Of a stretch of 35,943 nucleotides of DNA, positions 1 to 35,943 are shown piece after piece (positions within the stretch are counted from its first letter, which is position 1; each line of letters starts with the position of its first letter). A program made the translations under genes and the position numbers. The notes beneath the pieces are model-generated. The model worked only from the letters and a program-made list of their open reading frames with translations, was not told the origin of the DNA and ran no database searches. Source of the stretch: Gemmatimonadota bacterium (GTDB lineage: Bacteria > Gemmatimonadota > Gemmatimonadetes > Gemmatimonadales > Gemmatimonadaceae); assembly GCA_043748515.1 (NCBI GenBank), contig JAYTNC010000185.1:1-35943 (forward strand), written 5' to 3'.

Positions 1-558
1 TATCAGGTGAGCTCGCTCGAACGCGACGGCGATGGATGGGTGTACCGCGAACGCTCGCAACTCGCGACGGTGATCCAGCAGACGACCGAGGTGCGATTCG
101 GCGCCGACCTCGCGATGCGCGCAGTGACGCAGTCGGGCCGCTACCAGGGCGCGGAGCTCAAGCTGGACGTGCGCTACGCCAACGGTCGCGTGCGCGGTGA
201 GGGCGTGACGCCGGGAGCGGCGGGGATGCAGCCGGTCAACTACACGGACGTCGAAGTGCCGGCCGGCACGATCGACGACAACGCGGTGCAGGGCCTGTTG
301 CCGTACTTCAAGTGGGCGCCGGGCGTGACGGTGAACATCTCGGTGTTCGCGTCGGGGAAGGGCGTGGTGGGTGTGAGCACGTATCAGGTGATGGGGGAGG
401 AGACGATCACCATCCCGATGGGCACGGTGGAGACGTATCGCGTGTCGTTCACCGGCGGCGAAGCGCCGGGGACGTTCTGGATCGAGAAGGCGCCGGCGCA
501 CCGGGTGATGAAGTTCGGGCCGGTGGGGCAGCCGGTTGAGTTCGCGCGGGTGCGCTGA
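1..558 (+). CDS. 5'-truncated hypothetical protein, C-terminal beta-rich DUF3108-like domain
   Basis: Frame is open from base 1 to TGA at 556-558 with typical GC3-rich codons. The end (ETITIPMGTVETYRV...FWIEKAPAHRVMK) resembles the 'E.I.VPAG.F....' signature of DUF3108-like folds. Family call is from recall only. Confidence 0.6.
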   Translation, partial: YQVSSLERDGDGWVYRERSQLATVIQQTTEVRFGADLAMRAVTQSGRYQGAELKLDVRYANGRVRGEGVTPGAAGMQPVNYTDVEVPAGTIDDNAVQGLLPYFKWAPGVTVNISVFASGKGVVGVSTYQVMGEETITIPMGTVETYRVSFTGGEAPGTFWIEKAPAHRVMKFGPVGQPVEFARVR

Positions 559-566
559 ACTCTTGG

Positions 567-709
567 TGAAGGCTGAAGGATGAAGGATGAAGGATGGAAG
601 ATGAGAGCAAAGAGAACGGCGGGCCGCGAGTGATCGCAGCCCGCCGTTCTTCTTTCTTCTTTCTTCTTTCATCCTTCATCCTTCATCCTTCATCCTTCAG
701 CCTACATCC
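567..709. repeat. Heptamer-armed inverted repeat: (TGAAGGA)n - GC hairpin - (TCCTTCA)n, between convergent genes
   Basis: Left arm tgaaggc-tgaagga-tgaagga-tgaagga-tggaaga from 567. Core stem AGAACGGCGGGC (613-624) / GCCCGCCGTTCT (639-650). Right arm of tctttct/tccttca-type units runs to 709. Confidence 0.9.
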
Positions 710-3316
710 TTACTTCGGCTCCAGCACCTGCTTGATCTGGAACCGCGCCTCCGCGATGTGCGCGCGGGTCATGGCATCCGCCGCCTTGCCCTGCGCCGTG
801 GCGAGCTGGGCGTCGAGCGTGCGCAACTCCTGACGGAGCATCGCCTTCACGTCGGTGCTGCCACGCGCGCCGGTCGTGAAGAACTGGCCGGTCTGCGCGC
901 TGCTGGAGATGCGCGGCGTGGTCGCGGCCGGAGCGGCGATGCGGGCCGCCACGAGTTCGACGTAGCTGCGCTGCAGGCCGCGGCGGTACGCGTCCACGCG
1001 TACCGAGCCTGCGCCGAGCTCGCTCCAGATGCCGGAGCGGATGTCGGTGAGGTACTCGCCGAGCGAGTAGGTGTTCGACGCGCCCGGCAGCGCCTCGTAC
1101 TCGACCAGACGCGCGAGACGGTCCTCGGTCATGAGCGAGCCGAGGATGCCGCGCTGGCCGTTGTTGATGCGAGCGAGCGCGCCATCGGGCTCGAGTCGGC
1201 GGAGGATCGCCGGATCGAGCAGCCAGGTCGGCGTCTTGAAGAGATTGTCCTGCAGGAAGCGCACGGCCGCCTTCTGACGATCACGAGGCGCCGGCGTGAA
1301 GCGCGCGCCCGGCTGCGAGCCGTACTTCTCCTGACCCGTCGACGAGCCCGGGATGGCGGCGACGTGCCGGAGCTCGGTGAGGAACTGCCCGAAGATGCGG
1401 TTGTAGCCTTCCTTCATGTACGAGACATCCTCGGTCGACTGCGTCGTGGCCGGCGCGAGCATCGGGACCAGGCGCTTCAGGTTGCGAAGGCCGAGTTCGG
1501 TGCTCTTCACGGCGTCCTCGTCGCCGACGGCCTCGGAGTACGAGGTCGCGGGGATCGCGCCGAAGTCGTCGGGGATGCCGTAGCGGTACCAGGGCGTCGT
1601 GTCCTGCTCCCGCGCGATCGCGTCGAGCGCGGCGCGCTCGTCATCGGGCGTGCGCGCGCCGGGGATCGGAGCATAGCCCCATCGGATGGCGTACTTGTCA
1701 TACACGCCGACCTTCGGGATCAGGTCGCCGAGCGCGATGTTGTCCTCGGGCTGCGCGACATAGTTGAAGCGCGCATAGTCCATGATCGTCGGTGAGTGGC
1801 CCATCTTCGCGACCCAGGTGCGCGAGCGCACCGAGTCGGCCGGGTACTGGCTCGACGCGTACTGGTTGTGCGGCAGGCCGAGCGTGTGACCCACCTCGTG
1901 CGCCACGACGAACTGCACGAGACGGCCCTGGAGCGAATCGGGCAGCGGGAGCCGCGCGGCGCGCGGATCGAGCGGGCCCACCTGCGTCCAGTACCACCAC
2001 GTCTGCAGGTTCATGATGTTGTGGTACATGTTCACGTCGGCGTTGAGGATCTCGCCGGTGCGCGGATCGGCGTTGTGCGGGCCGTTCGCGTTCTCGATCG
2101 TCGACGGCAGCCAGCGGATGCTCGAGTAGCGCGCGTCCTCGGGCGACCACTCGGGATCCTCCTGCTTGCTCGGCGCTTCCTTCGCGATGATCGCGTTGCG
2201 GAAGCCCGCGGCCTCGAACGCCACCTGCCACTCCTCGACGCCCGCCTTCACCCACGGCACGAGCCAGCTCGGCGTGGCCGGATCGATGTAGTAGACGATC
2301 GGCTTCACCGGCTCGGAGATCGCCGCGTTCGGATCCTTCTTCTCCAAACGGTAGCGCGCGATGAAGTTGCGCTGCTGCGCGCGCTGCTCGGGACGGCTGA
2401 AGTCGAAGGTGCTGTGGTAGAAGTAGCCGACGCGCGAATCGCGGAGCCGCGGCATCATCGGCCGTTCCGGGAGCTTCACCATCGACCAGTGCACGACGAA
2501 CGACTTGGTCACCGGCGGCGTGCCGGGGGCCGGCTGCTGCGGCGGCAGGCCCGGGATGAACGACTGCGGCGTCGGCTGCGCGTTCACCGTGATCGTCGCT
2601 TCGGTCTCGACGTTCGTCGGGTACGCCGCGACGCGCTCGATGAAGCTGCGCGTCGCGTCGATCGTGCCGCGCACTCCACCGAGGATGCTGATCTCGCTCG
2701 GCGGCGAGGTGTAGAGGCGCGAGACCTCGATCACCGCAGCCGAGTCGGGGCCATAGGCCGCGACGCTGAACGCGGCGAGGATCGCGTCGTAGTTGGAGTT
2801 CTGCACCGCCTGCGCGATCGGCGTCGACGGATCGGCGACGATCGAGTACGAGACGCTGCGGAAGAGCACGCGGTTGCCGCGGCGTTCCCAGCGGACGACG
2901 CGCTCGTCGAGCGCTGCTCCGCCGTAGCCGTCACCTTCGTTGGTCTTCGCGATCTGCGTGACCAGCAGCATGTCCTTGCCGAGTTCGCCGGCGGGGATCT
3001 CGTAGTAGAGCGAGCTCCCGATCATGTGCGTCTTGAAGAGGCCGGACTTGGTCGTGACCGCGCCGCGGATGACCTGCGCGTACGGCCGGGGAGCGGGATC
3101 GGCGCCGGGCGCGGCGCCGGGGCCACCCTGTGTTCCGGCCGGTCCGCCAGCGGGAGCCTGACCGCCACCCGGAGCTGGCGCGGGCGTGGAGGGCGTCGCC
3201 GCGGCCGCGGCGGGCGCGGGCGTCGGCGTGGGGGTCGTGGACGGGGTCGGTGGCTGGCACGCGAGGGCCAGGACCGCGACGCCGGCCGCGATCGCGAACG
3301 GACGGGTGTGATTCAT
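710..3316 (-). CDS. Lipoprotein zinc-dependent metalloprotease (metzincin; DUF5117/DUF5118/DUF4953-type)
   Basis: 868 aa. Lipobox-like LALAC after a hydrophobic signal, then a Pro/Ala/Thr linker. Zinc motif HEVGHTLGLPH and Met-turn (TIMDY). Confidence 0.9.
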   Translation of the reverse strand: MNHTRPFAIAAGVAVLALACQPPTPSTTPTPTPAPAAAAATPSTPAPAPGGGQAPAGGPAGTQGGPGAAPGADPAPRPYAQVIRGAVTTKSGLFKTHMIGSSLYYEIPAGELGKDMLLVTQIAKTNEGDGYGGAALDERVVRWERRGNRVLFRSVSYSIVADPSTPIAQAVQNSNYDAILAAFSVAAYGPDSAAVIEVSRLYTSPPSEISILGGVRGTIDATRSFIERVAAYPTNVETEATITVNAQPTPQSFIPGLPPQQPAPGTPPVTKSFVVHWSMVKLPERPMMPRLRDSRVGYFYHSTFDFSRPEQRAQQRNFIARYRLEKKDPNAAISEPVKPIVYYIDPATPSWLVPWVKAGVEEWQVAFEAAGFRNAIIAKEAPSKQEDPEWSPEDARYSSIRWLPSTIENANGPHNADPRTGEILNADVNMYHNIMNLQTWWYWTQVGPLDPRAARLPLPDSLQGRLVQFVVAHEVGHTLGLPHNQYASSQYPADSVRSRTWVAKMGHSPTIMDYARFNYVAQPEDNIALGDLIPKVGVYDKYAIRWGYAPIPGARTPDDERAALDAIAREQDTTPWYRYGIPDDFGAIPATSYSEAVGDEDAVKSTELGLRNLKRLVPMLAPATTQSTEDVSYMKEGYNRIFGQFLTELRHVAAIPGSSTGQEKYGSQPGARFTPAPRDRQKAAVRFLQDNLFKTPTWLLDPAILRRLEPDGALARINNGQRGILGSLMTEDRLARLVEYEALPGASNTYSLGEYLTDIRSGIWSELGAGSVRVDAYRRGLQRSYVELVAARIAAPAATTPRISSSAQTGQFFTTGARGSTDVKAMLRQELRTLDAQLATAQGKAADAMTRAHIAEARFQIKQVLEPK

Positions 3317-3402
3317 CTGTCAGATGGGTTGAGGAACTGAGGCACTGCGTCGGCGGGGGCGACCGACCAAAGATGGGCGGCGCCTCGCCGCCTCGCCACG
3401 TC

Positions 3403-4653
3403 CTACGTGCGCGGTCCAGCTCCCGTTCGGATGGCCTCGGCGCCGAACCGCTCGCGCACCCGGTCGACCGCGCGCGAGACCGCACGGTCCTGTGGACGCT
3501 CGGGGGTGGCCGCCGCCTCGGCGCCGCGGCGCGCACCGACGGCCGCCCCCGTGCCGAAGAGCCCCAGCTGCTCCGCGTCGCGCGCCGGCATGAGGTTGCC
3601 GAGCGCGACCCCGACGAGTCGCGCCGGCGTCATCCGCGCGGCGCGCAACTTGGCGAGCAACGCCACCGCGATCTCGGCTACCGCGCGGTCGCTCTCGATC
3701 GGCTCGGGCACCGTGCGGCTCGCGAGTCGCGTGGTGAAGTCGGTGTCCTTGATCTTCACGGTGACCGTGCGCGCACCGAGTTTGTCGCCGCGCAGGTCGG
3801 CCGCGACCTTCGCAGAGAGCGCGCGCAGTACCCCAGCGATCGCCGGCGTGTCCTTGATGTCGCGGTCGAAGGTCGACTCTCTGCTGATCTGCTTCGCCGG
3901 GGTGCGCGCCTCCACCGGGGTGGTGTGGATCCCGCGCACGCGCGCCCAGAGCCACTCCGCGGGGCGCCGCCCCAGCCAGTGCGCGAGCGTGGCGCGTTCG
4001 TGCGGCAGCACGTCGACCACGCGCACGAGACCGAGCGCCCGGAGCTTCACCTGCAGCTTGGGGCCGATCCCCGGCAACTCGGCGAGCTCGAACTCCTTCA
4101 TGAACTCGGCCTCGCCGCCGTTCCCGATCACGCGCACGCCGGTCGCGCCGGTGCCCGGGCGCGGCTTTGCCCTTTCGGCGGCGAGCTTCGCGATGAGCTT
4201 CGAACTGCCGCCGCCGATCGAGATCCACATCCCGGTCTCGCGGTGCACCGTCTCACGGATGCGCCGCGCCGTCGCGTCGAGCGTCTCGCCGGCGTGGAGC
4301 GCCTCGGTGCCGGTGAGGTCGAGATACCATTCGTCGATGCTCGCGCCCTCGACAAGTGGCGTGTAGAGCGCGAGCACGGCGGCGATCGCCTTGGAGGTCG
4401 CGCCACAGGCCTGTCGGGGCACCGGCACGCAGAGCGCGTCGGGGCAGAGGCGGAGCGCCTGCGAGATCGGCATCGCCGAGCGGACGCCGAAGACGCGCGT
4501 CTCGTACGAGGCTGAACAGACGACGCCACGCGAGCCCGGCCGTCCGCCGACGATCAGCAGCGGTGACTTGCCCGCGCCCGCTGGATCCGCCATGCGCGCC
4601 ACCGCGACGAAGAAGGCGTCGGCGTCGGCGTGGAGGATGCGGCGTGCGGTCAT
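3403..4653 (-). CDS. dinB: DNA polymerase IV (Y family)
   Basis: N-terminal ILHADADAFF, RGVV..ASYE.R.FGVRSAMP, catalytic SIDE, HhH LPGIGPK, and beta-clamp motif QLGLF near the C-terminus. Confidence 0.95.
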   Translation of the reverse strand: MTARRILHADADAFFVAVARMADPAGAGKSPLLIVGGRPGSRGVVCSASYETRVFGVRSAMPISQALRLCPDALCVPVPRQACGATSKAIAAVLALYTPLVEGASIDEWYLDLTGTEALHAGETLDATARRIRETVHRETGMWISIGGGSSKLIAKLAAERAKPRPGTGATGVRVIGNGGEAEFMKEFELAELPGIGPKLQVKLRALGLVRVVDVLPHERATLAHWLGRRPAEWLWARVRGIHTTPVEARTPAKQISRESTFDRDIKDTPAIAGVLRALSAKVAADLRGDKLGARTVTVKIKDTDFTTRLASRTVPEPIESDRAVAEIAVALLAKLRAARMTPARLVGVALGNLMPARDAEQLGLFGTGAAVGARRGAEAAATPERPQDRAVSRAVDRVRERFGAEAIRTGAGPRT

Positions 4654-4769
4654 GGGGCAAATGTTATCGCACGATCCGGACGGCGGCGAGCGTGGGGCGG
4701 GCGTGGGGCGAGCGAGCGGAGGACCGTGCCGTCTGGTCCTGCGGGGCGCGCGTCTATTAATTCGGCCTC

Positions 4770-6815
<2,046 letters not shown>

Positions 6816-6869
6816 AGTGTGCGCGGCGAGGCACCACGCTTCGCTGGACGGGGCGGTCCGTTCGAGAGG

Positions 6870-6875
6870 TATATT
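6870..6875 (+). promoter_or_regulatory. Putative -10 element for the hppD operon
   Basis: TATATT is an AT-rich island in GC-rich intergenic DNA about 85 nt upstream of the hppD ATG. No strong -35 at canonical spacing. Confidence 0.4.
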
Positions 6876-6906
6876 CCCCACATCCGGGCCCCGCACCGCA
6901 TTGACT

Positions 6907-6948
6907 GCCTTCAGCTTTCAGCCTTCATCCTTCAGCCTTCATCCTTCA
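6907..6948 (+). repeat. Six tandem heptamers (G/T)CCTTCA upstream of hppD
   Basis: gccttca-gctttca-gccttca-tccttca-gccttca-tccttca, ending 10 nt before ATG 6959. Same unit as the arrays at 567-709, 20047-20140 and 30556-30597. Confidence 0.9.
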
Positions 6949-6958
6949 TCACGACGCC

Positions 6959-8074
6959 ATGGCCGCCCCGCAGAAGGAAACCCCGCACGACACCTTTCCG
7001 ATCAACGGCACCGACTACATCGAGTTCTGGGTCGGCAACGCCAAACAGTCGGCGCTCTTCTATCGTGCGGCCTTCGGCTTCCAGCTGACCGGCTACCGCG
7101 GCCCCGAGACCGGGGTGCGCGACCGCGCCACCTACCTGCTCGAGCAGGGCAAGATCCGCATCCTGCTCACGACGCCCATGGGCCCCGAGGGCGAGACGGC
7201 GGCGCACATCGCCACGCATGGCGACGGCGTGCGCGACATGGCCTTCTGGGTCGACGACGCGCGCGACGCCTACGCCAAGGCGATCGAGCGCGGCGCGGTG
7301 TCGGTGCAGGAGCCCACGGTCATGCAGGACGAGCAGGGCGAGATCATCATCGCCGGCATCCGCACCTACGGCGACACCATCCATTCGATCGTCGAGCGCC
7401 GGAACTACCGCGGCTTCTTCATGCCGGGCTTTCGCGCAGTCGAGTCGCCCTGCATGCCCGCGCCGGTCGGCCTCAAGTACGTCGACCACTGCGTCGGCAA
7501 CGTCGAACTCGGCAAGATGAACCACTGGGTCGACTTCTACTCCAAGGTCCTCGGCTTCTACAATCTGCTCTCGTTCGACGACAAGACGATCAGCACCGAG
7601 TACTCGGCGCTCATGTCGAAGGTGATGAGCAACGGGAACGGCCGCATCAAGTTCCCGATCAACGAGCCGGCGAAGGGCAAGAAGAAGTCGCAGATCGAGG
7701 AGTACCTCGACTTCTACCGCGGACCCGGCGTGCAGCACATCGCCGTCGCGACCGACGACATCATCACGACCGTCCGCGCGCTCAAGTCGCGCGGCATCGA
7801 GTTCCTGTCGATCCCCACGTCGTACTACGAGACGGTGCTCGACCGCGTCGGCAAGATCGACGAGGACATCGCGCCGCTCGCCGAACTCGGCATCCTCGTG
7901 GACCGCGACGACGAGGGCTACCTGCTGCAGATCTTCACCAAGCCGGTGCAGGACCGCCCGACGCTCTTCTTCGAGATCATCCAGCGGAAGGGCGCGAAGA
8001 GCTTCGGCGCCGGCAACTTCAAGGCGCTCTTCGAGAGCATCGAGCGGGAACAGGCGCTGCGGGGGAATCTCTGA
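6959..8074 (+). CDS. hppD: 4-hydroxyphenylpyruvate dioxygenase
   Basis: 371 aa. DHCVGNV, GVQHIA and FFEIIQRKG..SFGAGNFKALFESIEREQ provide the His/His/Glu iron ligands. Confidence 0.97.
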   Translation: MAAPQKETPHDTFPINGTDYIEFWVGNAKQSALFYRAAFGFQLTGYRGPETGVRDRATYLLEQGKIRILLTTPMGPEGETAAHIATHGDGVRDMAFWVDDARDAYAKAIERGAVSVQEPTVMQDEQGEIIIAGIRTYGDTIHSIVERRNYRGFFMPGFRAVESPCMPAPVGLKYVDHCVGNVELGKMNHWVDFYSKVLGFYNLLSFDDKTISTEYSALMSKVMSNGNGRIKFPINEPAKGKKKSQIEEYLDFYRGPGVQHIAVATDDIITTVRALKSRGIEFLSIPTSYYETVLDRVGKIDEDIAPLAELGILVDRDDEGYLLQIFTKPVQDRPTLFFEIIQRKGAKSFGAGNFKALFESIEREQALRGNL

Positions 8075-8652
8075 TGCCGGTGAAGCCGAAGGTGAAGCCG
8101 AAGGTGAAGAAGAAGTCGGCGAAGACGGTGGCGAAGAGGGCGACGAAGACGGCGATGTCGAAGCGCGCCGTCGGTGCCGCTGCGGCCAAGCCCCGGCCTC
8201 GCAAGGCGTACGCCGCGAAGCTCAAGACCGTCGCGTCCGATGTCAGCGTCTCGAAGTTCCTCAACAGCATCGCCGACGCACAGCAGCGCGGCGACGCGCT
8301 CGTGCTCGAGGGGATCTTCGCGAAGGCCACGCGGAAGCCGCCACGGATGTGGGGCAGCGCCATCGTCGGATACGGCGACTACAGCTACGTCGGACGGTCC
8401 GGGCGTTCGGGAGACTGGTTCCTCGGCGGCTTCTCGCCACGGAAGGGCACGCTCACGCTCTACATGCTCGGCGGATGGGCGCACGACAAGGCGATTCTCG
8501 CGAAGCTCGGCCCGCACAAGCTCGGCGGCGGCTGTCTCTACCTGAAGCGACTCGCCGACGTGGACATGAAGACGCTCAAGGCGCTCGTGGCGAGCGCGCT
8601 CAAGCGCGCCAAGGCGATCGCACCGACGATGACGAACCAGGGAGCCGACTGA
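8074..8652 (+). CDS. DUF1801 (YdhG-like) domain protein with Lys/Ala-rich N-terminal tail
   Basis: ATG overlaps the hppD stop (TGATG) and its own stop overlaps the hmgA ATG. MWGSAIVGYG.Y.Y...SGRSGDWF..GFSPRK..LTLY and LG.HK.G.GCLYLKRL.DVD are DUF1801-type motifs. The ORF-track start at 6754 is a spurious extension. Confidence 0.85.
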   Translation: MPVKPKVKPKVKKKSAKTVAKRATKTAMSKRAVGAAAAKPRPRKAYAAKLKTVASDVSVSKFLNSIADAQQRGDALVLEGIFAKATRKPPRMWGSAIVGYGDYSYVGRSGRSGDWFLGGFSPRKGTLTLYMLGGWAHDKAILAKLGPHKLGGGCLYLKRLADVDMKTLKALVASALKRAKAIAPTMTNQGAD

Positions 8653-9833
8653 TGCCGTTCTATCACACACTCGGCCAGATCCCGCGCAAGCGGCACATCG
8701 TCTTCCGCAAGCCGGACGGCGGGCTGTACAACGAACAGCTCGTCGGGATCGAGGGCTTCACCGGCCCCTCCGCGCTGCTCTATCACCTACATCCCCCGAC
8801 GACGGTGAAGTCGGCGCGCCGACTCGCCGAGACGCCGTACGTGGAGGACACCGACCGCGCGCTGCGGCACCGCCACTTCCGCACCGCGCCGATCGCGCGC
8901 GGCGGCAGCCCGACGCTCGACCGCATCCCGATGCTGTTCAACAACGACATCGCGATGCTCTACGTCGCGCCCGACAAGCAGGACGAGCATTTCTATCGCA
9001 ACGCGCAGGGCGACGAGGTCGTGTATGTCGCCGAGGGCGAGGGCACGCTCGAGACGCAGTACGGCGACCTGCCGATCAGGCCGGGCGACTATCTGGTGAT
9101 CCACCGCCACATCCTGCATCGCTACCGGTTCACGAAGCCGGCCAAGTTGCTCGTGATGGAGAGTCGCGGGCATGTGCGGCCGCCGTCGCGCTACCTGAAC
9201 AACGTCGGGCAGCTCGTGGAGGGCGCGCCGTACAGCGAGCGCGACCTCCGCGTGCCGCGCGAGTTGCGCACGCACGACGAGAAGGGCGACTTCCCGATCG
9301 TCATCAAGCAGTACAACGGCCTCAACGAGATCGTGCTCGACCATCATCCGCTCGACGTGATCGGGTGGGACGGGCAGTTCTATCCGTGGGCGTTCAACAT
9401 CCACGACTTCGAACCGATCGTCGGCAAGGTCCATCAGCCGCCGCCGGTGCATCAGACGTTCCAGGGCGACGGCTTCGTGATCTGCTCGTTCTGCCCCCGG
9501 CCGTACGACTTCCACCCCGAAGCGATCCCGGCGCCATACAACCACAGCAACGTCGACTCCGACGAGGTGCTCTTCTACGCCTCGAGCGAGTTCATGAGCC
9601 GGAAGGGGATCGAGTACGGCAGCATCACGCATCACCCCGACGGCATCCCGCACGGTCCGCACCCGGGCCGCTACGAGAGCAGCATCGGCATGACGCACAC
9701 CAATGAGCTCGCGGTGATGATGGATTCGTTCCGTCCGCTCAAGGTGGCGAAGGCGATCCTGCCGTTCGAGGACGCGAAGTACATGTATTCGTGGCTCGAG
9801 GCAGGGCAGGGGTTCTCGCCACCGACGTCCTGA
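8652..9833 (+). CDS. hmgA: Homogentisate 1,2-dioxygenase
   Basis: Starts MPFYHTLGQIPRKRHIVFR (TGATG overlap). HPLDVIGWDG, HQPPPVHQTF, PYNHSNVDSDEVLFY and HPDGIPHGPHPG supply the iron ligands. Confidence 0.95.
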   Translation: MPFYHTLGQIPRKRHIVFRKPDGGLYNEQLVGIEGFTGPSALLYHLHPPTTVKSARRLAETPYVEDTDRALRHRHFRTAPIARGGSPTLDRIPMLFNNDIAMLYVAPDKQDEHFYRNAQGDEVVYVAEGEGTLETQYGDLPIRPGDYLVIHRHILHRYRFTKPAKLLVMESRGHVRPPSRYLNNVGQLVEGAPYSERDLRVPRELRTHDEKGDFPIVIKQYNGLNEIVLDHHPLDVIGWDGQFYPWAFNIHDFEPIVGKVHQPPPVHQTFQGDGFVICSFCPRPYDFHPEAIPAPYNHSNVDSDEVLFYASSEFMSRKGIEYGSITHHPDGIPHGPHPGRYESSIGMTHTNELAVMMDSFRPLKVAKAILPFEDAKYMYSWLEAGQGFSPPTS

Positions 9834-10492
9834 TGCGCATCACGCTCGCCGATCTCTCCCCGTCCGAGCGCCACGGCTGGCTCACGCCGCTGATCGTGCC
9901 GCGTCCGATCGCGCTGGTGAGCACGCTGAGCGCGGCGGGCATCGGCAACCTCGCACCCTTCAGCTTCTTCGCGATGGGCGGACAGAATCCGCAGTCGATC
10001 GCGTTCTGCCCCGTCGCCGACCGCGACGGCAACCCGAAGGACACGCTGCGCAACGTGATGGAGACGGGCGAGTTCGTCATCAACGTCGTCTCGCGGCCGA
10101 TGATCGAGCGCGTGAATCAGGCGTCGGCGCCGTATCCGTACGAGGTCGACGAGTTCGATGCGGCCGGCTTCACGCGGGTGCCCTCGACCGTCGTCGCGCC
10201 GCCCCGCGTGGGCGAGAGCATGGCACAGATGGAGTGCAAGGTCTTCCAGGTCGTTCCGCACGGCACCGGACCGCAGCACAGCACGTGGGTGATCGGCGAA
10301 GTGCTCGTGCTGCATGTGGACGACGCGCTCATCGCCGAGGACGGGCTGCCCGACACGACGCGGCTGCACCCGGCGGCGCGCCTGGGGCGGCAGGAGTGGG
10401 CATACGTGACGGCGCAGAACATGCTGATCCTCCCGCGGCCGACGACGGTCCCTGGCGGGAAGCCCGCACCGAGGCGCACGCTCGGGCTCTGA
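9833..10492 (+). CDS. Flavin reductase-like (split-barrel FMN-binding) protein
   Basis: ATG at 9833 overlaps the hmgA stop. Motifs IVPRPIALVST, NLAPFSFF, KDTLRN..ETGEFVINVV and PPRVGES..QMECK. Confidence 0.9.
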   Translation: MRITLADLSPSERHGWLTPLIVPRPIALVSTLSAAGIGNLAPFSFFAMGGQNPQSIAFCPVADRDGNPKDTLRNVMETGEFVINVVSRPMIERVNQASAPYPYEVDEFDAAGFTRVPSTVVAPPRVGESMAQMECKVFQVVPHGTGPQHSTWVIGEVLVLHVDDALIAEDGLPDTTRLHPAARLGRQEWAYVTAQNMLILPRPTTVPGGKPAPRRTLGL

Positions 10493-10537
10493 TCGCGCTT
10501 GTGCTGTCGCTCAGCGCACCATCGATCCGGACGCACT

Positions 10538-10570
10538 GAGGGCCGGAGCTTTTCTAAGGCTCCGGCCCTC
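10538..10570. terminator. Strong hairpin, terminator-like (no U-tract)
   Basis: GAGGGCCGGAGC-ttttctaag-GCTCCGGCCCTC, a perfect 12-bp stem 45 nt after the operon's last stop codon. Confidence 0.6.
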
Positions 10571-10573
10571 GTT

Positions 10574-10810
10574 GCGCCGTCCCCGGAGGATCTTGGCGGC
10601 TATGCCGGGGGAGCGCGAAGGCTCCCGGTTTCCGGGTCGGTGTCGGCTCGGGTGCGTCGTGATGCCACCCGACCGTGCGCCCCGCACAGCGGCGGGATGT
10701 GGGCAGCGGGTCCACGCACGCTCAGCCTTGGCGCTTGGCTCTCCCCTGGAGGAGAGGATCGGGACCAGGTGCCCGAACCGCTTGAGGCATCGCGGAGGCG
10801 TCGCCCTCGC
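10574..10810 (-). ncRNA. Candidate structured non-coding RNA of unknown family (strand tentative)
   Basis: No credible CDS. The ends are complementary (10574-10585/10793-10804 and 10596-10601/10776-10781) and enclose at least six short stems. Two adjacent hairpin loops are complementary. A promoter-like sequence on the minus strand lies at 10820-10850 and the 10538-10570 hairpin would be its 3' end. Confidence 0.45.
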
Positions 10811-11011
10811 TCTGCATGGACACTATTCAACTTGCACGTCGCGCGCGCAATGGGGAGAATGCTTACACGGACCCACGATGCGAGCGGTGCCGACATGCAC
10901 GGCTTGCGACGGCGCGCGGGTCTGCTCGCGGATCGCGCGCTAGATTCCGTGGCCATACCAGACCGCGTGCGACGCGCGCGGCCCGCGCTTCACTCCCTCA
11001 GCTGCCAGACC

Positions 11012-12202
11012 GTGCAGACCACTTCGCGATTCGACAGCCTTCCCGTCTATCTCCTCGCCACGATCCCGCAGAAGAAGCGTGACCTGATCGCGAAGGGCGT
11101 GGATGTCATCGACCTCGGTGCCGGCGATGCCGATCTCGCCGCGCCGCCCGCCGCGGTCGCCGCGCTCAAGGCTGCCGTCGATGATCCCGCGATGAGCCGC
11201 TACGGATTCGGGCTCGGTCTCCCCGCCTATCGCGAAGCGGTGAGCACGTTCATGCTCAAGCGGTTCGGGCACACGTTCGATCCGCTCAAGGAGGTCGTGC
11301 CCCTCATCGGCAGCAAGGAGGGCATCGCGCACCTGGCGTTCTGCTACCTGCAGCGGGGCGACGTCGCGATCATCCCCGACCCGGGCTATCTCGCGTACCT
11401 CGGCGGCACGCTGCTGAGCGAGGCCCAGCCGTATCTGTATCCGCTCACGCCGCGCACGAACTTCCTCGTCGAGCTCGACGACGTGCCGGCCGACGTGCTC
11501 GCGCGCACGAAGATCCTCTATCTCAACTATCCGAACAACCCGACGGCCGCGGTCGCGCCGCTGCAGTACCTCGAGCGCGTCGTGCGCCGCTGCCGCGAAC
11601 TCGGCATCCTCCTCGTGTACGACAATGCCTACTCGGAGATGACCTTCGACGGCTACGTGGCCCCGAGCATCTTCGACGTCCCCGGCGCGCGCGACGTGGC
11701 GATCGAGTTCCATTCGCTCTCCAAGACGTACAACATGACCGGCTGGCGTTGCGGATGGGCCTGCGGCAACGCGAGCGTCGTCGGCGCGCTGAGCAAGGTG
11801 AAGAGCTTCCTCGACACGGGACAGTTCATGGCCGTGCAGCGCGCCGGTATCGCCGCGCTCGAGTCGTGGGAGTCGTGGGTGCCCGGCAACGTCGAGGTGT
11901 TCCGGATTCGCCGCGACGCTGCGGTCGCCGCCTTCCGTGCGAACGGATTCCCGGGGGTGGAGTCGCCGAAGGCGTCGATGTATCTCTGGGTGCCGCTGCC
12001 CGCCGGCGTGAAGTCGCTCGAGTTCCACGAGCGGCTCATGGCCGAGGAGGGCGTGATCGCGCTCGCCGGCTCGTCGCTCGGCGCCGGCGGCGAGGGATTC
12101 TTCCGCATCTCGTTCATCACGAGTCCGGAGCGGATCGCCGAGGCGGCGGTGCGCGCGGGACGCGTGCTGCAGCGGATGCTCGCTAGCGGCGATCCAGACT
12201 GA
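11012..12202 (+). CDS. PLP-dependent aminotransferase class I/II (LL-diaminopimelate aminotransferase-like)
   Basis: Likely GTG start at 11012 (MQTTSRFDSLPVYLLA...DVIDLGAGD). Motifs LIGSKEGIAH, LNYPNNPT, YDNAYSE and PLP-lysine motif FHSLSKTYNMTGWRCG. Confidence 0.88.
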   Translation: MQTTSRFDSLPVYLLATIPQKKRDLIAKGVDVIDLGAGDADLAAPPAAVAALKAAVDDPAMSRYGFGLGLPAYREAVSTFMLKRFGHTFDPLKEVVPLIGSKEGIAHLAFCYLQRGDVAIIPDPGYLAYLGGTLLSEAQPYLYPLTPRTNFLVELDDVPADVLARTKILYLNYPNNPTAAVAPLQYLERVVRRCRELGILLVYDNAYSEMTFDGYVAPSIFDVPGARDVAIEFHSLSKTYNMTGWRCGWACGNASVVGALSKVKSFLDTGQFMAVQRAGIAALESWESWVPGNVEVFRIRRDAAVAAFRANGFPGVESPKASMYLWVPLPAGVKSLEFHERLMAEEGVIALAGSSLGAGGEGFFRISFITSPERIAEAAVRAGRVLQRMLASGDPD

Positions 12203-15200
12203 GCACCACCAGGCGTGACGTCGAGCCGCCACCGGTCGCGATCGCCACGAACTGACGTCCGTCGCTGGTGCGGTACGTCATGGGATTCGAATACGCCTGC
12301 TGTCCGAGGTCGAGTTCCCAGAGCGTGACGCCGGAGCGGGTGTCGATCGCATGGAGCACCCGGCCGCCTCCCGACGCGAAGACGAGACCGCCGCCCGTGA
12401 CGAGTCCGCCGGGTGAGCCCGACACGCCGAGTCGCGAGGGCAGCACCGCGCCGCGCAACGCCGGATGCGCGCGCACCTCGGGGGTGTCGCCGAGCGGCAC
12501 CTGCCACATGGTCTCGCCGGAGTTCATGTCGACGGCGGTGAGTGTGCCGTACGGCGGCTTGTTCACCGGCAACCGCGCGGGCGAGCGATCGGCGCCCTCG
12601 GCGTTGTCGCGCTGCGAGACACCGAGCGACGAGCGCGGGAGGTCGACCACATAGGGTGAATCCACCGTGTCGCTGGTGGCGTCGCGTTTGATCAGGCGGA
12701 AGAGCGCGGGTGCGTTCGAGCCCTTCACGAAGAGCCAGCCGGTGGTGGGATCGACCGCAGCTCCGCCCCAGCCCGCACCGCCGATCACACCCGGCATCGC
12801 GACGGTGCCCTGCTGCGACGGCGGACCGTAGATGGGGCCGAGCCGATACGGCGCGACCTCGGCGAGCGCGGCCGCGCGCAGCGCCGCCGTGAAGTTCATG
12901 AGGTCGTCGGCCGCGAGTCCCTGTTGGGTGAACGGCGCGGGCTTCGTCGGGAATGGCTGCGTCGGCCAAGCGACTTCGCCCGGCACGTCGCTCGCCGGGA
13001 CCGCGCGTTCCTCGATCGGCCAGAGCGGCGCGCCCGTCGCGCGCTCGAACGCGAAGAGCATCCCCTGTTTGGTCGGCACCACGACGATGTCCTTCCGCAC
13101 GCCGTCGTGCGTCACCGTCATGAGGTTGGGCGGAGCAGGGAGGTCGTAGTCCCAGAGCCCGTGGTGCGCGATCTGGAAATGCCAGACGCGCCGACCGGTG
13201 CGCGCATCAAGCGCGACGAGCGACTCGCCGAAGAGATTCGCGCCCTTGCGCTCGCCGCCGTACCAATCGTCGCTCGGCGTGCCGACCGGCAGGAAGACGA
13301 GCCCGCGCGCGCTGTCGACCGTGAACGGCGCCCAGACGTTGGTGTGGCCCTTGTAGCGCCACGACCCGTCCTCCCACGTCTCGTTGCCGGTCTCGCCCGG
13401 TTCGGGCACCGTCTTGAAGCGCCAGACGCGACGACCCGTGCGCACGTCGAACGCCTGCACGTCGCCCGGCGGATCGCCGCGGTACATGAGACGGTCGCCG
13501 ACGCCGTTGCCGACGATCACCAGGTCACCCCAGATCACCGGCGGCGAGGTGTTCGTGTAATGCTCGCGGCGCACCGCGCGCGAGAGACCGGCGGTGAGGT
13601 CGATCGCTCCGTCGGTCCCGAACGAGGCGATCGGCGTTCCGCTCGCCGCGTCGAGCGCGATCAGGCGCCAGCGCGAGTTGATGAACACGCGCCGCGCCCG
13701 GCCATCGGTCCAGGTCGCGATGCCACGGTGCACGAAGCCCGTGCCGTTGCTCGGCTGCCCGTAGGTCTTCCACGGCTGCGGGTCGTACTGCCAGAGTTCG
13801 CGGCCGGAGCGCGCGTCGAGCGCGATCACGCGGTTGAACGGCGTAGGGAAGATGAGTGTGTCGCCGATCGCGAGAGGCGTCGCCTGGAAGAGGCCGGGGC
13901 GCGCGGGCTTCTGCCCCTCGCTCGCCGGAACGGGCCGCTCGTTCGCGTCCCAGCTGAACGCGACACGAAGACCATGCACGTTCGTGCGGTCGATGTCGTC
14001 GAGCGGCGAGTACTTCAGTCCGCCCGCGTCGTTGCCGTAGGCCGCCCAGCCTACCGCACCCCCGCGCGCGCGATCGAGACGTTCCGGAGCGAGCACCGCG
14101 GCGCCGCCTTTCATGACGAACGCGATGCGCTGCAGGGCCGTGATGTCGATCAGCGGATCGCCCTCCACGGCGATCAGGTCCGCCACCCGTCCTTCGGTCA
14201 CGGTGCCGATGCTGTCAGCGAGGCCGAGTGCTTCGGCGGCGAGCGAGGTCGCGGCGCGGATCGCGTCGGCGTTCGCCTGGCCCGCCTCGCGCACACGGTA
14301 CACGATCTCGCGCGCATTCTGCCCATGCCCGCCCGCGACGGCATCGGTGCCCATCACGAGCTTGAGTCCCGGGGTGCGCATCGCCGCGCGGAAGACGGCG
14401 AGGTTCTTCGGCACCACGTCCTCCATGAAGCGGAATCCCTCGTCGGTGAAGTTGCCCACACCGACGAACCGCGCGCGATTCTCGAGGTAGTTCTGGATCA
14501 CGAGCCCGACGTTGGGCTCGAAGAACGTCCCGCGCTGCGCCATGAGCGCGAGGTCGGTCGCCGTCACCTGCGTGCCGTGCGTGACACCGGTGCAGCCGGC
14601 GTTCGCAGCCGCGCGTACGGCCGAGGCGGCGTGCGCATGCACCCAGCTGCGCAGGCCCGCGCGGCGGGCCTCGTCGCAGGCGGCGGAGATCTGCGCGTCG
14701 CTCAGTGTCTGGCCGCCGCCGTCCCTGATGCTCCGTGAAGAGAAGATCTTGATGACATCGGCGCCGCGCGCGGCGGTCGCGCGCACCCATTCGCGGATCT
14801 GCTCCGGCGTGCGCGAAGTATCGCTGAACTGTGCCACCGACGTGAGGATGCGCGGTCCCTCGGCGCGCCCCTCGGCGATCGCGCGACGGAGTTCGAGGTC
14901 GATCGCCGCGCCAAGGCTCTGCACGGTCGTGAAGCCGGCGCGCACCGTGAGCTGCGCGTTCTCCATCGCCGCGCGCAGCCGCTGCTGCGGCGTCTCGCCG
15001 CGGGTGTTCGCGCGGCCGTCGGCGCCGAAGTGGCCGTCGATGTGCACGTGCGTGTCGATGAGACCGGGCAGGACGGTCCGGCCGGAGAGGTCCCACGTGA
15101 CGACCGTTCCCGCGCGCCAAGGCGCGATGCGCGTGATCCGTGGACCGTCGATGGTGAGCACGACGTCGCGCCGCACGCCGCCGCGACCGTCGAGGAGCGT

Positions 15201-15374
15201 GCCCGCGCGGATGGTGAGCGGAGCGCGCCGAGCATCGGCAGCGGCAACGTTGCGGGTCGCTACGTCGTGCGGCGCGCCGGCTTGCGGCGTGTCGGCCGCG
15301 AGCGCCAACGGGATCGCGAACATCACGGCGCGACGGAGCGCGCCGGAGTGGATCATGCCTGAACGAATCGTCAT
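12183..15374 (-). CDS. Secreted fusion: amidohydrolase (metal-dependent TIM barrel) + PQQ-dependent glucose/quinate-type dehydrogenase
   Basis: Single uninterrupted ORF; start placed at ATG 15374 (GAGG upstream), tentative. N-half has PGLIDTHVH, VIKIF, VHAH, THG, GTDA and ends VMKGG. C-half has W.AYGND.GG.KYSPL..I...NV, QATPL, TSPP, HHGLWDYDLPAPP, KPPYGTLTAVD and PMTY. Confidence 0.85.
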   Translation of the reverse strand: MTIRSGMIHSGALRRAVMFAIPLALAADTPQAGAPHDVATRNVAAADARRAPLTIRAGTLLDGRGGVRRDVVLTIDGPRITRIAPWRAGTVVTWDLSGRTVLPGLIDTHVHIDGHFGADGRANTRGETPQQRLRAAMENAQLTVRAGFTTVQSLGAAIDLELRRAIAEGRAEGPRILTSVAQFSDTSRTPEQIREWVRATAARGADVIKIFSSRSIRDGGGQTLSDAQISAACDEARRAGLRSWVHAHAASAVRAAANAGCTGVTHGTQVTATDLALMAQRGTFFEPNVGLVIQNYLENRARFVGVGNFTDEGFRFMEDVVPKNLAVFRAAMRTPGLKLVMGTDAVAGGHGQNAREIVYRVREAGQANADAIRAATSLAAEALGLADSIGTVTEGRVADLIAVEGDPLIDITALQRIAFVMKGGAAVLAPERLDRARGGAVGWAAYGNDAGGLKYSPLDDIDRTNVHGLRVAFSWDANERPVPASEGQKPARPGLFQATPLAIGDTLIFPTPFNRVIALDARSGRELWQYDPQPWKTYGQPSNGTGFVHRGIATWTDGRARRVFINSRWRLIALDAASGTPIASFGTDGAIDLTAGLSRAVRREHYTNTSPPVIWGDLVIVGNGVGDRLMYRGDPPGDVQAFDVRTGRRVWRFKTVPEPGETGNETWEDGSWRYKGHTNVWAPFTVDSARGLVFLPVGTPSDDWYGGERKGANLFGESLVALDARTGRRVWHFQIAHHGLWDYDLPAPPNLMTVTHDGVRKDIVVVPTKQGMLFAFERATGAPLWPIEERAVPASDVPGEVAWPTQPFPTKPAPFTQQGLAADDLMNFTAALRAAALAEVAPYRLGPIYGPPSQQGTVAMPGVIGGAGWGGAAVDPTTGWLFVKGSNAPALFRLIKRDATSDTVDSPYVVDLPRSSLGVSQRDNAEGADRSPARLPVNKPPYGTLTAVDMNSGETMWQVPLGDTPEVRAHPALRGAVLPSRLGVSGSPGGLVTGGGLVFASGGGRVLHAIDTRSGVTLWELDLGQQAYSNPMTYRTSDGRQFVAIATGGGSTSRLVVLSLDRR

Positions 15375-15508
15375 TGCAGCCTCGGAGAGCGGATGCGCCG
15401 GAATCTGGGGTGTGTGGACCGCGCCGGCCAGAACGGATCGCCTCGCGCCATCGCGCACAACACCGCATCGGTCTCGCGCGACCCCCCCGGACGAGTTACC
15501 ATCCGGCC

Positions 15509-16198
15509 GTGACGACAGACCGAAGGAACTTCATCAGGCGCGCCGCCCTTGCGGCCGCCACCGCGTCGGGACTCGGCGCCACCGAGGCGCTCGCGCAGGG
15601 CGCGGCGAGTGCCGCGCGCGCACCAGCCACCGCACCGGCCACCGCACCGGCCACCGCGCCGCCGACCGTCGCGCCACAGGGCGCGGCTCAGGCCACGCCG
15701 CGCACCCTCGACCCCGTGCTCCTCCGCGCGCTCGGCGATGCGATCCTCCCTGAGATGCTCGGAGATGGCGGGCGCGCGAAAACCATCGCGGCCTTCGCCG
15801 GCTGGCTCGCAAGGTACACACCGGTCGCTGAGGAGATGCACGGCTACGGCGACGCCGAGATCACCTACACGCCGAGCGATCCCGCGCCGGGCTGGAACGC
15901 GCAACTCGCCGGGCTCGACCTGCTCGCGCGCAAGAAGCATCGGCGCGGCTTCGCGCGGCTCGGCGTGCCGCTGCGTCGTGCCGTCGTGCAGGCGCAACTC
16001 GCGCGAGTAAGCACCACGCGCCTACCGGCGAACCCGCTCTCGGCGCCGCACGTGGCCGTCGCGCTGCTCGCGCACTGGGCCGCCTCGAGCGAGGCGACCG
16101 ATCTCGCGTACGAGGCGCGCATCATGAAGGGGAACTGCCGCTTGCTTTCCGAAACGTCGCGCACGCCCCTCCCGCTCGCCGCCACGGGGGAGGCATGA
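15509..16198 (+). CDS. Tat-signal small subunit, gluconate 2-dehydrogenase subunit 3-like partner of the GMC oxidoreductase
   Basis: GTG start gives MTTDRRNFIRRAALAAA (twin-arginine motif), followed by an APAT-repeat linker, L.ALGDAILP and LDLLARKKH.RGFA.L. ATGA overlap with the GMC gene. Confidence 0.7.
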   Translation: MTTDRRNFIRRAALAAATASGLGATEALAQGAASAARAPATAPATAPATAPPTVAPQGAAQATPRTLDPVLLRALGDAILPEMLGDGGRAKTIAAFAGWLARYTPVAEEMHGYGDAEITYTPSDPAPGWNAQLAGLDLLARKKHRRGFARLGVPLRRAVVQAQLARVSTTRLPANPLSAPHVAVALLAHWAASSEATDLAYEARIMKGNCRLLSETSRTPLPLAATGEA

Positions 16199-17820
16199 CC
16201 GCGCCCCGCGTCCTCGAGGCCGACATCTGCATCGTCGGCTCCGGCATCACCGCGGCGCTCATGGCCGAGAAGCTCGCCGCCGAGCGTGACGCGACGATCC
16301 TCGTCGTCGAGGCCGGCGGGCACTCGACTCCGCTCCGCGAACGTGCGCTTAGGCGCGCGCGCTGGATGGACTACGGCGAGACGCCCTGGCCCAACGATCA
16401 TCTCGACGACCAGAACGCGCTCGGCACCGCGTACGGCTACTCGCCGTCGATGAACGTCGGCGGTCTCGCCCTGCACTGGGGCGGCGTGACACCGCGCTAC
16501 TCGCCAGAGGATTTCCGCCTGCGCACGCTCTACGGCGTGGGCGACGATTGGCCGATCACGTACGACGACCTCGATCCCTTCTATCAGGAGGCCGAGGAGC
16601 GGATGGGGATCGCGGGCGAGCAGGGGCCGGCGGCGATGGATCCGCGTGGCAAGCCGTTCCCGATGCCCGCGCTCCCGCTCAGCCAGAGCCTGCAGCAGTT
16701 GCGGGAGTGGGCGGGGAAGGCGGGCATCGCGATGTGGAGCCAGCCGAGCGCGAAGAACTCGGTGCCGTACCAGGGGCGCGGCGCCTGTCAGCGTTGCGAT
16801 ACCTGCTATCCGATCTGCCCCAGCGGCGCGAAGTACTCGCCCGACTTCTCGTTCGACGCACTCGTGCGTGCAGGACGCATCAGGCTCGTGACCGACACGC
16901 TCGTGCGACGCCTGCACGCCGACGCGCGCACGGGGCGCATCACGCATGCGACGGCGAACGCCACCAAGGCGCCCGCGCAGGAGGTGACGATCCGCGCGAA
17001 GAGCTTCGTGCTCGCCGCCGGCTTCACCTGGACGCCGCACCTGCTGCTGCTCTCGGCCGGCGGTGCGTATCCCGACGGCATCGCCAACCGCTCCGGACTC
17101 GTCGGCAAGTACATCTGCGGTCACCGCAACGTCGGCGCGCAGATCCGCCTGCCCATGAAGCTCTTCCCCGGCGTGAGCGCGCAGCACTCGCTCGTGACCA
17201 AGCAGTTCATGCGGCCTGGCGCGCTCGACCGATACATCCGCCACGACCTGCGGCTCTGGGAGTCGTCGTTCGGCCAGGAGCCGCGCCTCCGCGACGACGG
17301 GGGCGCGCTCCTCTTCGGCGATGCCCTCATGACCGATTGGCGCTCTCGCACCGCGAAGGGCACCGCGCGCGTGCGTGCCTACTACGACGTGCTCCCCGCG
17401 CGCGACAGCGAACTCACGCTCGATGCCAGCGCGAAGAACGCGTGGGGCGACCCGATGCCGCGTCTGCAGTTCCGTGACGCGCCCGAGTCGATCGCGCTGC
17501 GCGCCTGGACCGAGCAGACCATCCGCGACCTCTTCCAGCGCATGGCGCGCGCCGGCGACGGCGAGATCATCTCGAACGCCTCGGCGGCCGGCGACATCGG
17601 GCAGGAACATCCCGGCGGGGGGTGTCGCATGGGCAGCGATCCCGCGACGAGCGTCGTGGACCGTGACGGCCGCGCGCACGACCATGAGAACCTCTTCATC
17701 GCCGGCGCACCGACCAACGTGACGGCGAGCTGCTGCAACGGCACGCTCACCTTCGCCGCGCTTGGCCTGTTGACCGCCGCGCGTGTGGGCGAGGCGTTCA
17801 CAGCGCGTTCGTCCCGCTGA
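16195..17820 (+). CDS. GMC family FAD oxidoreductase with Fe-S cysteine motif
   Basis: DICIVGSGITA FAD-binding motif, VGGLALHWGG, WPITYDDLDPFYQEAE, CQRCDTCYPICP, active-site HPGGGCRMG and NGTLT. GGAGG precedes the ATG. Confidence 0.92.
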   Translation: MTAPRVLEADICIVGSGITAALMAEKLAAERDATILVVEAGGHSTPLRERALRRARWMDYGETPWPNDHLDDQNALGTAYGYSPSMNVGGLALHWGGVTPRYSPEDFRLRTLYGVGDDWPITYDDLDPFYQEAEERMGIAGEQGPAAMDPRGKPFPMPALPLSQSLQQLREWAGKAGIAMWSQPSAKNSVPYQGRGACQRCDTCYPICPSGAKYSPDFSFDALVRAGRIRLVTDTLVRRLHADARTGRITHATANATKAPAQEVTIRAKSFVLAAGFTWTPHLLLLSAGGAYPDGIANRSGLVGKYICGHRNVGAQIRLPMKLFPGVSAQHSLVTKQFMRPGALDRYIRHDLRLWESSFGQEPRLRDDGGALLFGDALMTDWRSRTAKGTARVRAYYDVLPARDSELTLDASAKNAWGDPMPRLQFRDAPESIALRAWTEQTIRDLFQRMARAGDGEIISNASAAGDIGQEHPGGGCRMGSDPATSVVDRDGRAHDHENLFIAGAPTNVTASCCNGTLTFAALGLLTAARVGEAFTARSSR

Positions 17821-17893
17821 CCGTGGAGTCTGTGTGCCGGGCCTTGGTCCGGCGTCACCTGCAGTCGCCCTTCCAACCGGAGTCCCTGTTCTG

Positions 17894-20041
17894 ATGCGCC
17901 GTCCCGTCCTTTCGCTCGTCCTGATCCTCGCGCCCCTCGCGCTGTCGGCGCAGCGCGCCATGCAGCCCAACGACTGGTATCGCGTCACGTCGCTCGCGCA
18001 GCCGGCGATGTCGCCCGACGGCAAGCTCGTCGCCTTCACAGTGACCACGGTGAACGAGCGCGAGAACAAGCGCCACTCGGAGGTCTGGGTCGTTCCGACC
18101 GGCGGCGGCGATCCGGTGCGCTATACCGCGCCCGCGACCGAGAGCTCGAGTCCGGCCTTCTCGCCCGACGGCAAGTATCTCTTCTTCTCGTCGCAGCGCG
18201 CGGGCGGCAGCGGTCCGCGCTGGGCGATCCGCATGGACGCGCCCTCGGGCGAGGCCACGCAGGTGACCGACTACCCGACCGGCTCCTGGCCGCGCGACGG
18301 CCGCTTCGCCGTCTTCTCCGCCGCGCCCGGTCCCGACAGCGCGACCGTCGGACCGCGCGCGGAAGGTGCGCGCGCCGAAGGCGCGAGCGACGCCGACCCG
18401 TACGGCCGCATGTTACCCACCGCGCGTCCTCCGTTCGGTGCGATCACCAAGCCGGTCGACCCGGCGCGCTTCGACGGTCGCCAGATCACGGACGCGCGCT
18501 ACAAGGCCAACGGGCAAGGGTTCCTCCCCGGGCCGCGCGAAGCGCGCGTCGTGCGGCCGCCGCAGCTCTTCACGCAGACTCCCGGCGCGAAGCGCGTGCA
18601 GCTGACGCGCACCGCGTACTCGCATCGCTCGCCGGTCGTTTCGCCCGACGGCAGGTGGATCGCCTTCATCGCCGACGCCGACCTGCGCGCGGACACTGTC
18701 GTGCAGCGCAGCGCCGACTCGATCGCGCTGCTGCCATACGACGCGGTGCGTGACGAGGCCGACCGAAACGATGCCGACATCTACGTGATCCCCGTCGCCG
18801 GCGGCATGCCGCGCAAGGTCGCGACGCTGCCCGGCGCCGAGTCCGATCTGGCGTGGTCGCCCGACGGTCGCAAGCTCGCGCTGATCCATCGCCCGGGCCG
18901 CACCAAGCAGGCGCACTTCGGCGTGCTCGACGTCGCGACCGGTCAGGTCACGCCGATGGCGCGCGGGTGGCGCTACGAGCCTGCCAGCCTCGACTGGCTC
19001 CCCAACGGCGAGATCGCCGTCTCGGCCGACATCGGCGGCTCGAGCGGACTCTTCCTCGTGAATCCGCGGGACGGCAACCTGCGCGAGTCGCTGGGCGGAC
19101 GCCGGAAGATGAACGGCTTCACCTTCGATCAGGCCGGACGCCAGGTCGCGTACATCGCGTCGAGCGTCATCAAGCCGACCGAACTCTTCATCGCCGGCGC
19201 GGACGGCAAGGGCGAGCGCCGTCTCACGAGCTTCAACGACAAGCTCAACGCCGAGATCGCCTGGTCCGACGCCGAGCGCTTCACGTACAAGTCGGTCGGC
19301 GACCTCGAGATCGAAGGCTGGATGATGAAGCCGTTCGGTTACGAGGCGGGGAAGAAGTATCCGCTCGTCGTGTACATCCACGGCGGTCCGCACAGCCAGT
19401 ACGGCGAGCAGTGGTTCGACGAGACGCAGAACCTCGCGGCCGCGGGCTTCATGGTCCTCTACACCAACCCGCGCGGCTCGAGCGGCTACGGCGCCGACTT
19501 CACGTACTCGACGCGCGGCCGCTGGTTCGCCGAGGACTTCCAGGACATCATGAAGGCGACCGACATCGCCGCCGCGCGCGCCGACGTCGACTCCACGAAG
19601 ATGGGTGTGACCGGCGGGTCGTACGGCGGCGTGATGGTCGCGTGGATCACCACCAAGACCGACCGCTACAAGGCGGCGCAGGCCGACCGCATGATCAGCA
19701 ACTGGTGGTCGTGGTACGGCACGTCCGACGCGCAGGGCCTGACCGAGTTCGAGTTCTACGGCCGCCCCTGGGACAACCCGGCGATGTACGACTCGCTCTC
19801 GCCGATCCGCAACGTGCGCGCCGTCAAGACGCCGACGTTCATCCTGCAGAGCGAGGAGGATCACCGCACGCCGATGACCGACGCCGAGCAGTGGTTCGCG
19901 GCGCTCAAGCGGCAGGGGACGCCGGTCGAGTTCGTCCGGTACCCGCGCAGCACGCACGACCTGAGCCGCACCGGCGAGCCGTGGTTGCTCGTCGACCGGC
20001 TGGGAAGGCTGCGGGATTGGTTCGGGTACTGGCTGAAGTAA
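17894..20041 (+). CDS. S9 family serine peptidase (acylaminoacyl/dipeptidyl peptidase-like), secreted
   Basis: Signal peptide MRRPVLSLVLILAPLALSA, PD40/WD40-like SPDG repeats, IHGGPH, nucleophile GGSYGG, then EEDHRTP (Asp) and STHDLSR (His). Confidence 0.93.
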   Translation: MRRPVLSLVLILAPLALSAQRAMQPNDWYRVTSLAQPAMSPDGKLVAFTVTTVNERENKRHSEVWVVPTGGGDPVRYTAPATESSSPAFSPDGKYLFFSSQRAGGSGPRWAIRMDAPSGEATQVTDYPTGSWPRDGRFAVFSAAPGPDSATVGPRAEGARAEGASDADPYGRMLPTARPPFGAITKPVDPARFDGRQITDARYKANGQGFLPGPREARVVRPPQLFTQTPGAKRVQLTRTAYSHRSPVVSPDGRWIAFIADADLRADTVVQRSADSIALLPYDAVRDEADRNDADIYVIPVAGGMPRKVATLPGAESDLAWSPDGRKLALIHRPGRTKQAHFGVLDVATGQVTPMARGWRYEPASLDWLPNGEIAVSADIGGSSGLFLVNPRDGNLRESLGGRRKMNGFTFDQAGRQVAYIASSVIKPTELFIAGADGKGERRLTSFNDKLNAEIAWSDAERFTYKSVGDLEIEGWMMKPFGYEAGKKYPLVVYIHGGPHSQYGEQWFDETQNLAAAGFMVLYTNPRGSSGYGADFTYSTRGRWFAEDFQDIMKATDIAAARADVDSTKMGVTGGSYGGVMVAWITTKTDRYKAAQADRMISNWWSWYGTSDAQGLTEFEFYGRPWDNPAMYDSLSPIRNVRAVKTPTFILQSEEDHRTPMTDAEQWFAALKRQGTPVEFVRYPRSTHDLSRTGEPWLLVDRLGRLRDWFGYWLK

Positions 20042-20046
20042 CGACT

Positions 20047-20140
20047 TGAAGGACGAAGGATGAAGGATGAACGATGAAAGAGCAGCGGGGCGGCACCCAA
20101 CGGTGTCGCCCCGCTGTCGTTCATCTTTCCACTTTCATCC
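20047..20140. repeat. Second heptamer-armed inverted repeat between convergent genes
   Basis: tgaagga-cgaagga-tgaagga-tgaacga-tgaaaga (20047-20081), core CAGCGGGGCGGCACC-caac-GGTGTCGCCCCGCTG (20083-20116), then tcgttca-tctttcc-actttca-tcc. Confidence 0.88.
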
Positions 20141-20155
20141 GTGAGCCTTCCGCGT

Positions 20156-21433
20156 CTACTGGACCACTCCGCCCTTCATGACCGTGCGGACGCGATACAA
20201 AGCGGTGATGTCCCTCGTCGGATCCCCTTCCACCGCCACGAGATCCGCGAGCAGCCCCTCACGCACCGCACCGACGCGCGCATCGATCCCGAGCAGCCGC
20301 GCATTCACGCTCGTCGCCGCGCGCAGCGCCGCCGGCGCGCTCATCCCGGCCGCCACCATCAGCTCGATCTCCCATGCGTTGCGCCCGTGCGCGAAGACGC
20401 CCGCATCGCCGCCCACGCACAGCGGGACGCCCGCCGCGAGCGCCGCAGCGAAGCCCGTGCGCTTCTGCACCATGCGCGCCGTCGGCGCGGAGCCCTCCCG
20501 CCATCCCGCATGCCGCGCGGTCGCTTCCACCGCGGCGAGCGTCGCGCAGTAGCCGACGCCGCGCTCGGCCATCATCCGCCACGTCGCCGCGCTCCCACCA
20601 TCGCCATGTTCGATCATCGCGACGCCGGCGCGGATCGCGCGCTGCATCCCCTCGTCGGTCGCGGCGTGCGCCACGACCCTGCGTCCGCTCGAGGCCGCGA
20701 CCTCCACCAGCGTGCGCAGCTCCGCCTCGGAGAAGGTCGGACGCGCCTCGCCGTTCGGGCCCCAGCGATAGTCGGCGTACACCTTGATCCAGTCGGCGCC
20801 ATGTCCGATCTGGTCGCGCGCCTCGCGCGTGAGTCCCTCCACGCCGTCGGCCTCGGCGGCGCCCTGCGGCACGTCCGCTTCGGTCGCGTAGCCCTTCGGG
20901 CCATAGCTCCCCGTCGCGACGATCGCCTTCGACGTGATCAGCAGTCGCGGCCCCGGGATGATGCCCTGGTCGATCGCCTGCTTCAGTCCCTCGTCGGCGT
21001 AGCCTGCACCCTCGGTGCCGAGGTCGCGTGCCGTCGTGAAGCCGGCCATCAGCGTGGCGCGCGCATGGTTCACCGCGCGCGCGGTGCGCAGGCTCAGCGA
21101 CTCCTTGAGCACCTGATCGTTCCAGCTCGTTTCGTCGTACGGATGCAGGAATAAGTGGGTGTGCCCCTCGATCATGCCGGGCATGAGCGTCGTGCCACGG
21201 AGTTCGACGACGCGCGCGTCGGCCGGCGCACGCACCTGCGCGCGCGTGCCGACCGCCGCGATCCGGTCGCCGCGCACGAGCACGACCCAGCCGGTGCGCG
21301 CCGAATCCTCGGTGCCGAGGAAGACGCGATCGGGGACGAGGAGCGTCGTCACGGGCGCGCTCTGCCCGCCCGCGAGTCGCGCCGTGGCGCAGAGTGCGGC
21401 TGCCATCGCCAGTCCCATCATTCGTCCGTTCAT
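20156..21433 (-). CDS. Amidohydrolase family protein (Xaa-Pro dipeptidase-like), secreted
   Basis: ATG at 21433 overlaps the DUF502 stop (ATGA). Signal peptide, [39 protein letters not shown] and terminal VMKGG. Confidence 0.92.
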
Positions 21434-21987
21434 CGCCTCGCCTCCGGTACGTCGGTGACCCCGCCCGACACGATGAAGGCGAGCACATCCGAGCTCACCG
21501 CCTCGAGTCGCGTCACGCGGGTCGCCGGCACGACCACGAGCTGGCCGGCGAAGTTGTAGGACTGCGGGAAGTAGACCGCCACGTCGCCCGGCAGTCCGAG
21601 CGCGCCGAGCGAGGGCTGCGTGATGAAGCCGAAGGTGCGAACCGCGCCGTCGGCCGAGAGCGCGACGAGCACCGGCGTGTCGAAGCGGCGCTTCTCGCCG
21701 ACGAAGGCGTTGAGCAGGTCCTTGGTCGACGAATAGAGCAGCCGCACGAACGGCAGCCGGTCGAGCAGCGCCTCGAGCCAGCTCTCGGCCTGCGTCCAGA
21801 GGAACGACGTGCCGACGAACCCGACGAGCGTGATGCCGAGGATCGTGATCGCGAAGCCCGCGCCGGGGATCGAGAGCCCCAGCCACCCGTCGACGCGCGT
21901 GAGCACGACCCAACAGACGGCGATCGTGACCACGAGCGGCACCGTCAGCACGAGGCCGCGGAGGAAGTACGTGAGGAAGCGTTTCAT
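21430..21987 (-). CDS. DUF502 domain membrane protein
   Basis: [12 protein letters not shown]...PL..T, two TM segments, [31 protein letters not shown] and FIVSGGV. Confidence 0.9.
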
Positions 21988-22068
21988 GCGTCGAACCCGC
22001 AACGGGGGAGGAGGAACGCGCGTAACTTGGGGGCTGACGCAGAAGATAACCCAGAGCCCCTCGAGCCG

Positions 22069-25017
22069 ATGTCCCTCGCACTCCGCCACCGCCGCTTCCT
22101 CGCCCTGTTCGCCGCGGTCGCCGTCGCGTCCGCGGTCGCCGCGCTCGCCCCGCACGCCTCGCATGCGCAGGCGGCCCGGAAGCCGCTCACGCAGGACACC
22201 TACGACCTCTGGCGCTCGATCCTCACACCGACGCTCTCACCCGACGGGCGCTGGGCCGTTTACACGCTCTCGCCCACGGTCGGCGACGGCGAGCTCGTCG
22301 CGCGGGCGACCGGAGCCGCCACCGAGCACCGCGTCGCGCGCGGCTGGACGGGGCGTCCGCTCACGAGCGTGACCGGCACGCCCTTCTCGGCGCAGGCCGC
22401 GCAGGTCACCGCCGACTCGCGTCACGTCGTGTTCCTCAAGTATCCAGCGAAGGCCGCGATGGATTCGGCGCGCTCGCGCCGCGGCCGGCCGGCCGAGGCG
22501 CCGAAGAACGCGCTCGCGATCCTCTCGCTCGCCGACGGCAAGGTGACCGAGGTCGAGCGGGTGCGCGGGTTCCAGCTCGCCCGCGACGGTGGCCGCTTCG
22601 TCGCATACCAGATCGATGCCGACACGACGGCTGCCGCCGGTCGCGGCGCGAATGTCGGCGGCGCGGGCGCGGGCGCGGGCGCGGCTGCTGGCGTGCCGGC
22701 AGGTGCCAACGCCGCGCGCCCCGACTCGGCGCGGCCCGCCGCGCGCCGTAAGGACTCCGGCGCGCCGCTCGTGCTGCGTGAGATCGCGACCGGCACCGAG
22801 GTCCGCATCGAGGGCGTCACCAACTACACCATCGACCAGCGCGAACGTTGGCTCGTCTACAGCACCACCGGCGCCGACTCGCTCAGTGCCGACGGCGTCT
22901 TCGTCCGCAGCCTCGCGAGCGGCACGGTCACGCCGCTCAAGGTCGCGACGGGCAACTATCGCAGTCTCGCGATCGACGAGGCCGGCACCCAGGTGGCCTT
23001 CGTCACCGACGCGGATGAATGGAAGTCCGAGAAGCCGCGCGTCGCGCTGTACCACGCCTCGCTCACCGGCACGCGGCAGCGGCCGGGCGTGCAGCCCGCC
23101 ACCGTGGCCGTCACTGCGGACGCCGCAGGCGACGGCATGAAGATCGCTGATCGTGGAGCGCTCGAGTTCGTGCGGAGCGGCGGTGTGCTGCGCTTCGGCG
23201 TCGCGCACGTACAACCCGACTCGATCCCCGCCGACTCGCTCGCCGACAAGGCCGTGGTCGACCTCTGGCACTGGCGTGACACGCGCCCGCAGCCGATGCA
23301 GCGCGTGCAGGCTGGCCAGGACCGCAGCCGCAGCTACACCGCCGTCTTGCACGTCGCGACGCGGCAGATGCAGCGCCTCGCGAACGACTCGATCCCCACG
23401 GTGCAGCTCTCCGAGGACGGCAAGGTCGCCGTCGCGACCACGGGCGTGCCGTACGAGATCGACGCGATCGCCGGCGAGGACGGCAACGACATCCACGTCT
23501 TCAATACGGTGACCGGCGCATCGCGCCGCATCGCGCAGAAGGTGCAGGGCAACGGCCAGCTCTCGGCGGCCGCGCGCTTCGTCACGTGGTGGGAGAAGGG
23601 CGCCTGGCGCGTGCACGACATCGCCAATGACCGCACGCGCGACCTCACCGGCATCATCCCCAACGTGAGCTTCGCGCGAGAGATCCACGACACGCCCGGC
23701 GAGCCCGGCGCGTGGGGCGTCGGCGGCTGGACCAAGGACGACGCGCGCGTGCTCGTCTACGACCGCTACGACATCTGGGAGATCGACCCGCTCGGCGCCG
23801 TCGCGCCGCGCAATCTCACCGACGGCGCCGGGCGCCGCGACGATCTGACCTTCCGCCTCGTCGACCTCGACGCCGACCAACGCTTCTACGATCCGGCGCA
23901 GCCGCTGCTGCTCCGCGCGTTCGACAATGCGACCAAGTACGCCGGCCTCTATCGCGACCGCGTGGGCGCGACCATGCAGCCGGAACGCATCATGATGGCG
24001 CCCAAGTCGTGGCCGCTGCTGCAGAAGGCGCGCCGCGCCGAGCAGTATCTCGTCACGCGCGCCGACTATCGCGAGTTCCCCGATCTCTGGACCGGTCCGT
24101 CGTTCGACCGACTCGAGCGGATCTCGAACGCGATGCCCGAGCAGGCGCAGTATCTCTGGGGTGACGTCGAGCTCGTGAAGTGGCTCAACAGCGACGGCGT
24201 CCCCATGGAAGGCCTGCTCTACAAGCCCGAGGGATTCGATCCGTCGCTGAAGTACCCGATGCTCACGTACTTCTACGAGCAGCTCTCCGACGGGCTGTAC
24301 AACTACAATCGCCCCGCGGGCCGCAACACGATCAATCCCGTCGTGTACGCGTCGCTCGGCTACCTCGTGTTCATGCCGAACATCCACTACACGCCCGGCT
24401 ACCCCGGACCCAGCGCGGTGAAGTCGATCGTGCCGGGCGTGCAGTCGCTGATCGCGCGCGGCATCGCCGACCCGAAGAAGCTCGGGATCGGCGGACAGTC
24501 GTGGGGCGGCTACCAGACCGCATACATCATCACCGAGACGAACCTCTTCTCCGCGGCCGTGCCGAACGCGACGGTCGTGAACATGACGTCGGCCTACGGC
24601 GGCATCCGGTGGGAGACGGGCGTCGAGCGCGCGATCGTCAACTACGAGCAGGGCCAGAGCCGCATCGGCGGATCGCTCTGGGAGTATCCGGAGCGCTACA
24701 TCGAGAACTCACCGCTCTTCCGCCTCGATCGCGTCACGACGCCGGTGCTCTTCATGGCCAATGACGCCGACGGCGCCGTGCCGTGGTACCAGGGCATCGA
24801 GTTCTTCGTCGCGATGCGCCGTCTGGGCAAGGAGGCGTACATGGTCAACTACAACGGCGACGCGCACAACCCGCGGAAGTACGCGAATCAGAAGGACATC
24901 GACCGCCGCATGCAGGAGTTCTTCGCCGCCCGGCTCCTCGGCGCGCCCGAGCCCGAGTGGATGCGGCGCGGGATCCCGTTCGTCGAGAAGGGTCGCGATC
25001 AGCTCGGGCGGCCGTAG
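22069..25017 (+). CDS. Large S9 family (prolyl oligopeptidase-like) serine peptidase, secreted
   Basis: Start [14 protein letters not shown].. with a signal peptide ending SHA-QA. Beta-propeller region, nucleophile [19 protein letters not shown] (Asp) and GDAHNP (His). Confidence 0.92.
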
Positions 25018-25044
25018 CGGCGCGCAAAAATCTGGAGACTGCCG

Positions 25045-25152
25045 TCACCACAGAGGCACAGAGGACCAGAGGACACAGAGGACACAGAGAACTGTGACGA
25101 CACCGCGATGCGATGTCCGTAGTTCTCTGTGTCCTCTGTGCCTCGGTGGTGA
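25045..25152. repeat. CACAGAGG-repeat inverted element (REP/MITE-like) between convergent genes
   Basis: Left arm TCACCACAGAGGCACAGAGGACCAGAGGACACAGAGGACACAGAGAACT, unique spacer of about 27 nt, right arm AGTTCTCTGTGTCCTCTGTGCCTCGGTGGTGA. Confidence 0.9.
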
Positions 25153-25172
25153 ACACCGTGGAAATTCGAGCC

Positions 25173-26075
25173 CTACCTCGACCCGAACGTCCTCGGCTCC
25201 AGCGTCCGCAGGTACTTCCATACCGCGACCGTCTCCACGTCCGTCATGAGCTTGGTCGCATGCACCGGCATGAACGGATCGATCGCGCTCCCGTCGGGCC
25301 GCACCCCCTCGTGCAGCGCGCGGTGGAATCCTTCGTACGTGTAGTGCCCGATCCCCGTCGGCGTGAGGTTCGCCGGCTTCGGCCAGTCCGGCGGCCCACC
25401 CGGGATCGCACCACCACCGTAGGTCACGCCGTGGCAACCCGAGCACCCGACGTCGCCGAGGTACTTGCCGTACTCGACCGTCGAATCCACCGGTACCGTG
25501 GCGACGACGCCGTCGCTGTGCGTCACGAGCTTCGACGGGAAGAGCGGAAGCACGCCGGCCGCATAGAGCGCGCGGGCCACGGGTCCCACCTTCGTTTGGG
25601 GCCGCGCGCGCTCCACTCCTGGCACCGAACGCAGGTAGGCGATGATCGTGCCGAGATCCTCGTCGGAGAGGTGCTGGTACTCGGGCGAGGGCATGAGCAT
25701 CAGGCGACGGCCATCGCTCGCGATGCCATGCCGGATCGCCACTTCGAACGCCGCATCCGAATACGCAGCGGCCGCTCCGCCCGGACCCTTCGTGAGGTTC
25801 GGCGCGTAGATGAGGCCCATCGCCGGATCGTCGATCACCACGCCGCCGCCGTAGTCCGCACCATGGCAGTCGCCGCACTTCGCGAGTGCCTTCGTGACGT
25901 GCTCGCCGCGCGCGACCGACGCGCTGTCGGTGGGAGCCCTGAACGCGTGCTCGGGCACCGGGCCTCGCGAGGCGATCTCGGAGCCCGACCAGGCGTACAG
26001 CCCGGCGACGCTGAAAACGAGGAGCAACAGCACGGCGCCGATCGCGGTGCCGGCGTACTTCACGATGCGCTTCAT
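25173..26075 (-). CDS. Membrane-anchored diheme cytochrome c
   Basis: ATG 26075 preceded by GGAGG. N-terminal TM helix and two CxxCH motifs (CGDCH, CSGCH), each followed by (P)NLT and a distal MP methionine ligand. Confidence 0.9.
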   Translation of the reverse strand: MKRIVKYAGTAIGAVLLLLVFSVAGLYAWSGSEIASRGPVPEHAFRAPTDSASVARGEHVTKALAKCGDCHGADYGGGVVIDDPAMGLIYAPNLTKGPGGAAAAYSDAAFEVAIRHGIASDGRRLMLMPSPEYQHLSDEDLGTIIAYLRSVPGVERARPQTKVGPVARALYAAGVLPLFPSKLVTHSDGVVATVPVDSTVEYGKYLGDVGCSGCHGVTYGGGAIPGGPPDWPKPANLTPTGIGHYTYEGFHRALHEGVRPDGSAIDPFMPVHATKLMTDVETVAVWKYLRTLEPRTFGSR

Positions 26076-26242
26076 CTGCAACGCGCCTCCATGCTGAGGT
26101 GACCGCACGACGACCGCAGGGGGGCGGATCGCGGCGCAGGGCATGAGTGTCGCCCCGGCCGGCGATACGGGTCGTCGCGCCACAGAGTTACAGCCGACAC
26201 ACGCGATACCGCCAGCCCCCCACCGAGCCTACTATTCACCGC

Positions 26243-28279
26243 ATGTCTGCCACTCCGAATCCTGACGCGGCCGCCACGGTCCCGTCCGCCGCCACCGCCG
26301 CCTCCGCGGCCTCCGCGGCCTCCGCGCACGCCAAGGACGCGCCGCTCAAGGATGCGCCGGCACCCGCGCCCTGGACCGTCGAGCGCGCGAAGGCGCTCTA
26401 CAACATCGAGGGGTGGGGCGACGGGTTCTTCGACGTGAATGCGGCCGGTCGCGTCGTCGTCCGGCCCGACAAGGACCGCCCTGAGCAGGTCCTCGACCTC
26501 TTCGAACTCGCGCACGACCTCGAGGCGCAGGGCGTCGGCCTGCCCGTGCTGCTCCGCTTCTCCGACATCCTCAAGGCGCGCATCGAGATGCTCCACGCGC
26601 GTTTCGCGAGCGCGATCGCCGAGTTCCAGTACGAGGGCAAGTACACGACGGTCTATCCGATCAAGGTCAACCAACAGCGGCATGTGGTCGAGGAGATCGT
26701 CGAGTTCGGGCAGGCGACCGGCGTAGGCCTCGAGTGCGGCAGCAAGCCGGAACTGCAAGCCGTGCTCGCGCTCACCGAACGCACCGACCACCTGATCATC
26801 TGCAACGGCTACAAGGACGAGGAGTTCATGCGCCTCGCCCTCATGGGCCAGAAGCTCGGCCACACCGTGCTCATCGTGATCGAGCAGGTGAGCGAGCTCG
26901 ACGTGCTCCTCCCCGTCATGAGGGAGATGGGCGTGACGCCGACGATCGGCGTGCGCATCAAGCTCTCGAGCGAAGGCTCGGGCCGCTGGGCGCAGTCGGG
27001 CGGCGAGAAGTCGAAGTTCGGACTCACCTCGGCGCAGCTCATGCAGGTGATCGATCGCCTCAAGGCGGAAGGGCTCGAGGACATCATCAAGCTGATCCAC
27101 TTCCACCTCGGCTCGCAGATCACCGACATCCGCTTCATCAAGCGCGGGCTGCAGGAAGTGAGCCGCTTCTACGTCGAGCTCCGCCGCCTCGGGCTCGACA
27201 TCCGGTACGTCGACGTCGGCGGCGGGCTCGGCGTGGACTACGACGGCACCCAGTCGACCTCGCAGGCCTCGATGAACTACTCCGCGCAGGAGTACGCGAA
27301 CGACATCGTCTACACCCTCGCCGAGACCTGTCGCGAGGAGACGCTGCCGATGCCCGACATCATCTCCGAGTCGGGACGCGCGCTCACGGCGCACCACGCG
27401 CTCCTCCTGCTCTCGGTGATCGACGTCGAGTCGGCCGCCGAGCCGCCGGTGCCGGCGCTCGCCGAGGAGGATCACGCGCTCCTGCACGAGATGGCCGACG
27501 ACCTCAAGACCGTCAGCCGCAAGAACGTCGCGATGCGACGCGTGCGCGAGATCTTCCACGACGCGATCTTCGACAAGGAGCGCGCGCAGCAGCTCTTCAA
27601 CTCGGGTGTGCTCTCGCTGCGCGAGCGCGCGATGGCCGAGTCGTTCTATCTCTGCACGCTCAACGCCGTCGGCCGACTCGCCGCCGGCCGGCGCGACCAC
27701 TTCGACGACATCATCCGCGACGTCGACGCCGCGCTCGTCGACCGCTACTTCGCGAATTTCTCGCTCTTCCAGTCGCTCCCCGACTCGTGGGCGATCGACC
27801 AGCTCTTCCCGATCATGCCGATCCACCGGCTCGACGAGGAGCCGACGCGCCACGGCACCATCCAGGACGTCACCTGCGACTCCGACGGCAAGATCGACCG
27901 GTTCATCGGCGGGCGTGACGGACAGCCCTCGATGCCGCTGCACGTCTTCCGTGACGGCGACGCGTACATCCTCGGCATCTTCCTCACCGGCGCGTATCAG
28001 GAGATCCTCGGCGACCTGCACAACCTCTTCGGGGACACCAACGCGGTGCACGTCCGGCTGCAGGGTGACCACTACGAGGTCACGCACCTCGTGCACGGCG
28101 ACACCGTGACCGAAGTGCTCAACTACGTGCAGTTCCGCGCGAGCGACCTGCTCGCGACGTTCCGCCGCAAGGTGCAGGGCGCGAAGGACCTCTCGCGCGA
28201 GGAGGCGAACATGTTCATCGCCGAGTATGTCGCGGGGCTGGAAGGCTACACGTATCTCGAGGGCGAAGCGGCGCGTTGA
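26243..28279 (+). CDS. speA: Biosynthetic arginine decarboxylase
   Basis: YNIEGWGDGFF, PLP-lysine motif VYPIKVNQ, GSKPEL, SKFGL, HFHLGSQI, DVGGGLGVDYDG, TCDSDG, GAYQEILGDLHNLFGD and GYTYLE. Confidence 0.96.
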   Translation: MSATPNPDAAATVPSAATAASAASAASAHAKDAPLKDAPAPAPWTVERAKALYNIEGWGDGFFDVNAAGRVVVRPDKDRPEQVLDLFELAHDLEAQGVGLPVLLRFSDILKARIEMLHARFASAIAEFQYEGKYTTVYPIKVNQQRHVVEEIVEFGQATGVGLECGSKPELQAVLALTERTDHLIICNGYKDEEFMRLALMGQKLGHTVLIVIEQVSELDVLLPVMREMGVTPTIGVRIKLSSEGSGRWAQSGGEKSKFGLTSAQLMQVIDRLKAEGLEDIIKLIHFHLGSQITDIRFIKRGLQEVSRFYVELRRLGLDIRYVDVGGGLGVDYDGTQSTSQASMNYSAQEYANDIVYTLAETCREETLPMPDIISESGRALTAHHALLLLSVIDVESAAEPPVPALAEEDHALLHEMADDLKTVSRKNVAMRRVREIFHDAIFDKERAQQLFNSGVLSLRERAMAESFYLCTLNAVGRLAAGRRDHFDDIIRDVDAALVDRYFANFSLFQSLPDSWAIDQLFPIMPIHRLDEEPTRHGTIQDVTCDSDGKIDRFIGGRDGQPSMPLHVFRDGDAYILGIFLTGAYQEILGDLHNLFGDTNAVHVRLQGDHYEVTHLVHGDTVTEVLNYVQFRASDLLATFRRKVQGAKDLSREEANMFIAEYVAGLEGYTYLEGEAAR

Positions 28280-28350
28280 GGCGCACGGAGGCGCACTGAG
28301 GCGCGCTGAGGCGCACTGAGGCGCGTTGAGGCGCGCTGAGGCGCGCTGCG
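28271..28350 (+). repeat. Eight tandem 10-mers, consensus GCGCRCTGAG, starting across the speA stop
   Basis: gcgcgttgag gcgcacggag gcgcactgag gcgcgctgag gcgcactgag gcgcgttgag gcgcgctgag gcgcgctgcg. Confidence 0.92.
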
Positions 28351-28437
28351 CCGCGCGCACATACAGGTACGGTCGCCCACGCGCGCCGCAGGACTTCGGC
28401 GTGAGCAACCCTCTGTCCTGCCACGGAGCGATTCCCC

Positions 28438-29709
28438 ATGAGCCCCGACCTCTTTCCGTTCCTCGCCGCGGCCGACGCCGACGGATTCGACACCATTCTC
28501 CTCGCGCTCGTCGCGACGATCGCCGCGACGAAGCTCTTCGGTGAACTCGCGCAGCGCATCGGGCAGCCCACGGTCCTCGGCGAACTGCTCGCCGGCGTCG
28601 TGCTCGGCGGCAGCGTGCTCGCGCTCTTCGACCCGACGCAGCCGGTGCTGCACGCCTTCGCGGAACTCGGTGTGCTCATCCTCCTCTTCGAGATCGGACT
28701 GCACACCGACCTGCGGGCGCTCGCGCGCGTCGGTGCGACCGCGCTGACCGTGGGTCTCGTCGGCGTCGTGCTCCCGTTCGGCGCGGGAATCGTCGTCGCG
28801 CGCGCCCTCGGGCTCGACCTCATGCCGAGCATCGTCGCCGGCGCCGCGCTCACGGCCACCTCGATCGGCATCTCGGCGCGCGTCCTCTCGGATCTCGGCC
28901 AGCTCAAGACGCCCGAGGGACAGGTCGTGATCGGCGCCGCCGTCCTCGACGACGTCGTGGGCCTCGTGATCCTCTCCGTCGTCGCGAGCCTCGTTGCCGG
29001 CGCCGAGCTCAGCGTCGGCGGCGTGCTGCGCACCGCGGCGCCGGCGATCGGCTTCGTCGTGGTCGCGATCGCGCTGGGCAGCGTCGCCATTCCGCCGCTG
29101 TTCCGCCTGGTCGAGAACGTCCGCGTCACCGGCGCGCTCGGCGTGATCGCGATGGGTTTCGCCCTCGCCCTCGCCTGGCTCGCCGCGCGATCCGGTAGCG
29201 CGATGATCATCGGCGCGTTCGCCGCCGGGCTGATCCTGCATCCGACGCCGCAACGCAAGGAGATCGAGCGCAGTGCCACGCAGCTCGGCTATTTCTTCGT
29301 GCCGATCTTCTTCGCGTCGGTTGGCGCTGCCGTCGACCTCGCCGCGCTCGCATCGCGCGAGGCGCTCCTGGTCGGCGCCGCGCTCATCAGTGTCGGCGTG
29401 CTGGGCAAGATCGCGGCCGGCTTCGCTCCCTGGTGGTTCAAGGGGAGGAAGCTGCTCGTGGGCATCGCGATGGTGCCGCGCGGCGAAGTGGGGTTGATCT
29501 TCGCACAGATGGGACTCGCGGCGGGCGTGCTGACGTCGGCGAACTTCGGCGCGCTCATGTTGATGGTGGTCGTCACGACCTTCATGACGCCGCCGCTCCT
29601 CGGCCGCCTCGTCTCGCGTCGCGCGACCGCCGACGACGAGTCCGCGCCGGACGAGAGCGGTATCGACGACCTCGTGGTCGGCAGCAACAAGCGCCGCGGG
29701 CATCGATAG
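28438..29709 (+). CDS. Cation:proton antiporter (CPA2 / Na+/H+ exchanger family)
   Basis: 423 aa, highly hydrophobic. Motifs GELLAGVVLG, LLFEIGL, ATSIGIS, AAVLDD, FFVPIFF and MVPRGEVGLIFA. Confidence 0.93.
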   Translation: MSPDLFPFLAAADADGFDTILLALVATIAATKLFGELAQRIGQPTVLGELLAGVVLGGSVLALFDPTQPVLHAFAELGVLILLFEIGLHTDLRALARVGATALTVGLVGVVLPFGAGIVVARALGLDLMPSIVAGAALTATSIGISARVLSDLGQLKTPEGQVVIGAAVLDDVVGLVILSVVASLVAGAELSVGGVLRTAAPAIGFVVVAIALGSVAIPPLFRLVENVRVTGALGVIAMGFALALAWLAARSGSAMIIGAFAAGLILHPTPQRKEIERSATQLGYFFVPIFFASVGAAVDLAALASREALLVGAALISVGVLGKIAAGFAPWWFKGRKLLVGIAMVPRGEVGLIFAQMGLAAGVLTSANFGALMLMVVVTTFMTPPLLGRLVSRRATADDESAPDESGIDDLVVGSNKRRGHR

Positions 29710-29726
29710 GGTTGAGCCGAACTGCA

Positions 29727-29909
29727 TTCACCACAGAGGCACAGAGGACACAGAGCACGGCGGAGCGGTGCCAAGGCAGTACAAGGGGGCGCGGGAGACG
29801 GAACTCGTCTGCCGCGCCCCCTTCGAGAATGAGTTGCAGTTGCAGTGGCAGTTCTCTGCGTCCTCTGTGCCTCTGTGGTGAACGCCGTTGTCGATCACCA
29901 CAGAGGCAC
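29727..29909. repeat. Second CACAGAGG inverted element with internal GC hairpin, plus a third half-site
   Basis: TTCACCACAGAGGCACAGAGGACACAGAG (29727-29755) ... CTCTGCGTCCTCTGTGCCTCTGTGGTGAA (29854-29882). Internal stem AAGGGGGCGCGG...CCGCGCCCCCTT (29783-29823). Extra TCACCACAGAGGCAC at 29895-29909. Confidence 0.9.
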
Positions 29910-29916
29910 GCCAGAC

Positions 29917-30525
29917 TCAACGCGCCGCGTACAGGTTCGCCACGTCGCCCCAGTGCACCACGTTCCACCACGCATCGATGTAATCCGGGCGCCGGTTCTG
30001 GTACTTGAGGTAGTACGCGTGCTCCCACACGTCGAGCCCGAGGATCGCATGCCGCCCTTCCATCATCGGGTTGTCCTGGTTCGGCGTGCTCTCGATCGTG
30101 AGCGTCCCGTCCTTCGCGGCAACGAGCCAGGCCCAGCCCGAGCCGAAACGCCCGACGGCCGCAGCCTTGAACGCCTCGCGGAACTTCGCGAAGTCGCCGA
30201 ACGCCTTGTCGATCGCCGGCGCGACGTCGCCGGTGGGCACGCCGCCCGACTTCGGCACCATCAGGTTCCAGAAGAGCGAATGGTTCCAGTGGCCGCCGCC
30301 GTTGTTGCGCACCGCGCCGCGCACCGACTCCGGCACCTTCGCGATGTCGCGGCAGAGCTGGTCGAGCGTCCACGAGGCGAGCTCGGGCGCCTTCTCGATC
30401 GCGGCATTGAGGTTGTTGACGTACGCCTGATGATGCTTGCCGTGATGGATCGTCATCGTCTGCGCGTCGATGTGCGGCTCGAGCGCGTCGAGGGCGTAGG
30501 GCAGGGCGGGGAGCATGTGTGCCAT
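29917..30525 (-). CDS. sodA: Superoxide dismutase, Fe/Mn family (Mn-type signature)
   Basis: [39 protein letters not shown] and DVWEHAYY. The GGG plus NQD pattern is the Mn-type signature. GGAG upstream of ATG 30525. Confidence 0.93.
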
Positions 30526-30555
30526 GTGCGGACTCCGGTGCGGGTTCAGTGTCGA

Positions 30556-30597
30556 TCCTTCGTCCTCCATCCTTCAGCCTTCAGCCTTTAGCCTTTC
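30556..30597 (-). repeat. Six heptamers of the TGAAGG(A/C) family overlapping the dedA stop
   Basis: Minus strand reads gaaaggc-taaaggc-tgaaggc-tgaagga-tggagga-cgaagga. Confidence 0.8.
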
Positions 30598-31213
30598 TTG
30601 ACTTCCACCACCCGATGATCCCCGGCATGATGCTGAGGATGATGATGCCGATCACGAGTTTCTCCACCTGCGCTTCGAGTCCCGGCACCATCTTCACGAC
30701 GTAGTAGCCGGTGAGCAGCATCGACCAGATCCACGCCAGCCCGCCGATCACGTTGTAGAACACGAACGTCGGGTAGTGCATCTTGGCCGCGCCCGCGACC
30801 ACCGGCGCGAAGGTCCGCGCGAACGGCATGAACCGCGCCATGATGATCGTCTTGCCGCCGTGCTTCTCGTAGAACGCCTGCGCGGCCAGGAGATGGCTCT
30901 GCTTGAACCAGCGCGAGTCCGGCCGGCTGAACAGCGCATCGCCCGACTTGCGCCCGATCGCATACGCGATCTGGTCGCCGCCCACCGCCGCGAGCGAGCA
31001 GAGGATGCCGAGCGTCCAGACGTTGAGCGTCACGAGGCCGTCCTGCTGCGCCGCCACGAGGCCGGCGGTCACGAGGAGCGAGTCGCCCGGGAGGAACGGG
31101 AAGAGCAGCCCCGTCTCGATGAAGATGATCGCCGTGATGCCGGCGTAGCCCGCGGTCGCGACCAGCGTGTTGAGGTCGCGCAGCTGGTTGAACAGGTCGA
31201 GGAGGAAGTCCAT
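30581..31213 (-). CDS. dedA: DedA family membrane protein (VTT/SNARE-associated domain)
   Basis: IIFIETGLL.PFLPGDSLLVTAG, GD.I.Y.IGR, FYEKHGGKTII.ARF.PF.RTFAPVVAG and F..YNVIGG..W. Start at ATG 31213. Confidence 0.93.
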   Translation of the reverse strand: MDFLLDLFNQLRDLNTLVATAGYAGITAIIFIETGLLFPFLPGDSLLVTAGLVAAQQDGLVTLNVWTLGILCSLAAVGGDQIAYAIGRKSGDALFSRPDSRWFKQSHLLAAQAFYEKHGGKTIIMARFMPFARTFAPVVAGAAKMHYPTFVFYNVIGGLAWIWSMLLTGYYVVKMVPGLEAQVEKLVIGIIILSIMPGIIGWWKSRKAKG

Positions 31214-31249
31214 GAGCGCGAAATGTAGCGGGCGGACTAACTTCCCCGC
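31214..31249. promoter_or_regulatory. Putative compact bidirectional leaderless promoter (dedA / trmJ)
   Basis: 36-bp gap. TAACTT (31238-31243, +) lies 6 nt before the trmJ ATG and TACATT (31227-31222, -) lies 8 nt before the dedA ATG. No Shine-Dalgarno on either side. Confidence 0.55.
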
Positions 31250-31996
31250 ATGTCCGCGCTCGACAACGTCGTCATCGTCATCAATCGGCCGCAGGATCCC
31301 GTGAACATCGCCGGGACCGTGCGGGTCATGAAGAACATGGGGATTGCCGATCTTCGCCTCGTGCAGCCCGTCGCCTACGACCCCTGGCGGATCGAGGGCG
31401 TCGCGCACGGCACGCGCGACCTCGTCGACCGGATCGTCCACTTCGACTCGCTCCCCGAGGCCCTCGCCGACTGCGTCTATGTCGCGGCCTTCGGCGGCAA
31501 GCGCCGCGCCCATCGTTGGCCGCTCACCACGCCGCGCGAACTCGCGCCGGTCGTGCTCGCCAAGGCCGCCGACGGGCGGGTCGCCCTGCTCTTCGGACAG
31601 GAGGACCACGGACTCCCCAACGAGGCGATCGACCAGGCGCAGGTGCTCTGCACCATCCCCACCACCGAACACAGCTCGCTCAACATCGCGCAGGCGGTCC
31701 TCGTCGCGACCTACGAACTGCACCTCGAGGCGGGGGACTCCACGCGCACGATCGCGCGGCACAAGCACCACGCCGCCTTGCCTAAGCACGACGAATGGGA
31801 GCGCGCCCTCGGCGACATCGACCGCGCGCTCGCCGCGATCTCGTTCTACCGGACGCGGAACCCCGATCACATCATGCGCTCCGTCCGGTCGCTCCTGAAC
31901 CGCGCCGGTCCCGACTCCCGCGAGCTGACGCTCGTGCGGGCCATGGCGATCGAGGTGCTCCGCACGATCGATCGCATCAAACGCGGGCTGGAATAG
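31250..31996 (+). CDS. trmJ: TrmJ/LasT-family SPOUT tRNA/rRNA methyltransferase
   Basis: PQDPVNIAGTVRVMKNMGIADLRLVQP, VALLFGQEDHGLPNE and IPT..HSSLNIAQAV...YE, plus a TrmJ-like helical C-terminal domain. Confidence 0.8.
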   Translation: MSALDNVVIVINRPQDPVNIAGTVRVMKNMGIADLRLVQPVAYDPWRIEGVAHGTRDLVDRIVHFDSLPEALADCVYVAAFGGKRRAHRWPLTTPRELAPVVLAKAADGRVALLFGQEDHGLPNEAIDQAQVLCTIPTTEHSSLNIAQAVLVATYELHLEAGDSTRTIARHKHHAALPKHDEWERALGDIDRALAAISFYRTRNPDHIMRSVRSLLNRAGPDSRELTLVRAMAIEVLRTIDRIKRGLE

Positions 31997-32024
31997 GACC
32001 CGTAAGCGCGCGCGCGAGGCTCAC

Positions 32025-32053
32025 TTGCCATACTAGTGAGTGCAGGCCATTTT
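32025..32053 (+). promoter_or_regulatory. Putative sigma70 promoter of the act operon
   Basis: TTGCCA (32025-32030) - 17 nt - CATTTT (32048-32053). The -10 element is imperfect. Confidence 0.4.
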
Positions 32054-32071
32054 ACCGTGTCTCCTCGCGGC

Positions 32072-32089
32072 TTGTGAAATCGTTCACAA
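32072..32089. promoter_or_regulatory. Rex-type operator TTGTGAA-N4-TTCACAA upstream of alternative complex III
   Basis: TTGTGAA atcg TTCACAA matches the established Rex consensus. The palindrome extends to CGGC...GCCG (32068-32093) and lies about 45 nt before the actA ATG. Confidence 0.75.
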
Positions 32090-32133
32090 GCCGAACGGAC
32101 CGTTCGGAATTCCCTTTCATCCGAGTCTTGCGC

Positions 32134-32859
32134 ATGACCGGTCGCAGGAAGTGGGTCGTCATCCCCGGGTTGGTCGCCATCGCCTTTGCGGCGACCATGA
32201 TGTCCGCGTATGCGGGCTCCCAGTCCGCCGCTCCGCAGGCGCCCGCCGCCGGTACGCCGGAGACCGCGACCGAAGCGGCGAATCGTGACGCCTTCGGCAA
32301 GGCGAAGCCCGGCCCCTGGGCGTACAGCGGCGCCTCCGGCTACACGAACTATCTCGGCGGAGGCATCGGTCGCTCCCCGGAACAGCCCGTCAAGTTCCCG
32401 CATCCCGTGCACGTGAACTCGCTCAAGATGAACTGCGCGTTCTGTCACAATGCGGCGAACCAGTCGCCCGATCCCGGCCTCCCCGCCGTCGGCACCTGCA
32501 TGGGCTGCCACACGATCGTCGGCGCAGGTCGACCCGAGATCGTGAAGCTCGCCGACTACTGGAACAAGAAGCAGCCGGTCCCGTGGGTGCGGGTGCACAA
32601 GGTGCCCGAGTACGTGCACTTCCCGCACATGCGGCACGTGAACGCCGGCGTCACCTGCCAGACCTGCCATGGCCAGGTGAACAACATGTCGCAGGTCTTC
32701 CAGACCCAGAGCCTCAACATGGGCTGGTGCGTCACTTGCCACGTGAATGGCTATTCCCCCGCCGAGGGGATGCGCGCAGCGGGCTACGAGCCCGACTCCG
32801 CCACGCTCGCCTTGCCGCGCAAGAAGGCGACGTACGACTGCGCCACCTGCCACTACTAG
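32134..32859 (+). CDS. actA: Alternative complex III pentaheme cytochrome c subunit (cytochrome c3/c7 family)
   Basis: N-terminal TM and five CxxCH motifs (CAFCH, CMGCH, CQTCH, CVTCH, CATCH). PEQPVKFPH..H, W.RVH..P.YV.F.H..H and MGWC..CH, ending DCATCHY. Confidence 0.9.
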   Translation: MTGRRKWVVIPGLVAIAFAATMMSAYAGSQSAAPQAPAAGTPETATEAANRDAFGKAKPGPWAYSGASGYTNYLGGGIGRSPEQPVKFPHPVHVNSLKMNCAFCHNAANQSPDPGLPAVGTCMGCHTIVGAGRPEIVKLADYWNKKQPVPWVRVHKVPEYVHFPHMRHVNAGVTCQTCHGQVNNMSQVFQTQSLNMGWCVTCHVNGYSPAEGMRAAGYEPDSATLALPRKKATYDCATCHY

Positions 32860-32868
32860 GATCGCCTG

Positions 32869-35800
32869 ATGACCCCTGATACCAAGGACCAGTCGTCCGG
32901 CGTCAAACGCCGCGACTTCCTCAAGGTCCTCTCCGTCACCGGCGCCGCCACGGCCGCCATCGGTTGCACGTCCGGTGACGTCGAGAAGCTCATCCCGTAT
33001 CTCGTCTCGCCCGACCAGACGACCCCGGGCGTCTCCAACTATTACGCGACCACCTGCCGTGAATGCGCGGCCGGCTGCGGCCTGATCGTCGAGGTCCGCG
33101 ACGGACGCGCGATCAAGTCCGAGGGCAATCCCCAGCATCCGGTCAATCGCGGTGCGCTCTGCGCCCGCGGCCAGTCGGGCCTGCAGGGGCTGTACAATCC
33201 CGACCGCTTCCGCGGCCCCATGAAGCGCGAGGGCGGCACGCTCGTCCCCACGACCTGGGCCGAGGCGATGCAGACACTCGCCACGAAGCTCGGTGAAGTG
33301 AAGAGCCGCGGGCAGGGCGCGAAGGTCGCCGTGGTGAACCAGCACGAGCAGGGTTCGTTCCCGGCCTTCCTCGACACGGTGCTCGGCGGCTACGGCATCG
33401 CGCCGCACATCAGCTACGACGCCGAAGCACCGGTCGCCGTCGCGCAGGCCAATAAGGTCGCCTACGGCGCCTCGTGGCCGAAGATCGACTTCGCCGCCGC
33501 CTCGCTGATCGTCTCGTTCAGCGCCGACTTCCTCGACGGCTGGGGCCTTCCGGTCCCTCAGCAGCTCGCCTTCTCCGAGGCGCGCGGCAAGGTCGAGGGC
33601 GCTCCGCGCTTCATCTATGTGGGCGCGCGTCGCTCGCTCACCGGCCTCAACGCCGACTCGTGGATCCCCGCGCGTCCGGGCAGTGAGGTCACGATCGTCG
33701 ATGCGCTCCTCGGCCGCGGCTCGCTCGCGTCGGCCGCTGCGGCAGCGGGCGTGGGCGTGAATCTCCTCGAAGGCCTTGCCTCCGAGATCCGCGGCGCCCG
33801 CGCCAGCGCGATCCTCTCCGGTGGCTACGGCGAGGATGCCGGCGAACTCGCCTCCGTGGTCGCCGAACTCAACGAGCAGCGCGGGAACGTCGGCACCACG
33901 ATCAAGCCGGCCGAGGGCTACCTCGCGTTCGAGGGCGTCGCCGGCCAGGCCGAGATCCATACGCTCGCCGACCGGATGAACAGCGGCGACGTGCCGATGC
34001 TCATCGTGCGCGGCGCCAACCCGGCGTACACCTCGGGTGTCGGCGTCGGCTTCGCCGCGGCGATGTCCAAGGTGCCGTTCAAGGTCTCCTTCTCCAGCGT
34101 GCCGGACGAGACGACGTCGCTCTGCGACCTCGTGCTCCCCGATCACCACGCGCTCGAGAGCTGGGGCGACGCCGAGCCGCTGCGCGGCACGCTCTCGCTG
34201 CAGCAGCCGACCATGGACCCGGTCTTCGACTCGCGCGCCACGGGCGACGTGCTGCTCGCGATCGCGAAGGGCGACCAGACCATGGCCGCGCGCTTCGCGT
34301 TCGCCGACTATCGCGGCTGGCTCTCGAGCCGCATCGGCGGCAACGAGGCGCTCAAGAACGCGCTCCCGACCGCGATGATGAGCGGCAGCGCGACCGCGCG
34401 CACCGGCTCGTCCGCGCGCACCGGCACGCGCCGCACGGCGAGCGCGGAAGCCAAACAGGGCGCGTATCATCTCGTCGTCTATCCCTCGCCGACGCTCGGC
34501 GACGGCCGCGGCGCGAACAAGCCCTGGCTGCAGGAACTCCCCGATCCCGTCACCAAGATCGTCTGGCAGACGGTGATCGAGATGCACGCCGAGACGGCGC
34601 TCGCGCTCGGGCTTGTCGACGGCGACCTCGTCACGGTGAAGACCACCGCCGGCGAGATCACCGCGCCGGCCTTCGTCTACATCGGCATCCGTCCCGACAC
34701 GATCGCCGTGCAGCTCGGCCGCGGCCACTCCGCTTCAGGCCGCTATGCGATCGCCGGCGAGAACGCCTGGACGCTCGTCGTCGGCGCCGAGGACGCGCGC
34801 TCCGGCGGTCTCGCGCTGAGCTCGGCCAAGGCGAACGTCACCAAGGCGACCGGCAACCAGCGCATCGTCACCATCGAAGGCTCCGGCCGTCAGCATGGCC
34901 GCGGCATCGCGCAGGCGATCGCGCTGCCGGCACTCCTCGCGGGCGAGGAAACGCATCCGCACCTGTTCGAGGGGCAGGCGAGCACCGAGTTCCTCCCGGG
35001 ACTCCGCTCGCCCACGGCGAACGACGCCCAGGGCGACCTCGGCGTGCCGAACAGCAAGGACCACGGCCAGTACGATCCGAACCACTGGTCAGGCGCGGCG
35101 CGTCGCCGGTGGGCGATGACGATCGACCTCTCCAAGTGCACCGGCTGCTCGGCCTGCGTCACGGCCTGCTACGCCGAGAACAACATCCCGACGGTCGGCG
35201 CGGCCTGGCAGGGCGCGCAGATCCTGCCGGACCGCACCGGCTTCGGCGCCAACATCACGCGCTCGCGCGAGATGGCCTGGATCCGGCTCGAGCGCTACTG
35301 GGAACTCGACCGCGAGCCGAAGGACGTGAAGTTCGATCCGGAGCATCCGGACTTCGAGACGCGCTTCATCCCGATGATGTGCCAGCACTGCGGCAACGCG
35401 CCGTGCGAGCCGGTCTGCCCGGTGTACGCGACCTACCACGCGCCGAACGGCCTGAACGTCCAGGTCTACAACCGCTGCGTCGGCACGCGCTACTGCTCGA
35501 ACAACTGCCCGTACAAGGTCCGCTACTACAACTGGTTCGGGTACGGCGACCCGTCGCGCACGCAGTATGCGTTCCCCGAGCCGCTGCACTGGCAGCTCAA
35601 TCCGGACGTGACGGTGCGCAACAAGGGCATCATGGAGAAGTGCTCGTTCTGCGTGCAGCGCATCAAGGAGGCCGAGAACCGCGCCTCGCTCGAGCAGCGC
35701 GACCTGCAGGTGGACGAGTTCACGACGGCCTGCGCGCAGGCCTGTCCGTCGCGCGCGATCGTGTTCGGCGACGCGGCCGACGAGAACTGGTCGGTGGCCA

Positions 35801-35916
35801 AGTGGGCGAAGGACCGCAGGGCGTACCACGTGTTCGAGGAGCTCAACACCTTCACGGCGGTGGTCTACTTGAAGAAGGTCAATCATCCGGCGCCGTCGGC
35901 GTCGGCCACGGCGTAA
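32869..35916 (+). CDS. actB: Alternative complex III subunit B (molybdopterin-oxidoreductase-like domain fused to a multi-Fe-S ferredoxin domain)
   Basis: Tat motif KRRDFLK and lipobox-like AIGC. NKPWLQELPDPVTKIVW, and C-terminal CTGCSACVTAC, CQHCGNAPCEPVCP, CVGTRYCSNNCP, EKCSFC and ACAQACP. Directly follows actA. Confidence 0.9.
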   Translation: MTPDTKDQSSGVKRRDFLKVLSVTGAATAAIGCTSGDVEKLIPYLVSPDQTTPGVSNYYATTCRECAAGCGLIVEVRDGRAIKSEGNPQHPVNRGALCARGQSGLQGLYNPDRFRGPMKREGGTLVPTTWAEAMQTLATKLGEVKSRGQGAKVAVVNQHEQGSFPAFLDTVLGGYGIAPHISYDAEAPVAVAQANKVAYGASWPKIDFAAASLIVSFSADFLDGWGLPVPQQLAFSEARGKVEGAPRFIYVGARRSLTGLNADSWIPARPGSEVTIVDALLGRGSLASAAAAAGVGVNLLEGLASEIRGARASAILSGGYGEDAGELASVVAELNEQRGNVGTTIKPAEGYLAFEGVAGQAEIHTLADRMNSGDVPMLIVRGANPAYTSGVGVGFAAAMSKVPFKVSFSSVPDETTSLCDLVLPDHHALESWGDAEPLRGTLSLQQPTMDPVFDSRATGDVLLAIAKGDQTMAARFAFADYRGWLSSRIGGNEALKNALPTAMMSGSATARTGSSARTGTRRTASAEAKQGAYHLVVYPSPTLGDGRGANKPWLQELPDPVTKIVWQTVIEMHAETALALGLVDGDLVTVKTTAGEITAPAFVYIGIRPDTIAVQLGRGHSASGRYAIAGENAWTLVVGAEDARSGGLALSSAKANVTKATGNQRIVTIEGSGRQHGRGIAQAIALPALLAGEETHPHLFEGQASTEFLPGLRSPTANDAQGDLGVPNSKDHGQYDPNHWSGAARRRWAMTIDLSKCTGCSACVTACYAENNIPTVGAAWQGAQILPDRTGFGANITRSREMAWIRLERYWELDREPKDVKFDPEHPDFETRFIPMMCQHCGNAPCEPVCPVYATYHAPNGLNVQVYNRCVGTRYCSNNCPYKVRYYNWFGYGDPSRTQYAFPEPLHWQLNPDVTVRNKGIMEKCSFCVQRIKEAENRASLEQRDLQVDEFTTACAQACPSRAIVFGDAADENWSVAKWAKDRRAYHVFEELNTFTAVVYLKKVNHPAPSASATA

Positions 35917-35929
35917 GGGGGCGCGGACC

Positions 35930-35943
35930 ATGGCAACCCTCGC
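35930..35943 (+). CDS. Probable start of the next gene, expected ActC (NrfD/PsrC family); truncated by the window edge
   Basis: ATG 13 nt after the actB stop, with a G-rich RBS-like sequence. Identity is inferred only from the conserved actABC order. Confidence 0.4.

Follow-up and report, generated by a model that had tools for sequence, protein, structure and literature searches.

The minus strand of the window, by which we mean the whole 35,943-nt stretch of DNA that was analysed (contig JAYTNC010000185.1 of a Gemmatimonadota bacterium), encodes what sequence comparison identifies as a new family of stand-alone structured RNA with a narrow range. The RNA, of ~245 nt, would act in trans through its shape, as a putative scaffold or decoy binding a host protein, a reading to which we assign a probability of about 0.5. 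An earlier note on this DNA had proposed a stand-alone structured non-coding RNA at this site, and conservation, covarying helices, conserved promoter boxes, an end hairpin and varying neighbours all support that proposal. A homolog search and a covariation check, both suggested in that note, gave 84 distinct homologs and covarying helices.

The element lies between the end of one plus-strand gene at 10492 and the start of the next near 11012. The first, a flavin reductase-like gene (9791..10492, plus strand), ends an hppD-hmgA run and is convergent with the RNA, while the second, a class I/II aminotransferase gene (11012..12202, plus strand), is divergent from it and is closest to LL-diaminopimelate aminotransferase, with a score below the curated cut-off. 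Overlapping open reading frames have no Pfam match, no reading frame is conserved, and the length of the 5′ domain takes every residue modulo 3 across homologs. Further along, window positions 12183-15458 (minus strand) hold a 1091-aa stop-to-stop frame with an amidohydrolase domain and a PQQ dehydrogenase domain, which is either a fusion or two in-frame genes.

Transcription is inferred to proceed on the minus strand from a sigma70-family promoter, to start at 10815 and to end at a hairpin. Both minus-strand boxes described earlier are present, a −35 box TTGCGC (10850-10845) and a −10 box AATAGT (10827-10822), lying 35 and 12 nt upstream of the predicted start, the G of GCAG at 10815. Across the main set of 76 copies, the distance from the start of the −35 box to the first G is exactly 35 nt (36 in three copies), with T at −35 in 76/76 and G at −33 in 73/76, and the −10 box has A at −11 and T at −7, each in 73/76. 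Position −12 is C, A or G and never T in these copies, and the tRNA and SRP promoters of the window genome, read by eye, have T there. An alternative sigma factor is therefore possible, a reading weakened by the T at −12 in 4/8 divergent copies and by the region-2.4 glutamine being kept in the three RpoD-like paralogs seen. A consensus promoter and terminator scan of the window returned 0 sites, and a genome scan for the element-type promoter found one other convincing site; this second promoter of the same type, at G000:C383 near 1587 (plus strand, 22.5 bits), is upstream of a response regulator gene. The previously described 12-bp hairpin was likewise found (10538-10570, minus strand); it is terminator-like, has a weak U tract in the window copy, was not called by the terminator scan and has a median stem of 14 bp in 74 copies. 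Promoter and end hairpin together uphold the orientation proposed before, on the minus strand and convergent with the hppD-hmgA-flavin reductase genes.

The 84 copies comprise the 76 and 8 more divergent ones. Of 60 relatives searched with BLAST, 12 gave a match and 11 of these matches are real; locus L013, and 19 of the 21 other weak loci that BLAST returned, were discarded as chance. A strict pattern, applied to one genome per species, matched 52 times, and 40 of these matches scored at least 80 bits with the covariance model (39 titled Gemmatimonadota and one titled ‘bacterium’); the other 12, none titled Gemmatimonadota, are chance matches, 11 being unscored and one a 24.7-bit partial. A pattern scan of metagenomes added 63 matches, of which 50 fit the profile and 13 were dropped for failing it. 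The 76 copies that these searches yielded together divide into 68 of full length, which share a mean pairwise identity of 67% (minimum 51%), five without the 3′ domain, one without the 5′ junction, one with an internal deletion and one cut by a contig end. Three of the eight divergent copies also lack the 3′ domain, giving eight short copies overall. The only copy without the 5′ junction (P2-P4), L010 in G023, keeps P1, P5, P6 and the 3′ domain, and in L006, from a 2.3-Mb genome (G035), an internal deletion that is either decay or misassembly takes out the 3′ strand of the 5′ rod. One divergent copy, L360 in G346, has a −10 box that starts with T and sits directly upstream of tRNA-Arg(CCT).

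The element is single copy in the window genome, and two matches per genome occur in G318 (C32, C106), G471 and G537. Its neighbours, read from sequence by eye beyond the window's own genes, differ by clade and include aminotransferase, outer-membrane protein, cytochrome/permease-like and other genes. The copy in G328 and the second copy in G318 also adjoin an aminotransferase gene; the G318 pair, both beside aminotransferase genes, reflects either paralogy or bin contamination.

The alignment of 68 full-length copies contains 63 pairs in 12 helices that are 95.7% paired, as against 35-45% for slid controls, and 42 of the 63 pairs show two-sided changes. Because the consensus structure was derived from the same 68 sequences, a tree-based count of compensatory events weighs more, and it assigns 3-8 such events to many helix pairs. 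The body of the RNA, ~243 nt (10573..10815, minus strand), with bounds set by the predicted +1 and by ends of RNA contigs, is organized from 5′ to 3′ as P1, an irregular rod, a three-way junction (P3, P4), a short linker, P5, P6 and a P7 junction (P8, P9), followed by the end hairpin. In the 5′ domain (10703..10815; helices 1-6, 93-100% paired), P1 closes on the first base, G1-C113 and C2-G112 being paired in 40/40 copies of a divergence-enriched set, and the irregular P1b/P2 rod leads to the junction of P3 (10757..10778), a 7-bp hairpin and the best-conserved stem (98.9% paired, four two-sided pairs), with P4 (10739..10756), which has a variable loop and two-sided change in 4/4 pairs (97.1% paired). 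P5 (10681..10696; 100% paired, three two-sided pairs) is present in all forms seen, and P6 (10644..10675; helices 8-9, 85-92% paired) varies in length. The 3′ domain (10575..10642; helices 10-12, 96.5-98.9% paired) consists of P7 and, on top of it, a second three-way junction from which P8 (10609-10626) and P9 (10597-10607) project, and its loss from the eight short copies indicates that it is dispensable.

What is conserved is the shape and not a pairing seed, since 45 of 60 near-invariant columns lie in helices and no unpaired run of at least 3 nt is conserved at 85% in the alignment. With the divergent copies added, 17 columns are invariant; these copies remodel the P1 internal loop and retain the helix, and the apparent invariance of that loop is partly an artefact of the search pattern. 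A pseudoknot between nt 6-8 and 22-24 (85% at its variable pair, one compensatory event) was not adopted. The 5′ end (10815-10804) also resembles the loop and 3′ strand of P5 (10690-10681), making alternative pairing possible.

This fold differs in part from the one first drawn for the window. The six stems and the complementary CCTGG/CCAGG loops reported there are all fully Watson–Crick in the window sequence, and four of the stems are kept across the 68 homologs, at 10609-26 (97% paired), 10648-72 (86%), 10739-56 (85%) and 10759-76 (100%), whereas CGTGCG/CGCACG (59%) and AGCC/GGCT (55%) are not. The two imperfect closing helices likewise exist in the window (9/12 and 5/6 pairs) but are only 60% and 70% paired among the homologs, and in place of the single closed multi-branch structure they were thought to join at its 5′ and 3′ ends, the covarying helices form two distinct domains. 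The kissing loops, once taken as a defining feature, are 45% paired, with slid registers equal at 49-52%; their pairing beats column shuffles, yet is no better than that of neighbouring registers, and five complementary bases occur in only 8/68 copies, seven of which have the window's loop sequence. The feature is incidental. A folding z-score, also suggested earlier as a check, depends on the end hairpin: it is −0.01 for 10571-10815 without the hairpin, and −3.1 (minus strand) and −1.65 (plus strand) with it; among 23 of the 68 homologs it averages −2.1 in sense and −1.5 in antisense. The minimum-energy fold of the window's copy differs from the consensus fold, and single-sequence folding is weak evidence for an RNA here.

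The element belongs to part of the family Gemmatimonadaceae, where it occurs in five genera and is patchy within them. Model searches found it in 20/55 genomes of the window's genus (12/26 of the high-quality ones), in 38/87 of genus g21 (30/48 of high quality) and in 7/30 of genus g20, and in a draw across the family 7/150 genomes carried it, including 3/3 of g16 and one of g113. Outside the family it was found in 0/119 genomes, a search in which 21 candidates were scored per genome, so that distant relatives can be missed. Wider models added nothing further in the same phylum draw and nothing in 10 near-complete non-carriers, the latter run having no positive control; a loose pattern gave counts at control level in the genus. 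The site upstream of the aminotransferase gene is empty in 5/5 near-complete non-carriers, and complete close relatives without the element exist alongside other complete genomes with it. A tree of RNase Y genes from the window's genus, built from 51/55 genomes (G017, G019, G018 and G323 left out) and two outgroups, has one clade of 11/11 carriers, with the others scattered, and requires at least six changes. Genomes with the element are larger than those without, with medians of 3.9 vs 2.8 Mb (12 vs 14 high-quality genomes; kin not independent). Three genomes of the window's genus (L300, L301, L303) also share a conserved non-coding leader, situated ~100-250 nt upstream of the RNase Y gene.

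Environmental sequence data show signs of expression, namely RNA contigs whose limits fit the predicted ends. Part of the window occurs in 24 runs (14 studies), 22 of them recorded as RNA and all with small shares of it. In 4/4 runs examined (four studies; settings including soil, sediment and water), RNA contigs lie on the element. Their upper ends lie at 10803-10806 in every run, and one run also has an end at 10815; in two runs the lower ends reach 10573-10577. A contig from soil runs from 10573 to 10806 and has adapter-like ends on both sides, and no contig covers 10837-11080 in the four runs. In two runs the summed contig depth on the element peaks at 369 and 170, while the flanking genes do not exceed 7 and 15; in a third it is 8.5, less than in a flanking bin (14). 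These figures describe mostly relatives' RNA, in runs chosen for containing the window and lacking a DNA control, and carry no readable strand or level.

As the earlier note had supposed from missing hallmark motifs, the element matches no Rfam family. Nothing in the window reaches a gathering score; a search of 10200-11200 with E up to 10 gave chance-level matches only, the best being Xoo2 on the end hairpin (25 bits vs a cut-off of 45), and eight homolog loci gave no more than this. ARAGORN places no tmRNA at the element; a full tmRNA lies elsewhere in 5/5 relatives, four of them carriers, and none exceeds the cut-off in the window's own 72%-complete genome. The element does not match RNase P RNA (RF00010), which lies on C184, and SRP RNA is on C498, the element having no S-domain match and a loop pair that is 45% paired. 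Ro60/TROVE genes, on which a bacterial Y RNA reading would depend, were found in 0/55 genomes (control positive in 2/14), and for the raiA motif there is neither an Rfam match nor a long-range pseudoknot among the top covarying pairs. With E up to 10 the element matches no Rfam family of the Ms1/CoRP kind; Ms1 is among the families modelled there, and the comparison with CoRP is indirect.

A divergent 6S RNA, the identity that the earlier note had named as an alternative, is unlikely because a separate 6S candidate exists in carriers and non-carriers. The element does not match RF00013, nor does it fit the 6S architecture of a single rod closed by the 5′ and 3′ ends with a central bubble, which another locus in the genome does. 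Weak sub-threshold RF00013 matches in two relatives (L304, L305) led to this homolog at G000:C302:2176-2374 (plus strand; L334:477-675), a rod with a bubble and a folding z of −3.7; 5/5 genomes tested have it, among them two that lack the element. It likely represents the unannotated 6S RNA of the family, a candidate for which Rfam itself returned no match at E 0.5 at C302; in L304 and L305 the 6S-like RNA is upstream of apparent queD-folE genes, as read by eye.

No such RNA appears in the titles and opening lines of abstracts retrieved for Gemmatimonad 6S, non-coding or small RNA, motif and covariation. The string ‘Gemmat’ is absent from the main text of bioRxiv 10.64898/2026.10.21.760802 and of PMC11109978, and from one supplement of PMC8632094, although large automatic cluster sets (PMC5737381, PMC11109978, bioRxiv supplements) may already hold the motif unnamed.

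A trans-acting, protein-binding RNA fits these observations best, because the shape, and no seed, is conserved, the neighbours are free and the ends are fixed; the genomic neighbourhoods are several, and none of their genes is a constant partner in cis. Passages of PMC11077062 and PMC12968392 offer precedents for abundant structured RNAs that act in trans and are bound by proteins. The stand-alone RNA would bind a candidate host protein as scaffold or decoy, and its working unit would be the 5′ junction domain with P5, given that eight copies drop the 3′ domain. Since one copy has lost the 5′ junction but still has the 3′ one, both junction domains may offer binding surfaces that partly duplicate each other. 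Such an RNA could have an accessory regulatory role in slow growth or under stress and be lost from smaller genomes. Two clues to a partner were abandoned: TROVE, absent from 55/55 genomes, and the count of sigma factors, since sigma70 region-3 genes overlap in number between carriers (4-6) and non-carriers (2-5) and do not separate them. A much bolder version, which we consider improbable, is that the family forms a new and abundant class of modular RNA machines in soil and sediment Gemmatimonads, whose one or two look-alike three-way-junction domains might sequester RNA polymerase or another central machine, or self-assemble via the P3 loop, and so provide these slow-growing bacteria with a dormancy control unrelated to 6S.

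Among more specific possibilities, a second RNA-polymerase-binding RNA of the Ms1/CoRP kind, which would keep core or holoenzyme in reserve in non-growing cells alongside canonical 6S, is a special case of protein binding that we scored apart and hold to be doubtful. In its favour, the element is stand-alone, structured and seemingly common in RNA from soil and sediment, and sections of PMC11077062 report polymerase-binding RNAs of 85-516 nt unrelated to 6S, two of them in S. coelicolor. The lack of an Rfam match and of a single rod closed by the two ends, the separate 6S-like RNA in all five genomes tested and the absence of the element from complete close relatives argue against it.

Less likely again is an RNA-only device, binding a small ligand or forming a homo-oligomer through a self-complementary P3 loop as OLE, ROOL and GOLLD do. 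This loop self-pairs over at least six bases in 47/68 copies vs 32% for shuffles, a signal mixed up with the effects of simple stem extension and of kinship (22 loops being identical); in 12 copies the loop differs, and there self-pairing covers just four bases. The sequences are 97% compatible with nt 6-11 pairing at long range with the 5′ strand of P5, but this alternative amounts to one clade-level change with weak covariation and competes with better-supported helices, and few invariant unpaired bases are left after the divergent copies are added.

Slightly behind it stands a base-pairing small RNA that would regulate mRNAs. A promoter of its own, a terminator-like hairpin and a patchy range, all shown by the element, are typical of small RNAs; against this stands the want of a conserved unpaired seed. 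Its best genomic match, of 18 nt, is same-sense, lies in the neighbouring gene and is not conserved in 10 other loci. An exact 18-nt inverted repeat links window positions 11255-11272, in the aminotransferase gene, with 10769-10786, in the RNA; being absent from 10 other loci, it is likely due to chance.

A cis-acting riboswitch or attenuator is very improbable: an aptamer-like irregular core is directly followed by a terminator-like hairpin and some copies have a same-strand gene downstream (a rough count gives 37 same and 34 opposite), but the element is not placed ahead of genes of related function on its own strand, in the window and five relatives the next gene is convergent, downstream genes are unrelated and RNA contigs end at the hairpin. 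We give equally little credence to an orphan mobile-element RNA (omega/reRNA- or bridge-RNA-like) or non-autonomous mobile unit, for which the patchy range (at least six changes on the genus tree), several chromosomal sites, two copies in three genomes and one copy beside a tRNA speak, and against which stand the single copy in the window genome, fixed ends without a variable guide at either, clustered neighbours that by eye show no recurring transposase, nuclease or recombinase, the 11/11 carriers of one clade, and searches of viral contigs, phages and plasmids in which the element was not found (a loose pattern gave 0/80 scored viral loci, 80 of 120 returned).

Few bacterial RNAs of this size are both structured and stand-alone, and raiA/ModT, Ms1 and CoRP turned out to be linked to growth control. 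High-GC phyla are poorly served in this respect, as ncRNA screens favour low-GC genomes according to part of PMC11109978. The narrow range of the element limits its wider importance; it does offer strong covariation, natural deletion variants that map a minimal core, natural carrier and non-carrier relatives and complete genomes of carriers, and it is directly testable.

The Alu domain of large SRP RNA has a three-way junction with two short hairpins, which the element resembles, differing in that its loop-loop pairing is not conserved and that it has no S-domain motif. With 6S RNA (RF00013) it shares its own promoter, an end hairpin and a long irregular rod, here in the 5′ domain, and it differs in having neither the central bubble nor the 5′/3′ closing stem. 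Like Ms1 and CoRP as portrayed in parts of PMC11077062, it is lineage-restricted, intergenic, structured, a few hundred nt long and unrelated to 6S; in contrast to them, it has a two-domain fold, is patchy within genera and coexists with a 6S candidate, and its binding of RNA polymerase is only putative. From raiA/ModT, as presented in sections of PMC12968392, it is set apart by range, five genera of one family vs over 2700 species, and by the two-pseudoknot core and conserved 10-nt linker of raiA, neither of which was found in the element. The same sections also show shared traits: both are stand-alone structured bacterial RNAs with a conserved closing P1, both have subtypes that drop peripheral stems, and trans action, which we infer for the element, would be common to both.
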